Part shown: piece after piece, positions 1 to 64,000 of the stretch
Position numbering within the stretch: the first letter of the stretch is position 1
How the letters are laid out: every line of letters begins with the position of its first letter
Assembly (NCBI GenBank): GCA_013362805.1
Contig: JABFVL010000032.1
Location: 22,050 to 86,049, forward strand
Length of the DNA stretch: 64,000 nt
Direction: 5' to 3'
Source of the DNA: Mycobacteriales bacterium
GTDB lineage: Bacteria > Actinomycetota > Actinomycetes > Mycobacteriales > QHCE01
Translations under genes and position numbers: made by a program
The notes under the pieces: model-generated
What the model was told of the DNA's origin: nothing
The model's input: only the letters and a program-made list of their open reading frames with translations
The model's database searches: none

Positions 1-600
1 GTATCTGGCTCACACGGGCTAGGCGTGCTCGAGCCGGCGCTGCGGGCGAAGGCGTTGCCGTTCGCGATCCATCCGGTGATGTCGTTTACCGGTCGAGATG
101 AAGATCTGGAGCGCTTGAACGGCATCAGCTATGGCGTCACCGCTCCTGAGCCGTTGCGCCATGTCGCGCAAGCGCTGGTGATTGAAATTGGCGGGGAGCC
201 CGTGTGGATCGCCGACGAACTCCGGCCGCTATATCACGCGGGCTTGGCGGTCGCCGCGAATCATTTGGTAACGCTGATCGCAGAGGGCGCCGATGTGTTG
301 CGGGCGGCTGGGGTGCAGCGCCCCGATGTAATGCTTGCCCCGCTGGTGGGCGCGGCTTTGGATAACGGTCTTCGCTTTGGCGATGCCGGTTTGACCGGCC
401 CGGTGGTGCGGGGTGATGCCGAGACTGTCGCCGCGCATCTGGCGGCGTTGAACTCGAAGATGCCAGATGCGGTGGCCGCCTATCAGGCGATGGCGCGTCG
501 CACCGCTGATCGGGCGTTGGGTGCTGGTCGGTTGAGTGCGACTGATGCCGAGGCGCTTCTCGAGGTGTTGGCTTCGCGCCCACACGGGGCCTCGGCATGA
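1..600 (+). CDS. Rossmann-like / DUF2520 domain oxidoreductase, 5'-truncated by the window edge
   Basis: HPVMSFTG, LYHAGLAVAANHLVTL and LTGPVVRGD motifs; usual position directly before panC (ATGA overlap). Confidence 0.85.
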   Translation, partial: VSGSHGLGVLEPALRAKALPFAIHPVMSFTGRDEDLERLNGISYGVTAPEPLRHVAQALVIEIGGEPVWIADELRPLYHAGLAVAANHLVTLIAEGADVLRAAGVQRPDVMLAPLVGAALDNGLRFGDAGLTGPVVRGDAETVAAHLAALNSKMPDAVAAYQAMARRTADRALGAGRLSATDAEALLEVLASRPHGASA

Positions 601-1433
601 GCGCGGTCCGGACGGCGCCGGTGGTGGTGCGCACGCGCGAGGAACTCGCTGAGGTTTTGTCGCGCGGGCAGGGCCCGACTGGGGTTGTGATGACGATGGG
701 CGCATTGCATGTGGGTCATGCGCAGTTGCTTCGTCAGGCCCGTTTGCGTGCGGCAACTGTGGTGGCGACGATTTTTGTGAATCCGCTGCAGTTTGGTCCT
801 GGCGAGGATTTTGAGCGTTATCCGCGTAGCTTTGACGCTGATCTTCAGGTGTGCGCACAACAGCAGGTGGATGTGGTTTTCGCACCAAGCCCGGCTGAGA
901 TGTATCCCTTTGGTGAGCCGGTGACGACGATTAACCCGGGCCCTTTGGCTGAGCTGTATGAGGGTGCCGCCCGGCCAGGGCATTTCGCGGGCGTGTTGAC
1001 CGTGGTGAACAAACTGTTGCATCTCACCGGCGCTGAAGTGGCGTTTTTTGGCGAGAAGGACTTCCAGCAGCTTACTTTGATTCGCCAGTTGGTGCGCGAT
1101 ACCGATATGCCCGTCGAGGTGGTTGGCGTGCCGACGGTGCGCGAGCCTGATGGTTTGGCGCTCTCAAGTCGCAATGTGTATCTCAGTGTGGGGCAGCGGG
1201 CTCAAGCGTTGGGTATTTCTCGGGCGTTGTTGGCGGCTCGAGATGTGGCCGATCCGGTGGTTGAAGCGCATCGTGTGTTGGCTGAGCATGGAATTACGCC
1301 CGACTATGTGGTGTTGACTGACATGGAGATGGGTAAACCACCAGTGTCTGGTGAGGGCCGTTTGTTGATCGCGGCCAAGGTGGGTACTACGCGACTTATC
1401 GACAACGCGCCTGTTTTGGTGGGGAGTAATTGA
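597..1433 (+). CDS. panC: pantoate--beta-alanine ligase
   Basis: [47 protein letters not shown]. Confidence 0.97.
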
Positions 1434-1855
1434 TGCAAAGAACAATGTTGAAGTCCAAAATTCATCGCGCGACAGTCACGCAAGCTGATTTGCATTATGT
1501 CGGATCTGTCACTATTGATGCTGATCTTGCGGAAGCTGCGGATCTTCTTGAGGGCGAACAGGTCGCAATTGTTGATGTCACCAATGGCGCCCGAATTGAA
1601 ACTTATGTCATTCATGGGGAACGTGGTTCCGGAATTATTGGCATAAATGGAGCAGCCGCACATTTGGTGCATCCGGAAGATATCGTCATTCTCATCTCAT
1701 ACGCACAAATGGATGACACCGTGGCACGCAATTTCCAGCCCACAATTGTGCATGTTGATCAGAAGAATCAAATTGTTCTCATCAACGACGACCCCGCGAG
1801 CGCTGACGGCCTGACCGACGTTCAGAAAAGCGGAAGATTTCCCGACCTCGCTTAA
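1433..1855 (+). CDS. panD: aspartate 1-decarboxylase
   Basis: [22 protein letters not shown] with the G-S autocleavage site; NGAAAHL. Confidence 0.97.
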
Positions 1856-1982
1856 CCTAAACGGCATATCCGCCTGAAGTAGCTTTTCCAGTACAGAAAA
1901 AATGCACACCCGACAACGCCAGGCTGTGAGGCGCGACACGCACAGCTATCAATGTCAGATTCGCGCCGTAGGCTGGCTTCTC

Positions 1983-3656
1983 GTGCCCGATATTCACCTC
2001 CCCTTGCAGCTTGCAGCCCCCAAGCCAGGCTGGACCACGACCACCGATGTCGTGGTGGTGGGATCCGGCGTTGCCGGATTGAACGTCGCCCTAGGCGCAC
2101 GCGCCGCTGGCCACAAAGTCACCCTGGTGACGAAAGTAAACATCGACGATGGCTCCACTCGATGGGCGCAAGGCGGCATCGCCGCCGTCCTGGATCCCCA
2201 TGACACCCCAGCTGCGCACGCCCAAGACACCGAAGTCGCCGGTGTTGGACTATGCGACCCGATTGCGGTCAAAGTACTGACCGAAGAAGGCCCAGCTCGA
2301 CTTCACGAATTGATCGCCCGAGGCGCCGAATTCGATCGCGACCCGCAAGGCCAGCTGCTATTGACCCGCGAAGGCGGGCATCACGCCAACCGCATCGTTC
2401 ACGCCGGTGGCGACGCCACCGGGGCCGAAGTGCAACGCGCGCTACACGAAGCCATCAACAGCGACGATGGCATCACCCTCATCGAACACGCCCTAGTGCT
2501 CGACCTTCTAAAAGACAAACATGGCCGAGCCGCTGGGGTGACGCTGCATGTGCTCGGCGAGGGCAGCTCCGATGGAGTCGGCGCCGTCCTCGCTCGCGCG
2601 GTTGTGCTCGCGACAGGTGGCATGGGTCAGATCTTTCACACCACCACCAACCCGACCGTGTCCACCGGTGATGGGGTAGCGCTCGCGCTGCGGGCGGGCG
2701 CGGCGGTGGCTGATCTGGAATTCATGCAGTTCCATCCAACCGCCCTATTTCTCTCCGGAGACCGTGCTGGGCGGCAACCGCTGGTCAGCGAGGCTCTCCG
2801 CGGCGAAGGCGCACATCTCGTCGACGCCAATGGCACTCGGTTCATGCTCGGCGCACATGAACTCGCCGAACTCGCCCCGCGAGACGTGGTAGCCAAAGGC
2901 ATCACTCGGGTTATGCGTGAGCAGGGCCTCGACCACGTCTTTCTGGACGCGCGTCCACTGGCACACCGCTTGGAAGCCCGGTTCCCGACGATCGTGGCAA
3001 GTTGCCGAGCGGCTGGCATAGATCCGCTTACTGAACTCATCCCAGTAGCACCAGCCGCGCATTACGCGTCCGGGGGCGTGCGCACAGATTTGTACGGTCA
3101 AACTTCAATTCCAGGATTGTTCGCCTGCGGGGAAGTGGCCTGCACAGGCGTGCACGGCGCTAATCGGCTGGCATCAAACTCCCTGCTAGAAGGCCTTGTC
3201 TTCGCCGGTCGGATTACCGAGGCGTTGTCTAAGAACCTGCCTGCGCACGCCGAACCGGTCAGCACAAGTGTGCCCACTGGGCTAATCTCAGCTTCCGTTC
3301 GGCCAGCTTTGACTCAAGCGATGACGCTTGGCGCCGGCGTACTGCGCAACGCGTCGAGTTTGGGTGATGCGGCGGAAACTTTGGCGAAATTGAGCGCCAC
3401 ACAGGCGGGAGAACCAGGTCCTGATGAATGGGAAACAACGAACCTGCTCACCGTCGCGGCCGCGCTAACCCAAGCGGCGACCGTGCGCCAGGAAACGCGC
3501 GGTTGTCATTGGCGGGATGATTTCGCTGATGCTGAACCGGCTTGGCACAGACATGTGATCCAGCACCTAACCGAGGCAGGTGTACTGAGCGTGACGTTTG
3601 AGCCAGTCCACACTGAGCCAAAACACCAGCTTGACCCTTCGAACAACGGATTATGA
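1983..3656 (+). CDS. nadB: L-aspartate oxidase
   Basis: GSGVAG FAD motif, STRWAQGGIAA, QFHPT, GVHGANRLASNSLLEG; start placed at GTG 1983 rather than the ORF-track 1902. Confidence 0.95.
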   Translation: MPDIHLPLQLAAPKPGWTTTTDVVVVGSGVAGLNVALGARAAGHKVTLVTKVNIDDGSTRWAQGGIAAVLDPHDTPAAHAQDTEVAGVGLCDPIAVKVLTEEGPARLHELIARGAEFDRDPQGQLLLTREGGHHANRIVHAGGDATGAEVQRALHEAINSDDGITLIEHALVLDLLKDKHGRAAGVTLHVLGEGSSDGVGAVLARAVVLATGGMGQIFHTTTNPTVSTGDGVALALRAGAAVADLEFMQFHPTALFLSGDRAGRQPLVSEALRGEGAHLVDANGTRFMLGAHELAELAPRDVVAKGITRVMREQGLDHVFLDARPLAHRLEARFPTIVASCRAAGIDPLTELIPVAPAAHYASGGVRTDLYGQTSIPGLFACGEVACTGVHGANRLASNSLLEGLVFAGRITEALSKNLPAHAEPVSTSVPTGLISASVRPALTQAMTLGAGVLRNASSLGDAAETLAKLSATQAGEPGPDEWETTNLLTVAAALTQAATVRQETRGCHWRDDFADAEPAWHRHVIQHLTEAGVLSVTFEPVHTEPKHQLDPSNNGL

Positions 3657-4564
3657 TGATGACTTTGAGTGAACCCACTGCGCAGGCGCTTGCCGAGATT
3701 GGCATCGACCCGCAGTACGTCGATGAACTCGCCCAACGGGCCCTTGCTGAAGACCTCGGCGGGCCAAGAGGCGTCGACGTCACCACGGTCGCAACATTCG
3801 ACGCTGAACAGATGGTGACGGCCGAGGTAGTTGCCCGGGCCGCCGGCATCATTGTCGGTTTGCCCATTGCCGCTGCGGTGTTTGATGTGGCCTCCGGCGG
3901 TCGGTGCAGCTTCACCGCACACGTCGCCGAAGCCTCCGCGGTGCTGCGCGGCGATGTCCTCGCGACGATTGTGGGCCCAGCCCGCGCGGTTTTGACCGCC
4001 GAGCGCACCGCGTTGAACCTGTTGTGCCGCACCTCGGGTGTCGCCACTCACGCGTTCTTGTGGGCGCAAGAGCTCGTCGGCACGGGCGCTACCGTGCTGG
4101 ACACCCGTAAAACCACGCCTGGGCTGCGCCGGTTGGAGAAATATGCCGTGCGCGCCGGTGGCGGTGGCAACAAGCGCATGGGCTTGTACGACGTGGCAAT
4201 GATCAAGGACAACCACAAGCGGGCCGCGGGCTCGATCACCGCGGCGTATAAAAAGATCCAAGACGCTTTCCCCGACATCATTACCCAGGTCGAGGTGACA
4301 AACGTTGATGAGGCGCTAGAAGCCGTGAAGGCTGGCGCAACGTTCTTGCTGTGCGACAACATGACAACTGATCAGCTCACCGAAGTTGTCGCGGCTGTAC
4401 GCGAGGCAGAAGACAAGGCACATCCCGTTGAGCTTGAAGCGACGGGAAACCTAACGTTGGAGCGGGCGAAAGAAGTCGCGGCAACAGGTGTGAACTACCT
4501 TTCAGTTGGTGGCCTTACCCATTCCTCACCAATCGTCGATATAGCGTTGGACATCAGGGACTAA
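3653..4564 (+). CDS. nadC: nicotinate-nucleotide diphosphorylase (carboxylating)
   Basis: ERTALN, DTRKTTPGLR.LEKYAV, MIKDNH, SVGGLTHS. Confidence 0.96.
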   Translation: MMMTLSEPTAQALAEIGIDPQYVDELAQRALAEDLGGPRGVDVTTVATFDAEQMVTAEVVARAAGIIVGLPIAAAVFDVASGGRCSFTAHVAEASAVLRGDVLATIVGPARAVLTAERTALNLLCRTSGVATHAFLWAQELVGTGATVLDTRKTTPGLRRLEKYAVRAGGGGNKRMGLYDVAMIKDNHKRAAGSITAAYKKIQDAFPDIITQVEVTNVDEALEAVKAGATFLLCDNMTTDQLTEVVAAVREAEDKAHPVELEATGNLTLERAKEVAATGVNYLSVGGLTHSSPIVDIALDIRD

Positions 4565-4582
4565 CACTGAAAGAGGCCTTTC

Positions 4583-5344
4583 ATGCTCGTTTGTATCGAC
4601 GTCGGTAATACAAACACGGTGTTGGCCGCGTTCGAAGGTGAAAAAATCGAGCACTCTTGGCGGGTGCGCACCGATGCTCGGATGACCGCTGATGAGCTTG
4701 CCCTGCTGTACCGCGGTTTGCTTGCCGATGTCAGTGTGTCGGTGACGGGCCTGGCAATTTGTTCGACGGTGCCTGCTGTGTTGCGTGAATTGCGCACCAT
4801 GCTGGGTCGCTACTTCGCGCAGGTTCCGACCGTGATCGTCGAGCCTGGCATCAAAACTGGTGTGCAGCTCGCGATTGACAACCCCAAAGAGGTCGGCACT
4901 GACCGAGTGATGAACACCTTGGCCACCCACCACTTGTTTGGGGGTCCGGCCATCGTCGTAGATTTTGGTACCTCCACAAATTTCGACGTGGTGGGGCCAG
5001 CGGGCGAGTTCATGGGCGGAGCCTTGGCGCCGGGCATTGAAATTTCAGTGGATGCATTGGCGGCCAGGGCTGCTCAGCTGCGTAAAGTCGAGCTAGTGAA
5101 GCCTCGTTCGGTGATTGGCAAAAACACCGTGGAGTCGCTACAAGCGGGCATCATCTACGGGTTCGCCGGCCAGGTCGATGGCATTGTGCGAGAAATTGGC
5201 GCCACATTGGGGGTGGCGCCTAAAGCGGTGGTGGCCACTGGCGGGCTGGCGCCTTTGGTGATAGAAAATTGCGCGTCAATCACCAATCATGAACCGAACC
5301 TGACGTTGATCGGGCTCAGGCTGGTGTTTGAGAAAAACAGTTAG
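4583..5344 (+). CDS. coaX: type III pantothenate kinase
   Basis: IDVGNTNT, VGTDR, VDFGTST, GGALAPG, ATGGLA. Confidence 0.95.
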   Translation: MLVCIDVGNTNTVLAAFEGEKIEHSWRVRTDARMTADELALLYRGLLADVSVSVTGLAICSTVPAVLRELRTMLGRYFAQVPTVIVEPGIKTGVQLAIDNPKEVGTDRVMNTLATHHLFGGPAIVVDFGTSTNFDVVGPAGEFMGGALAPGIEISVDALAARAAQLRKVELVKPRSVIGKNTVESLQAGIIYGFAGQVDGIVREIGATLGVAPKAVVATGGLAPLVIENCASITNHEPNLTLIGLRLVFEKNS

Positions 5345-5479
5345 CTCACTTTCTTAGTGACCTGGCATCTCGACAGCACCCCCGGCGCACGACACTGCGG
5401 GCACGCACAGCCGGGGTTGTACGTGGTCAAGAACCGGGTCCCGGATCAGCTGCGATTGTTCCGTCGCTAACCTATGCAG

Positions 5480-6985
5480 GTGACAGCGCGTGAGAACACC
5501 CCAGCAGAGCAAGACGATATCCCCGAACAAATGCAGATTCGGCGGGCAAAGCGGGTGCAACTTTTGGAAGACGGCGTTGACGCTTACCCCGTCACCGTTC
5601 AGCGCACCGCGACGCTGAAGGAGATTCGCGAGAAGTACGCCGAGCTGGCCACTGACACCGCTACCGGCGACTCCGCCTCTATTACGGGTCGAATCATTTT
5701 CCAGCGCAACACCGGCAAGCTCTGCTTTGCCACTTTGCAAGAAGGCGACGGCACCCAGCTGCAGGTCATGCTGAGCCTGGCAAAAGTGGGTGAAGAATCG
5801 CTCAACAAATGGAAATCGCTGGTCGATATCGGTGATCACGTTGCGATCACAGGCGAAATCATCACCTCAAAACGAGGTGAATTGAGTGTGCTCGCCGATT
5901 CGTGGCAGATGGCTGCCAAAACACTTCGCCCATTGCCTGTCGCGCATAAACCAATGACAGAAGAATCACGTGTCCGTCAGCGCTATGTCGATTTGATTGT
6001 TCGTGAACAAGCTAGAGATACAGTCCGCATGCGCTCGGCGGTGCTGCGTTCATTGCGTGATTCATATCATCGTCGAGAATTTATTGAAGTAGAAACGCCG
6101 ATGCTCCAAGTGCTGCACGGCGGTGCGGCGGCGCGGCCTTTTGTCACGCACATTAATGCTTATGACATGGAGCTTTACCTGCGTATAGCCCCTGAGTTGT
6201 ATCTCAAGCGCGCACTCGTGGGCGGCATCGAAAAAGTATTCGAGATCAATCGCAATTTCCGTAACGAGGGCGCTGACTCCTCACACAGCCCGGAGTTCGC
6301 GATGCTCGAGTCTTACCAGGCCTATGGCGACTATGACACCGCAGCGACACTGACCCGCGAGCTGATTCAGGAGGCAGCACAATCGGTCCATGGCTCGCAG
6401 GTGGTAACACACGCGGACGGCTCAGAACACGACCTTTCCGGTGAGTGGGCCCAGATCACTTTGTATGGTGCCGTTTCTGAGGCTCTGGGCGAGGAAATCA
6501 CGGTTGATACCCCGCGTGAGCAGCTCGTGCGTTTCGCTGAAAAGCATGACATTTCAGTTGATTCGCTCGCCGGTCCTGGCAAGCTCGTTGAGGAACTTTT
6601 CGAAGAGTTGGTTGTTCCTAAACTCGACGCGCCCACCTTCGTGCGCGACTATCCAGAAGAGACCTCGCCGCTGACGCGTGGGCATCGTGACAAGCCGGGT
6701 GTCACCGAGAAGTGGGACCTGTACATCGACGGGTTCGAGCTCGCAACAGGATATTCCGAATTGGTCGACCCGGTGATCCAGCGCGAGAGACTAGTAGCCC
6801 AAGCACAGCTTGGGGCGAAAGGCGACCCAGAAGCCATGCGCTTGGATGAGGACTTTCTCCGTGCAATGGAGTTTGGTATGCCGCCAGCTGCCGGAATGGG
6901 AATGGGTATAGACCGATTGTTGATGGCATTGACTGGCTTGGGTATCCGAGAGACCATTCTCTTCCCGCTGGTGAAGCCAGAATAG
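5480..6985 (+). CDS. lysS: lysine--tRNA ligase (class II)
   Basis: [31 protein letters not shown]; TAACCT 6 nt upstream of GTG 5480 suggests a leaderless start. Confidence 0.97.
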
Positions 6986-7130
6986 TGAACTAATTTTCTA
7001 GATGATTTGAAACGCGTAGCGTAAACGTGATTTCATTACTACACACCCCAATTTATTCATGTGTGGATTCCAGGGGTTTCCGCACACCTCACGCAATAGT
7101 TATGGCGTAAATCTATTTGGAGGAAAAACC

Positions 7131-7472
7131 GTGGCTAGAGTCGAGCAGATCATCCTTGTTGATGATCTCGACGGTGGTGCCGCTGACGAGACAGTGTCGT
7201 TCGGAATTGACGGTCGCTCTTTTGAGATTGATCTCTCGGCCAAGAACGCTCAAAAACTTCGTGATGCGCTCGCCCCCTACATCAAAGTGGCCCACAAAGC
7301 TGCCAAGACCCGTGCACCTCGCGGCACCAACCGGGCTCGCACCAGCGCTCCGGTCGACCGGGAACAAAACCAAGCCATCCGTGCCTGGGCCAAGAAAAAG
7401 GGCTACCAGGTCAGTGGCCGCGGTCGCATCCCAGCCGAAGTAGTAGAGAAGTTCCACGCCGCTAACAAATAG
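7131..7472 (+). CDS. lsr2: nucleoid-associated protein Lsr2
   Basis: LVDDLDG..ADETVSFGIDG..EIDLS, IRAWA, RGRIP; GGAGG RBS before GTG 7131. Confidence 0.96.
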   Translation: MARVEQIILVDDLDGGAADETVSFGIDGRSFEIDLSAKNAQKLRDALAPYIKVAHKAAKTRAPRGTNRARTSAPVDREQNQAIRAWAKKKGYQVSGRGRIPAEVVEKFHAANK

Positions 7473-7486
7473 GCGAGCCGAGCGCA

Positions 7487-7522
7487 GGGGGCGGTGTTCA
7501 CGGCAGGTGAACTCCCGCCCTC
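7487..7522 (+). terminator. GC-rich hairpin after lsr2
   Basis: GGGGCGG-tGTTCAC...GTGAAC-t-CCCGCCCTC imperfect inverted repeat. Confidence 0.55.
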
Positions 7523-7562
7523 GCGTCGTATAGGCATCAATCTTGTCTCTGCCTGCGAACCG

Positions 7563-7588
7563 GGAACAATGTTTGCCCCTGTTCGGTT
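7563..7588 (+). promoter_or_regulatory. putative SigH/SigR-type ECF promoter upstream of clpC
   Basis: GGAAC-N18-GTT matches the actinobacterial stress-sigma consensus. Confidence 0.5.
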
Positions 7589-7775
7589 AGTCAATAGGTA
7601 AGTGCTGCATAAGAGCCGTTATGGTGGGGCTGATGGTGCAGGCGTGTTGAAAAAGTCCGAAATATGGACGCCTCGACCGCGCCGCGCAACAGCGTGACAC
7701 CCCGACTACAGTGGCTTGCAGCGAGGTGGCGCGGGTTGCCTGCGTCACTCAACAACCGACAGGGAGTTGTAGGGG

Positions 7776-10313
7776 ATGTTCGAAAGGTTCACCGACCGCG
7801 CGCGTCGGGTTGTGGTGCTGGCCCAAGAAGAGGCCCGGATGCTGAACCACAACTACATCGGTACCGAGCACATCCTGCTTGGTCTCATCCACGAGGGCGA
7901 GGGTGTCGCTGCTAAAGCGCTGGAATCCCTCGGCATCTCGCTGGAAGGCGTCCGCCAGCAAGTAGAGGAAATCATCGGCCAGGGCCAGCAGGCCCCAGCT
8001 GGGCACATTCCTTTTACTCCTCGTGCCAAAAAAGTGCTTGAGCTGAGCCTGCGTGAGGCGCTCCAGCTTGGCCACAACTACATCGGTACCGAGCACATCC
8101 TGCTTGGCCTTATCCGCGAAGGCGAAGGCGTCGCGGCTCAGGTCCTGGTAAAGCTTGGCGCCGACCTCAATCGTGTCCGCCAGCAGGTCATTCAGCTGCT
8201 CTCGGGCTACCAAGGCAAAGAACCAGCCACGGCTGGTGCCTCCTCCAGCGAATCCACGCCATCCACCTCGCTCGTGCTGGACCAGTTTGGTCGCAACCTG
8301 ACCCAAGCGGCCCGCGAATCTAAGCTCGACCCGGTCATCGGGCGCGAGAAAGAAATCGAACGCCTGATGCAGGTGTTGAGCCGCCGCACAAAGAACAACC
8401 CAGTGCTCATCGGTGAGCCTGGGGTCGGTAAGACTGCTGTTGTTGAAGGTCTCGCCCAAGCCATTGTTAAGGGCGAAGTTCCGGAAACGCTGAAAGACAA
8501 GCACCTCTACACCCTCGACTTGGGTGCTTTGGTGGCTGGCTCTCGTTACCGCGGTGACTTTGAGGAACGTCTGAAGAAGGTCCTTAAAGAAATCCGCACA
8601 CGTGGCGACATCATTCTGTTCATCGACGAAATCCACACCCTGGTTGGTGCGGGTGCCGCCGAAGGCGCGATCGACGCCGCTAGCATTCTGAAACCAATGT
8701 TGGCCCGTGGTGAACTCCAGACAATCGGTGCCACCACGCTCGACGAATACCGTAAATATGTCGAGAAAGATGCTGCTCTGGAACGCCGCTTCCAGCCCAT
8801 TCAGGTAGGCGAGCCCACGCTGGCCCACACCATCGAGATCCTCAAGGGTCTTCGGGACCGCTACGAAGCTCACCACCGCGTATCCATCACCGATGGTGCG
8901 TTGGTCGCGGCCGCGACGTTGGCTGACCGCTACATCTCGGACCGCTTCCTGCCTGACAAGGCCATCGACCTCATCGACGAGGCTGGTGCCCGGATGCGCA
9001 TCCGCCGGATGACCGCCCCGCCAGATCTCCGCGAATTCGACGAGAAGATCGCCGGAGTGCGTCGGGAAAAAGAATCAGCGATCGACGCTCAGGACTTCGA
9101 GAAAGCGGCTTCGCTCCGCGATTCAGAGAAGCGCCTGATGGATGAGCGCGAAAACCGTGAGAAAGAATGGAAGGCCGGCGACCTGGACGTTGTCAGCGAA
9201 ATTGGCGATGAGGAAATCGCCGAAGTGCTGGCCAACTGGACAGGCATCCCAGTCTTCAAGCTGACCGAGGAAGAAACTTCGCGTCTGCTGCGCATGGAAG
9301 ACGAGCTGCACAAGCGGGTTGTCGGGCAAGAAGAGGCCATCAAGGCCGTCAGCCAAGCAATTCGCCGCACCCGGGCCGGGCTGAAAGACCCGAAGCGCCC
9401 CGGTGGTTCGTTCATCTTCGCCGGTCCGTCCGGTGTGGGTAAAACCGAGCTGTCCAAGGCGCTGGCCGAATTCCTGTTCGGTGACGAAGAAGCCCTCATC
9501 CAGCTGGACATGTCCGAGTTCCACGACCGCTACACGGTGTCCCGGCTGGTGGGTGCCCCTCCCGGCTATGTCGGGTACGACGAGGGTGGCCAGCTCACCG
9601 AGAAGGTGCGCCGCAAGCCATTCAGCGTCGTGCTGTTCGACGAGGTCGAAAAGGCCCACCCGGATGTCTTCAACACCTTGTTGCAGATCCTGGAAGATGG
9701 TCGGCTCACCGACGGTCAGGGACGCATCGTTGACTTCAAGAACACGGTCATCATTCTGACCTCGAACTTGGGTACTCGCGATGTCGCCAAGGCCGTCAGC
9801 CTCGGTTTCCAGTCGGGCAATGACACCGAAAGCAACTACGAGCGGATGAAGCTCAAGGTCAACGATGAGCTCAAGCAACACTTCCGCCCCGAGTTCTTGA
9901 ACCGTATTGACGACACCATCGTGTTCCACCAGCTGTCCGAGGCTGAGATCTTGGAGATCGTGGACCTGATGATTGGTCGGGTAGATGCCCAGCTCAAGAA
10001 CAAAGACATGGGCATTGAGCTCACCGACACGGCCAAGAAGCTGTTGGCCCGTCGCGGCTACGACGCCGTGCTGGGTGCTCGGCCACTGCGCCGCACAATT
10101 CAGCGCGAGATCGAAGACGCGGTCAGTGAGAAGATTCTGTTCAACGAGCTCACCGCTGGCCAGATCATCGTGGTCGACGCTGAGGAAGTTGACGAGAAAG
10201 ACGAGTCGAAGGGCAAGTTCACCTTCCGAGGTGAAGCCAAGCCCACTCCGATCCCAGACGCGCCACCAGTTTCGGTCTCCGGCACTGGTTCTGTGCAGGG
10301 TGAAGACGAATAG
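7776..10313 (+). CDS. clpC: ATP-dependent Clp protease ATP-binding subunit ClpC1
   Basis: [21 protein letters not shown]; two Walker A motifs ([16 protein letters not shown]). Confidence 0.98.
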
Positions 10314-10322
10314 CTAGTCAAT

Positions 10323-10356
10323 AATGAGGGCCGGTCGCTGGTGACCGGCCCTCATT
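10323..10356. terminator. bidirectional intrinsic terminator
   Basis: AATGAGGGCCGGTC-N6-GACCGGCCCTCATT perfect 14-bp stem between convergent genes. Confidence 0.85.
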
Positions 10357-10367
10357 GTGTACCCGGG

Positions 10368-11405
10368 TTAGGAACGTTTAGGGCCGCCACTGGGTTTGTG
10401 GTAGGCATTCGTCGCTGCGTTGCTGGACAGCGAGCGGGCCAGACTCCGCCGATCGATTCCTTGTTTCGCGGCCCGTTGTGCCAGGGGGGTGCGAGTGGTG
10501 AAGTCGACCTCTGCCGACACTCTGAGAGCCCGTTGGACGCGTTGTTCCACGCGCTGCTTGGAGATGCCGAGGTCTCGGGCGATCGCTGGGAACGTGCGCT
10601 CGTGCCCTACCCGTTCGATGACCGCGTGACGGTCTTGCTCGTCAAGGTGCGGACTGATGCGCGCCCAGAGCAGCTGTGCGTTGATGCGACTTGTCCATCG
10701 CTCGACAGGATCCGGCAGTTCCAGCGGGAGTGGCTTTTCGTCGGATGCGGTGTCAAATATCGTGTCCAAGGATGCCATTGTTCGTGTTGACATCGCGGCA
10801 AGTGCGTCTTCGGCTCGTGATTTCGAAATTCCAAGGATTGCGGATATGTTCGCTGGATTGAGCTGATTACGGGCCTCGGGCTCTTCCCATTCAGGTAGTG
10901 CCTTGTGAATCTCGTGCACATCTGTTTTAGTTTGTGCGCTGGCCGACGCGTCCCACGTGGTCTGTAGGTATTCCTTGATTTCGTGTTCAATACGTGGGCG
11001 AGCGAAGCTTCGGAATTCTAAGAGGCGTCGGGGTGCTTTCCCATTGCCTCTTTTCGCCTCTTCTGACTTGTGCACAAATTCTGCTAAGTGTTGCAAGTAT
11101 GCGGGTATTGCAATTGCTAGGCCGATGTCGACACTTTGCTCAAGATCGTCGCGCTCAATCTTTCCGCCGATGTCATGGTGGTCAATTATTGGGGCGCCCA
11201 GTGCCCTATTCAGTCGAATTATTTCTTCGACTATGTTTTCCCGGGCTCGATCCTGTCCCGCGCGCAATTCGAGTAATTCTTCGAATAAGACGCTGGTGCG
11301 CCTCTCAGTGTGAGACTGTGGGCGCTTTCGGCGTTTAGATGCCGCGCGTGGGGCGTCAGGCGGGGTATTTTGCATGGTCAAGCCTCCGTCGTTCGCTAAT
11401 AGCAT
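10368..11405 (-). CDS. divergent SigB/SigF-like sigma-70 family factor
   Basis: Region 2 DDLEQSVDIGLAIAI and EFRSFARPRIEHEIKEYL; region 3 ISAILGIS..ASLD; region 4 TFPAIARDLGISKQRVEQ; start could instead be ATG 11375. Confidence 0.75.
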   Translation of the reverse strand: MLLANDGGLTMQNTPPDAPRAASKRRKRPQSHTERRTSVLFEELLELRAGQDRARENIVEEIIRLNRALGAPIIDHHDIGGKIERDDLEQSVDIGLAIAIPAYLQHLAEFVHKSEEAKRGNGKAPRRLLEFRSFARPRIEHEIKEYLQTTWDASASAQTKTDVHEIHKALPEWEEPEARNQLNPANISAILGISKSRAEDALAAMSTRTMASLDTIFDTASDEKPLPLELPDPVERWTSRINAQLLWARISPHLDEQDRHAVIERVGHERTFPAIARDLGISKQRVEQRVQRALRVSAEVDFTTRTPLAQRAAKQGIDRRSLARSLSSNAATNAYHKPSGGPKRS

Positions 11406-11470
11406 AACAACGAAGGTTGTCCTAGTCTGTGATCTAAACCTGCCGAAAGTGAATTTTCCTGGATGGTTTG

Positions 11471-12256
11471 CTAGCCGAGATAGTCCTCGAGAAGAGCTGG
11501 AGTCAACCCAGAGTCATAGATGGCCTGAAGGGTAGCCAAAATATCGCCAACAATGGCATCGCGGAAATGTAGAAGAATAATGTCTCCAGCTAGAACCTTC
11601 TTCTCCGGAGTTTGATAGTAAACATTGCCATCCGTCACGGACTGAGTCCAATAAAGGACCGCTTTTATCCCGCAATCCCGGGCGGCACGCAGGGTGGTTT
11701 TGTCGTATTCACCGTACGGCGGACGAAATAGCGTCGGACGTTTACCCATCATTTGTTCGAGTGCATCAACAGAGCCACAAATTTCTGCCTTTTGCGCTTC
11801 ATAAGAAAGTCCACGAAGTTTAATGTGATTTACCGAATGCGCTTCTATGGGCATGCCATCGTCTTTAAGTCGCTCGAAATAAGCGGGATCTTCAGCCGCG
11901 ATTTTTGAAACAAGAAAAGCTGAAGCCGGAGTATTAGGAGCTCGAAACAGTTCGTGGGCCTCTGGCAAACGCTTGTTGCCATCGTCAATGGTTATGAAAG
12001 CCACCTTATGGTTGGTGGGAACCCGCTTAATAAGTGGTGCGTGAACGCCATCATCGGGCAGCACCACACGCTCTGGCAGCGGAGCGCGCCGAAACGGCGG
12101 AATCTGAGCAGCATAAGCATTCGGTGGCGCCGCCATCCGTTCGACTTTGGGCGTCGAGCGCTGTTCGGGTTCAGCCTGAGCCCGCGGCTCTTTCCCACCA
12201 CAGGCCGAAACCGCGAACAAAAAGAGCAACGAGATAATCGCCAACAGCTTTCTCAC
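11471..12256 (-). CDS. polysaccharide deacetylase (CE4) lipoprotein
   Basis: Lipobox VSAC; motifs TIDDG, HSVNH, FRPPYG, IILLH; start moved to GTG 12256. Confidence 0.9.
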   Translation of the reverse strand: MRKLLAIISLLFLFAVSACGGKEPRAQAEPEQRSTPKVERMAAPPNAYAAQIPPFRRAPLPERVVLPDDGVHAPLIKRVPTNHKVAFITIDDGNKRLPEAHELFRAPNTPASAFLVSKIAAEDPAYFERLKDDGMPIEAHSVNHIKLRGLSYEAQKAEICGSVDALEQMMGKRPTLFRPPYGEYDKTTLRAARDCGIKAVLYWTQSVTDGNVYYQTPEKKVLAGDIILLHFRDAIVGDILATLQAIYDSGLTPALLEDYLG

Positions 12257-12383
12257 AGCGGGCACTGTACCGGGCCAGTTAAAATTCCAGGCTGTCTCAC
12301 ATCCCGGAGTTTCCAACGCATCGGCAAAACACGTCTCGTGGTGTGAAATGGATGGAGAAAGAGAGACGCGCGAAAGTTCAGGA

Positions 12384-13232
12384 CTAGTGCGGCAACCAAA
12401 ACTCATCCGGACCTGTTTCGCTGGCGAGGCCATCAGCTACCAAACTTTCCAGAGCCGCGGCCCCTTGTTTCTGGTCTGGCCACTGTCGTAGCAGCTCCTC
12501 ACGTGGCACCGGGGCATTGGCGTTTCGGAGCACCCCAAGCAACCGCCCTCTTGCTTGCCGATCGGTGCCCTCATAACCTTGCCGACGACGGCTACTGATG
12601 TAACTCGGGCGCCCAAGGCGGTGCCACTCACAACCCGACACGATAGGACACTCGGCACACCTCGGCTTCTGACTCGTGCACACAGTGGCACCGAGTTCCA
12701 TTACGGCCGCTGCGAACAGCGGAGCATCTCGCTCTGGTAAAAAGCTCTCCATCAGAGCGAAGTCAGCCTTCGTGGTTGCCGGGCCCGCGTCCCCATAGCC
12801 GCTGAGTGCTCTAGCCAAAACTCGGCGCACATTCACATCGACTGGAGCCGCTCGTTTCCCAAACGCGAAAGCCGCAACCGCTCGTGCTGTATACGCGCCC
12901 ACGCCGGGAAGCTTTTCGAGCTCCTCCACTGTGCTAGGCACCGAACCAGCATGCTCATCGGTGATCTTTCGCGCACAAGCATGTAGACGCAACGCGCGTC
13001 GAGGGTAACCGAGTCTGTCCCATTGGCGCACGGCTTCAGCGGGCGAATCTGAGGCTAAAGCAGCAGGCGTAGGCCAGAGTTCAAGCCAACGCCGATAGGC
13101 CGGAAGCACGCGGACAACTGGGGTTTGTTGCAGCATTATTTCGCTCACCAGAATTGCCCACGGGCTGACGTCTGGCTCGCGCCACGGTAGTTCTCGGGCA
13201 TGTTCCCGGTACCAAGGGATGAGAGCGTCCAC
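12384..13232 (-). CDS. mutY: A/G-specific adenine glycosylase
   Basis: ELPWR, VSEIMLQQT, LGYPRRA, HhH LPGVGAYTA, 4Fe-4S motif C-x6-C-x2-C-x5-C; probable leaderless GTG 13232 (GACAAT 7 nt upstream). Confidence 0.93.
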   Translation of the reverse strand: MDALIPWYREHARELPWREPDVSPWAILVSEIMLQQTPVVRVLPAYRRWLELWPTPAALASDSPAEAVRQWDRLGYPRRALRLHACARKITDEHAGSVPSTVEELEKLPGVGAYTARAVAAFAFGKRAAPVDVNVRRVLARALSGYGDAGPATTKADFALMESFLPERDAPLFAAAVMELGATVCTSQKPRCAECPIVSGCEWHRLGRPSYISSRRRQGYEGTDRQARGRLLGVLRNANAPVPREELLRQWPDQKQGAAALESLVADGLASETGPDEFWLPH

Positions 13233-13248
13233 GGCGCTTATTGTCCCC

Positions 13249-13336
13249 GGTGCGGTGGTGCGGTGGTGCGGTGGTGCGGTGGTGCGGTGGTGCGGTGGTG
13301 CGGTGGTGCGGTGGTGCGGTGGTGCGGTGGTGCGGT
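13249..13336. repeat. perfect tandem repeat (GGTGCGGT)x11
   Basis: 88 bp of uninterrupted 8-bp units, counted directly. Confidence 0.97.
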
Positions 13337-13435
13337 GTGCCTTCGTGGTTTTGCGGCGAGCACCCGTTACTCTGACAGGTGCACTGTCCTTACCCGTGGT
13401 GAATGCGGGAGCACTCGGACGATGAGGCAAGGCGC

Positions 13436-14158
13436 ATGAAGCCAACGTTGAACACAAAACCCGTCGGGCCGTTGTCGCCCACCATTTACTGGCGACGCAG
13501 AGCGATTGTTGTGGCACTCGGAGTTTTCCTCTTGGTTGCGGTGCTTACCGCGGTGGCTTTCGCCGGTGGCGATTCTAAAGAGAACGATAAAGAAGCCACT
13601 GTCCAAAAAGCTGGCCAAACGGTGCCTAAGATCCAAGATGGAAGTAAAGAGCATCCTTTCTATCCTGTTCCTGGTCCGTCTCCTGATGCTTCGAATTCTG
13701 AACCAGCGCCAGAAGCACAACAACCGCCCTCCCAAGAATCCGCGGCTCCGGTGGTGACCCCAACAGGTCCAACGATCTGCGCTGATGGAGATCTAAAAAT
13801 CGAGGTTGTCCCGGCGCACACGAACTACCCAGTGGGTTCCAGGCTCAAAATCAAACTGGTTATCACCAATACATCGGCTGGCGAGTGTGTACGTGACATT
13901 GGCGCGGGCGCGCAAGAAGTGTGGGCTAACGGCGGCAACGACCGAGTGTGGTCCACTGACCATTGCTCAGCGGATCGTTCCACTCAAGAAAGCCCGATAG
14001 CCGCGGGAGAGTCGTTGTCCTACTGGGTCGTGTGGGATGGCCTCACGAGCGCGGAAGGATGTACCGGGGCTGGCACCAAAGTTTCCCCAGGTGACTACCA
14101 GCTACAGGGGCGGCTCGGATCGGCAACCAGTGAACCCGTCACGGTGTCCCTGAAATAG
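13436..14158 (+). CDS. membrane-anchored exported protein (Rv3587c-like)
   Basis: PVGPL.P.IYWRRR followed by a TM helix and an Ig-like Cys-containing domain (VWSTDHC, PGDYQL.GRLG); usual position between disA and mutY. Confidence 0.75.
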   Translation: MKPTLNTKPVGPLSPTIYWRRRAIVVALGVFLLVAVLTAVAFAGGDSKENDKEATVQKAGQTVPKIQDGSKEHPFYPVPGPSPDASNSEPAPEAQQPPSQESAAPVVTPTGPTICADGDLKIEVVPAHTNYPVGSRLKIKLVITNTSAGECVRDIGAGAQEVWANGGNDRVWSTDHCSADRSTQESPIAAGESLSYWVVWDGLTSAEGCTGAGTKVSPGDYQLQGRLGSATSEPVTVSLK

Positions 14159-14177
14159 GGTCCGCGACACCCCGCAC

Positions 14178-15305
14178 TTAGCCGAACCGTTCAGCTATCG
14201 ACACCTCGGCGAGGCGCGACAGGCCCTCTCGAACGTTTCGGGCACGGGTTTCACCGACGCCGTCAACCACAAGAAGCTCGTCGATGCCGGCGGCAAGGAG
14301 TTTCTGCAGACTCGCGAAATGATCAACGAGCCGTTCGACAACCACAGGTGGCAGCCGCGGAACTTTTGAAAGCAGCCGGTAGCCACGAGGAGTGGCTGGA
14401 ACATCAAGCGCGTCCCCTAGAGCTGGGTATTCCAAAGTGCGCGCGATCAACGCTAGATCAATAAGGTCGGTGGCTGAGAGTTCATCGACACGAGCGAGCG
14501 CGGCGGTGACTTGCTCCGTGGTGGGGGAGTTTTGTCCATCAGCGGGCAAGTAGTCTCGAGCGACCAGGGCGCGATCGGTATCTACTCCGGCCATCAGCTC
14601 TTCGAGTTGCAAGGCGAGAAGCCGACCGTCTGAACCCAGCTCCACCACGTAGCCGGCGATTTCGTCGGCGATCCGGCCGACCATTTCGAGACGTTGCACG
14701 ACGGCGGCGACGTCTCGTACCAGCACGAGGTCTTCAATTTCCAGCGCTGACAGATTTGTCGTTACTTCATCGAGGCGTTTGCGATAGCGCTCAAGGGTGG
14801 CCAAAGCTTGGTTTGCTCGAGAAAGCAACGTCCCGGAATCGTGGAGAAGATAGCGGGAACCGCCGACATACAACCCAATGATGTTCATGGATTGGCTGAC
14901 GGAAATGACCGGGTGGCCGGTTTGTTTGGCGACACGTTCCGCGGTGCGGTGGCGGGTGCCCGATTCTTCGGTGGGAATATTCGGATCTGGCATGAGATGC
15001 ACGCCGGCTCGGACAATGCGTTGCCCGTCGGTGGAGATGACGATGGCGCCATCCATTTTCGCCAGCTCCCTGACGCTGGTGGAGGAAAACTCCACGTCGA
15101 GAGGGAATCCACCCGTGCATAGCGCTTCGACGGCGGCGTCGTATCCGAACACGATCAGGCCGCCGGTGTGGCCACGGAGGATGCGTTCAAGGCCGTCACG
15201 AAGGGCGGTGCCTGGTGCCACTAGCGCCAGGGTTTGCCGCAGCTTGTCACCGGTGTCGGTAACCACCTGCTCTACTCCCTTACGCTGGTCAACTGTCGGT
15301 GTCAT
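14178..15305 (-). CDS. disA: DNA integrity scanning diadenylate cyclase
   Basis: RELAKMDGA, ESGTRHRTAER, C-terminal HhH VDGVGETRA. Confidence 0.96.
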   Translation of the reverse strand: MTPTVDQRKGVEQVVTDTGDKLRQTLALVAPGTALRDGLERILRGHTGGLIVFGYDAAVEALCTGGFPLDVEFSSTSVRELAKMDGAIVISTDGQRIVRAGVHLMPDPNIPTEESGTRHRTAERVAKQTGHPVISVSQSMNIIGLYVGGSRYLLHDSGTLLSRANQALATLERYRKRLDEVTTNLSALEIEDLVLVRDVAAVVQRLEMVGRIADEIAGYVVELGSDGRLLALQLEELMAGVDTDRALVARDYLPADGQNSPTTEQVTAALARVDELSATDLIDLALIARTLEYPALGDALDVPATPRGYRLLSKVPRLPPVVVERLVDHFASLQKLLAAGIDELLVVDGVGETRARNVREGLSRLAEVSIAERFG

Positions 15306-15325
15306 GTCAGTGTAAAACTTGGCGG

Positions 15326-15733
15326 CTATTTTGCTGCTAAGGCGTCCACTATCTTGCTCATGACGCTTTGCCAGTGGGTGCGCTGTCTTTCGCGTTCACG
15401 TGAATCAGCGAGCCACTCTTGATGAAATCTGATTGTGGTTCCTGTTGCGGACGGGGTGGTGGTGATCTGAAGTGTCGTACTGTGGTCCCACCCAGCGGGT
15501 GTACAGGTCATTCTGATTTTTTCGCCCTCGTGATAACTGCGTATTTCACCAGTTGTGCCATCGTGGGTGGTGTAAACCTTCCCCTTTTCACGGCCAATAT
15601 CCGCCCCTTCGCCGAGCCACACAGCAATACCCGCGGGGCTGGTGAGGAAGCTCCACACTTCAGCGGCGGGATAGGGGACAGTTTTAGAAACCCCGATGTT
15701 GAAGCCAACATCTTTTGTTTCGCCTACAACCAT
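15326..15733 (-). CDS. SRPBCC/AHSA1-like domain protein
   Basis: VWSFLTSPAGIAVW, TTIRFHQEWL...HW pattern. Confidence 0.75.
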   Translation of the reverse strand: MVVGETKDVGFNIGVSKTVPYPAAEVWSFLTSPAGIAVWLGEGADIGREKGKVYTTHDGTTGEIRSYHEGEKIRMTCTPAGWDHSTTLQITTTPSATGTTIRFHQEWLADSRERERQRTHWQSVMSKIVDALAAK

Positions 15734-15741
15734 GTCCGCTC

Positions 15742-17103
15742 CTAAAGTCGGCTGAACGCTTCACGCACTTCGCTGATTTCAATGAGCTCTATGCCAGCTG
15801 GTATGGGGTCACCGGGGTGACGCCAGTCAGCTGGCACCAGGGCTCGTTTGAACCCGAGTCGGGCGGCTTCTGCGAGCCGGCGGCCCGTTCCAGTGACTTT
15901 ACGAACATCCCCAGACAAGCCAACTTCACCGATTGCCACGACGGAATCTGGCACGGCTACATCTTTTGCGGCGGAAGCTACCGCCAAGCATACTGCCAGG
16001 TCAGCGGCGGGTTCAGTGATACGTGCGCCACCTACGGTGGCGACAAAAACGTCTCGCTCGCCCAATCGCACTCGACCACGTCGTTCAGTGACCGCCAAGA
16101 TCATGGCGACACGGGCGTTGTCGAGCCCGCTTACCGCGCGGCGGGGAGTGGCTAGCGAAGATGAGGCCACCAAAGCTTGTAGCTCGGAGACCAGCGGGCG
16201 TCGACCTTCCAGTGTCACGGTGATTGCCGTGCCTGGCACCGAGGTGGCGTTTCGGCTGGTAAACAGGCCCGATGGGTCGGCTAGTCCACGAATGCCTCCG
16301 TCGAACATTTCAAAGCATCCGATTTCGTCAGCGGGACCGAATCGGTTTTTCACGGCTCGGACGAGGCGCAACGCCGCGTGTCGATCTCCTTCGAAGTGCA
16401 GCACGACATCGACGAGATGTTCTAGGACGCGGGGCCCGGCGATGCCGCCATCTTTGGTGACATGGCCGACCAGCACAGTGGCGATGCCTCGAGATTTGGC
16501 GATAGCTATGAGGGAAGCGGCGACGGCGCGCACTTGAGTGACGCCACCGGCCGCGCCGTCGATGGCGCTTGAGCTGATGGTTTGAACGGAGTCAATGATC
16601 AGCAAACCGGGGTTTACCGCATCGACATGGGTTATGAGCGCTGCCAGATCGGTTTCAGCCGCTAGATAGAGGCGATCGTGCAGGGCGCCGGTGCGTTCGG
16701 CGCGCAAACGCACTTGGGCCGCGGACTCTTCTCCGGTGACTATCAGCGCGGCCTTGTTGTGCGCGTAACGGTGTGCCACTTCGAGTAGCAGGGTGGATTT
16801 TCCCACTCCGGGTTCGCCGGCGAGCAGGATCACCGCTCCGGGAACGAGCCCGCCCCCGAGGACTCTGTCGAGTTCTTCCACTCCGGTGGGGTGGGCTGTG
16901 GCGGCTTCTACGCTGATTTGACTTATCGGCACCGCGGGCGCGCTGACTGGGCCAGGCGCGACAGATATCGCTCTGACCGCGGCGGGCTCCTCAAGAGTGC
17001 CCCAGGCTTGGCATTCTGGGCAGCGTCCTACCCATTTCGGTGCGGCATAGCCGCATTCGGTGCAGCGAAACCCGGGACGTTCTTTTGTGGAGCTTTTTGC
17101 CAT
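15742..17103 (-). CDS. radA: DNA repair protein RadA/Sms
   Basis: C4 zinc finger, GEPGVGKST, KNRFG, GEVGLSG. Confidence 0.97.
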   Translation of the reverse strand: MAKSSTKERPGFRCTECGYAAPKWVGRCPECQAWGTLEEPAAVRAISVAPGPVSAPAVPISQISVEAATAHPTGVEELDRVLGGGLVPGAVILLAGEPGVGKSTLLLEVAHRYAHNKAALIVTGEESAAQVRLRAERTGALHDRLYLAAETDLAALITHVDAVNPGLLIIDSVQTISSSAIDGAAGGVTQVRAVAASLIAIAKSRGIATVLVGHVTKDGGIAGPRVLEHLVDVVLHFEGDRHAALRLVRAVKNRFGPADEIGCFEMFDGGIRGLADPSGLFTSRNATSVPGTAITVTLEGRRPLVSELQALVASSSLATPRRAVSGLDNARVAMILAVTERRGRVRLGERDVFVATVGGARITEPAADLAVCLAVASAAKDVAVPDSVVAIGEVGLSGDVRKVTGTGRRLAEAARLGFKRALVPADWRHPGDPIPAGIELIEISEVREAFSRL

Positions 17104-17140
17104 GCGGGCAGCCTAGGCGAGACAACCGACAGTTTGTCGC

Positions 17141-17869
17141 TTAGTGCTCGGCTTCTTCTTCGTGCTTAAGCGGCTCACGCTCGCGCGGTTCGGCTGGTGG
17201 GCCAACGGGCAGCGTGAGCGTGATTTCGCCGGCTCGTTCGAATCTCAGCGTGACCGTGACGGTGTTGCCTGGGGTGAGCGCGTTTTTCGCGTCCACGAGG
17301 ACGAGGTATTGCGGGTCTTCGCCGAGCCCGTTGAGTTTGACGCGGCCTTCTGGAGCGAGTGGCACGTTGACGTCACTGAACTCTTGCGGTTCGGTAACGG
17401 GCTCGCTTGGCGAGGGGCTAGGCGACGGCGTGACACCGGGAGTCGCGCTTGGGCTCGCGCTGGGCGTCGCGGTTGGGGTGGGGGTTGCCGATGGGGTTGG
17501 GGTCGCGCCGGGCAGCTCGGTGAGCGGCAGCTTGCCCTTGGCGAGTTTGACCTCGCTGCTGCTGGTGCTGGTCGCGCCGATGAGCGCGTCGGCGACGGTG
17601 CCTTCATTTACCAGTGTCAGGCTCACAGCGATGTCGCTTCCCGCAGGCCAGGTGATTTCCGGGGAGGAGCTGACAAGGGCGTCGCGGATGGCGATGTCGC
17701 CGACGCTGGTGTTAACCCCGGGAATCGCTGAAACCTTGTGTGAGGTTTGAGTGATTTGCCCTGAACTGCAAGCGGAGAGCCCGAGCAGCCCGGCAAGTCC
17801 GATAACGACCGCGCCACTGACCGCGTAGCGGAAACGAGCCCGTGGGCCACTATGGGTCGGGGTGCTCAC
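17141..17869 (-). CDS. LpqE-like / PCu(A)C-fold lipoprotein with Pro-Thr/Ser linker
   Basis: Lipobox LSAC-SSGQITQT, VTLRFERAG; divergent from carD as in other actinobacteria. Confidence 0.7.
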   Translation of the reverse strand: MSTPTHSGPRARFRYAVSGAVVIGLAGLLGLSACSSGQITQTSHKVSAIPGVNTSVGDIAIRDALVSSSPEITWPAGSDIAVSLTLVNEGTVADALIGATSTSSSEVKLAKGKLPLTELPGATPTPSATPTPTATPSASPSATPGVTPSPSPSPSEPVTEPQEFSDVNVPLAPEGRVKLNGLGEDPQYLVLVDAKNALTPGNTVTVTLRFERAGEITLTLPVGPPAEPREREPLKHEEEAEH

Positions 17870-18179
17870 AGCTTTCCTCCTGGTGAACCGTCCTGTTGCC
17901 GCGCTCGCGGCACATGGCCTGCGCAGCTAGCGTAGTGCGCACCATTGGGTCGTGAGTGGCAAGGGTCGGCCTGCGTTGCGGTGTATTTGTTGGCACGATC
18001 ACCCAGGTGAGACGCTGAAAAGGAGATAGCACCTGTAAACGATTTTTCGCGCGCGCGGCGACACTCTGCGCGAGCCGGACATTGGACACCCGGTTGACCT
18101 GCGGTTTTGCCCCGGTGGGTGCGTCAAGTCGCTTTTGTGACGTGGTAAGATAAGCGTAGCGAAAGGGGATTTGCGACCC

Positions 18180-18662
18180 ATGACTTTCACCGTCGGCGAG
18201 ACCGTTGTGTATCCGCATCACGGGGCCGCACTTATCGAAGCAATAGAAACTCGAATCATTAAAGGCGAAGAGAGGAAATACCTCGTGCTCAGGGTTGCCC
18301 AAGGCGACCTGACGGTACGAGTGCCAGCCGATAACGCCGAAGTAGTGGGCGTTCGTGACGTGGTGGGCCAGGAAGGCTTGGACCGGGTGTTCCAGGTTCT
18401 CCGCGCTCCCCACACCGAAGAGCCCACGAACTGGTCGCGGCGCTATAAAGCCAACCTAGAAAAACTCGCCTCTGGCGACGTTAACAAGGTTGCTGAAGTA
18501 GTGCGCGACTTGTGGCGACGCGATAAAGAACGTGGCCTGTCCGCCGGCGAAAAGCGGATGCTCACCAAAGCCCGGGACATTCTTGTTGGTGAGCTCGCTC
18601 TCGCTGAGGGCACTGGCAAAGAAAATGCTGAAGAAATTCTCGACCAGGTGCTCGCTTCTTGA
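18180..18662 (+). CDS. carD: RNA polymerase-binding transcription factor CarD
   Basis: [35 protein letters not shown]. Confidence 0.97.
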
Positions 18663-19378
18663 GTAAGCACCAAGCCGCATTGATTGTTGTTGCGGCGGGT
18701 AGTGGACAACGCATGGGTGGCGGGGTGCCGAAAGCACTCCGCCACCTTTGTGCTGAGCCGCTTCTCACGCATGCTTTGCGTGAAGCGTTTCGGTCTAATC
18801 GAATCAGTGCGCTTGTGGTGGTGGGGCCTAAGGCTCATCAAGCCGAGATTTACGAGATCGTGTCTGGCCTCAAAGTAGAAACGTCGCTCGAGGCGTTGTG
18901 GACACAGGTTGTTCCTGGCGGTCGCACTCGCACGGAATCGGTGACGGCGGGTCTTGCGGCACTGCGTGAACGAGCGGAAGAACACATTCTTGTTCACGAC
19001 GCCGCTCGGGCGCTTGCCCCCGCTCACCTGTTTGGCGAAGTTATCGATGCGCTCCGCTCAGATGTGGACGCTGTGGTGCCAGCGCTCCCCGTAGTGGACA
19101 CAATCAAGCAGGTGGACAGCAATGGACACGTGATGGGCACTGTGGATCGAAATCCGTTGCGTGCGATTCAAACCCCCCAGGGATTTACTCGAACCATGCT
19201 GGAAAGGGTCCATGCTTGTGCGGTTGAGACAACCGACGATGCGGCCCTAGTCGAAAAGCTCGGTGGCATAGTCGTATGCGTGTCCGGCAGTGAATTGGCG
19301 CGCAAAGTTACTACCCCGGCCGATATGGCGATCGCTGAGGCGCTGTTGAATCTGCCAGCGGAAGCGCGTGAGCGTTAA
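18659..19378 (+). CDS. ispD: 2-C-methyl-D-erythritol 4-phosphate cytidylyltransferase
   Basis: [24 protein letters not shown]. Confidence 0.94.
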
Positions 19379-19442
19379 ATAGTGCCCGCACTAGCGGTGG
19401 GGTGGGTGTTGAATCGCGGAAGTTTTGAGGAGTAGATCAGTC

Positions 19443-19916
19443 ATGATGCCGCGAGTCGGAATCGGCAGTGATGTGCACGCGTTTGATGAGTCGGCGCCCT
19501 GTTGGGTGGCTGGTTTGCATTGGCCGAACTCCCCGGGCTTGGCTGGGCACTCCGATGGCGATGTGGTCGCGCACGCGGCGTGTGATGCTTTGTTTTCCGC
19601 CGCGGGCTTGGGCGACATGGGTAGCAATTTTGGCACCTCGCGGCCTGAGTGGGCCGGTGCGTCCGGTCTTGCTTTTTTGACGGAAGCCGCGCGTTTGGTG
19701 CGGGAAGCTGGTTTTGAAATAGGGAATGTCGCGGTTCAGTTGATTGGGGTCAAGCCAAAAATGGGGCCGCGTCGTGGCGAAGCACAAGAAGTTCTCAGCT
19801 CTGCCGTTGGCGCCCCGGTCACGTTGAGCGCGACTACTAGCGACGGATTGGGCTTCACTGGCCGTGCTGAAGGTTTGGCCGCCATAGCCACGGCGCTCGT
19901 TTACTCGGAAAACTAG
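19443..19916 (+). CDS. ispF: 2-C-methyl-D-erythritol 2,4-cyclodiphosphate synthase
   Basis: [22 protein letters not shown]. Confidence 0.95.
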
Positions 19917-19980
19917 CGGTAGCGCTCATGTTCGTGCAGCTCAGATGGTGTAATTGTTTTCTAGCTAACGAGGGAGCGAT

Positions 19981-20364
19981 ATGAGGTCTGCCGGTGCGTT
20001 GAGCCAGGGAAGCGCGGCGAGCGAACATTTAGGTGTTTATGGCAATGCTCAGCTGGTGCCCGGCAGTGCGGCCGCGAAAAAGATGGACGAACGGCTTCGG
20101 TTCGAAACTCGAGAGGCAATTCAGTCCTCAGTGACGGCTTTCACGAAAAAATACGGCAAGCGTATTTCTTCTGGCGCGTTGCTCTTAGCGAAAGCGCTTC
20201 CACCGACGTATCGTCCGATCGCGACGACGGTTGCGGCGGGTGTCTCAGTTGCGGTGCGGCATCCCGAGGTCGTTGGGAAGGCTGCGGCTTTGGCTATCGA
20301 TCAGGTGGGTCAGGGTTTCGACAAATTTCAAAATTGGCGAGCGTCCAGAGGGGCGAAAAGATAA
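19981..20364 (+). CDS. orphan hypothetical protein, 127 aa
   Basis: GAGGGAG RBS plus ATG; fills an intergenic gap; no recognised motif. Confidence 0.55.
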   Translation: MRSAGALSQGSAASEHLGVYGNAQLVPGSAAAKKMDERLRFETREAIQSSVTAFTKKYGKRISSGALLLAKALPPTYRPIATTVAAGVSVAVRHPEVVGKAAALAIDQVGQGFDKFQNWRASRGAKR

Positions 20365-20522
20365 CCCGGCCGCGATTACGATGCGGCTCTGGCTAAAAAT
20401 TCTCCAAGGCGTGATCGGTTCTAGGTGCAGTAGTTTCGCGCTTTGGCGTGATCACCGCCATCGCTCACCCGATTGGGTGGCCGACGGCCAGTGAGTCATT
20501 ACTCAATGTGACAATTTTTGGC

Positions 20523-21797
20523 ATGGGTTTCTCGGAATCGCGATTAGGCTTGCCGCGTTTAGGTCAGCATCTGCTCTACGCCACGGTGGTAAACGCGCTG
20601 GGAGCGGGGTTTACCGCCCCCTTTCTTTTGATTTATTTGCATTCCATTCACGGCTTCTCATTAAAAGGCGCGGGCGCGGTTCTAGCATTGGGCGGAGCGG
20701 CAGCCATGTTGCTCGGGCCCATAGCCGGAAGTGCGATCGACCGATTTGGCGCCAAGGCGGTGTACTTGGTCGTCATGCCCCTGCGTGCCGCTGCCGCGGG
20801 TTTGCTCATAGTCATGGATCGGCCCTGGCACGCTTTCATCGCCATCGCGTTAGACGCCAGTGCTAACACCGCCGCTTGGTCCTCAATGAGCGCCATGTTG
20901 ACCGGCGTCACCACGCCTGAGCAGCGACAACGAGTGTTCAGCTTCCAATTCATGATTCTTAACGCCGGAATTGGTCTCGGTGGAGTCGCCAGCGGATTCA
21001 TCGCCGATCTGAAGCACCCTGATACCTTCGCCATCTTGTTTGGCATCGATGGAATTAGTTTTTTGTGCGCAGTCGCCATCGTCGCGACACTGCCAGTCGG
21101 AAAACGGATCATCGCGACGGCGAAGGAAGAGCTCGCCGGGGATACCTGGTTAACGGTGCTGAAAGACCGCACCATGTGGTGGATTGTGCTCGCTGTTTTC
21201 GTAGTCGCGGGAATGGGCTATGCCCAACTCGACTCCGGGGCCGTGGCATTCTCTACCCAGGTCAGTGACGTTTCCATTCGGGTGCTTGGCTTCGCTTTCG
21301 CGGCCAACACTAGCGTGATTGTGTTGGGCCAGCTCGTCGCTTTACGAGCTATGCGGGGCCGACCTCGCACCTTGGGTATCGCTTTGTTCGGCATTTTCGC
21401 GATGGCTGCATTCACGTTGCTTGGCTTGAGCAGTGTGGTCGGACCTACTTTCGCGTCGGTCCTGGTTATCTCGTGCGCTGGGGTGTTCGCCCTGGGTGAG
21501 ACCCTCTGGTCGCCCACGATCAACTCGCTGATCAGCGAGATCGCACCAGCGAATTTGCGTGGTCGGTATCTGTCATTTAACTCGGTGATGTGGAGCGGCG
21601 CGATGATGATCGGTCCACTGATCGCCGGCGTGATGCTGGACCCAGGGTGGAACTGGCCGTACATCGGCGTCATTGTCGTGGGCGCCGCGCTCTTGATTCC
21701 GATCGCGCACCACATTAAGCGCCGACTCACCCCGCAACAAAATGGCTTGTCGCCCGTTGTAACCCCAACTGAGGAAACGGTGACGCTACGCGCTTAA
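20523..21797 (+). CDS. MFS transporter
   Basis: About 12 hydrophobic segments; GSAIDRFG motif A; APANLRGRY. Confidence 0.9.
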   Translation: MGFSESRLGLPRLGQHLLYATVVNALGAGFTAPFLLIYLHSIHGFSLKGAGAVLALGGAAAMLLGPIAGSAIDRFGAKAVYLVVMPLRAAAAGLLIVMDRPWHAFIAIALDASANTAAWSSMSAMLTGVTTPEQRQRVFSFQFMILNAGIGLGGVASGFIADLKHPDTFAILFGIDGISFLCAVAIVATLPVGKRIIATAKEELAGDTWLTVLKDRTMWWIVLAVFVVAGMGYAQLDSGAVAFSTQVSDVSIRVLGFAFAANTSVIVLGQLVALRAMRGRPRTLGIALFGIFAMAAFTLLGLSSVVGPTFASVLVISCAGVFALGETLWSPTINSLISEIAPANLRGRYLSFNSVMWSGAMMIGPLIAGVMLDPGWNWPYIGVIVVGAALLIPIAHHIKRRLTPQQNGLSPVVTPTEETVTLRA

Positions 21798-21839
21798 GTC
21801 AGTGTTCGTTGAGGTTACGGCCGGGCGCACTGACCCGCG

Positions 21840-22928
21840 CTAAAGCAGTTTCTCGGCTACTTTCAAGAAGGCGTCGTTTTCGTGGGGGGTGCCGATGGTG
21901 ACGCGTACGCCTTCGCCGTCAAAGGCTCGAACGATGATTCCTTGCCTTTCACAGTTGTGCCCGAACTCGGTAGTTCGATCGCCAAGCGGCAGCCACACGA
22001 AGTTCGCCTGGCTCGCTGGCACCGGGAGATATGCGGTCAGTGTTTCATGCACTCGTTCGCGTTCGGAGGTGATGATGTTGACGCGTCGCCGCATCTCTTC
22101 CTCGGCATCCAACGCCGCCACCGCCGCGGCCTGCGCGGGCAAAGTGGAAGAAAACGGAGTCAGCACTTTCCCAGCCGCTTCAATAAGCTGCGAAGAAGCC
22201 ATGGCATAGCCAATCCTGGCTCCCGCTAGGCCCCACGCTTTCGAAAAAGTGCGCACCACGGCAACGTTGGGTCGGTCGATGTAGTCCAAGCCGTCGACTG
22301 TATCCGGGTCAGTGCTGAACTCTCGGTATGCCTCGTCGAGCACAATCAGCACGTTGTCGGGCACTTCGCTCAACAGGTGTTCCAGCTCATCACGGGTGAT
22401 GCTGGTGCCCGTCGGGTTGTTCGGCGTGCACACAAAGATGAGACGAGTGCGAGGCGTGACCGCCGCCAACATCCCATTCACGTCCAGGCGATTGTCTGAA
22501 GTCAACGGAACCCGAATGGGGTCGGCGCCGGTGCGCGTCGTGATGATTGGGTAGGCCTCAAAGGAACGCCACCCAAAAATGATCTCGTCGCCATGTGTCG
22601 CGGTCGCCAACGCGAGGATTTCGCAGAGCGCCACGGAGCCACATCCAGTAAGAACGTGGTCTTGGGTGAGGCCGTGACGGGCCGCGATTTTCGCGCGCAG
22701 TGCCACCGCGAACATATCGGGATAGCGATGAAGCCGGGTGACCGCTTCGACTACCGCTTCAGTGACCCCGGGCAGCGGCCCGAACGGCATTTCGTTGCTG
22801 GCGAGCTTGATGGCATGAGGCACGCCTAGTTCTTTAGACACGTTTTCTGGCGTGCGGCCGGGTTTGTACGCGGGGACTCCAGCGAGATCTGGTCGGGTTA
22901 CCCCGCGGTTTTGCTCGGGTGAGGTCAC
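21840..22928 (-). CDS. histidinol-phosphate/aromatic aminotransferase (class II PLP)
   Basis: KLASNE, PNNPTG, DEAY, RTFSKAWGLAGARIGY; GTG 22928 overlaps the upstream stop. Confidence 0.9.
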   Translation of the reverse strand: MTSPEQNRGVTRPDLAGVPAYKPGRTPENVSKELGVPHAIKLASNEMPFGPLPGVTEAVVEAVTRLHRYPDMFAVALRAKIAARHGLTQDHVLTGCGSVALCEILALATATHGDEIIFGWRSFEAYPIITTRTGADPIRVPLTSDNRLDVNGMLAAVTPRTRLIFVCTPNNPTGTSITRDELEHLLSEVPDNVLIVLDEAYREFSTDPDTVDGLDYIDRPNVAVVRTFSKAWGLAGARIGYAMASSQLIEAAGKVLTPFSSTLPAQAAAVAALDAEEEMRRRVNIITSERERVHETLTAYLPVPASQANFVWLPLGDRTTEFGHNCERQGIIVRAFDGEGVRVTIGTPHENDAFLKVAEKLL

Positions 22929-23764
22929 GGAGTCGCTCCTTGCATTTCCATGTCGGTGCGCACCACAACAGTGCTCGCGAATTTGTCGTGCCCACACTGG
23001 CGCGCGGGTCTGTCCCACATGCACCACGCCGCGTCTAGAGCTTGCAGGGGAAGTGAGCACAACAGTGGGAACAGCATGGGCAGTGCGAACAAGCCCCATC
23101 GGCGAAACGACTGACCAAAGCGAGGATTCGTTCCCGTTGTCAGACTGACAACTTTCACACCCACAAGTCGCTTGCCCATGGTTTGCCCGGAATTCATCAT
23201 CGCCGGCACTTCGTAGGCAAGCCAAAGCAGCAGCCAAATGACGGTGATTAGGAGAGCGAGGCGTTGGGCTCGATCGGTGAGGTCCACCGTGCCCATGGTG
23301 CCGTTGACTTGGTAATCCCGGGTGGCGTCACGCAGTGAGGGGTAAATCTCTTTAAGGAACTGCCATACAAACCAGCCGTTAACCACAATGTTGAGTAGCA
23401 GCACCGCCGTGAAATCAATAATTCGTGCGCCCAGCCGGAAACCTCGTGGGGCCAAGACCGCGATGTATGTGGCGGAGACAGCGTCGCCTTGTGGGGTTTT
23501 GTTCGGACTTTGTGGCCCTCGCATGGTGGCGTATGGACTGGGTGCGTGTTTCTGCGTCTCTTGCGTCGTTTGCTCGTCAGGTGAAGCAAGTGATGCCACG
23601 GCTTCTTGCACTGGCTCAGGTTCTTTAACCTCAGGTGGCCCATCCGGTGGCGTCGCCTCGGCGGGCAGGGGCTCGCCAATCCAGCCTTCACCATCCCAGT
23701 AGCGCTGGGTCTGCGGTGCGGCTGGATCTGGATACCATCCTGGGGATATGGCCATGCCCGTCAT
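22925..23764 (-). CDS. RDD family membrane protein with N-terminal DUF2510
   Basis: PGWYPDP...QRYWDG, RLGARIID, GQTMGK, HDK. Confidence 0.9.
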   Translation of the reverse strand: MTGMAISPGWYPDPAAPQTQRYWDGEGWIGEPLPAEATPPDGPPEVKEPEPVQEAVASLASPDEQTTQETQKHAPSPYATMRGPQSPNKTPQGDAVSATYIAVLAPRGFRLGARIIDFTAVLLLNIVVNGWFVWQFLKEIYPSLRDATRDYQVNGTMGTVDLTDRAQRLALLITVIWLLLWLAYEVPAMMNSGQTMGKRLVGVKVVSLTTGTNPRFGQSFRRWGLFALPMLFPLLCSLPLQALDAAWCMWDRPARQCGHDKFASTVVVRTDMEMQGATP

Positions 23765-23866
23765 CGTTTCACCTTGGACGGGTATTAGACACGCTGGGGC
23801 GCGGGGTAAGGCCGGACCATTCCCTCAATTGTGAGGGAATGTCAGCCGTTGGCATGGTTGTGCGGT

Positions 23867-24337
23867 TTACGCGGGTGGCCTGGGGGTGCGTGGCCCCTGA
23901 GATGCTGCCGGCGTCTGTTGTGGCGGCAATTCTTGTGGGTCGATCCCGGCGGTGTGTGCACGTCCCGTACTTAGTGCCGTGCGCACTTTCACGCCGAGAT
24001 CTCGAAGCGCCACGGCGGCGCGAGTGAAGTTGCCGGGGCCTGGGCGGCGTTCGCCTCGTCGAGCGAATCTTGCTCGCCTGATCAGCCTGGCGTCAGGATC
24101 GTCATCTCTGCGCAACTGTGCGGCACGGGCCGTTGCCGGCAGGTGAGGGGGCGTCCCGTCGTGGAAAAGCCGTTGCGTGTCTAGAACGTGGGGGTACGTC
24201 AAAATCACTCCTAATAGCGCGGTCCGTTCGCCGACAGTGAAACACCGTGCCAGTTGAACAGTGTTCGCGCAACCGACTCGGTCAAGCTCGCGCGTTGTAA
24301 TCGCCTCGAACGCGACTGGCGGGTAGCCGGGCATCAA
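23867..24337 (-). CDS. possible orphan hypothetical protein
   Basis: Longest ORF in a ~600-bp gap; no motif or clear RBS. Confidence 0.3.
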   Translation of the reverse strand: MMPGYPPVAFEAITTRELDRVGCANTVQLARCFTVGERTALLGVILTYPHVLDTQRLFHDGTPPHLPATARAAQLRRDDDPDARLIRRARFARRGERRPGPGNFTRAAVALRDLGVKVRTALSTGRAHTAGIDPQELPPQQTPAASQGPRTPRPPA

Positions 24338-24368
24338 TGCGCTGGCCTGCGCTATAGACTCCTGGGGT

Positions 24369-25757
24369 ATGACGTTTCGGCTCTATGACACCGCCACGCG
24401 GAGCATCCGCGACTTCACCCCGAAAGTTGCCGGGCAGGCGGGCATCTACTTGTGTGGGGCGACGGTTCAGAGCGAACCGCACCTGGGTCACATGCGCTCA
24501 GGGGTTAGCTACGACATCCTGCGCCGGTGGCTGAGCCACCTCGGGAACGAGGTCACCTTCATTCGCAATGTCACCGACATTGACGACAAAATTTTGCAGA
24601 AAGCTCCCGAACAGGGTCGGCAATGGTGGGCGCTTTCTTATGAAAACGAGCGGGCATTCGACCAGGGCTATCTCACCCTCGGATGCCTAGCCCCCACCTA
24701 TGAGCCTCGGGCCACCGGTCACGTGCCGGAAATGATCGAGCTCATGCACACACTCATCGCCACCGGCCACGCTTACCCAACGGGTGGAGATGTGTTTTTC
24801 GATGTGCATTCTTTCCCCGAATATGGCGCCCTTTCGAATCAAAAACTCGAAAACATGCGCGCCGCCGAAGACGCCGAAATAAGTCTCAAACGCGACCCTC
24901 GTGATTTCGCGTTGTGGAAAGGGGTCAAACCACACGAGCCCGCCTCGGCGTCTTGGGCCACCCCATGGGGCCCCGGTCGCCCGGGCTGGCACCTGGAATG
25001 CTCGGCGATGGCCGGAAAATACTTGGGAGATGAGTTCGACATTCACGGCGGCGGCCCGGATTTGATTTTCCCGCACCATGAAAACGAGATAGCGCAGTCC
25101 AAAGCCGCCGGCCGACCGTTCGCGCGGTATTGGGTGCACCACGCCCTGGTCAGCCTGGGCGGGGAAAAAATGTCCAAATCGGTGGGCAACACCATCACCT
25201 TGCCGGTCATATTCAGCAAGCACCGCCCCATAGAGGTGCGCTATTACCTCGCATCACCGCACTACCGGTCCATCATCGAATACAGCGAGGAAGCCCTCGC
25301 GGAAGCCGCACAAGGTTTCGGGCGTATCGAAAACTTTATCCGCCGGGCTACCGAGCGGGTGGAAAGCCAAGCCACAGTTCTACCCGACGAGTTCACCGCC
25401 GCCATGAATGACGATTTGGCGACCCCGCGCGCATTTGGGGTCATTCACGACCTGGTGCGCCACGGCAATCAAGCGCTCGCCGATAACGATGACGCCGCGA
25501 CCCTCGAAGCGCTCGGCCAAATGCGCGCCATGCTGGGAGTTCTTGGGCTCGACCCCCTCGATGAAAAGTGGGGCTCAGCACCAAACGACGAGCTTAAAGG
25601 CGTCGTAGATGCGCTGGTAGGAGTGGTGATGGAGCAGCGGCAAAACGCCAGGGCGCGCAAAGATTATGCCGCCGCTGACGCGATTAGGGACCAGCTCAAG
25701 TCGGCTGGTTTGGCGATTGAGGACACCCCGCAGGGGCCCCGTTGGAACGTTTCTTAG
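24369..25757 (+). CDS. cysS: cysteine--tRNA ligase
   Basis: CGATVQ..HLGH, DFALWK, GRPGWHLEC, KMSKS. Confidence 0.97.
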   Translation: MTFRLYDTATRSIRDFTPKVAGQAGIYLCGATVQSEPHLGHMRSGVSYDILRRWLSHLGNEVTFIRNVTDIDDKILQKAPEQGRQWWALSYENERAFDQGYLTLGCLAPTYEPRATGHVPEMIELMHTLIATGHAYPTGGDVFFDVHSFPEYGALSNQKLENMRAAEDAEISLKRDPRDFALWKGVKPHEPASASWATPWGPGRPGWHLECSAMAGKYLGDEFDIHGGGPDLIFPHHENEIAQSKAAGRPFARYWVHHALVSLGGEKMSKSVGNTITLPVIFSKHRPIEVRYYLASPHYRSIIEYSEEALAEAAQGFGRIENFIRRATERVESQATVLPDEFTAAMNDDLATPRAFGVIHDLVRHGNQALADNDDAATLEALGQMRAMLGVLGLDPLDEKWGSAPNDELKGVVDALVGVVMEQRQNARARKDYAAADAIRDQLKSAGLAIEDTPQGPRWNVS

Positions 25758-25856
25758 CCGATCAATCCCTGCCAATTGCGGACATTCGAATTGGGTTCAT
25801 TCTGCCCATCGAATGTCGGCGCCAGCCCGCGTAGCTCGTCTGGCAAGCTGGTAGCT

Positions 25857-26834
25857 ATGCCAGGCAACTCAGAGCGGCGTAATCGTCGCAATCCGGGATC
25901 GAAAAAAGGCGCTGTCGTGGGCTCGGGCGGGCAACGGCGTCGCGGCCTGGAAGGTAAGGGGCCAACACCGGCGGCTAAGGATCGACAAAAGCATCCAGCC
26001 GCCAAACGAGCGGCTGCCGAAGCTAAACGCGGTGCGGCGCAGAGCGCTCGCCCGAAAGTCGCCCCAGGTCGCAAGTCCATGGGTGATAAAGACGGGCCCG
26101 AACTACTGGTTGGCCGCAACCCAGTGGTGGAGGCGCTGCGTGCCGAGATTCCGGCGATCGCGCTATACGTTGCCCTGGGTATTGATTTGGATGAACGCAT
26201 CAATGAGGCGGTGCGCTCGGCGGCAAACCGGGGTTTGACGATTATCGATGTCACTCGCACCGAACTGGATCGGATGACTGGTGGAATCTTGCACCAGGGC
26301 ATCGCTCTCAAGGTTCCGCCGTACGAATACTCCGAATTGCCAGAGGTGCTCGACAGCATTCGTGGGGCGGGTTTGCTCGTCGCCCTCGATGGAGTCACTG
26401 ATCCGCGCAACTTGGGCGCGGTAGTGCGTTCCGCATCCGCCTTTGGCGCCCACGGCGTGATAGTTCCACAGCGTCGCGCCGCTGGCATGACCGCCACCGC
26501 CTGGCGTACTTCGGCTGGCGCGGCGGCCAGACTGCCGGTCACGAAAGTAACGAACCTTGTCCGGGCATTGAAAACCTGCCAGGACCACGGCTACGTAGTG
26601 GTGGGTTTGGACGCTGACGGGGCCACGTCGCTGGACGATTTGCAAATGGTGACAGAGCCCACGGTGATTGTTGTCGGCTCTGAGGGGCGCGGCTTGTCGC
26701 GGCTTGTCGCGGCCACGTGCGATCAGCTGGCCTCAATTCCAATGGCAGAGAACAGCGAATCACTGAATGCCTCTGTCGCCGCGGCGGTCACTTTGGCTGA
26801 GGTTGCTCGTCGGCGACGTGCCGCGGGTGCTTAG
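25857..26834 (+). CDS. rlmB: 23S rRNA G2251 2'-O-methyltransferase
   Basis: [31 protein letters not shown]; N-terminus [15 protein letters not shown]. Confidence 0.93.
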
Positions 26835-26878
26835 CGCGTCGGTTTGCTCCAGCCCGCCGAGCCTTCTAGCGTGGGGCC

Positions 26879-27229
26879 ATGGCGAGTTCCTTGTGGTCCA
26901 TTGTGATCGATTCACACGACCCGCACCGCCTTGGTGTGTGGTGGGCGCGTGTACTCAATTACGAGATTGTTGAAGATAACGAAGAGGGATTGACACTCAG
27001 GCACCCAAAGGGTGAAGGTCCAGCACTTGATTTTTTGCCGGTGCCCGACGAGAAGGTAGTGAAGAACCGGCTTCATCTGGATCTCAACCCTGATGATCGA
27101 AATGCTGAGGTGCAGCGACTGATCCAGCTTGGCGCGAGTCGGGTCGACATTGGCCAGGGTGACGACGTGAGCTGGGTGGTGCTTGCCGATCCAGAGGGCA
27201 ACGAATTCTGTGTTCTCCAAGCTCGTTGA
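26879..27229 (+). CDS. VOC/glyoxalase-like protein
   Basis: KNRLHLDL, VLADPEGNEFC. Confidence 0.92.
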   Translation: MASSLWSIVIDSHDPHRLGVWWARVLNYEIVEDNEEGLTLRHPKGEGPALDFLPVPDEKVVKNRLHLDLNPDDRNAEVQRLIQLGASRVDIGQGDDVSWVVLADPEGNEFCVLQAR

Positions 27230-27277
27230 TGAGCTGAGCTTAGGGGCCCGTTGAGGCTAGGCCCCGAAGCGTTCGCC

Positions 27278-27454
27278 CTACGGTCGGGGCTTAAGCGGTG
27301 GATGTCCTAGCCTGGGTCCAGGGGCTGGGGTTCGGGGGCGTGTGTCGCCGGGCTGCGGTCCGATGTGTGCCGGGCGACCGCCGACGTTCGGCATGTTGTT
27401 CTCTGGCTGTTCAACGCGTTCATCTGGCGCCAGTGGCTTTCCTGGTTCGGGCAT
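27278..27454 (-). CDS. small Pro-rich protein, 58 aa, absent from the ORF track
   Basis: Purine-rich RBS GAGGAAAAGGAAA then ATG; MPEPGKPLAPDERVEQPENNMPNVGGRPAHIGPQPGDTRPRTPAPGPRLGHPPLKPRP. Confidence 0.5.
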   Translation of the reverse strand: MPEPGKPLAPDERVEQPENNMPNVGGRPAHIGPQPGDTRPRTPAPGPRLGHPPLKPRP

Positions 27455-27634
27455 CGCGACGTTTCCTTTTCCTCGTTGGATGAGCTAAACGCCCCACAGG
27501 CTATCTAAACGCCTTTCGCTTTCAGAAAACTGTATTAATCGAGGTTTTGGGCGGATCGCCACCATCTCAAAAGGACTATCTGCATTTGAGATGAAATAGT
27601 GCCTGCCCGTCGCGCATTATCGCTATCCAGGCTC

Positions 27635-27663
27635 TTGTGTTCGAACATATGTTCGATTATGTT
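27635..27663 (+). promoter_or_regulatory. promoter with a LexA SOS box in its spacer
   Basis: TTGTGT-17 nt-TATGTT; spacer contains the perfect palindrome TCGAACATATGTTCGA (27641-27656). Confidence 0.8.
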
Positions 27664-27669
27664 ATTCCC

Positions 27670-28680
27670 ATGACGGTCACAACGGTGGCGAGCATCGCGG
27701 CGCGCCTGGGCATATCGCGCACCACGGTGTCCAACGCGTTCAGTCGACCGGACCAGCTTTCCTCGCATTTGCGACAAGAAATTCTGTGTGCGGCCCAAGC
27801 TCTGGGTTATCCGGGGCCAGATCCGTTAGCCCAGTCGCTGCGCAGGGGAAACAGTTCATATGTTGCCCTGCTTTTCGGTGAGGAGTTGGCGACCTCCCTC
27901 CTCACCTCAGCTGCGCAGCGACTGCTCGCAAGCGTGGCGGCGGCGAGTGAGCAACACTGGGGCGGTTTGCTCCTCGCTTCCGCCGCGGCATGCCGCCCCC
28001 GGCGTGCCGCCGGACCCACCGGCCGAGCCTCGCAACCTACGGCCGGTGGGCTCATCGCATACTCGGTTCCTGAACAGGCAACCGGTGGGTTCGTTCGTTC
28101 ACCAGGCAAACGTGTCTTGATCGGTGGTCCACCGCCGACAAATCCGGAGATTGCCTGGGTTCAATTTGATCTAGCTTTGGGTGCACACGCCTTAGGGCGC
28201 CATTTGGTCGAGCTTGGGCACCGCTCGGTGCACATGGTGCGCACCCCTGTGTTCTCGGCGTCCTTCGGTTGGCCCGAGCCAGCAGAAGCCATGGGCGAGC
28301 ACATCTTCGATGGGTTCTCGCAAGGTCTCGGGGCAGCCCTGTCGCACACATACGACTTGTGTGCGGTTCCCACGCGGAAACAATGCGTTGAGCTACTAGG
28401 CACTGCGGAGAACGCAACCGCGATCGCGTGCGATAACGATGCCACCGCACTTGCCCTGCACGCCATCGCAAAGCAACTCGGCATCAAGATCCCAGAACAG
28501 CTGAGCATCGTCGGCGTGGGTGATGTGCCCGCTGCCCGCCTTGCCGGGCTCACTACGATTTCTGAACCGTGCGCATCCGCGGGTCACACAGCTTTGGCAC
28601 TTCTGGCGGAGGGAGGGCGATGCGTTTTGCCCGCTGAAGTGATGATGAGAGATAGCACTGGTCCAGCGCATAGTCGATGA
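27670..28680 (+). CDS. LacI-family transcriptional regulator (Rv3575c-like)
   Basis: IAARLGISRTTVSNAFSRPDQLS, LGYPGPDP, IPEQLSIVGVGD, RDST. Confidence 0.88.
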   Translation: MTVTTVASIAARLGISRTTVSNAFSRPDQLSSHLRQEILCAAQALGYPGPDPLAQSLRRGNSSYVALLFGEELATSLLTSAAQRLLASVAAASEQHWGGLLLASAAACRPRRAAGPTGRASQPTAGGLIAYSVPEQATGGFVRSPGKRVLIGGPPPTNPEIAWVQFDLALGAHALGRHLVELGHRSVHMVRTPVFSASFGWPEPAEAMGEHIFDGFSQGLGAALSHTYDLCAVPTRKQCVELLGTAENATAIACDNDATALALHAIAKQLGIKIPEQLSIVGVGDVPAARLAGLTTISEPCASAGHTALALLAEGGRCVLPAEVMMRDSTGPAHSR

Positions 28681-28735
28681 TCACGGCCCGATCTCCGGGC
28701 ATCACAAGCAACTAGCTACCATGTGTGCGATATCC

Positions 28736-28808
28736 GCCGACGTGGCGCAATTGGTAGCGCACCCGACTTGTAATCGGAAGGTTAGGGGTTCAAGTCCCCT
28801 CGTCGGCT
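28736..28808 (+). tRNA. tRNA-Thr(TGT)
   Basis: Acceptor stem GCCGACG/CGTCGGC, D-loop TTGGTA, anticodon loop CTTGTAA, T-loop GGTTCAAGTCC; CCA not encoded. Confidence 0.96.
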
Positions 28809-28860
28809 CTGTTTTTGCTGGTAGTGGGTTCTCGCCTAGTGCTGTGTACTCCGTCCGGGC

Positions 28861-29163
28861 TTACGAGGCAAAACGTTCACGTGTGTTTCGGTCTGAGTTT
28901 GCGGGTTCGGCACCATGTGCGGGTTGGTTGATCTGGGCCCACACCTCGTCGAGCGACAGGCCGAGGACTTCCGCGATTGCGGCGATGGTGGGAAATGCCG
29001 GGGTCGCTACTCGACCCGACTCGATCTTTCGGAGTGTCTCAGGGGAGACACGTGCGTCGAGCGCGATATTGAGCATTGAGCGCTCACCGCGGGCAAGACG
29101 GAGTAGGGCGCCGAGGCGCTGACCGCGCTCGACCTCTGCGGGTGTGAGCGGAAACCTGACCAT
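28861..29163 (-). CDS. XRE-family HTH regulator
   Basis: MVRFPLTP.E.ERG, SPETLRKIESGR..TPAF. Confidence 0.9.
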   Translation of the reverse strand: MVRFPLTPAEVERGQRLGALLRLARGERSMLNIALDARVSPETLRKIESGRVATPAFPTIAAIAEVLGLSLDEVWAQINQPAHGAEPANSDRNTRERFAS

Positions 29164-29178
29164 GATCCGATTCTAATA

Positions 29179-29200
29179 CCGGGATAATATGGCCGGGATA
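29179..29200. promoter_or_regulatory. direct repeat CCGGGATA x2, candidate XRE operator
   Basis: Copies at 29179 and 29193 in the divergent xre/map intergenic region. Confidence 0.45.
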
Positions 29201-29228
29201 GTTATTGGTGTGCGAGGAAAGGCGCCGC

Positions 29229-30011
29229 ATGATCGAGATCCTGAACCCCGCCCAACTACCCCAAGCAAGGGAAACAGGAGCCCTAGTCGGTGACATTCTG
29301 CAGTCGCTGAAAAGCCGCAGCGTCGTGGGCACGAACCTTCAAGACATTAATCGGTGGGCCCAATCGATGATTGTCGAAGCCGGAGCCCTCTCCTGCTATG
29401 TCGACTACGCGCCATCCTTCGGGCGTGGACCATTCGGCCACTACATTTGCACTTCAGTCAACGATGCTGTGCTGCATGGACGTCCATACGACTACACGCT
29501 TGTGGATGGCGACTTGCTCACGCTCGATCTCGCCATCTCCAAAGGTGGAATCGTCGCGGACTCGGCCATTAGCTACATCGTGGGTGATTCGCGGCCTTCG
29601 GAAAGCACCGCGCTGATTGAAGCGACCGAACGCGCGCTGGATGCGGGAATCGCCGCCGCCAGGCCTGGCGCTCGCATTGGTGATATATCGCATGCCATCG
29701 GCACGATCCTCCACGAAGCTGGGTATTCAATCAATGTCGAGTTTGGAGGCCATGGCGTTGGCTCAACGATGCACCAAGACCCGCACGTGGCTAACACTGG
29801 ACGACCCGGGCGTGGATACACACTGCGCCCCGGGCTGCTGCTGGCGCTGGAACCATGGGTCATGGCCGACACCGCGCAACTCGTTACCGATGCCGACGGG
29901 TGGACGCTTCGAAGCGCCACAGGCTGCCGGACCGCACACAGTGAGCACACCATCGCCATCACCGATGACGGAGCCGAAATTCTCACCTTGTCAAAGCGGC
30001 CCGCGGCGTGA
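29229..30011 (+). CDS. map: type I methionyl aminopeptidase
   Basis: SVNDAVLHG, DL..D, GHGVG..MH, EPW, AHSEHT. Confidence 0.93.
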   Translation: MIEILNPAQLPQARETGALVGDILQSLKSRSVVGTNLQDINRWAQSMIVEAGALSCYVDYAPSFGRGPFGHYICTSVNDAVLHGRPYDYTLVDGDLLTLDLAISKGGIVADSAISYIVGDSRPSESTALIEATERALDAGIAAARPGARIGDISHAIGTILHEAGYSINVEFGGHGVGSTMHQDPHVANTGRPGRGYTLRPGLLLALEPWVMADTAQLVTDADGWTLRSATGCRTAHSEHTIAITDDGAEILTLSKRPAA

Positions 30012-30077
30012 TGAGGCAAACGTGAAGAAGGCGCGGCTGGAGTTTCGGCTTTCGACAAAACTCAGAGCACAGAGCCG

Positions 30078-30614
30078 TTAGTGGAGGTTGCCGCCGTGCA
30101 GATAGCGAGCATGCCCATCGCGGCGAGCGGCGAGCGCGGCATGAACTCGGGGAACAGTAAATTCCGACAGCAGGTCTCCGGCCTGCTCAGCGGTGACAAA
30201 GCGGGCTTCATCGAGTTCTTCCGCTTGCAAAGCCAAGGGTGTATCAGCCGCGATGGTGCCGCCGTCGAAAATGTATGCGGTGATCGCCCTGGGGCGGATG
30301 CCAGAAGCGGGCGACCAGTCAATTGCTAGAAGTGGGCCGGATTTGACATTGAGTCCCAGCTCTTCGGTCACTTCACGTTCGGCGCAAAGGTCTGGTGATT
30401 CGTTGGCCTCAACAATGCCCCCTGGTAGGAGCCAGTAGTCACGATAGTTGGGCTTCACGATGAGCACGCGATCGTCGAAGTCGGTGAAAAGCATCGCCGA
30501 TGTCGCGTAAAAGACCGGCAGGCTTTCAAACCAGCGAAGCTGCTCTTGCTCTGTCCATCGGCGCACCTTTTTACCGTAGTCGATGACGGTTATAGGTTCA
30601 GGGTTGTTGTGCAA
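30078..30614 (-). CDS. NUDIX hydrolase
   Basis: Nudix box GGIVEANESPDLCAEREVTEELG. Confidence 0.92.
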   Translation of the reverse strand: MHNNPEPITVIDYGKKVRRWTEQEQLRWFESLPVFYATSAMLFTDFDDRVLIVKPNYRDYWLLPGGIVEANESPDLCAEREVTEELGLNVKSGPLLAIDWSPASGIRPRAITAYIFDGGTIAADTPLALQAEELDEARFVTAEQAGDLLSEFTVPRVHAALAARRDGHARYLHGGNLH

Positions 30615-31728
30615 TCACTTGTCGGATGGTCAGATTATTGTCGAGCAGCACGAGGTCTGCCCGCGCCTGCAATCGCAACGTTCCCCGGTCGTGCAGGTTC
30701 AACACTCGTGCTGGGGTACTGGTCAACGCGGTGATCGCGTGAAGTGGGGGAATTCCAGCGGCGATGCAGCGCCGCAGTGCGGCATCCTGTGTGGTGGTGC
30801 TACCGGCAAGTGCGCCGTTCTGGCTTAGGGTCGCTATTCCGCCGCGTACCGTCACATGTTGTTCGCTGAGTTGGTACTGCCCGTCGGGACTGCCCGCGGC
30901 GGCGATCGCGTCGGTGATGAGTGCGATTCGGCCCGGCCCGCAGTGGGTGAAGACGAAGCGCAGGAGTGCTTCGTGCACGTGGGCCCCATCGGCGATGATT
31001 TCTAGGGTCACCTCCGGACTTTCCAATAGCGCGGTAATGGGGCCTGGGTCTCGATGGTGCATTGGCCGGAGCCCATTGAACAGGTGAGTAGCCAAACTCG
31101 CGCCGGCAGCGATCGCGGTCACTGTGCGGTCGTATGAGGCATCGGTGTGGCCGATCGCAACCGTAATCCCGCCCGCTACGGCGGCGCGGATAACCTCGAG
31201 TGCGTGGGGCAGTTCTGGTGCGATGGTGATTTGTTTGACGTGTCCGCGGCCGGCTTTGATGAGTTCGTCAAAGACGCGGAGATCGGGTTCGACGATAAAC
31301 TCCGGGTTTTGCGCGCCACAGCGAGCGGGGGAGAGGAATGGTCCTTCTAGGTGTATGCCGGCGATGATGCGCGCCTCGGCGAGCTCGGCCAGGGTGCGAC
31401 ATGCGGCCACCATGTGAGCGTGAGGGGCGGTAACCAAGCTTGCCAGCATCGTCGTTGTTCCGTGAGCGGCGTGAAATTGAATCGCTTGTTTCGAGGCTTG
31501 GTGGTCCGCGTCGGTAAATGAGTGTCCGCCGCCGCCGTGGTTGTGTAGGTCGATGAAGCCGGGCACAAGCAAGCCGCCTTGGGCGTCAATCGTGGTATGC
31601 GCCGGTGGTGGTTCTCCGGTTCCGATTCCGGTGATGATGCCGTCGGTGTAGCTGAGCCAACCGGGTTGAATCTCCTCTGTTCGAGCTAGGCGGGCGGAGT
31701 GAATGACGGTGGTACGACTCATGCGCAT
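30598..31728 (-). CDS. nagA: N-acetylglucosamine-6-phosphate deacetylase
   Basis: PGFIDLHNHG, HLEGPF, THLFNG, IADGAH, LAGS; start approximate. Confidence 0.93.
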   Translation of the reverse strand: MRMSRTTVIHSARLARTEEIQPGWLSYTDGIITGIGTGEPPPAHTTIDAQGGLLVPGFIDLHNHGGGGHSFTDADHQASKQAIQFHAAHGTTTMLASLVTAPHAHMVAACRTLAELAEARIIAGIHLEGPFLSPARCGAQNPEFIVEPDLRVFDELIKAGRGHVKQITIAPELPHALEVIRAAVAGGITVAIGHTDASYDRTVTAIAAGASLATHLFNGLRPMHHRDPGPITALLESPEVTLEIIADGAHVHEALLRFVFTHCGPGRIALITDAIAAAGSPDGQYQLSEQHVTVRGGIATLSQNGALAGSTTTQDAALRRCIAAGIPPLHAITALTSTPARVLNLHDRGTLRLQARADLVLLDNNLTIRQVIAQQP

Positions 31729-31883
31729 ACTCCCTGTTCGCCGCCTTGTGGTTGCCCGGAATTGTCCCTGGTGCTGGCTACACTTCACGGACGGTAACGC
31801 GGGCCGCGCCCTCGACGGTGGGGCGCGCCGATCGTGATGTAATGGCAAATGCCAATGGTGTTATTTAAGTTCGGGAGGAACTG

Positions 31884-32138
31884 ATGGAGGCGCAGGCCCT
31901 GCGTGAACAGGATCAGAAGATCCTCGAATTTGAGCGTCAGTGGTGGAAATACGCCGGGGCGAAAGAACAAGCGATCCAAGATTTGTTCGGAATGTCTGCG
32001 ACTCGCTACTACCAAGCATTGAACGCGTTGATTGATAGCGACGAGGCGCTTGCCGCTGATCCGTTGCTGGTCAAGCGGCTGCGGCGCCAGCGTTTTGAAC
32101 GGCAACGTGCCCGTTCCGCTCGCCGACTAGAAGCATAA
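31884..32138 (+). CDS. DUF3263 family protein
   Basis: ILEFERQWW..AGAKE.AI...ATRYYQ.LN. Confidence 0.9.
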   Translation: MEAQALREQDQKILEFERQWWKYAGAKEQAIQDLFGMSATRYYQALNALIDSDEALAADPLLVKRLRRQRFERQRARSARRLEA

Positions 32139-32322
32139 ATTTCAGGGCAAACCTACACATAAGACAGGCCAAATTAGTCCTGTTCAATTGCCTACCGCCT
32201 TAAGGGGCTGTCCGGTAGCGTGCCCTGTGGTCGGAGTTGAACTCACTCGAAAGCTTTGTCGGGTGGGCCCAACTTTCGGCCCGAGCCCTACGAAGTGTGG
32301 GGCTGGCAGGTGAGAGTTAAGG

Positions 32323-32538
32323 ATGAGTGGCGCAGTGGCTGCTGGCACTGTTAAGTGGTTCAACTCGGAAAAAGGTTACGGTTTCATCGCGGTGGACGGT
32401 GGTTCGGACGTTTTCGTGCACTTCTCCGCGATCCAGATGGATGGGTATAAGTCCCTCGAAGACGGCCAGCGTGTCGAATTCGATGTTACCCAGGGCCCCA
32501 AAGGCCCCCAGGCGGACGCGGTTCGTTTGTCAGCCTAA
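32323..32538 (+). CDS. cspA: cold-shock protein
   Basis: [23 protein letters not shown]. Confidence 0.95.
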
Positions 32539-32551
32539 GCACCCAAGCGCA

Positions 32552-32585
32552 TCAGGGGCGGTCCCAAAAAAGGGGCCGTCCCTGA
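32552..32585 (+). terminator. hairpin after the csp gene
   Basis: TCAGGGGCGGTCCC...GGGGCCGTCCCTGA. Confidence 0.65.
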
Positions 32586-32606
32586 CGTGTGTCTTACCAC
32601 CCCGCG

Positions 32607-32667
32607 CTTGCACTCGTGAGGTGAGAGTGCTAAACCTGAGCTAGCACTCGGCTGTATAGAGTGCTAG
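32607..32667. promoter_or_regulatory. two tandem CIRCE (HrcA) operators
   Basis: CTTGCACTC-N9-GAGTGCTAA (32607-32633) and CTAGCACTC-N9-GAGTGCTAG (32641-32667). Confidence 0.95.
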
Positions 32668-34404
<1,737 letters not shown>

Positions 34405-34420
34405 GTCCAAGCAAATTCAG

Positions 34421-34453
34421 TTAAGGGGCGGACCCATAGGGTCCGCCCCTTAA
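34421..34453 (+). terminator. intrinsic terminator after groEL
   Basis: TTAAGGGGCGGACCC-ata-GGGTCCGCCCCTTAA. Confidence 0.88.
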
Positions 34454-34572
34454 TGCATACATCCTCTACTGTGGTGACTAGCTCACGATACGTACGAGTA
34501 GGGAAAGGAATGGCGCAAAGGACTTAGTGCGAGTGCGTGACACCCGTTCATGCGCCATATACGGTCAAAGTC

Positions 34573-35559
34573 ATGGAATCCTCACCAAATACCGGTCTAA
34601 GTGGTCGGTTAGGTGATCGCGTAGATCAACCAAAGTTCAACCGCCTCGCGGTGCCACCTTTCGCTGCGCTCACCGCCGCCGCACTCACCATTTTGCAGCC
34701 GCTATTAGCGCGAATTTTCGGCATTGCTGCTTGGAGTGGCTCATTCACGCAAAAACCCGAAGGCACCTGGCACATCGGTCTCACGATGATGGTTTGGTAC
34801 ACCGCGGTAGCCGTCATGGGCGGAGCGCTGCTCGCGCGCCACATCACCCAACGCACCAGCGTGCGCTGCGCGGAATTTTGTAAAGCGGCACTGTGGGCGG
34901 CCGCCGGAGCGCTCTTCGCATTCCCCGTTATCGCCGCACTGGCTAGCGGGGCGGACGTGCCACACGTAACCTGGCCGGGCTTGAGCATGGCCGCGAGTGT
35001 TCCGATAGGAGCGGTTCTTGGCGTTGCCGCCACATGGCTGGCCATTCACTACAGCGCCGTGCGTATTGGAGTGGGAATCAGCGTCGCCTGGGTGTGGCTA
35101 CTCGGATTCGTTTCTGTGGTGATGAGCTGGGGCGACGACGTGCGTCAGAGCGTTCCATTAGGCGCCGCCACCGTGGGTGGTCCTCCCAAGGACGCCGCTC
35201 CAATTGACCACACGCTGCACGAAAGCACGGTCAGCATACTGAAAATGGTCTCGATAGCAGGCCCGATTCTCATCGCGTGCGCACTGTTGTGGTGGGCGCG
35301 CCAAAATGCTCGCTCCGTGTCAGAAGCGATCACCGCCGGGCTAGCTGGGCCACTATTTATCCTTGCCTCGTACCTCGTCCGTCCCAATGCGCTCGATGGC
35401 GCGAATCTTGATTGGTTTCAGTTTTCGCTCCGAATCGTGGGGTTGGCGCTATTGGCCGCCGCTGCGACCTGGGTGATCGCTGTGGTGTGGTGGAGCCGAA
35501 AATTGTCATCGGAAGGGCCGAGTCCGTTGTTGAACATCAAAATCGCGGAAAAGCGTTAA
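34573..35559 (+). CDS. polytopic membrane protein of unknown function
   Basis: About 8 hydrophobic segments. Confidence 0.65.
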   Translation: MESSPNTGLSGRLGDRVDQPKFNRLAVPPFAALTAAALTILQPLLARIFGIAAWSGSFTQKPEGTWHIGLTMMVWYTAVAVMGGALLARHITQRTSVRCAEFCKAALWAAAGALFAFPVIAALASGADVPHVTWPGLSMAASVPIGAVLGVAATWLAIHYSAVRIGVGISVAWVWLLGFVSVVMSWGDDVRQSVPLGAATVGGPPKDAAPIDHTLHESTVSILKMVSIAGPILIACALLWWARQNARSVSEAITAGLAGPLFILASYLVRPNALDGANLDWFQFSLRIVGLALLAAAATWVIAVVWWSRKLSSEGPSPLLNIKIAEKR

Positions 35560-35626
35560 CGTTGCGGTCCGCTCACAGGCGTGTTTAGGCACTGGCTTTG
35601 CTAAAACCTTCGCGTACGGTGGAAAC

Positions 35627-37378
35627 GTGGCAGAAAACAACGCACGAGACCCGCGCATTTCCCGTTTCGCTGCTTCTCGGCTTGGGCCCGAGCAGCGTGC
35701 TCGCGATATTGAGCGACTCAAGTCTGAAACGTTCGATGTTTTGGTCATCGGCGGTGGTGTCGTGGGCGCTGGCGCTGCGCTCGATGCGGCCAGTCGTGGC
35801 TTGAAAGTCGCTCTTGTCGAGGCGCGCGATTTGGCCTCCGGCACCTCAAGCCGAGCGACCAAACTCATTCATGGCGGTTTGCGTTATTTGGAACAACTTG
35901 AATTCCATCTAGTGCGAGAAGCACTCAAGGAACGTGGTCTGCTGTTGGGCGAATTGGCTCCGCACTTGGTGCGTCCAGTCCCGCTGTTGATCCCCATTGA
36001 GCATCGCGTGTGGCAGCGACCTTTCTATGGCGCCGGCATCATGCTGTACGACTTCCTGGGCACCTTGTTTGGCACTTCACGAGGCATGCCTTTGCAGAAA
36101 CACTTCACCCGCAAAGGCACTCGAGAGCTCTTCCCCAGCTTGCGAAAAGACGCCTTGGTGGGTTCCATCAAGTTCCATGACGCGCAGGTTGACGATGCGC
36201 GCTTTGTCATGACTTTGGCCCGCACAGCACTTGCTCAAGGCGCGGCTATCACCACCAGCACCCGTGTGGTGGACATCAACAAAGACGAGCGAGAAGTGAC
36301 GGGTGCTCGAGTGCGTGACCTAGAGTCGGGCGAGGAGTTCGACGTGAAGGCGAGCACTGTCATCGGCGCCGTCGGGGTGTGGAGTGATGACATCTCCGAG
36401 ATGCTTCACAAGAAAATCGGGCTGCACGTTCGAGCCTCTAAGGGCATCCATCTGTTGGTCCCGCGTAGCGCGATTTCTGGTGACGCTGGGCTGTTCCTAT
36501 TCACGGAAAAATCTGTGTTGTTCTGCCTGCCGTGGGGCGCGCATTGGCTGATCGGCACCACGGACACGGACTGGCATTTGGACCGGGCTCATCCGGCCGC
36601 GTCCAGTGCGGACATCGAGTATCTGCTCGAGCACGTTAATAAAGTGTTGGAGCGGCCTTTGTTGAAGAGCGACATCGAGGGCGTTTACGCTGGGCTGCGG
36701 CCGTTGCTCGCTGGTGAGGACGAATCCACTTCTAAGCTTTCTCGTGAACATGCCGTCGTGGAGCCGATGTTGGGCATGATGTTTGTCGCCGGCGGTAAGT
36801 TCACCACTTATCGAGTGATGGCTAAAGACGTCGTTGATGTGGCGGTGGAGCGTCTTCGTAAAGGACGCAAGAGCGCCACGGAGCATATGCCGTTGCTGGG
36901 CGCTGATGGCTACCAGACGGCGTGGAAGAACCGTGCCGAGCTGGCTAGGCGTCACCGGGTCTCCACGGCGATGGTGGAGCACTTCTTGCGACGTTACGGT
37001 TCTTTGACCGTAGAGCTTTTGAAAATGATCGATGAAGATCGGTCGTTGGCTGAAGCGCTGCCCAACACTCACGAATACTTCGAAGTCGAAATTGTTTATG
37101 CGGCGCTGGCGGAGGGCGCTTTGCATTTGGATGACGCTTTGACCCGCCGCACCCGCATTTCGATTGAGACTGTGCACCGGGGCACAGAGTGTGCTGAGCG
37201 AGCGGCTGAGCTCATGGCCGGAGTGTTGGGCTGGGACGCTTCAACCCGCAAAAGCGAGGTAGAGCATTATCTGGCTCGGGTCGCCGCTGAACGGGAGTCA
37301 CAGCAGATGCCGGACGATCAGACCGCCGATGCTGCCCGACTTGGTGCGCATGATGTGCGGGGACTATCTGGAGTGTAA
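35627..37378 (+). CDS. glpD: FAD-dependent glycerol-3-phosphate dehydrogenase
   Basis: IGGGVVG, SGTSSRATKLIHGGLRYL, GTTD, YAGLRPL, GGKFTTYR. Confidence 0.95.
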   Translation: MAENNARDPRISRFAASRLGPEQRARDIERLKSETFDVLVIGGGVVGAGAALDAASRGLKVALVEARDLASGTSSRATKLIHGGLRYLEQLEFHLVREALKERGLLLGELAPHLVRPVPLLIPIEHRVWQRPFYGAGIMLYDFLGTLFGTSRGMPLQKHFTRKGTRELFPSLRKDALVGSIKFHDAQVDDARFVMTLARTALAQGAAITTSTRVVDINKDEREVTGARVRDLESGEEFDVKASTVIGAVGVWSDDISEMLHKKIGLHVRASKGIHLLVPRSAISGDAGLFLFTEKSVLFCLPWGAHWLIGTTDTDWHLDRAHPAASSADIEYLLEHVNKVLERPLLKSDIEGVYAGLRPLLAGEDESTSKLSREHAVVEPMLGMMFVAGGKFTTYRVMAKDVVDVAVERLRKGRKSATEHMPLLGADGYQTAWKNRAELARRHRVSTAMVEHFLRRYGSLTVELLKMIDEDRSLAEALPNTHEYFEVEIVYAALAEGALHLDDALTRRTRISIETVHRGTECAERAAELMAGVLGWDASTRKSEVEHYLARVAAERESQQMPDDQTADAARLGAHDVRGLSGV

Positions 37379-37386
37379 GTAAAAAA

Positions 37387-37425
37387 AATTGAGGGGCTGG
37401 ACCTTGTCGGTCCGGCCCCTCAATT
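37387..37425. terminator. bidirectional terminator
   Basis: AATTGAGGGGCTGGACC...GGTCCGGCCCCTCAATT preceded by an A-run. Confidence 0.85.
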
Positions 37426-37442
37426 GTGCTGCGTGGGTGTCG

Positions 37443-38558
37443 TTATGCCTGGCTGGCTGCGCGGCGACGACGTGCGACGAGCACGAGTGCGGCACCGGCG
37501 GCGATCAGCACGGCGCTACCGACGAGGATGCCGGTGGTGTTGCTACCGGTGACGGGCAGGTCCTTGCCGCCTTCACCAGGAGCGCTTGGGCTAGGAGCTG
37601 GGGTTTCGCTGGGGGTGGGGCTCGGGGTGACCGGGGTTACCGTCCAGGAAGCCTTGGCGCTGGCGTTCACCTTGATCTTCTCGCCCTTGGCGACAATGAA
37701 GGTCTGGGTGGGGTTCTTCGGGTCGGTGCCGCGGAACAGGCGACCGGTGGCGACTGGGGCTTCAGCTTTGGCGGTGATGGTAGCTTCGCCAGCTTCGGCT
37801 GGAGTCTGGATGAAGAGCTTGGTGCCGTTGGTGACGTCACCCTTGATCTCTACACCGGCTTCGTCGACCAGCTTGGCGCCAGCGGGGGCGTCTTTGAGGG
37901 CAACGGTGACCTTGTCGACAGAGGATTTAACCTCGATCGGGCCAACGAGTTTGCCAGCTTCGCCGGTGGCGGTGGCTGGGTTGAGTTCCAAGCTGGGCTT
38001 GGGCTCTTCAACACCGGTGTTGGCTGGGCCGGTCAGGAAGTTGTAAAGCTTGGTGACGGGGGCGGAGTTGCCATCAGCGATCTTGGCGCCATTGCTGAAG
38101 TGCCAGATGGCGAGCTGGGTGCCGGCGATGGCTTGTTCCTTGCTCAGGGTCCCGGCACCGGAGGTGAGGGCTAGAGCGGCCAGGTCAGTCTTGACTGGGT
38201 AGCTGTTGTGCAGGATCCAGGCGACCTTCTTGGGGTTAGCTTTGAAGTTGCCTTCGCCTGGGTAGTTCTTCCAGTCATCTTCGATGTAGTCCGCACCTTT
38301 TTTCGCGCGAGTCTCGACGTCGATGCAGTAGGTGTCGATTTTTTCACCGGTCTCAAGCTTTACGCCGAAGAGGTGGGTTTCGCTGGTGCTGGTTTTGTCG
38401 CTGCCGGTTTTGATGTATTTCACGGATTCGCCGGCGACGGTTTTGCCTTCATACGTGCCTTTGACGGGGGCGGCAACTGCGGTGCCACCTAATAGGCTCA
38501 TAGACGCGGTGGCAACGACCGCGAGGGTGGCGAGAACGCCACGTGTCGAGATGCGCAT
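37443..38558 (-). CDS. thioester-domain (TQXA) sortase-anchored surface protein
   Basis: Signal peptide, YCID, WILHNSYP, TQLAIWHF, TQTFI, LPVTG followed by TM and RRRR. Confidence 0.9.
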   Translation of the reverse strand: MRISTRGVLATLAVVATASMSLLGGTAVAAPVKGTYEGKTVAGESVKYIKTGSDKTSTSETHLFGVKLETGEKIDTYCIDVETRAKKGADYIEDDWKNYPGEGNFKANPKKVAWILHNSYPVKTDLAALALTSGAGTLSKEQAIAGTQLAIWHFSNGAKIADGNSAPVTKLYNFLTGPANTGVEEPKPSLELNPATATGEAGKLVGPIEVKSSVDKVTVALKDAPAGAKLVDEAGVEIKGDVTNGTKLFIQTPAEAGEATITAKAEAPVATGRLFRGTDPKNPTQTFIVAKGEKIKVNASAKASWTVTPVTPSPTPSETPAPSPSAPGEGGKDLPVTGSNTTGILVGSAVLIAAGAALVLVARRRRAASQA

Positions 38559-38779
38559 GCGGGTGTACTCCAGAGTGCGAGATTAATTCCAGAAGAGATG
38601 TGCTCCTAGCCGGCATATCGTTAAAGCACGTGCCAGCGTTACACGTGGAGTGTCACATTTTTTCGCGGAAATAGCTGCCAATTTCGGGAAACTATGACGC
38701 GACATACAACTACTTGTTTACCGCTGATAATGAAAGCCAGATTTGTCGCTCTAGGGAGTGTTTTCCGTACGAATAGTAA

Positions 38780-40435
38780 TTATTCGAATTGCGGCAGTTC
38801 AGGTCCCAAAAGATCATCTGCGTCCACAATTCGATAGGCGTAACCCTGTTCCGCTAGAAACCGTTGTCGGTGTGCCGCGAAGTCAGCGTCCAAGGTGTCT
38901 CGAGCTACCACAGTGTAGAAATGGGCCTGTCGACCATCGCCTTTCGGGCGCAAAACTCGACCAAGCCGCTGAGCTTCTTCTTGCCGCGAGCCGAAAGTGC
39001 CGGATACCTGAATAGCTACCGCGGCCTCTGGCAAATCAATAGAGAAGTTCGCCACTTTAGAGACCACCAGAACATCCACTTCGCCGTTCCGGAATGCGTC
39101 GTACAGCTTCTCGCGCTCTTTATTACTAGTTGAACCTTGAATAATTGGCGCGTTCAAATGGTCACCGAGCTGTTCAAGCTGTTCCAAATAGCCACCGATT
39201 ACTAGAATTTGCTCACCTTTGTGCTGTTCAATGAGCGCCTCTACAACCGGCAACTTTGTTCGGACAGTCGCGCATTTGCGGTAACGCTCATCCGGTTCGG
39301 CCATCGCATAATCCATGCGCTCGGCGTCAGTCAGTGTTACCCGGACTTCGGTGCAGTTCGCTGGTGCGATCCAGCCTTGCGCCTCAATTTCCTTCCAGGG
39401 CGCGTCGAAACGCTTAGGCCCGATAAGTGAAAAAACGTCGCCTTCACGTTCGTCTTCGCGGACCAGCGTCGCGGTCAAACCCAACCGGCGTCGAGACTGC
39501 AAATCGGCAGTGAATCTGAAAACCGGAGCGGGCAGCAAATGCACCTCGTCGTAAATGACCAAGCCCCAGTCTCGAGCGCCGAACAACTCCAGGTTGCGAT
39601 ATTCGCCTTTACGGCGCGACGTCATAACCTGATATGTCGCGATAGTGACGGGGCGAATCTCTTTACGTTCGCCGGAGTATTCACCGATTTCATCCTCGGT
39701 CAATGAGGTGCGCGCCAACAACTCGCGCCGCCATTGGCGCCCAGCCACTGTGTTCGTTACCAAAATGAGCGTTGTGGCCTGTGCGTGTGCCATCGCGGCC
39801 GCGCCCACCAATGTCTTGCCGGCGCCGCACGGCAGCACGACAACACCAGAACCTCCAGCCCAGAAACCATCAGCTGCCTGTTGCTGGTACGGACGCAATT
39901 CCCATCCGTCCTGGCGCAGCGAGATGGGGTGCGCTTCGCCATCGACGTAGCCTGCGAGGTCTTCAGCGGGCCAGCCCAGCTTAAGCAGGGCCTGCTTAAG
40001 GCGGCCGCGCTCACTTGGGTGAACCGCGATGGTGTCCTCATCGAGGCGAGTGCCGAGCATGCCAGACAGTTTCTTGGACTTGGCGACCTCCACCAATACC
40101 GCTCGATCGCTTGCCCGCAACACCAGCCCATGGGCTGGATGGTTGGCGAGCTGAAGTCGCCCATAGCGATCCATCGTCTCGGCGATGTCAACGAGCAACG
40201 CGTGCGGGACCGGATAGCGCGAATATTTGATCAGTGTGTCGACAACCTGTTCGGCATCATGTCCTGCCGCACGTGCGTTCCACAATCCAAGCGGTGTCAC
40301 CCGGTAGGTATGCACATGTTCCGGCGCGCGTTCCAGCTCAGCGAATGGAGCAATAGCCAATCGGGCGGCTGGTGAATCGGGATGGTCGATTTCCAGCAGC
40401 AGGGTTTTGTCGGACTGCACGATCAAGCAAGACAT
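38780..40435 (-). CDS. DNA repair helicase XPB
   Basis: LIVQSDKTLLLE, LPCGAGKT, DEVH, LGLTAT, QRLGR. Confidence 0.95.
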   Translation of the reverse strand: MSCLIVQSDKTLLLEIDHPDSPAARLAIAPFAELERAPEHVHTYRVTPLGLWNARAAGHDAEQVVDTLIKYSRYPVPHALLVDIAETMDRYGRLQLANHPAHGLVLRASDRAVLVEVAKSKKLSGMLGTRLDEDTIAVHPSERGRLKQALLKLGWPAEDLAGYVDGEAHPISLRQDGWELRPYQQQAADGFWAGGSGVVVLPCGAGKTLVGAAAMAHAQATTLILVTNTVAGRQWRRELLARTSLTEDEIGEYSGERKEIRPVTIATYQVMTSRRKGEYRNLELFGARDWGLVIYDEVHLLPAPVFRFTADLQSRRRLGLTATLVREDEREGDVFSLIGPKRFDAPWKEIEAQGWIAPANCTEVRVTLTDAERMDYAMAEPDERYRKCATVRTKLPVVEALIEQHKGEQILVIGGYLEQLEQLGDHLNAPIIQGSTSNKEREKLYDAFRNGEVDVLVVSKVANFSIDLPEAAVAIQVSGTFGSRQEEAQRLGRVLRPKGDGRQAHFYTVVARDTLDADFAAHRQRFLAEQGYAYRIVDADDLLGPELPQFE

Positions 40436-40468
40436 CCCACTAAGACTACCTACTATCCGACGCCGCAA

Positions 40469-42463
40469 CTATCCTGCGTGAGCTCGCGCGAAAGTGAGTC
40501 GGTGCAGCTGAAAAGTGTGCGCGCTCTCCGCGCGTGGGTCTTCGGCTCGCAAAAAGCCGCCACCGACCGAAATCGCGCGCACGGTGCGGGAACGTACTTC
40601 GCCGTGTGGATCCAGGTAACCAATGTCCACCATTTGTTTATCGCCGGCGGCATGAGTCAGAAGTGACAGGATTTCTTCCATAGATTGTGGTCTTGGCGCG
40701 CTCTCTGGTTTCGCGTGAACTGCCGCGTCAGCGCGTCGTAGCAGGGGCAGGGCCGCCCGAATGCTCTTTTCATCTAGCACGGTGGGGGCGCTGGGCTGCC
40801 AGTGTTGCCGCGCTCCGGTGCGTCGTTCTTCCTTGGGCGCAACAACCAAAGAACCCGTGGTGTCTTCCAACGCCAATGGGTATCCGGCGTCGGTGATCAG
40901 GGCGCTGATGCGATGTGCCGCTAGTGGGCTTACCGCCACGGTAGGCGCGAGAAGCCTGAGTTGTAGTGGTGACAATGTGCGATCCGCGATGAGTGAAGCG
41001 AGCAGAGTGGTGTCTTCGCTGCGCAGGTAGCTGCCGACTGCGCCAAGCCTGAGCCCGCCGTGTCGTCTGGCGACGTCGTCAATCAAGTACGTCAAGTTCT
41101 GCGGGATTGGTGTGCGAGATCTTTGGGCGAATAGTTTATGAAGTTCGGCGGCTGTTTTGCCACTTCGTAGTCCTCGGGCCAAGCTTTCGGCGCTCACCCG
41201 GAACACGAGGGCTCCTCCGCTGGATTCTTGGTCGGCCACCAGTGTCATGTCGCTGGCTAGGTCGGATGTGAGCGGTCCGGGAGCGATGATGGTGAGGTCG
41301 GCTTGAACGAGGATGTAGTCGATGGGTGGCGGTAGAACCTTGTCTAGTTCGCGTGCGGCAGCCTCGGGCTCGTCGTGATACAGAAGTCTTCCGTATTCGG
41401 TTAGAGCACCGCGTCCGGTGATTCCGAGACTTTCGGCCTCTCTCAGAATCGCTTCGATCGCGTGGGCACGTGATGGGCTGGCGGCGCGCGCATATCGCCA
41501 ATCCAGCTGTTCGATCACTTCGGTGGGTGTGAGCGATTCTCCGGCTGGACGTTGGGCGAGTATTTCTAGCACTTGTCGACGTAGGGCTGGGGCCGCGCGG
41601 CGGGTGATTTCTGGGCTTAGCGCGGCGATTCTGCGATCGTTTTCGTCCCGGGTTCCGGCCAAATGTGGCAGGCGTGGGGCATTGAGCCATGCATTGGCGA
41701 GAGTTCGCCATTGGATGGGGGCTGGACTCGCGTTCCACACATCGAATTGGGCGGTTGGCAGCCATTCGCCGGGCCGTTCGGCCGTGGTTTCCAGTAGTCC
41801 GGAGCTGTGGCTGATGTCGAGCAATAGCGCGGTGTGTGTTTCGGATTGTTGAAGTGTCTGGGCGAGTTGACGTTGGTCTTTGAGCGCGATTCCGCCGCTG
41901 CGTAGGTTTGCTGGCCCGTTGTCCGCGCAGAAGTTGAGCACGCCTTCGACGCTGCGTAGGACATCTAGTGCGGCAGCGGCGCCGGTGCTTTCGACATTGG
42001 TGTGGATTTTTGCCTGAACCGTGGGCGGTTTGGGGTGAAATTGTGGTGGCGATTCAGGTGGTCCCAGAACTTCGGCGAGCCCCGCCGTGACGTGAATCAT
42101 GTTTTCGAATTCCCATGCCAACGCTCGTTCGCTCAGGGCTTCAAGAGCGGATTCGGCGTCGGCACCGGTTTTGCTGGTGAGTTCAGTCTTGCGATGTGTG
42201 GTTCGTGCGACAGCGAGGATCTCCAGTTCAAAGCGGGTGAGCTGGTGGATCGTGCGCGTCAGCGAGCTCGGGCTGGCAGCGCGGGACGCTAGAGCTGGAA
42301 AGTCGCCTGGCAGGGGTATGGCGAGGTCGGGCCTGATACGCAGCAGCGAGAGTAGTTTTTCATCGTCTAGCGCCCGAAGATGCTGCGCGAGATCGTGGCC
42401 GCGAGTTTTTTCCGCTAGTTTCGCCGATGGTTCGTTAGCGGATTGAGGCGTGCTAGTGCTCAT
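40469..42463 (-). CDS. XPB-associated helicase-C3 / WYL-like protein (Rv0862c-like)
   Basis: LRIRPDL, VQADLTIIAPGPL, PQNLTYLIDDVARRHG; C-terminal WYL-like segment. Confidence 0.85.
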   Translation of the reverse strand: MSTSTPQSANEPSAKLAEKTRGHDLAQHLRALDDEKLLSLLRIRPDLAIPLPGDFPALASRAASPSSLTRTIHQLTRFELEILAVARTTHRKTELTSKTGADAESALEALSERALAWEFENMIHVTAGLAEVLGPPESPPQFHPKPPTVQAKIHTNVESTGAAAALDVLRSVEGVLNFCADNGPANLRSGGIALKDQRQLAQTLQQSETHTALLLDISHSSGLLETTAERPGEWLPTAQFDVWNASPAPIQWRTLANAWLNAPRLPHLAGTRDENDRRIAALSPEITRRAAPALRRQVLEILAQRPAGESLTPTEVIEQLDWRYARAASPSRAHAIEAILREAESLGITGRGALTEYGRLLYHDEPEAAARELDKVLPPPIDYILVQADLTIIAPGPLTSDLASDMTLVADQESSGGALVFRVSAESLARGLRSGKTAAELHKLFAQRSRTPIPQNLTYLIDDVARRHGGLRLGAVGSYLRSEDTTLLASLIADRTLSPLQLRLLAPTVAVSPLAAHRISALITDAGYPLALEDTTGSLVVAPKEERRTGARQHWQPSAPTVLDEKSIRAALPLLRRADAAVHAKPESAPRPQSMEEILSLLTHAAGDKQMVDIGYLDPHGEVRSRTVRAISVGGGFLRAEDPRAESAHTFQLHRLTFARAHAG

Positions 42464-42626
42464 TCACTCAACGTTACGATGCCTGAGCTGACCCTGCTTG
42501 TGCAGGCTGTACGCACGGGCGGACAATACTGGTCCGGTTACTGGCGCGTTAGTGTTTGAGAAATCGGCGCACTTGGGCGCACCTCGCGCAATAACGTATG
42601 ACAAACGACAGAATGGAAGGACGAAT

Positions 42627-42797
42627 ATGGGGGCTAAGAAGAATCCGACACCCGACGAGGGGAAATTGCCGGTTTCAGAGCTCTTGGGCGAATTCCAAGG
42701 GCCTAATAGTCCTTTCGGGGATGACATCCACCTCCCCTTGCCCATTTCGGCGCTGCGTTACGACCATCCTGAGGTTGCAGCTCCCTATCTTGAATAA
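42627..42797 (+). CDS. small conserved actinobacterial protein (Rv0863-like)
   Basis: VSEL...QG..SPFG...P.P...L.Y.HP; GGAAGGA RBS; gene order matches. Confidence 0.7.
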   Translation: MGAKKNPTPDEGKLPVSELLGEFQGPNSPFGDDIHLPLPISALRYDHPEVAAPYLE

Positions 42798-42815
42798 GGA
42801 CGGCGATTTCACGTC

Positions 42816-43682
42816 ATGGTGAACATGTCGAGCCCTATGGCAGCCCGGCGTCGTTTGGGCGTCGAGCTGCGTCGGATGCGAGAGACGGCGGGATTTTCGG
42901 GCGAGCAAGCCGCGGCTGGCTTCGGGTGGTCGCAAGCGAAGATCTCTCGCATGGAGAGCGCGGTCACTCGCCCCACGGTCCGAGATGTCCGGGATCTTCT
43001 GGAGTTTTATCAGGCTGACCCCGTGCTGCGGGATGAACTTTTGACGTTGGCTGCCGTAGCGGCCACTCGTAGCTCGGCGTGGTGGAATGACTACGCCGGC
43101 GCGATTTCGGTGCGGAGCCGACAACGGATCGCGTTGGAAGCCGATGCCTCCACCATTTTGCATTTGGCGGTTAGCGTTATTCCCGGCTTGTTGCAAACAG
43201 CTGAATACGCCAGGGAAATTTTTAGTTGTACAGGGGTGGAGGAAACTCGCCGAAATATTGACCTGGGAGTGGCGGCACGGGCCACCCGCAAAGAATTCGT
43301 AATGCGTCAACCACCCAATTTTCCGGTGGTTATTACTGACGGTGCTTTGCGTTGGCGCCCAGGTAGCGGTGAGGTACAGCGGAACCAACTGCGGTCCTTG
43401 TTGGAGGAAGCCGCGACTACACCGACACTGTCCATTCGGGTATTGCCGCAGTATCCACGGGATGGCATGTTGCCCCTTTCAGATTTTATGATCTACAAGT
43501 TCGCTGATCCGGATGTGCCGGTTGTGGCATATGTGGAAACCCCTACTGGACACACCGAAATAGAAAAAAGAACAGATATTGAGTTCTACGAGGATTCATT
43601 CAACGCCTTACTCAATTTGACTTTAGCGGAAGATGAATCTCTCGAATACATTCAGGAATTGGTGGACAATATCGAAAGGTAA
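42816..43682 (+). CDS. XRE HTH + DUF5753 regulator (WhiJ/Scr1-like)
   Basis: RRRLGVELRRMRE, WSQAKISRME, IPGLLQTAEYA, VAYVET. Confidence 0.92.
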   Translation: MVNMSSPMAARRRLGVELRRMRETAGFSGEQAAAGFGWSQAKISRMESAVTRPTVRDVRDLLEFYQADPVLRDELLTLAAVAATRSSAWWNDYAGAISVRSRQRIALEADASTILHLAVSVIPGLLQTAEYAREIFSCTGVEETRRNIDLGVAARATRKEFVMRQPPNFPVVITDGALRWRPGSGEVQRNQLRSLLEEAATTPTLSIRVLPQYPRDGMLPLSDFMIYKFADPDVPVVAYVETPTGHTEIEKRTDIEFYEDSFNALLNLTLAEDESLEYIQELVDNIER

Positions 43683-43714
43683 ATTGTTTCCGGCATAGCG
43701 AGGAGAGAGCAGCA

Positions 43715-43903
43715 ATGATTGACGTCAAACTGCACCCTGCAATTTGGCGGACGTCGAGCCGGTGTACGGAGGGTAGTAATTGCGTAGCGGTAGCGGCATC
43801 GTCGCAGGAGGTTGCCGTACGCGATACCAAGGCTCAGACGACTCCAGAGCTTTCTTTTTCTATCAATAGTTGGCGCTGTTTCGTGGAGGCAATCGCTCGC
43901 TAA
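43715..43903 (+). CDS. DUF397 domain protein
   Basis: WRTSSRC...NCVAVA...VAVRDTK...W..FV. Confidence 0.92.
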   Translation: MIDVKLHPAIWRTSSRCTEGSNCVAVAASSQEVAVRDTKAQTTPELSFSINSWRCFVEAIAR

Positions 43904-43921
43904 CACATGCGAGATGTTGTG

Positions 43922-43970
43922 AAAGTGGCCTGATCCAACACCCGATCGGTATTGGATCAGGCCACTTTTT
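43922..43970 (+). terminator. intrinsic terminator
   Basis: AAAGTGGCCTGATCCAA...TTGGATCAGGCCACTTTTT. Confidence 0.9.
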
Positions 43971-44189
43971 GGTGAATATAAACAATTAGCTCTGCTTTAA
44001 TTACACAGTGTGCTGAATTTGGCATGATCTCGCCAAGTTGGCAACAATTTCTGACAAACATTGTGTAAAACAAACAATGTGGACTGTCTATTTAGGCTAA
44101 TAGTGAGTTGATCCGCAAATTTGGCATCGGGGTAGACAATTGATTCATGCCCCGCGCATAATGCATGTAGCGTGATCACCATCACACGC

Positions 44190-44445
44190 TTCCCGTAACC
44201 GGTGCCCTCCGGTTGTGGGAGTGGGCTCGGGACTCTAGCCGGAAGTCCCTCCAAGCACAGTGGATTGTGGACTCCCAGCCACGTTCCACCGCTTGGCCGG
44301 CGTTGTCACGAGCACGGTCGCTTGCTGTCCCATCAAGACCCGGTCCCCAATCGATGGCTTGCACCGCACGGTTCGGGCCCGACGTTGCTGAACTAGTCAC
44401 GTCGGGCCGCTCCGCACCACGATCGTAATCCCGAACGATCGGAGC
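44190..44445 (+). ncRNA. putative multi-hairpin structured RNA or leader
   Basis: About 7 adjacent stem-loops (see findings); candidate -10 TAGCGT at 44168-44173. Confidence 0.55.
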
Positions 44446-44454
44446 TGAGACTTA

Positions 44455-45060
44455 ATGCTTGCCCGCAGTTACCGCCTCAAACGAGCCGCTCTCCATTACG
44501 CCGCACATGGCTGGCCAGTCGCCCCGGCCATCAACTACGCGCGTAAAAGTTGGCCCCGCTCTCCACTCACTTGCGCTTGTGTCAAAGCAAAAGAATGCGC
44601 GCAGCCTGGGGCCCACCCCCTGGATTCAGACTGGCAAGACACCATCACCACCGATAGCGCGCAAATCCAGCGCTGGTGGTCAACCCAAAGCAGCCCTAAC
44701 GTTCTCCTCGCGCCAGGAGAAGCCTTCGAAGCGTGGCTCGCGCCGCCTGTTCTTGGTGAACAAGCCGCGGCGATGCTGGCTCAAGACAGAATCATGGTCC
44801 CAGTCGTGCGGTCCGCTGACGGCAGCTGGATTTTTCTTACTCAGCCGGCGGCAGCGAATGCGAGCTTGAGCCATATCGGCGTTCAGCGCCTGACCGCGGG
44901 CAGTTATCTGGCCGCTCCGCCCTCGTGGCATGGAGCGGGACGTAGCGACCGATGGATCGCGCATCCCGAAGTCGACGCATTGTGTGCGTGGGAGCCGGTG
45001 GCCCTCTTGCTTCTTGAGGCCGCGCGTCGCACCAGCCCACGGCCTGACGTCGGCAACTAG
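44455..45060 (+). CDS. bifunctional primase/polymerase (Prim-Pol) family protein, probably catalytically degenerate
   Basis: AALHYAAHGWPV.P, CAC-x4-C-x2-PGAHP, TTD..QI.RWW, PNV, YLAAPPS. Confidence 0.85.
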   Translation: MLARSYRLKRAALHYAAHGWPVAPAINYARKSWPRSPLTCACVKAKECAQPGAHPLDSDWQDTITTDSAQIQRWWSTQSSPNVLLAPGEAFEAWLAPPVLGEQAAAMLAQDRIMVPVVRSADGSWIFLTQPAAANASLSHIGVQRLTAGSYLAAPPSWHGAGRSDRWIAHPEVDALCAWEPVALLLLEAARRTSPRPDVGN

Positions 45061-45175
45061 CCGCGCATTAGTGATACTCAGTTGGCGCCAGCGCGTCGGA
45101 TCGCTAGCCTAGAGGAGTTGCCGTCACAGCTCGTGGCGGCGCGTCCATGTATGTAGCTGAGAAGAGGGCAGTACG

Positions 45176-45568
45176 GTGCCGAGTGGCCGGGTGAAGTGGT
45201 ACGACGTCGAAAAAGGGTTTGGGTTTCTTTCCCGTGACGACGGGCCGGATGTCTTCGTGCACAAGGGTGCTTTGCCTAACAATGTGAGCGAGCTTGCGCC
45301 AGGCACCCGGGTGGAGTTTGGCATCGTTGCCGGTCGCAAGGGCGATCAAGCACTGTCAGTGCGAGTGCTGGATCCTTTGCCCTCACTGGCGGCAGCCGCC
45401 GCACCACGTCGATCCGCCGACGAGCTTCACGGGCTCGTTGAGGACATGATCAAGGTGTTGGAAGCCAAGGTGCAACCCGATCTACGGAAGGGTCGCTACC
45501 CGGACCGTCGTTCCGCGCGAAAGATCGCCGAATTGGTACATGCCGTCGCGCGCGAGCTTGAGGCCTAA
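45176..45568 (+). CDS. cold-shock domain protein (CspB-like)
   Basis: [23 protein letters not shown]-terminal helical extension. Confidence 0.92.
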
Positions 45569-46053
45569 ATCTCGCTATTCACCAGCAAGAACTGCCAGAT
45601 CCCCGTGTTGGTGTCGCCTTCACCCAAGGCGATGACTTGCACGGGGATCATTGGTGTGGATTCAAACTGGGGCACGGTGAAAGAAAAGTAGGTGCTGTCT
45701 TCTTGCACTGGCCCGCGCTGAAATTGAGGTTCGTTTTCTTCTTTTTCTTCCCCCGCTGGTTCAGTGGCGACAGCCACATACCAGCCCTTATCAGCGACTT
45801 CTTTGGGCACTTCTACGCTAACTTGCTCGCCACCGCGCACTTTGACCCGTGGAGTCTTGATTTGCCGCTCGGAGCATGAACCTGGCCCGGTGTACACGTC
45901 ATCGCCAAAGCACCAGATGGTGGCCTCGGCGTTCACGTATTTCCCGCCGGCGACGATTCCAGCGACCGGAGTGGGTTTATCGCATGCGGTGAGCGCACCC
46001 AGGGCAACAAGACCGAGGGCGGCGAAACTGAGTCGGAGACGGCGAGAGAACAT
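45565..46053 (-). CDS. lipoprotein (DUF2771-like)
   Basis: Lipobox [14 protein letters not shown]; gene order matches Rv0875c. Confidence 0.65.
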
Positions 46054-46141
46054 CGCGCTCAGATTACCCGCCCACTTTTTATGTCCCATGTCAAGGGGGA
46101 GCGGGGCGGCCGGTACGGAGGCAATGAGTAAAAATGGTGGG

Positions 46142-46915
46142 GTGAGCACTTCAACGTCCACGCGCAAGAGCCGGCCCGCTATTCGTCTAGATGCTGTCTG
46201 TGCGGCCGCGATCGCTGTTGCTCGCGATGCATTGACCGAATTTACCGATGTCGACAATGTCGGCAGCCACATCGCCACCCGTGCGGAGGCTGAACGTGTG
46301 GTGACCCACATGTTTGAGGCCTATGAGCCGGGCTACCGCGGTTGGTATTGGAGTGTCACCGTGATGCGGGCCCCACGGGCCAAACAGGTGAGCGTTGCTG
46401 AAATCGCATTGCTCCCCGGTTCAGAATCTTTGCTGCCGCCGGAGTGGCTGCCCTGGAGTGAGCGCCTTCGACCTGGCGATCTGGGCGTGGGCGATGTTTT
46501 GCCGACCGATGTTGACGATGAGCGCCTTGTTCCCACATACGTACTTTCTGATGATCCAGCTGTCGCCGAGGTCGAGTATGAACTCGGGCTAGGTCGGGCC
46601 CGCGTAATGAGCCGGACTGGCCGGCAGCAGACCGCTAAGCGCTGGTGGGAATCGGATGCTGGCCCACATGCCGCTGTTGCCCGAGTGGCTCCCGCGAATT
46701 GTGGGACTTGTGGTTTCTTCCTGCCGCTAGCGGGCTCAATGGGTGGGGCGTTTGGGGCTTGCGGGAATGTTATGGCCCCGGACGATGGGAAAGTAGTTGC
46801 CGTCGAACACGGATGTGGTGCGCATTCAGAGGCTTTGCCGGCGGCGGGCGTCGTGCCGGACGCTATAGACGAGCCCGATGAGCCCGAGGGCGGCCCCCAC
46901 GAGGCTCGTCCATAG
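46142..46915 (+). CDS. DUF3027 domain protein
   Basis: PGYRGWYW, W.PWSERL.PGDLG, C.TCGF, GCGAHS. Confidence 0.92.
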   Translation: MSTSTSTRKSRPAIRLDAVCAAAIAVARDALTEFTDVDNVGSHIATRAEAERVVTHMFEAYEPGYRGWYWSVTVMRAPRAKQVSVAEIALLPGSESLLPPEWLPWSERLRPGDLGVGDVLPTDVDDERLVPTYVLSDDPAVAEVEYELGLGRARVMSRTGRQQTAKRWWESDAGPHAAVARVAPANCGTCGFFLPLAGSMGGAFGACGNVMAPDDGKVVAVEHGCGAHSEALPAAGVVPDAIDEPDEPEGGPHEARP

Positions 46916-47065
46916 CCACCAGAGCGCGTCATGTTCCCGGAGCCAATCGAGCGAAAGAAGCAAGCCAAGTGTTGCTAGTAGCCACAGCGCGGTGCCGATA
47001 AGCGCCACTGGTGTCAGGGGGGCTTCCAGCGGAGCTGGCACCTTTCGCGCTGGTCTGCGGCTCAT
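46826..47065 (-). CDS. DUF2530-like small membrane protein
   Basis: GTALW...WWLWT...G..LG; two TM segments. Confidence 0.75.
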   Translation of the reverse strand: MSRRPARKVPAPLEAPLTPVALIGTALWLLATLGLLLSLDWLREHDALWWLWTSLVGAALGLIGLVYSVRHDARRRQSL

Positions 47066-47142
47066 AACGCGAGTTTAGTGCCATTGGTGTGCTGGTCGTG
47101 ACGGCTGGGTATCGTTGGGTGTGGACGAAAGGGGCTTAGGCG

Positions 47143-47607
47143 ATGGCGCGTGAAGATGATCCGGTCGACGCCCTCGTGGCGCGCGTTGAGTCCGCCCGAG
47201 ACTCTCAGAGTGATCGGGTGTTTGAGCCTTGGCTGCCTTATACGGTTCTCATTCCAGGGGCGGTTGCCGAAGGCGCGCCCGTAGATGTCGAACCAGACGA
47301 AGAGCCTGTTGAGAACGATTATTCTGGCTGGGCGCTCACATTGGATACGCCTGGTGCCGAGCCCGAACCCGAGTCTGAGCCCGCCCCGGGCACGGTCGCT
47401 CCGGGCGGTTTTCAAATCAATCCGGATGCTGATTTGCCGGAGTGGCTACGAGTCCAGCAGGAGCAAGCTCGCGCCGCTGCCATGAACGCCGTCGCACAGG
47501 TTTCCTCGATGCCTGTTTCCGCGCCAGCGTTGCCGATGGTCGCTGGCGATGTTTCCCGGGCCGCCGGGCGAGTGAGTGTGCCGCGTCCTGACGAAATTAG
47601 CGAGTAG
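47143..47607 (+). CDS. acidic Pro-rich hypothetical protein
   Basis: AAGGGG RBS; 154-aa ORF ending 9 nt before the next gene. Confidence 0.6.
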   Translation: MAREDDPVDALVARVESARDSQSDRVFEPWLPYTVLIPGAVAEGAPVDVEPDEEPVENDYSGWALTLDTPGAEPEPESEPAPGTVAPGGFQINPDADLPEWLRVQQEQARAAAMNAVAQVSSMPVSAPALPMVAGDVSRAAGRVSVPRPDEISE

Positions 47608-47616
47608 GGGCTCACT

Positions 47617-48231
47617 GTGGCGACGATGATTCTGCCCGTGGGGCACTATCTGGGGCAGTATTACTCTTCGGCGACGCTTGAGCCGGACTCTTTTGACGTT
47701 CGTGTTGGCGACGATGTTCATAATCTTTCAGCCGATGAATATACGGTTTGGTCGATCGCGCATGGGTTTCCCGAAATGATCGGGGATCGTCGCCCTTCGC
47801 GTCCGATTGTCGAGGCTCAGGCGACGCAGTTGGGTATTGAGGATTCGCCGGTTGTTTTCCAGCGTTTGGTGAACTCGGGCCTGGTTGCCGCTTTGACGAT
47901 GCGTAGTCAAATGTTTGATTTCGCCGAAGAACACCGGGCGTATCCATCCGCCGTGTGTTTGGGCAACACCGCGCAGGACGTCGAAAGCTATGTTCTGGGC
48001 AGGGCGCAGACGCCACTGGCAACGGTCACGCAGGATGTTTTCTTCGTGTGGAGCTATTTGCCGCGCTTTGAATCGTTGCGTGATGCGGCTGATGAGGTCG
48101 CCGCGGACTATGCCGCTAATGGGTCTGAACAGGACTCGGAAAACTTTAGTTCTGATGTTATTTTGTGGTCCTTCTTCCAGGCCCTACCCACGCTGGTTGC
48201 CACGAGTTGTGTGTTCATCGACCAGGTGTGA
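47617..48231 (+). CDS. hypothetical protein, paralog of 50308-50955
   Basis: Shared PVGH, LSAxEYxVWxxAHG, LGNTxQ, TSCVxID. Confidence 0.8.
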   Translation: MATMILPVGHYLGQYYSSATLEPDSFDVRVGDDVHNLSADEYTVWSIAHGFPEMIGDRRPSRPIVEAQATQLGIEDSPVVFQRLVNSGLVAALTMRSQMFDFAEEHRAYPSAVCLGNTAQDVESYVLGRAQTPLATVTQDVFFVWSYLPRFESLRDAADEVAADYAANGSEQDSENFSSDVILWSFFQALPTLVATSCVFIDQV

Positions 48232-48340
48232 CGGTCGGTTTCGTTGCATTAGCCCCAGGCTAGCCCCCTTGCCACGCCTGTGTTCTCAAATGCCAGTTTT
48301 ATGTGTGGAGTAGTTCACTTAACGTGGTCGTTTCCTAAAC

Positions 48341-48359
48341 TAATTAGCTAAGCTAACTA
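48341..48359. promoter_or_regulatory. candidate MarR operator
   Basis: Near-palindrome TAATTAGC-taa-GCTAACTA immediately before the marR start. Confidence 0.7.
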
Positions 48360-48361
48360 TC

Positions 48362-48799
48362 GTGCGCCCCACGAAAGTTCCCGCGACCGCGACCTTGGCC
48401 GCTCAACTGCGTGAATCTGTCACGCGGTTCAACAGACGAATGCGTCGCGAGCGCGGAGAAAGTGACCTGTCGTTGAGCCAAACCTCAGCGCTGGCGACTT
48501 TGGTTACTCAAGGCCCGAAGACTCCGAGTGAATTGGCGGCTTGCGAGCGTGTCAAGCCACCGAGTATGACCCGCATCATTGCTGTTCTTGAGGCGCACGG
48601 TTTGACCAGCAGGGCTCAGCACCCCACAGACAAACGTCAAGTGATCGTTTCCGCCACCCCAGCGGGCAAGGAGTTGGTGAAGGAGAACCGACGTTTGCGG
48701 GAGGCCTGGCTAGCGCGCCAACTCGCGCTGCTGAGCAAAGAACAACGTGAAACCTTGACGGCCGCGGCGCGGATCTTGGATGACCTATCTGCGACATGA
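48362..48799 (+). CDS. MarR-family regulator (Rv0880-like)
   Basis: TPSELA..ERVKPPSMTR, HPTDKRQ. Confidence 0.92.
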   Translation: MRPTKVPATATLAAQLRESVTRFNRRMRRERGESDLSLSQTSALATLVTQGPKTPSELAACERVKPPSMTRIIAVLEAHGLTSRAQHPTDKRQVIVSATPAGKELVKENRRLREAWLARQLALLSKEQRETLTAAARILDDLSAT

Positions 48800-48829
48800 G
48801 CCCGGTATGAACACGGAAAGAAGGAGGTT

Positions 48830-50143
48830 ATGGCGACACTCTCCACAATGTTCGCGTCCTTAACAAACCGCAACTATCGGCTTTTCTTTTTCGGACAACT
48901 TATTTCGCTCACCGGTTCTTGGGCACAAATCGTTGCGCAGGACTGGCTCGTTCTGGATATTACGAATAACTCGGCATCAGCGCTGGCAACGGTCACCGCG
49001 CTTCAATTCGCTCCAACAATTTTGTTTACGCTTTACGCGGGCCTTTTGGCTGACCGGCTCGATAAGCGAAAAATGCTCATTGTCATTATGGCGACGATGG
49101 CGACAGCCGCGATCATTATGGGCGTGCTGGTTATTTCTGGTCATATCGCCCTTTGGCACGTATTCATATTCGCAACCATTACCGGTGTTGGTAATGCTTT
49201 TGAGAAACCGATCCGGCAGGTGTTTGTCCCCGAGCTGGTCGAACCGAAACAACTGATTAATGCCCTGTCGTTGAACTCAGCGGTTTTCAACTCCGCTCGC
49301 TTGATTGGCCCGGCACTTGGCGGCTTGCTTATCGCCGTGGCTGGTACAGGGTGGGCGTTTGTCGTGAACGGGGTTGCCTACATTCCAGTAGTCATCTCCA
49401 TGTTCGTCATGCGCATGAGCGAAATGAATCCACACCCTCGTACTGAACGCGCGCGCGGCCAGCTCATGGTAGGTCTGCGATTTTTGCGGGGTAGACCTGA
49501 TTTGCTGCTCGTGATGTCAATGGGTGCGGTCATGGGCGCGCTGGCTCTGAATATTAACCAGTTGTTGTCACTGCGTGCCCGGGTGGATCTCGGGGTGAGC
49601 GCGGCGCACTTGGGCTTGTTGTCTAGCGCGTTGGCAGTGGGCGCTTTGATGGGTGCGCTCCTAGGCGCTAAATCAAAAGGCAGTCCTCGGCCGGGTGTGC
49701 AACTTGGATGCGCCGCCGGTTTTGGTGCGACCGCAGTTTTGTTGGCTCTCGCGCCAAACGCGTTCGCGACGGCGATTGTGTTGGTGCCAATGGGAGCTTT
49801 TCTGATTGGGCACAACACGGTCGCTAACGCTCGAATGCAATTGGGTACTCCCGCCGAACTTCGGGGTCGAGTGATGTCCGTTTACATGTTGGTGTTTTTC
49901 GGCGGAACGCCATTGGGTGCATTGGTTTTGGGGGGAGTCGCGACTGCTACTAGTGTGCAATTCTCTCTCATTCTTTTGGGCATTTCTGTCATTGGAGCGT
50001 CAGCAATTTTCGCTGCCGCGCGGGCATATCGACACGGGGCGCGTATTTGGTTGGGTAGAGAACCGCATCTGCACCTTCATATTGAGCGGCCAAAATATGA
50101 CACAGTCCGCATTCCAGTCACCTTTCCCAGAGTTGCGCGATAA
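48830..50143 (+). CDS. MFS transporter
   Basis: NRNYRLFF.GQ, GLLADRLDKR, NSARLIGPA, LRGRVMS. Confidence 0.92.
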   Translation: MATLSTMFASLTNRNYRLFFFGQLISLTGSWAQIVAQDWLVLDITNNSASALATVTALQFAPTILFTLYAGLLADRLDKRKMLIVIMATMATAAIIMGVLVISGHIALWHVFIFATITGVGNAFEKPIRQVFVPELVEPKQLINALSLNSAVFNSARLIGPALGGLLIAVAGTGWAFVVNGVAYIPVVISMFVMRMSEMNPHPRTERARGQLMVGLRFLRGRPDLLLVMSMGAVMGALALNINQLLSLRARVDLGVSAAHLGLLSSALAVGALMGALLGAKSKGSPRPGVQLGCAAGFGATAVLLALAPNAFATAIVLVPMGAFLIGHNTVANARMQLGTPAELRGRVMSVYMLVFFGGTPLGALVLGGVATATSVQFSLILLGISVIGASAIFAAARAYRHGARIWLGREPHLHLHIERPKYDTVRIPVTFPRVAR

Positions 50144-50307
50144 GCGAACTTTCTTGGAGATATTGCGACAGGAGGTAGCCTGATGACGCAGTGTTCAGCG
50201 TGCGCATTTCACATTCCACGTGCGGATCGCGGGGTAATGCTGCAAGCCCTATGTGTCATCGGTAGTGTCGGTGGCGGTCCAGTTGATCAACACAGGAGGT
50301 CGGCACG

Positions 50308-50955
50308 GTGGTTGCCCTCGTCATTCCTGTCGGGCATTTCGCCGGCCCGATGTTTACCTCTCCTGAGGCGGAAGCCCCAGAGTCCTTCGAAATTCGGTTC
50401 CGCGACGGCGTCTTCTCGCTTAGCGCTCAAGAATATGCCGTGTGGGCAGTCGCGCACGGCGACCCAGAAAAAGTGGGCCAACGCAGCCAAAGCCGTACCG
50501 TGGTCGAAGCCGCCGCCAAAGATGCCGGCGTCGATGACCCAGGTCCGATCTTCGACTCGCTCGTCAACGATGGCCTGCTCACCCAAGTCATGCCAAAAGG
50601 TGAGGCCGCTCGTGAATTCGCGCGTAACCACCAGATCATGCCGCTAGCCCTTGGTTTGGGTAACACGCCACAACAGCTCGGCGCGTTCCAGATCGGCATG
50701 CCGAACTCCGCACGTGCCACCGTCGGCTACGACGTTTACCACATGTGGTTGTTCTGTCACCGCGAAGAAAACTTGTGGAAGGCGGTCACCACGATCGCCA
50801 AAGAAGCCGAGGAAGCTAACGCTGAAGAAGCCGCCTCTGATCGGGACGACAAGATTGAACTCATCTCAGATCCAGATGTTCTACTCACCGGACTTCTGGA
50901 AGCGATGCCAGTTCTCATCTCAACGAGCTGTGTATATATTGACCGGCGGTCATAA
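50308..50955 (+). CDS. hypothetical protein, paralog of 47617-48231
   Basis: AGGAGG RBS; motifs shared with the paralog. Confidence 0.82.
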   Translation: MVALVIPVGHFAGPMFTSPEAEAPESFEIRFRDGVFSLSAQEYAVWAVAHGDPEKVGQRSQSRTVVEAAAKDAGVDDPGPIFDSLVNDGLLTQVMPKGEAAREFARNHQIMPLALGLGNTPQQLGAFQIGMPNSARATVGYDVYHMWLFCHREENLWKAVTTIAKEAEEANAEEAASDRDDKIELISDPDVLLTGLLEAMPVLISTSCVYIDRRS

Positions 50956-50971
50956 AACCCAGTGAAACTGC

Positions 50972-51009
50972 ACAATGCCCGCTTGGAAGACTTTCCAAGC
51001 GGGCATTGT
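50972..51009 (+). terminator. intrinsic terminator
   Basis: ACAATGCCCGCTTGGAA...TTCCAAGCGGGCATTGT. Confidence 0.85.
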
Positions 51010-51084
51010 TATGTATCTCGCTTTGATAAATCTAGTTCCATAAAAAAGCAGAATCACCCCCTTCGGCATGGCAGGCTGTTATCT

Positions 51085-51879
51085 GTGAGTGACATGTTTG
51101 GCGACGTACAGCAACTACTTGCTGATCGCGTGGCTATCGAACTCGACCCGAGCTGGTCCATCGGCGGTGCTTTGACCGCTGGATACTTGCAATCCCTCTC
51201 AGCTGAAGCGGGGCTGCGAACGAGCCAACATCCGCACCCGATTGCCACAACCACAGATTTTCTTCAACCGGCGAGTCCAGGCCCGGCCACATTTAGCGTG
51301 GAACTATTAAAGAGCGGCAAAACGCTAGACCGGCTTCGCGTCACCATGATTCAAGACGATGAACCGGTGCTGATCACCTCGCTCGTTACCAGCGTTATTG
51401 ACGAATCTCCGTCAGACGTCGATATGTCGCGCCCCATCGAGCTGCCACCACCAGACCGATGCACCCGCATCGAGAGCACAACATTGCGCGATCGCCACCT
51501 AGGTGTGCTTGACCACGTCGATCTGCGATTGGCTCCTGAGTGCATTAGCGTTTTGCGAGGCGGTGCCGACGGTAGCTTTACCATTCGCGGGTGGGTCAAT
51601 ATGGCTGACGGCCGGGACTTTGACACGCCAACCCTGATCCGCATCCTCGACGCGTTTCCGCCAGCGACCTACACGATCGGTCGCTTTGGCTGGGCACCCA
51701 CCATTCAGCGCACTACCTATCTGCGGAACTTGCCCACCCAAGGTTGGCTACGGGCCGAGCGCTGCGGGCGAGTACTCGCTGGCGATGTGCTCGATGAAGA
51801 GTGCATCATGCGAGATTCCGCTGGCGTAGTGATCGCCCAAACCCATCAACTCATAAAGATGCCGCGCAAGATGAAATAG
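51085..51879 (+). CDS. hotdog-fold acyl-CoA thioesterase family protein
   Basis: W..GG....GY, HP.A....FL, DAFPP, WAPTI, DEEC..RDS.G..IAQ. Confidence 0.85.
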   Translation: MSDMFGDVQQLLADRVAIELDPSWSIGGALTAGYLQSLSAEAGLRTSQHPHPIATTTDFLQPASPGPATFSVELLKSGKTLDRLRVTMIQDDEPVLITSLVTSVIDESPSDVDMSRPIELPPPDRCTRIESTTLRDRHLGVLDHVDLRLAPECISVLRGGADGSFTIRGWVNMADGRDFDTPTLIRILDAFPPATYTIGRFGWAPTIQRTTYLRNLPTQGWLRAERCGRVLAGDVLDEECIMRDSAGVVIAQTHQLIKMPRKMK

Positions 51880-51884
51880 CGGAT

Positions 51885-52922
51885 TTAGTCTGATCCGCCG
51901 AACAAGATGTCATCCCACGATGGCAATTCGGCTTTGCGTGCGCCAGCCACCACAGGCTCGTCCTGGGGCAGATCTAGGATGCTCGGTGCGGTACGACGTC
52001 TCGGTTCCTCTGCGGCGCGAGCAGGAGGCATCTCAGCCGGCCTAGCTGGCTCAGGTCGCAGCGGCTCCGCGCTGGGTACATTTATTGGGTTCGCTGGCCG
52101 GGGCGGCCCGAACACCTGAGGCAACACTGGTGGCTGACTCACTCCGGGCGCGGTGCGCGTGAGCGAGTTCGGGCTGACCGGAGTGGCGGGCAGCAAATGT
52201 GTGGTGGTCGCGTCTTCACCGCGTTCTCGTCGCAAAACTGAGAGTGCCGGCACGACGGGACCTTCGCGGTGTTCGGCGTCTTCATCATCGGTGAAGATGC
52301 GCGTGGTCGCGATTTTTTGTCGATTGGTGGGTGGCGGCTCATCGAGTGCGAGCAGGGTTTGCTGATCGTTCGTCAGGAACGAGGCCATCTCGTCCATGGG
52401 CGTGACAATAGAGCGCGCCTTGTCCAGATCCCAGATCGCCTTTGAGGTGCCCTTACCGGACTGCCAGGCGGCAACGATGCGCCACGCGCCGTTTTCTCGT
52501 CGGTAAGCGTCCCAGGCGACGTTCTCTGGGTCCACATTGTGTTCACGAAGCCGGGAGTCTGCCACATCGCCGAGAGTACCGCCGTTATCGGATGATTTCA
52601 GACGGGTTCGCCGGGAAAGTTGAACCATTGCGGCGCGTTCCTGCAAAACGGGCCCAGCGAAACGCAAAACTTTCTCGACCGGCACATTCGCGACGCGCGC
52701 TACCTCAGCTACCGAATCGCCGGAACGAATGCGGGCTTGAATATCGCGTGGAGTAAGTGAGGCTTCCACCTCAATAGAAAGTTGTGAACTCGTTGTCTGT
52801 TCTTTTTGGACTGCTTGCACCAATGCGTCATTAATAGGCAAGGAGAGCATGCGCCCGACATCATCGGTGAGGATCAGATCGGCGCCATCCTCGGAGAGCG
52901 CAACAAAACGAACGGGCCGCAT
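51885..52922 (-). CDS. sepH: septation protein SepH (DUF3071)
   Basis: LTPRDIQARIRSG, RFAGPVLQER, WDAYR, C-terminal PSWDDILFG. Confidence 0.93.
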   Translation of the reverse strand: MRPVRFVALSEDGADLILTDDVGRMLSLPINDALVQAVQKEQTTSSQLSIEVEASLTPRDIQARIRSGDSVAEVARVANVPVEKVLRFAGPVLQERAAMVQLSRRTRLKSSDNGGTLGDVADSRLREHNVDPENVAWDAYRRENGAWRIVAAWQSGKGTSKAIWDLDKARSIVTPMDEMASFLTNDQQTLLALDEPPPTNRQKIATTRIFTDDEDAEHREGPVVPALSVLRRERGEDATTTHLLPATPVSPNSLTRTAPGVSQPPVLPQVFGPPRPANPINVPSAEPLRPEPARPAEMPPARAAEEPRRRTAPSILDLPQDEPVVAGARKAELPSWDDILFGGSD

Positions 52923-53034
52923 ATGGCTCTCCTTTCTGTTGGGATTTCTTGGCCCATCACCGGCCAACCACCACCCCACCATACGACGGTTCGTCTCCTT
53001 AAACACTGTTACCACCGCCGTTTTGGTGCGAAGT

Positions 53035-53068
53035 ATGTTTGGGCGAGAATGGCTACTCGCCCAAACAT
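53035..53068 (-). terminator. hairpin after serC
   Basis: ATGTTTGGGCGAG-N8-CTCGCCCAAACAT. Confidence 0.75.
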
Positions 53069-53120
53069 CCAATTCGGGTTACCTCGCTATTGGCGCAGGT
53101 GGTGACATACCAAGTAAAAA

Positions 53121-54356
<1,236 letters not shown>

Positions 54357-54490
54357 CTAGTTTCCGGCATAGCCGTAGTTTCCGGTTTTGGAGACATACC
54401 TGGGTTCATCGAGCAGGAAAGTTGATGCATCAGATCCAACAGTGCCGATATTGGGATAAAGAAGATTAGTATCCCCATTCAGGGGGAGAA

Positions 54491-54874
54491 GTGATTTCAC
54501 AGTTCTGGGTAGTGTTTCGGATCGTTTGGCGAAACCCGGCTAGCCGAGCCGCGTGTATTACGGGAATGGTGCTCACCGGAATTGCCACAGCTTTCTACGC
54601 GACCGTTGAGGAATGGTCGCTGATCGACAGTGCGTTCTTCGCGATCATCACTGGACTCACCATCAGCTATGAAGGCCTTGCGCCGAGCTCGCCGCTGTCG
54701 AAAGTTTTCACCGCGTTCTACGCGCTGTTCTCAGTCGGTTTGTTCATCACCCTGGCCGCGACATTCGCATCAACACTTATAGCCGAAAACAGGCGCCGAC
54801 GAGAACGCAAACACAAATCCGATTTACATATGAAAAGTGGGGGTGGACGACTGGGCCACCCCCACTTTTATTGA
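54491..54874 (+). CDS. 2-TM potassium-channel-like protein (Ion_trans_2)
   Basis: TM, FY..VEEWSLIDSAFF pore helix, TISYEG filter position, LSKVFT, TM. Confidence 0.8.
   Translation: MISQFWVVFRIVWRNPASRAACITGMVLTGIATAFYATVEEWSLIDSAFFAIITGLTISYEGLAPSSPLSKVFTAFYALFSVGLFITLAATFASTLIAENRRRRERKHKSDLHMKSGGGRLGHPHFY
54833..54869. terminator. bidirectional terminator
   Basis: AAAAGTGGGGGTGG...CCACCCCCACTTTT. Confidence 0.8.
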
Positions 54875-54881
54875 GCTGTAT

Positions 54882-55988
54882 TTACTTTGAATGGCTAGTG
54901 GTATCCCAGCCCTCAACATCTTCTGGCTTACGCGGGCCGGGGCCGACGTAGCGGGCGGCTGGCCGAATCAGACGCCCCGTTTCTTTCTGCTCCATGATGT
55001 GGGCACTCCACCCGGCGGTGCGAGCGCAGGTGAACATCGAGGTGAACATGTGAGCTGGTACCTCGGCGAAGTCCAACACCACCGCTGACCAGAACTCCAC
55101 GTTGGTGGCCAACACCCGGTCGGGCTTGCGAGCCTTCAGTTCCGCGATCGCTGCTTTCTCCAGGGCTTCGGCTACCTCATAACGAGGCGATCCGAGCTCT
55201 TTAGCGGCCTTGCGGAGCACCCTGGCACGTGGGTCTTCGGCCCGGTAGACGCGGTGACCGAAGCCCATGAGTCGTTCGCCACGGTCCAAGGTTTCCTTCA
55301 CCCAACGCTCAGCGTCGCCGGATTTTTCGACACCGTCGAGCATGTGGAGAACTCGTGAGGGCGCCCCACCGTGAAGTGGTCCAGACATCGAGCCAATTGC
55401 CGAACTGATGCAGGCCGCGGTGTCGGCGCCAGTGCTGGCCGCGACGCGCGCGGTGAACGTGGACGCGTTGAGCCCATGTTCTGCCGCGGAGATGAAGTAC
55501 GCGTCGACGGCTGCCACATGTTTGGGGTCTGGGTCGCCACGCCAGCGGGTCATGAATCGCTCGACGACGGTGTCGGCCTTGTCGATTTCACTTTGTGGGA
55601 CCGCGGCCATGCCAATGCCGCGTGCGGACTGCGCCACAAACGACAAAGCCGTGACGGAAATGCGAGCTAGGTCTTCGCGGGCTTGTTTGTCGGAGATGTC
55701 AATAATCTGCCCTAGTCCCCAATATGGAGCGAGCATTGCGATGGCGCTCTGCACGTCGACGCGAATGTCTCCAGAATGTACGGGGATAGGGAAAGGCTCG
55801 GCTGGCGGAAGGCCTGGACCAAATTTTCCGTCGACGACCAAGGCCCAAACGTTGCCGAATGAGACGTGCCCAACGAGGTCTTCGATGTCGACCCCGCGAT
55901 AGCGGAGTGCGCCGCCTTCTTTGTCGGGCTCTGCGATTTCGGTCTCGAATGCGATGACTCCTTCGAGCCCCGGTTTGAAGTCAGACAT
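54882..55988 (-). CDS. citA: citrate synthase 2
   Basis: EHGLNASTF, GPLHGGA, MGFGHRVY..EDPR, TNVEF. Confidence 0.94.
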   Translation of the reverse strand: MSDFKPGLEGVIAFETEIAEPDKEGGALRYRGVDIEDLVGHVSFGNVWALVVDGKFGPGLPPAEPFPIPVHSGDIRVDVQSAIAMLAPYWGLGQIIDISDKQAREDLARISVTALSFVAQSARGIGMAAVPQSEIDKADTVVERFMTRWRGDPDPKHVAAVDAYFISAAEHGLNASTFTARVAASTGADTAACISSAIGSMSGPLHGGAPSRVLHMLDGVEKSGDAERWVKETLDRGERLMGFGHRVYRAEDPRARVLRKAAKELGSPRYEVAEALEKAAIAELKARKPDRVLATNVEFWSAVVLDFAEVPAHMFTSMFTCARTAGWSAHIMEQKETGRLIRPAARYVGPGPRKPEDVEGWDTTSHSK

Positions 55989-56213
55989 GTAGGTGTTGTC
56001 CTCTCTCGCGACTTACGCGGTGGCGCATGCGCTCAGGTGTCAAGGTTGACGTGTGTATACGGTGGTTCGGTGAGCCGAGCCGCGGTGGTAATCGCCAGCC
56101 TTTGTGCCTATTTTGCAACTAGCCAGTAGCTTTTGCGAGCGTGGGGCTTGTGGCGAATCGCACGAAAATCGCTAGTGCTGGAACTGGCGTGAAATTTGGG
56201 AGAAGCGAGTGCG

Positions 56214-56849
56214 ATGACTGACTTGTCTAAAATGAGGCAAGAGTACGGAGAACGTAGCCTCGATATTTCCGATATGGCCCCAGATTGGGTCACACAACTG
56301 CATGGATGGCTGGCGTACGCACGGGAAAACGAAGTCGATGAACCCAATGCGATGGTGGTCAGCACTGTTAACGCTCGTAGCGAACCCAGCCTGCGAACAG
56401 TGCTGCTGAAGTATCTCGACCCGTCCGGGCTCGTCTTTTTCACTAACTACCGCTCTCGCAAGGGGCGAGATATCGAAGCGAACGCAAACGTCAGCGCCCT
56501 GTTCGGCTGGTATTCGCTCCATCGCCAAGTGATTGTGGCCGGGCGAGCCGAAAAAATTCCGCCCGCTGAATCAAATGACTACTTCCGCACCCGCCCATAT
56601 GGTGCGCAACTTGGAGCACACGCCAGCCAGCAGTCCCAAGTGATAGCCGGACGGGAAGAACTTCTCCACCAGCGCGATGCCGCCGCTCAGAAATATAGGG
56701 ACGATATTCCGCGTCCCGCGCACTGGGGTGGAATTCGTATCGTGCCTAGTAGCGTGGAGTTTTGGCAGGGAAGAGCGGATAGATTGCACGATCGGATCCG
56801 CTACAGACTTGACGGGAACGCATGGCGTCTTGAGAGGCTAGCCCCTTAG
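56214..56849 (+). CDS. pdxH: pyridoxamine 5'-phosphate oxidase
   Basis: EPNAM, RTVLLK, FFTNYRSRKG, EFWQG...RLHDR, RLAP. Confidence 0.96.
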   Translation: MTDLSKMRQEYGERSLDISDMAPDWVTQLHGWLAYARENEVDEPNAMVVSTVNARSEPSLRTVLLKYLDPSGLVFFTNYRSRKGRDIEANANVSALFGWYSLHRQVIVAGRAEKIPPAESNDYFRTRPYGAQLGAHASQQSQVIAGREELLHQRDAAAQKYRDDIPRPAHWGGIRIVPSSVEFWQGRADRLHDRIRYRLDGNAWRLERLAP

Positions 56850-57042
56850 GTTTCATCACTTATCTCAGGAGAACAAGTTTTGCGGATTGCGCCGACCCGG
56901 TAGCCTAGTCCGAACTTTGCCGCTGAACTCAGCGGTAACTACAGCTTGTGCACCCCCTGCCCAGCGTTAGCGCGGGCACATTAAGCGAACGAGGCAATGG
57001 AGGGGCCTTGTATCGCGGCACGAGCCCCCCAAAGGAGGAGTG

Positions 57043-57336
57043 TTGATTTTCAAAGCGGTAAGCGAGGGCAGGCCGTATCCAGATCACGGCTTGCAACTTC
57101 GCGAGTGGGCCAAAATCCCACCGCGCCCTATACGGCTCGACCAGCTCACCACCACAAAGCGGGAACTGGCACTTGATCGTCTACTCGCCGAAGATTCCAC
57201 CTATTTCGGCGATCTTTTTCCGCATGTCGTCGAATACAACGGAGTTTTTTACCTGGAAGACGGACTACACCGCGCGCTGCGCGCCGCCCTGCAACAGCGC
57301 ACAACCATTCACGTCCGGGTCCACCCGCTGTCGTAG
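57043..57336 (+). CDS. small conserved actinobacterial protein with a ParB/Srx-like motif
   Basis: IFK.V..G.PYPDHG, YLEDGLHRA.R; AAGGAGGAG RBS. Confidence 0.8.
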   Translation: MIFKAVSEGRPYPDHGLQLREWAKIPPRPIRLDQLTTTKRELALDRLLAEDSTYFGDLFPHVVEYNGVFYLEDGLHRALRAALQQRTTIHVRVHPLS

Positions 57337-57368
57337 GCCATAAACGCTTGGGCGGTTAGGGTCGAGGG

Positions 57369-58793
57369 ATGAGCGAACCTCGACCCTTTTGGCTTGCCGG
57401 TCGTCCCGTCGTGAGCGGAGAAACCTTTTCCGTGTTCCACCCCTACGACGGGCGGCAGGTCACCACTGTGTCCTTGGCCACACCGGATCATGTTGAGGCG
57501 GCGATCGTCGCGGCGCAAAAAGCCGCCCCCGCGTTCGCCGCGACGAGTGCCGCGGCGCGGGCCGCCGCCCTTGATTATGTAGTGACACATCTACGTCGTC
57601 GCGCCGAAGAGATAGCTCAAACCATCACCGATGAATCAGGCAAGCCCATAAAGTGGGCGCGCATCGAAGTCACCCGGGCCATATCTACCTTCCGATGGGC
57701 CGCAGAAGAAGCCAGGCGATTCTCTGGCCAGCTGCAACGCCTCGACACCGACCAGAGCACCCCAGGCCGCATCGCGATGGTGCGGCGCTTTCCTCGTGGT
57801 CCCATTCTTGGCATTACTCCTTTCAATTTCCCGCTCAATCTTGTCGCGCATAAAGTGGCGCCCGCGCTCGCCGTCGGCGCCCCGATCATCGTCAAACCCG
57901 CACCCCGCACGCCCCTATCCGCACTGATTCTCGGTGAGATACTCAGCGAAACAGAACTCCCAGCTGGCGCCGTCTCGGTGCTCACCGTGCCGAACGAACA
58001 CGCGAGTGAACTGGCGGCCGATCCTCGAATACCAGTTGTTTCCTTCACGGGTTCTGTACCCATTGGCTGGCAGATTAAAGAAGCCGTGCCGCACAAACAT
58101 GTCGCCTTGGAGCTGGGCGGCAATGCCGCGGTCATCGTGGCCGAAGACTACAAAGACCTCGACTACGCCGCCGAGCGAATCGCGACCTTCGCCAACTATC
58201 AAGCCGGCCAATCGTGCATCTCTGTGCAACGCGTTTACATCGCCGACGCGCTTTTCGCCGAGCTGCGCGACAGAATCGTGAGCGCCGTGGAAAAGCTGCG
58301 CACTGGCGATCCCCGTGAAGAAGAAACCGATGTTGGTCCCATGATTGACGAGAAAGCCGCCATTCGGGCCGAGCAGTGGATCGCTGAAGCTGATGCCGAT
58401 GTGCTCATTGGCGGCCAACGAGAAGGGACGACACTCGCGCCAACTGTGATCACCGGCGCCGCTCCAGCGGCGAAAGTGAACAGCGAAGAGGTTTTCGCCC
58501 CGGTAGTCACGCTGACCCCATTCCGCGATATTGAACAGGCGTTTGAGCTGGTAAACGCCTCTAAATTCGGTTTGCAGGCCGGGATTTTCACCCACGACAC
58601 GCGAACAGCGTTTGCGGCCCACGCCGCACTGAACGTTGGCGGCGTCATCGTGGGTGACGTGCCCAGTTATCGTGCAGATCAAGCGCCGTATGGCGGGGTC
58701 AAGGCGTCCGGAGTTGGGCGAGAGGGAGTAGCAAGCGCTATGGATGACTACACCGAGCCGCGAACAATGGTGCTCACCGGGGTGGCGTTGTGA
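57369..58793 (+). CDS. aldehyde dehydrogenase
   Basis: PFNFP, SFTGS, LELGGN, GQSC, EEVFAP, YGGVK.SG.GREG. Confidence 0.95.
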   Translation: MSEPRPFWLAGRPVVSGETFSVFHPYDGRQVTTVSLATPDHVEAAIVAAQKAAPAFAATSAAARAAALDYVVTHLRRRAEEIAQTITDESGKPIKWARIEVTRAISTFRWAAEEARRFSGQLQRLDTDQSTPGRIAMVRRFPRGPILGITPFNFPLNLVAHKVAPALAVGAPIIVKPAPRTPLSALILGEILSETELPAGAVSVLTVPNEHASELAADPRIPVVSFTGSVPIGWQIKEAVPHKHVALELGGNAAVIVAEDYKDLDYAAERIATFANYQAGQSCISVQRVYIADALFAELRDRIVSAVEKLRTGDPREEETDVGPMIDEKAAIRAEQWIAEADADVLIGGQREGTTLAPTVITGAAPAAKVNSEEVFAPVVTLTPFRDIEQAFELVNASKFGLQAGIFTHDTRTAFAAHAALNVGGVIVGDVPSYRADQAPYGGVKASGVGREGVASAMDDYTEPRTMVLTGVAL

Positions 58794-59974
58794 CGCGCAA
58801 AAAACTGGCCGCCCGTGGTCTCGCTCTGAGTGTGTGCATGTTGCTGGCGCTCACGGCATGTGGCGATGACAGCGATACTGATTCCACACCCAAAGCTTTG
58901 AGCTCGCTCGGGGAGAGCGAAAACCAGCTCACCCTGCTGGCGATGCCCGGCCACGCCGAGCGTGGCACCAGCGACCCAGAACAAGACTGGGTGACGGCGT
59001 TTGAGAAAGAAACCGGTTGTCAGACCGCGGTGACCACGGCAACCGATGTGACGGAACTTGAAGAGCTGGCCCGCACCGGAGAATACGACGCGGTCGCGGC
59101 GCCAGGAGAGATTTCCCGAGCGCTCATCGAAGACGAAGAAGTCGCGCCGGTGAACACCACCCTGCTAGAAAACTACGACGACGTGGTGAAAGGCCTACAG
59201 AATCGTGCCTGGAACTCCGCGGGTGGCGATAGCTATGGTGCGCCGGTCGGGCGGTCCGCGAATCTCCTCATGTGGCGCACTGACAAAGTCACCACGCCAC
59301 CCACGTCAACCGCGACGTTGTTTGATCCAGCCGATGAGCTCTCGGGCTCGCTTGCAGCCTTCGATTCACCGTTGACGCTGGCTGACTACGCCCTCTATCT
59401 CAAAACTGCTCGACCCGAGCTGGGTATCACTAACCCGTACGCGCTGTCGCGCAAGCAGTTTGATGCCGTGGTCGCCCAAGCTGGAGTAGATAACGACAAG
59501 ATCGGAACCTACTGGGTGGAATATGGGCAATACCTGCAAAAGGTTGCTGAAGGCGCGGTGTCGATGGGGATAGCCCCTCAAGCAGTTGTAGAAGTTGGAA
59601 AAGCCCAAGGCACTCCCATCGAGGCCACCTTGCCCGAGCAAGGAGCCACTGGCACCGCCGACACGTGGATGATCACCGCGAATGCGCAGAACCCAAACTG
59701 CGCGTATCGATGGTTGGACTACACCCTTAGCCCCGAGGTGAACGCGCAGGCCGCCCAGGTACTGGGCGTGGCTCCCGCCGTCACCACGGCGTGTGACAAA
59801 GCTGCACCTGGTTATTGCGACACATTCCACGCGCTGGATGAGGAGTACTACCAGAAGGTGTGGCCCGCTACCACACCGTTGACGCAGTGCGTGGCCGGTA
59901 GTGGCAGTTCGTGTGTGGGCGTGCAGGACTGGCGTGACGCTTGGCAGAACCTACGTACGCAACGGGGAGACTAG
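58790..59974 (+). CDS. polyamine-type ABC substrate-binding lipoprotein (PotD/YdcS-like)
   Basis: Lipobox LTAC, DWVT.FEKETGC, GITNPY.L, P.QGATG.ADTW, NPNCAY.W. Confidence 0.85.
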   Translation: MTRKKLAARGLALSVCMLLALTACGDDSDTDSTPKALSSLGESENQLTLLAMPGHAERGTSDPEQDWVTAFEKETGCQTAVTTATDVTELEELARTGEYDAVAAPGEISRALIEDEEVAPVNTTLLENYDDVVKGLQNRAWNSAGGDSYGAPVGRSANLLMWRTDKVTTPPTSTATLFDPADELSGSLAAFDSPLTLADYALYLKTARPELGITNPYALSRKQFDAVVAQAGVDNDKIGTYWVEYGQYLQKVAEGAVSMGIAPQAVVEVGKAQGTPIEATLPEQGATGTADTWMITANAQNPNCAYRWLDYTLSPEVNAQAAQVLGVAPAVTTACDKAAPGYCDTFHALDEEYYQKVWPATTPLTQCVAGSGSSCVGVQDWRDAWQNLRTQRGD

Positions 59975-60561
59975 CCGCCTTGAAAGCTGGTCCCGGCGAA
60001 GTTTTGGCCGAGCCGGATGACGTAGTCGGTCGGGTTTTCCGAGATATCGGCGTCGATGATCAGTTGGACAACCACGTTGCTGTGGCTGAACACCAGTTGA
60101 CATAGTTCGCCGCTGCAGTCGTAAATGCGGCCGCCGTCGCCTAGTTGCTGATTGATGGGAATCCCGCCGGCTCCGACTTTTTGTTGCGCTTTTGTCGCGC
60201 TGTCAGGAGTGGTGCCGGTGGGAAACCACGTGGTGGTAGCCCTAATCGTTTCCTGATTCGGGGTTTCCCAAACACATTTTCGACTGTCGCCATCTGGCGT
60301 GTTCACTTCGATGGCCGTGGTCAAAATTTCGGTGAGCACTTGCTCGGAAAAGCCATCACACGCTAGAGGCTCGGCATACATATCTGGTGTTGGTGGCGTT
60401 GTTTTGCCGCTGGCCACCGCGCTTGTTGTCTTGTCGCCTTCAAGGGGCGTGTCGTCAGCGCCTTTGCGGTTGGCGTTGGCCAGTATCGCGGTGGCGATGA
60501 TCAATACCGCCATGGTGACGAGAAAGGCGCCTCGGCTGCGCAGCTTGTCGGGTTCGACCAC
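59971..60561 (-). CDS. membrane-anchored exported protein with Cys pairs
   Basis: N-terminal TM; TACCGT 6 nt upstream of GTG 60561. Confidence 0.6.
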   Translation of the reverse strand: MVEPDKLRSRGAFLVTMAVLIIATAILANANRKGADDTPLEGDKTTSAVASGKTTPPTPDMYAEPLACDGFSEQVLTEILTTAIEVNTPDGDSRKCVWETPNQETIRATTTWFPTGTTPDSATKAQQKVGAGGIPINQQLGDGGRIYDCSGELCQLVFSHSNVVVQLIIDADISENPTDYVIRLGQNFAGTSFQGG

Positions 60562-60625
60562 GGCTTCACGGTACCTAGGTGCGAAGTCGGGGCGGCAGCT
60601 GGCTGGCTGCCACCCCGAGAAGTTT

Positions 60626-62599
60626 CTAGTAGCCGATCCAGGTGCCGGGCTGGTCAAGGTGCTCGGTGTCATTGGCCATCAAGCCTTCGCGAGACACCGT
60701 CCACAATGTGTCCCCAATGATGAGCGACCGGGTGATTTCATTCCCATATTGATCGCCCGCGGGGTGTTGGATCTTGGTGATTTCACGAAGTGATTCCTTG
60801 TCGACCTTCAACACAATTACCCCGGTGTCCAGCTGTGACGCGACTTCGCCATCCTGCGTGGTTGTCGCGCTTCCGGAGTTCATATAGGGCACCGCGAGAA
60901 GACCAGTTTTTTCCCAATATAGAAAGGCGTGGGGATCGTATTCAGCGGTGGAACTCGCATCAGTGATGTGGTACTGATCGAGGCGATTTGGTGTGGCGGG
61001 ATCACTGATGTCAAACAGTGACACCTGCAGACCTTGGCGTTGTCCTTGTTCGGACGCTTCCTGCCCAACTCCGAGCAAGGTGTTTTCGCTGGCTGGATGC
61101 AGGTAGGCCGAATATCCGGTGATTTTTAGTTCTCCACGCACCGTCGGTGCAGTGGGGGTGCTCAAATCGACGACATAGAGCGGGTCGGTTTGTCGGAACG
61201 TCACAACATATCCAGCATCGCCGATGAATCGCACCGCATAGATCTGTTCGGTTTTACCCAGGCCCCCCACTTGGCCGACGATATTGAGGCTGTTTCCATC
61301 GCGTTTGAGGACATACACCGCTGACTCTGATGGTGGTTCTTGGTCGCAACAGGTGACGCTGCCGACCACATTGGTGGTGGCGATGCGTAGGTGCCCTTCA
61401 TGTTCTGACATTGAATACTGGTTCAGCAGCATTCCTGGCACGCTGCCCGATGCGATGTGTTTTGGTTGTTCATCGCCCGAGATGTCGAAGGCGTAGAGCT
61501 CGGTGCTGAGCGTTTGTTCATCTATTTCGGCGCCGGGTTCGGGTTCGAACGTTTGATAGTTTTCCCCGGCGATGTACAGAGTCGTGGCACTGGAATACAC
61601 AGTGGATCCATCAGCGGCGATGGTGACAGGGTCGGTCTTGCTGATGGTGTCGAAGCCAAGGGTGAATACGGTCAACATGTTTGAGCCGCTGTAGTCGGCG
61701 GCATGGCTGACGTTGCCACATGGGGTTTGTCTTGATTCGGTTTTCCCGTTTTCTTCGACTTGAAAACGGGGAAGCCATGTTTCGATGCTCGAGGCGTTGA
61801 TAACTTCGCGGTTTTGCTCGATGGCTCTTTTTTCGCCTCGGGTTCCGCTGGCTTCGGGTGCGTCTTGGGGGAAGTCAAGGCGCGGGCCGGAGCTGCTGAC
61901 GAGCCGAACGGTGTCATCGATTTGTCGGGCGTCAATATATGAGCCTTCGATGCTGACCGACGAAAGCACCGTGGGGGATTCGTCGAGTTCTACAAGTAGG
62001 ACTTTCGAGCCGTTCTGGCCACCGCCGGGTGCGATTTTCGCGTTGCTTTGCGCGGGTTCGGCGAGCGTGATGACGCCTTGCATCACCACCAGCGCGCGAT
62101 CACCGGAGACCATGAGCTGGTTGGGGGTGAGTCCAGTTTCTTGGTCTGATAGGTCAATGCTGCCGATGATGCTGCGCGCTTTGGCATCGATGATTCGCAG
62201 TGTTCCGTCGCTGAGGGTGTAAATGCGTTTGCCGTCGTTTTTAACGGCGTCGGGTTCATCGATGCCACTTTCTTGGTTATTCGTGGTGGAGTGCTCGTCG
62301 GCGCTTTCCGGGCTTGGAGCGGTTGGCGCGGTGCTTTTCATATCTGAGCTGGCGCTGTCTTCTTGGGTGGTGAGCGCACGGCTGTTTGAGTTGGGCAATC
62401 CGTATGGCCCGACGGCGTCGCTGGCCGCTTTTTGTAGCCCGGTGAGTGCTTGGTCGCAACTGTCGAAGCTCGCCAACATGATGGTGGGTTGTTGACTGTG
62501 CGTGTACCTGGTTTGTTGACCGCAGGCACCGATGGTGAGTGCGACGCAACTTGCCGCCGCTATCGTGAGGACCCGACGCCGGGCTGAATGTGCGCTCAT
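60626..62599 (-). CDS. secreted beta-propeller-domain lipoprotein
   Basis: STTNNQESGIDEPD.VK.DG, LLNQYSMSE, IYAVRF, VTFRQTDPL, GELKITGYS.YLHP. Confidence 0.9.
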   Translation of the reverse strand: MSAHSARRRVLTIAAASCVALTIGACGQQTRYTHSQQPTIMLASFDSCDQALTGLQKAASDAVGPYGLPNSNSRALTTQEDSASSDMKSTAPTAPSPESADEHSTTNNQESGIDEPDAVKNDGKRIYTLSDGTLRIIDAKARSIIGSIDLSDQETGLTPNQLMVSGDRALVVMQGVITLAEPAQSNAKIAPGGGQNGSKVLLVELDESPTVLSSVSIEGSYIDARQIDDTVRLVSSSGPRLDFPQDAPEASGTRGEKRAIEQNREVINASSIETWLPRFQVEENGKTESRQTPCGNVSHAADYSGSNMLTVFTLGFDTISKTDPVTIAADGSTVYSSATTLYIAGENYQTFEPEPGAEIDEQTLSTELYAFDISGDEQPKHIASGSVPGMLLNQYSMSEHEGHLRIATTNVVGSVTCCDQEPPSESAVYVLKRDGNSLNIVGQVGGLGKTEQIYAVRFIGDAGYVVTFRQTDPLYVVDLSTPTAPTVRGELKITGYSAYLHPASENTLLGVGQEASEQGQRQGLQVSLFDISDPATPNRLDQYHITDASSTAEYDPHAFLYWEKTGLLAVPYMNSGSATTTQDGEVASQLDTGVIVLKVDKESLREITKIQHPAGDQYGNEITRSLIIGDTLWTVSREGLMANDTEHLDQPGTWIGY

Positions 62600-62641
62600 G
62601 TGTGTTAGGACGCGCGGGCCGGCAAATTGGTTCCGGGGTGG

Positions 62642-63154
62642 TTAGTTTTCTTCGCGCCCTGGAATGGTGGCGGGGCAACGGTTGAAGCTGTGGGCGTCGC
62701 CGCCTAGTCCTTGGCGAATTTTGCTAAATGCTTCGCCGATGGTTTTCAGGTCTTCTGGCTGGATCACGTCAACGAAGTATTGGCGGACACCGCGTAGATG
62801 CGTTTTTGACGCACGCACGATGAGCGCCCAGCCTGCTTCGGTGAGGGTGGCGAATACGCCTCGGCCGTCTTCTCCGCAGCTTTTCCTGATTACAATGCCG
62901 TTCTTTTCCATCCGGCTGATGGTGTGGGAGAGCCGGCTTCGGGATTGGCTGGTGGAGGCCGCGAGTTCGGCCATGCGCAAGGTTCGTTCTGGGGCTTCGG
63001 AGAGCCTGACGAGAACTTCGTATTCGTTGTTGCTGATGCCGTGTTCGGCCCGGAGCTCCCGATCGAGTTTTTCCAGGAAGGACAGCGTGCCTTCGATGTA
63101 GGCGCGCCAGGAGTGCTCTTCGGTGTCGTTGAGCCAACGGGGGTTCTCGGTCAT
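62642..63154 (-). CDS. MarR-family regulator (RosR-like)
   Basis: YEVLVRLSE, LRMAELA, SRSRLSH..SRME, DGRG. Confidence 0.92.
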   Translation of the reverse strand: MTENPRWLNDTEEHSWRAYIEGTLSFLEKLDRELRAEHGISNNEYEVLVRLSEAPERTLRMAELAASTSQSRSRLSHTISRMEKNGIVIRKSCGEDGRGVFATLTEAGWALIVRASKTHLRGVRQYFVDVIQPEDLKTIGEAFSKIRQGLGGDAHSFNRCPATIPGREEN

Positions 63155-63170
63155 GTCTCTAGGATACATG

Positions 63171-63222
63171 TAGTTGACATTTAAACTAACTCTCATTACC
63201 TTAGTGGTTGAAAGTTAAATCA
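63171..63222. promoter_or_regulatory. two MarR/RosR-type operator palindromes
   Basis: TAGTTGACATTTAAACTA (63171-63188) and TGGTTGAAAGTTAAATCA (63205-63222) between divergent marR and yceI. Confidence 0.7.
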
Positions 63223-63241
63223 ATTGATTGGAATCTGACAA

Positions 63242-63814
63242 ATGACCCAGGCACTTGCTATCAACGTCCCCGCCGAGGTAACCCCTGGGCAATGGGAAGT
63301 AGATCCCATGCACTCGGAGATCTCCTTCACCATTCGTCACTTGATGTCAAAGGTGCGTGGACGGTTCGACGAATACACCAGCAAGGTGGTTATCGACGGC
63401 AGCGAGCCGCTGAGCTCGACCGTTGAGGTAGAAATCGCCATGGCGAGCATTAACACCAACAACGAGATGCGTGACAATCACGTCCGGGGTGACGCGTTCA
63501 ACGTCGAGAAATACCCCACGATGACCTTCCGCTCCACCGGCATTCGGACTATCGATGATGAAGAGTTCTGGCTAGACGGTGAACTCACGATTCTAGGAAA
63601 TGCCCGCCCGGTGAGCCTCAAGGCCGAATTTCTGGGTGTGGGCTCTGGCCTCCATGGCGAAACCCGGATCGGTTTTAGTGCGAAAACTGCCATCAGCCGG
63701 AAAGAATTCGGGATGGACTTCAACATTCCGCTGCCCGGTGGCGACAAGGTAGTTCTCTCTGATGAAGTGAAAATTGCACTCGATCTCCAATTGGTCAAAT
63801 CGGAAATAGCGTAA
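63242..63814 (+). CDS. YceI family protein
   Basis: W.VDP.HS.I.F.IRHL.SKVRG.F, SINT....RD.H, ISRKEFG. Confidence 0.93.
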   Translation: MTQALAINVPAEVTPGQWEVDPMHSEISFTIRHLMSKVRGRFDEYTSKVVIDGSEPLSSTVEVEIAMASINTNNEMRDNHVRGDAFNVEKYPTMTFRSTGIRTIDDEEFWLDGELTILGNARPVSLKAEFLGVGSGLHGETRIGFSAKTAISRKEFGMDFNIPLPGGDKVVLSDEVKIALDLQLVKSEIA

Positions 63815-63914
63815 TTTTTGTCTCTCTACGGTATGTCGAGCGTGGAACTTTCGACTTGATCGGTTTCAGTGATCTATGTCGAGTAGCTCAACGTAGAGAG
63901 GGATGTGTTTCTAC

Positions 63915-64000
63915 ATGTCGCAACAACGACGTCGCTGGATAGGAATCGCTGCCGCTGGAGCGGCCGGTCTTGCGTTCGCGCTGGCCCCGGTTGTTCCAGC
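63915..64000 (+). CDS. start of a probable secreted protein, truncated by the window edge
   Basis: MSQQRRRWIGIAAAGAAGLAFALAP signal-peptide-like N-terminus. Confidence 0.5.
   Translation, partial: MSQQRRRWIGIAAAGAAGLAFALAPVVP

Follow-up and report, generated by a model that had tools for sequence, protein, structure and literature searches.

Two published reports describe the cspA mRNA of E. coli as a cis-acting thermosensor that is aided by CspA (PMC9947658, PMC6386945). Here, we describe a hairpin-rich stretch of ~285 bases in an uncultured soil actinobacterium, represented by a metagenome-assembled genome, located between an apparent cold-shock-gene promoter and a small primase-like gene. 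Like E. coli cspA-type 5′ UTRs, this leader is long, structured and untranslated, it sits behind what seems to be the csp promoter of related genera, and a Csp RNA chaperone is encoded on what is probably the same transcript. Unlike cold-shock csp UTRs, it resembles the csp UTRs of relatives neither in sequence nor in model searches, and the first gene after it encodes a Prim-Pol-fold protein rather than Csp; unlike the cspA thermosensor, its predicted Shine-Dalgarno (S-D) pairing is constant from 10 to 45 °C.

With translational riboswitches and other S-D-sequestering leaders it shares an arrangement of 5′ structured domain (H1–H3), linker and S-D-burying hairpin, and, as in riboswitches, one hairpin (H2) is bistable in the model. 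However, the leader lacks an Rfam-known aptamer, a conserved family or a ligand candidate, and no metabolic gene lies downstream to suggest a ligand. Small RNAs with C-rich loops include 6C of actinobacteria and RsaE/RoxS of firmicutes. The leader resembles 6C and other C-loop small RNAs in displaying CCC in hairpin loops and in its actinobacterial host, but differs from 6C in giving no Rfam match at E values up to 10 and in running straight into an S-D and coding sequence; we also take it to be ~3 times the length of 6C RNA.

The locus and its promoter

The locus lies within a 64-kb stretch of DNA that was analysed as a whole (the window), and comprises the following features around the leader:

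42816–43682: HTH_31/DUF5753 regulator gene (PF19054 and PF13560 matches)
43715–43903, + strand: small DUF397 (BldB-like) gene (Pfam PF04149, E 7.6e-14)
43922–43968, + strand: 21-bp hairpin (inverted repeat I1, arms 95% complementary) with a T run after it
43976–44132, no strand assigned: AT-rich spacer in which short repeats occur in direct and inverted orientation (ACAAACAWTGTG twice, TTGGCA three times, palindrome GCCAAGTTGGC)
44133–44162, + strand: sigma-70-type promoter TAGACA-N18-CATAAT (10/12 consensus matches in a promoter scan)
44455–45060, + strand: gene for a stand-alone Prim-Pol-fold protein of 201 aa (PF09250, E 8.2e-19)
45061–45175, + strand: spacer forming the proximal csp 5′ UTR, holding TCGCTAGCCT, which is common to relative G001
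45176–45568, + strand: csp, encoding a cold-shock-domain protein of 130 aa (PF00313, E 3.6e-17)

The DUF397 gene, the downstream partner of the HTH_31/DUF5753 regulator gene, forms the upstream boundary of the locus, and the pair is kept in family relatives G001 and G005. The hairpin at 43922–43968 is likely the terminator of this upstream operon. In the AT-rich spacer, the repeats are possible operator sites, and the scan called two weaker promoter-like sites; GC content is 0.425 in the 280-nt segment starting at 43900. The palindrome GCATNATGC was rejected as a genome-wide operator, with 12 sites found and 17 expected. ARAGORN and Tandem Repeats Finder returned no match.

The promoter scan did not give first place to the TTCATG-N18-TAGCGT promoter, with a start near 44180, that a sequence-only reading of this DNA had proposed; it preferred TAGACA-N18-CATAAT, and the transcript would therefore start near 44169. 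The −10 region of the preferred site lies within the 14-mer GCGCATAATGCATG, which is identical in G001, and the core GCATAATGCA is kept at the syntenic site in G001, G005 and G004, ~135–165 nt upstream of csp in the latter two. The csp gene itself is found at the syntenic place in four family relatives (72–77% identical). The Prim-Pol gene was found in none of five family genomes and is absent from all four syntenic loci fetched from family relatives; a Prim-Pol remnant in the G001 gap was rejected on HMM scores below 1 bit. We conclude that the GCATAATGCA core promoter appears to be the one driving csp in family relatives without the Prim-Pol gene. In the genome studied here, csp is probably co-transcribed with the Prim-Pol gene; TCGCTAGCCT is a possible internal −10 element.

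The leader thus occupies the position of a cold-shock csp 5′ UTR, between the csp promoter and csp. Neither in sequence nor in structure is it homologous to the relatives' csp UTRs: past the promoter, MAFFT could align nothing, and BLAST returned the 14-nt promoter match only. The leader that G001 carries in the corresponding slot is unstructured (z −0.79), and the csp UTR folds of G005 and G004 have z −2.38 and +0.42, respectively.

Fold of the leader and predicted occlusion of the Shine-Dalgarno sequence

As + strand RNA, positions 44180–44460 fold at −124.2 kcal/mol (z −4.06), and none of 200 shuffled sequences folds as well; on the − strand, z is −1.99 and 7 of 200 shuffles are as good. 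Both the claim of folding beyond shuffled controls and the claim that a + strand RNA is favoured therefore hold. From the inferred start to the ATG, z is −4.86 (+) versus −2.31 (−), and for 44180–44460 folded as DNA it is −3.62 (+) and −2.97 (−). We also compared the leader with a genomic background of 280-nt windows across the 64 kb, after correcting MFE for base composition by regression. Among the 910 strand-windows, the + strand takes 9th place (−2.9 sd) and the − strand 146th; with GC content as the sole covariate, the rank is only 48 of 455, which is unremarkable. ORFs inside the leader have flat GC1/2/3 values (0.66/0.62/0.65 and 0.61/0.68/0.61), as compared with nine real genes in which GC2 is the lowest of the three codon positions, and none of four such ORFs matches a Pfam family. 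On these two observations we rejected a small-ORF reading. We conclude that the leader is non-coding, + strand-biased and structured beyond chance.

The leader divides into the following elements, for each of which 200 shuffles were folded where a z-score is given. Note that the segments for local folding were delimited post hoc around the hairpins, which makes their z-scores look better than they are.

44169–44190, + strand: H0, 5′-terminal hairpin AGCGUG/CACGCU (−6.4 kcal/mol, z −3.51, 1/200 shuffles as good)
44190–44221, + strand: H1, 13-bp stem with three G-U pairs and loop UGCCCU, read from the sequence as inverted repeat I4 (−19.4 kcal/mol, z −4.66, 0/200)
44230–44249, + strand: H2, 6-bp stem GGGACU/AGUCCC (−10.1 kcal/mol, z −2.08, 8/200)
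44251–44296, + strand: H3, three nested or stacked stems with loop ACUCCCAG (−23.6 kcal/mol, z −4.91, 0/200)
44297–44372, + strand: C-rich linker of 76 nt (28 C, 21 G; z +1.25, 176/200)
44376–44408, + strand: H6, fully paired G+C-rich stem of 10 bp, loop of 13 nt, inverted repeat I5 (−24.3 kcal/mol, the most stable hairpin; z −4.86, 0/200)
44409–44445, + strand: H7, GCUCC/GGAGC plus CGAUCGU/ACGAUCG with loop AAUCCCGA (−13.3 kcal/mol, z −3.01, 1/200)

H1, H3, H6 and H7 are strong hairpins, and H2 and H0 are weaker. H0, at the inferred transcript start, was not among the "about seven" hairpins counted earlier; H1, H2, H3, H6 and H7 of that count stand, whereas H4 and H5 fall, since their site, 44297–44372, has no structure beyond chance. 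Likewise, CCC had been assigned to H1, H3, H5 and H7, and it is present in the loops of H1, H3 and H7, while H5 is unsupported as a hairpin. H2 competes with a long-range helix between GCCGG (44238–44242) and CCGGC (44297–44301) that appears in the MFE and centroid folds, and its mean unpaired probability is ~0.5 at 10–37 °C. Separately, the H3 loop ACUCCCAG is complementary to UGGGAGU (44216–44222) in the 3′ arm of H1, possibly by chance.

A rut site (the mark of a Rho-dependent attenuator) would be a C-rich, G-poor stretch of 70–80 nt without structure. The linker at 44297–44372 is unstructured, and its C/G ratio reaches no more than 1.5, an unremarkable value (90th percentile for the window), which makes it a weak candidate. 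H6 is followed by GCUCCGCACC and not by a U tract, and the scan called nothing terminator-like across 44169–44454, so the leader does not qualify as an intrinsic terminator or attenuator.

The GGAG S-D sequence (44441–44444) lies in the 3′ arm of H7, 10 nt before the ATG at 44455. At 10–37, 45 and 55 °C its predicted unpaired probability is 0.01, 0.02 and 0.04, respectively, in agreement with the proposal that H7 sequesters the Prim-Pol S-D sequence. In a −200 to +45 context the S-D sequence is unpaired with probability 0.08 and the accessibility of the translation start is 0.28, values near the low end for the 19 genes compared. Such occlusion is not unique, as 2 of 11 other genes with S-D-like motifs have unpaired probabilities ≤0.03. 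Given that the predicted pairing is flat from 10 to 45 °C, a simple RNA thermometer is not indicated in silico.

Conservation and searches for relatives

In sequencing run X4, a contig from a related soil organism covers 43908–44438; runs X2, X3 and X5 cover the stretch only in part, and no RNA run is listed among the sequencing runs that contain it. Over these 531 nt there are 58 differences and one gap (10.9%; 89% identity), and among the 7 of 58 differences listed, all 7 lie upstream of the leader. The changes listed in the 3′ arm of the upstream terminator are A>G at 43951, 43956 and 43959 and C>T at 43965; all four would keep or improve + strand RNA pairing, provided that the 5′ arm is unchanged. 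X4 pieces on the Prim-Pol gene differ at 26 of 177 nt and at 37 of 292 nt. Across 44919–45060, third codon positions hold 22 of the 28 differences listed, which is 22 of 48 such positions, and the spacer at 45061–45175 has at least 4 differences in 115 nt. Since the stretch is 89% identical while 22 of 48 third codon positions have changed, we conclude that promoter plus leader appear to be under purifying selection in a second organism; this selection may act at the DNA level. Because the terminator and promoter are part of the X4 contig as well, constraint belongs to the whole stretch and is not pinned to individual hairpins. With this qualification, the expected conservation of the leader is seen in one further organism.

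The structure might nonetheless be functionless, with hairpins incidental to an acquired G+C-rich spacer and the X4 conservation due to recent shared ancestry or DNA-level sites. The unstructured middle third of the leader would fit this explanation, as would the eight other strand-windows of the 64 kb that are more structured and the failure to find a leader homologue outside the X4 organism (40 relatives, 87 loci, 150 genomes). We consider it unlikely, however, because 10.9% divergence over 531 nt is too low to be neutral when 22 of 48 third codon positions have changed in the gene next to it, because no shuffle of 200 folds as well, and because the strand asymmetry favours RNA.

BLAST found the leader once in its own genome and in none of 40 relatives, and, with an E cut-off of 0.1, none of the hairpins recurs elsewhere in the 3.05-Mb assembly; a REP-like or mobile repeat is ruled out by the single copy. 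Rfam 15, including 6C and the known riboswitches, has no family at gathering threshold inside the leader, the sole match at gathering thresholds in the whole window being a tRNA at 28736–28808. With E values up to 10, a search of 43900–44600 gave in the leader only S15-leader, on the − strand, at 14.8 bits against a gathering threshold of 39.5. The earlier judgement that the element is neither a known riboswitch nor 6C is thus upheld, also at permissive E values.

A stand-alone small RNA of ~240 nt, from 44169 to H6, could act in trans as 6C, RsaE and RoxS do, with its C-rich loops (UGCCCU, ACUCCCAG) targeting G-rich ribosome-binding sites, in which case Prim-Pol would be expressed by read-through only. 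There is a promoter directly upstream, H1, H3 and H7 carry CCC-containing loops, H6 is highly stable (−24.3 kcal/mol) and the stretch is conserved in X4; but the Rfam result just described, the lack of a U tract or called terminator at H6, and the absence of another copy in the genome or a relative among 150 genomes of the order make this quite improbable. Moreover, by a rough estimate, CCC in three loops of 6–8 nt is not rare at 34% C, and H7 and the S-D sequence come immediately after H6, as would rather be expected of a leader.

Two covariance models of the leader, R1 and R2, were each built from one sequence and are therefore weak for diverged homologues. They matched 0 of 87 distant Prim-Pol loci in the right place on the right strand, R1 matched 0 of 150 other genomes of the order, and the best foreign matches of R1 and R2 (16.1 and 18.1 bits) were misplaced or on the opposite strand. 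Upstream of 17 Prim-Pol homologues (28–38% identity, tblastn), the 276-nt segments fold with z between −1.97 and +1.14. Thus, the structure expected upstream of Prim-Pol homologues is missing at these distant ones, and the suggested link between such leaders and Prim-Pol genes in general finds no support in the same fold scores and model searches. A csp gene was beside Prim-Pol at 0 of the 87 loci. As a side observation, a WhiJ-like gene lies near Prim-Pol at 5 of the 87.

The Prim-Pol-fold protein and the proposed leader

The Prim-Pol reading frame is bounded upstream by a stop at 44446–44448. The predicted structure of the protein (pLDDT 93.8) has as its best Foldseek matches 9aam, 1ro0 and 1rni (pRN1 ORF904 prim/pol domain; probability 1.00, TM 0.55–0.57), and both the domain match and the AEP fold place it in the Prim-Pol family (PF09250, AEP superfamily). 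It shares with the ORF904 domain the PF09250 match, the fold and a conserved Cys/His cluster (CxC-x5-C-x5-H), which we take to be the zinc stem of ORF904. Unlike ORF904, it has no helicase or helix-bundle domain, is only 201 aa long, and carries L, P, I and Q at the catalytic columns. These columns were found from the family majority among 84 aligned relatives: D in 56 (E in 12) at 95, D in 40 at 97, H in 43 at 126 and D in 39 at 144. Columns 95/97 are presumably the motif I DxD, 126 the motif II His and 144 the motif III Asp. All four residues are replaced (L95, P97, I126 and Q144, where active relatives have D, D, H and D); proline is found at the second motif I position in 37 of the 84 relatives. 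Judged by these replacements, the protein is probably enzymatically dead, and the idea that the leader serves as its template or primer is left unsupported. In a related AEP, motif I Asp-to-Leu changes were inactivating, according to one report (PMC5862659).

A single-protein search of genome contigs gave no close relative loci. Searching with alignment A1 returned 64 metagenome and 3 genome loci, all ≤43% identical in the best segment; plasmid and phage collections gave matches at ≤33% identity only, and the only relatives at 51–55% identity are P0002–P0004 and P0006. Phages and a plasmid carry Prim-Pol relatives with replication-protein annotations. This would suit a DNA-level element, that is, a relic or working single- or double-strand origin, or an operator array, acquired with a plasmid-type Prim-Pol replication gene, in which the AT-rich repeats at 43976–44132 would be the unwinding and iteron region and the hairpins ssDNA signals. 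Directly upstream of the gene there are indeed AT-rich repeats followed by G+C-rich inverted repeats, and each strand, when folded as DNA, is structured beyond chance (z −3.62 and −2.97). Such an element is nevertheless very unlikely: the protein lacks all four catalytic positions and a helicase domain, the locus is a core chromosomal one between XPB/helicase genes and csp/DUF3027, no integrase or mobile-element gene is present among ~30 ORFs scanned (27.6–56 kb), the G-U pairs and strand asymmetry favour RNA, and the −10 core appears to be the family's own csp promoter.

Little credence is due to the leader as a dedicated RNA partner of a dead, zinc-knuckle Prim-Pol-fold protein, for autoregulation or in a ribonucleoprotein: leader and gene adjoin and are both retained in the X4 organism, and the protein keeps the CxC-x5-C-x5-H motif and a nucleic-acid-binding AEP fold, but no structured region lies upstream of the 17 homologues, no model match occurs in the 87 Prim-Pol loci, and a template or primer role is improbable without catalytic residues. 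Similarly slim is the chance that leader and protein form an RNA-protein pair, co-transcribed with csp, in which a former primase now serves as a regulator binding the hairpin array in its own message while Csp remodels that RNA; if true, Actinomycetota would have a novel type of pseudo-enzyme/RNA module.

The reading we prefer, to which we give an even chance of being right, is that 44169–44454 is a lineage-specific, cis-acting, structured 5′ mRNA leader that hides a ribosome-binding site behind a csp promoter. For this leader we infer transcription, the operon, the opening signal and the effect on expression as follows. The mRNA would start from the 44133–44162 promoter, which seems to drive csp in related genera. 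In this lineage, the Prim-Pol gene and leader are located between promoter and csp, so that the transcript probably comprises leader, Prim-Pol and csp. Because H7 buries the GGAG, Prim-Pol translation would be held low by default. H7 might be opened by a protein such as the RNA-melting Csp encoded downstream, by a ligand or partner sensed by the H1–H3 domain, or by refolding during transcription. H0, together with the stable H1, H3 and H6, would probably shield the RNA from decay.

The element therefore looks like a lineage-specific regulatory mRNA leader and not a new class of RNA-protein machine; it is confined to one lineage and resembles ordinary S-D-sequestering leaders, and hence no new RNA class is proposed. 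We know of no assigned function for the small Prim-Pol-fold proteins of Actinomycetota that lack catalytic residues, and literature searches on them were empty. If the leader controls expression, it would offer a first handle on these proteins, and it would show a newly inserted gene put under a cold-shock promoter with a translational lock of its own.

Predicted folding of the proposed leader RNA

The leader (44169-44454) immediately precedes the Prim-Pol gene (44455-45060, + strand), and the sequence-only reading had described it as about seven hairpins, of which H1, H2, H3, H6 and H7 are present at the coordinates it gave. We folded each segment against 200 dinucleotide shuffles; because the segment ends were chosen to fit the hairpins, these local z-scores overstate the signal. 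H1 (z -4.66), H3 (-4.91) and H6 (-4.86) each folded better than 200/200 shuffles and H7 (-3.01) better than 199/200, with H2 weaker (-2.08). The 76-nt H4/H5 segment gave z +1.25, most shuffles folding better, and this part of the array did not hold. The first 22 nt past the likely start form an extra hairpin that had been missed, H0 (z -3.51).

Unlike the local values, the whole-region figures are unbiased. The + strand RNA folded at -124.2 kcal/mol, with z -4.06 against dinucleotide shuffles, versus z -1.99 for the - strand; the stretch between the inferred start and the ATG gave -4.86 and -2.31, respectively. After regression on base composition, the + strand ranked 9th of 910 strand-windows drawn from the real sequence of the 64 kb window, but the rank dropped to 48/455 with GC alone as covariate, indicating that the structure signal hinges on correcting for a C-rich + strand. 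Folded as DNA, both strands exceeded chance, and hence the proposed preference for + strand RNA, which these data favour, rests on G-U pairs and strand asymmetry.

Other 280-nt windows equalled or exceeded the leader relative to composition-based expectation (-2.9 to -4.0 sd). A GroEL gene in the surroundings of the leader is flanked by two of these windows, and an Rfam search at gathering thresholds matched none of them.

Strongly folding 280-nt windows elsewhere in the 64 kb
18280-18840, + strand, window(s)
27800-28080, both strands, window
32420-32700, + strand, window
34240-34660, + strand, window(s)
50900-51180, both strands, window
61680-61960, + strand, window

The leader is non-coding rather than an ordinary small CDS: nine real genes show GC1 > GC3 > GC2 and the ORFs within the leader do not, a Pfam search of these ORFs found no match, and a TGA (44446-44448) blocks upstream extension of the Prim-Pol frame. 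The leader and each hairpin occur once in the assembly, where searches at the leader for a tRNA-like gene and tandem repeats found neither. Rfam 15 yielded no family at a permissive cutoff of E 10 apart from a 14.8-bit S15-leader hit on the - strand, below the gathering score of 39.5, consistent with the view that this is no known riboswitch or 6C RNA.

Ancestry and conservation of the locus

The window is 22050-86049 of one contig in a 3.05 Mb assembly (93 contigs, ~59% G+C); the sequencing run that contains the stretch is labelled soil metagenome. Judged from sequence, the neighbourhood of the leader is core chromosome, and the gene families found suggest a member of the Actinomycetota.

Genes around the leader
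38780-40468, - strand, XPB helicase
40469-42463, - strand, Helicase_C_3 protein
42816-43682, + strand, HTH_31/DUF5753 regulator
43715-43903, + strand, DUF397 protein
45176-45568, + strand, cold-shock-domain protein (csp)
after csp in the listed gene order, DUF3027 protein

The regulator and the small DUF397 protein (42816-43903), which we take to be a WhiJ/BldB-type pair, are kept together beside csp in family relatives G001 and G005.

The promoter originally proposed was outscored in a promoter scan by TAGACA-N18-CATAAT at 44133-44162. At the syntenic locus we compared four relatives from the family (G001, G003, G004 and G005). In G005 and G004 the order is helicase, regulator, (DUF397), csp, DUF3027; G001 matches this order apart from a 688-nt gap ahead of csp, and G003 lacks the regulator. 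A Prim-Pol gene was found in none of the four loci and in none of five family genomes. The -10 region GCGCATAATGCATG is identical in G001; G005 and G004 have GCATAATGCA ~135-165 nt upstream of csp, and at the -35 position G005 also matches the window in GGGGTAG. Since the -10 region is shared with the relatives' csp upstream regions, the leader and Prim-Pol gene stand behind what serves as the csp promoter in the relatives. Between this promoter and csp, G001 carries an 85-codon Cys-rich ORF (L091, 4020-4277, - strand) with no Pfam family and an unstructured 213-nt leader (z -0.79); a search of this slot for a Prim-Pol remnant found none.

The csp 5′ UTRs of G005 (L092) and G004 (L093) start with a long hairpin, ~135-165 nt before csp, that covaries between the two (CCACGG/CCGTGG versus CCACAG/CTGTGG). 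In both, the loop retains UCCCGGUUAUUAU, and the hairpin is a candidate for a csp-leader element conserved across the family.

Contigs of another soil metagenome (X4) cover the stretch. A single contig of depth 4.7, whose span also includes the terminator and promoter, has 58 differences and one gap in 531 nt (10.9%) over 43908-44438; the differences listed for it are 7 of the 58, all before 43989. Pieces over the Prim-Pol gene differ at 26 of 177 nt (14.7%) and at 37 of 292 nt, and third codon positions take 22 of the 28 differences listed in 44919-45060 (22/48 such positions). Given 10.9% versus 14.7%, and 22/48 third positions changed, we conclude from this comparison that conservation of the non-coding stretch equals or exceeds that of coding sequence and is far above that of near-neutral sites. 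All four X4 changes listed for the upstream terminator hairpin, which lie in its 3′ arm, would keep or improve + strand pairing if the 5′ arm is unchanged.

The 115-nt csp-proximal spacer (45061-45175) has at least 4 X4 differences among those listed, on which count it is tighter than neighbouring coding sequence; TCGCTAGCCT there is common to G001. Shortly before Prim-Pol reaches its 3′ end, X4 (depth 5.3) gains one base after 45033 and loses one at 45041, which is either a brief frameshift restored by the second change or a mistake in the assembly.

The Prim-Pol-fold protein and its homologues

The protein matches PF09250, and its structure model (pLDDT 93.8) resembles the prim/pol domain of pRN1 ORF904. 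L95, P97, I126 and Q144 sit at the columns of the motif I DxD, motif II His and motif III Asp, which hold catalytic residues in about half of the family (alignment of 84 relatives); a CxC-x5-C-x5-H cluster is conserved. A related primase-polymerase lost its activity when its motif I aspartates were replaced by leucine (PMC5862659). With four catalytic columns substituted, a motif I leucine that is inactivating in a relative, and the Cys/His cluster kept, the protein most likely descends from a primase and binds nucleic acid without being catalytic. This weakens the suggestion that the leader serves as template or primer.

Catalytic positions are lost in about half of the 84 aligned actinobacterial-type relatives, 37 of which have P at the second motif I position, and several genomes hold 3-4 paralogues, a pattern suggestive of a large pseudo-primase family.

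Homologues (≤41% identity) occur in 12 of 40 relatives searched, in varied chromosomal contexts (UvrD; CofC with a divergent HTH gene; purA). The close clade is tiny, with two proteins below E 1e-78 and the next at 2.4e-31 among 1.84 billion representatives. The 276 nt upstream of 17 homologues gave z -1.97 to +1.14, and covariance models built from one sequence each, R1 for the 5′ domain and R2 for H6-H7, had no credible hit at 87 Prim-Pol loci, arguing against structure tied to such homologues generally. R1 had 0 matches in 150 other genomes of the order, and csp adjoined Prim-Pol at 0/87 loci.

A proposed cis-acting leader

The claim that H7 buries the Shine-Dalgarno sequence is borne out by the predicted ensemble, in which GGAG pairs with a probability of 0.99 between 10 and 37 °C. 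When 19 genes were compared for accessibility of the translation start region, the Prim-Pol gene came out among the lowest, though not alone there. We read the element as a cis-acting leader, in which modelling suggests that H0, H1, H3 and H6 would be stable modules, the linker would be unstructured, H2 would be bistable, competing with a long-range helix, and H7 would lock the ribosome-binding site. This lock might be opened by the downstream Csp, by a factor sensed by H1-H3, or by co-transcriptional folding. Csp proteins can melt RNA. The mRNA of cspA has been described as a cis-acting sensor aided by CspA (PMC9947658, PMC6386945).

An RNA-protein machine of leader and protein is a possible but unlikely reading. 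Constant GGAG pairing does not indicate a simple heat-opened thermometer; nor did a terminator scan point to a terminator-attenuator of the canonical type, and there is likewise no indication of a strong rut site.

We conclude that the structured leader is real, under selection and lineage-specific, and that it belongs to a general kind already known. The sequence comparisons indicate that it and a probably dead Prim-Pol-fold gene were inserted together into a cold-shock transcription unit.
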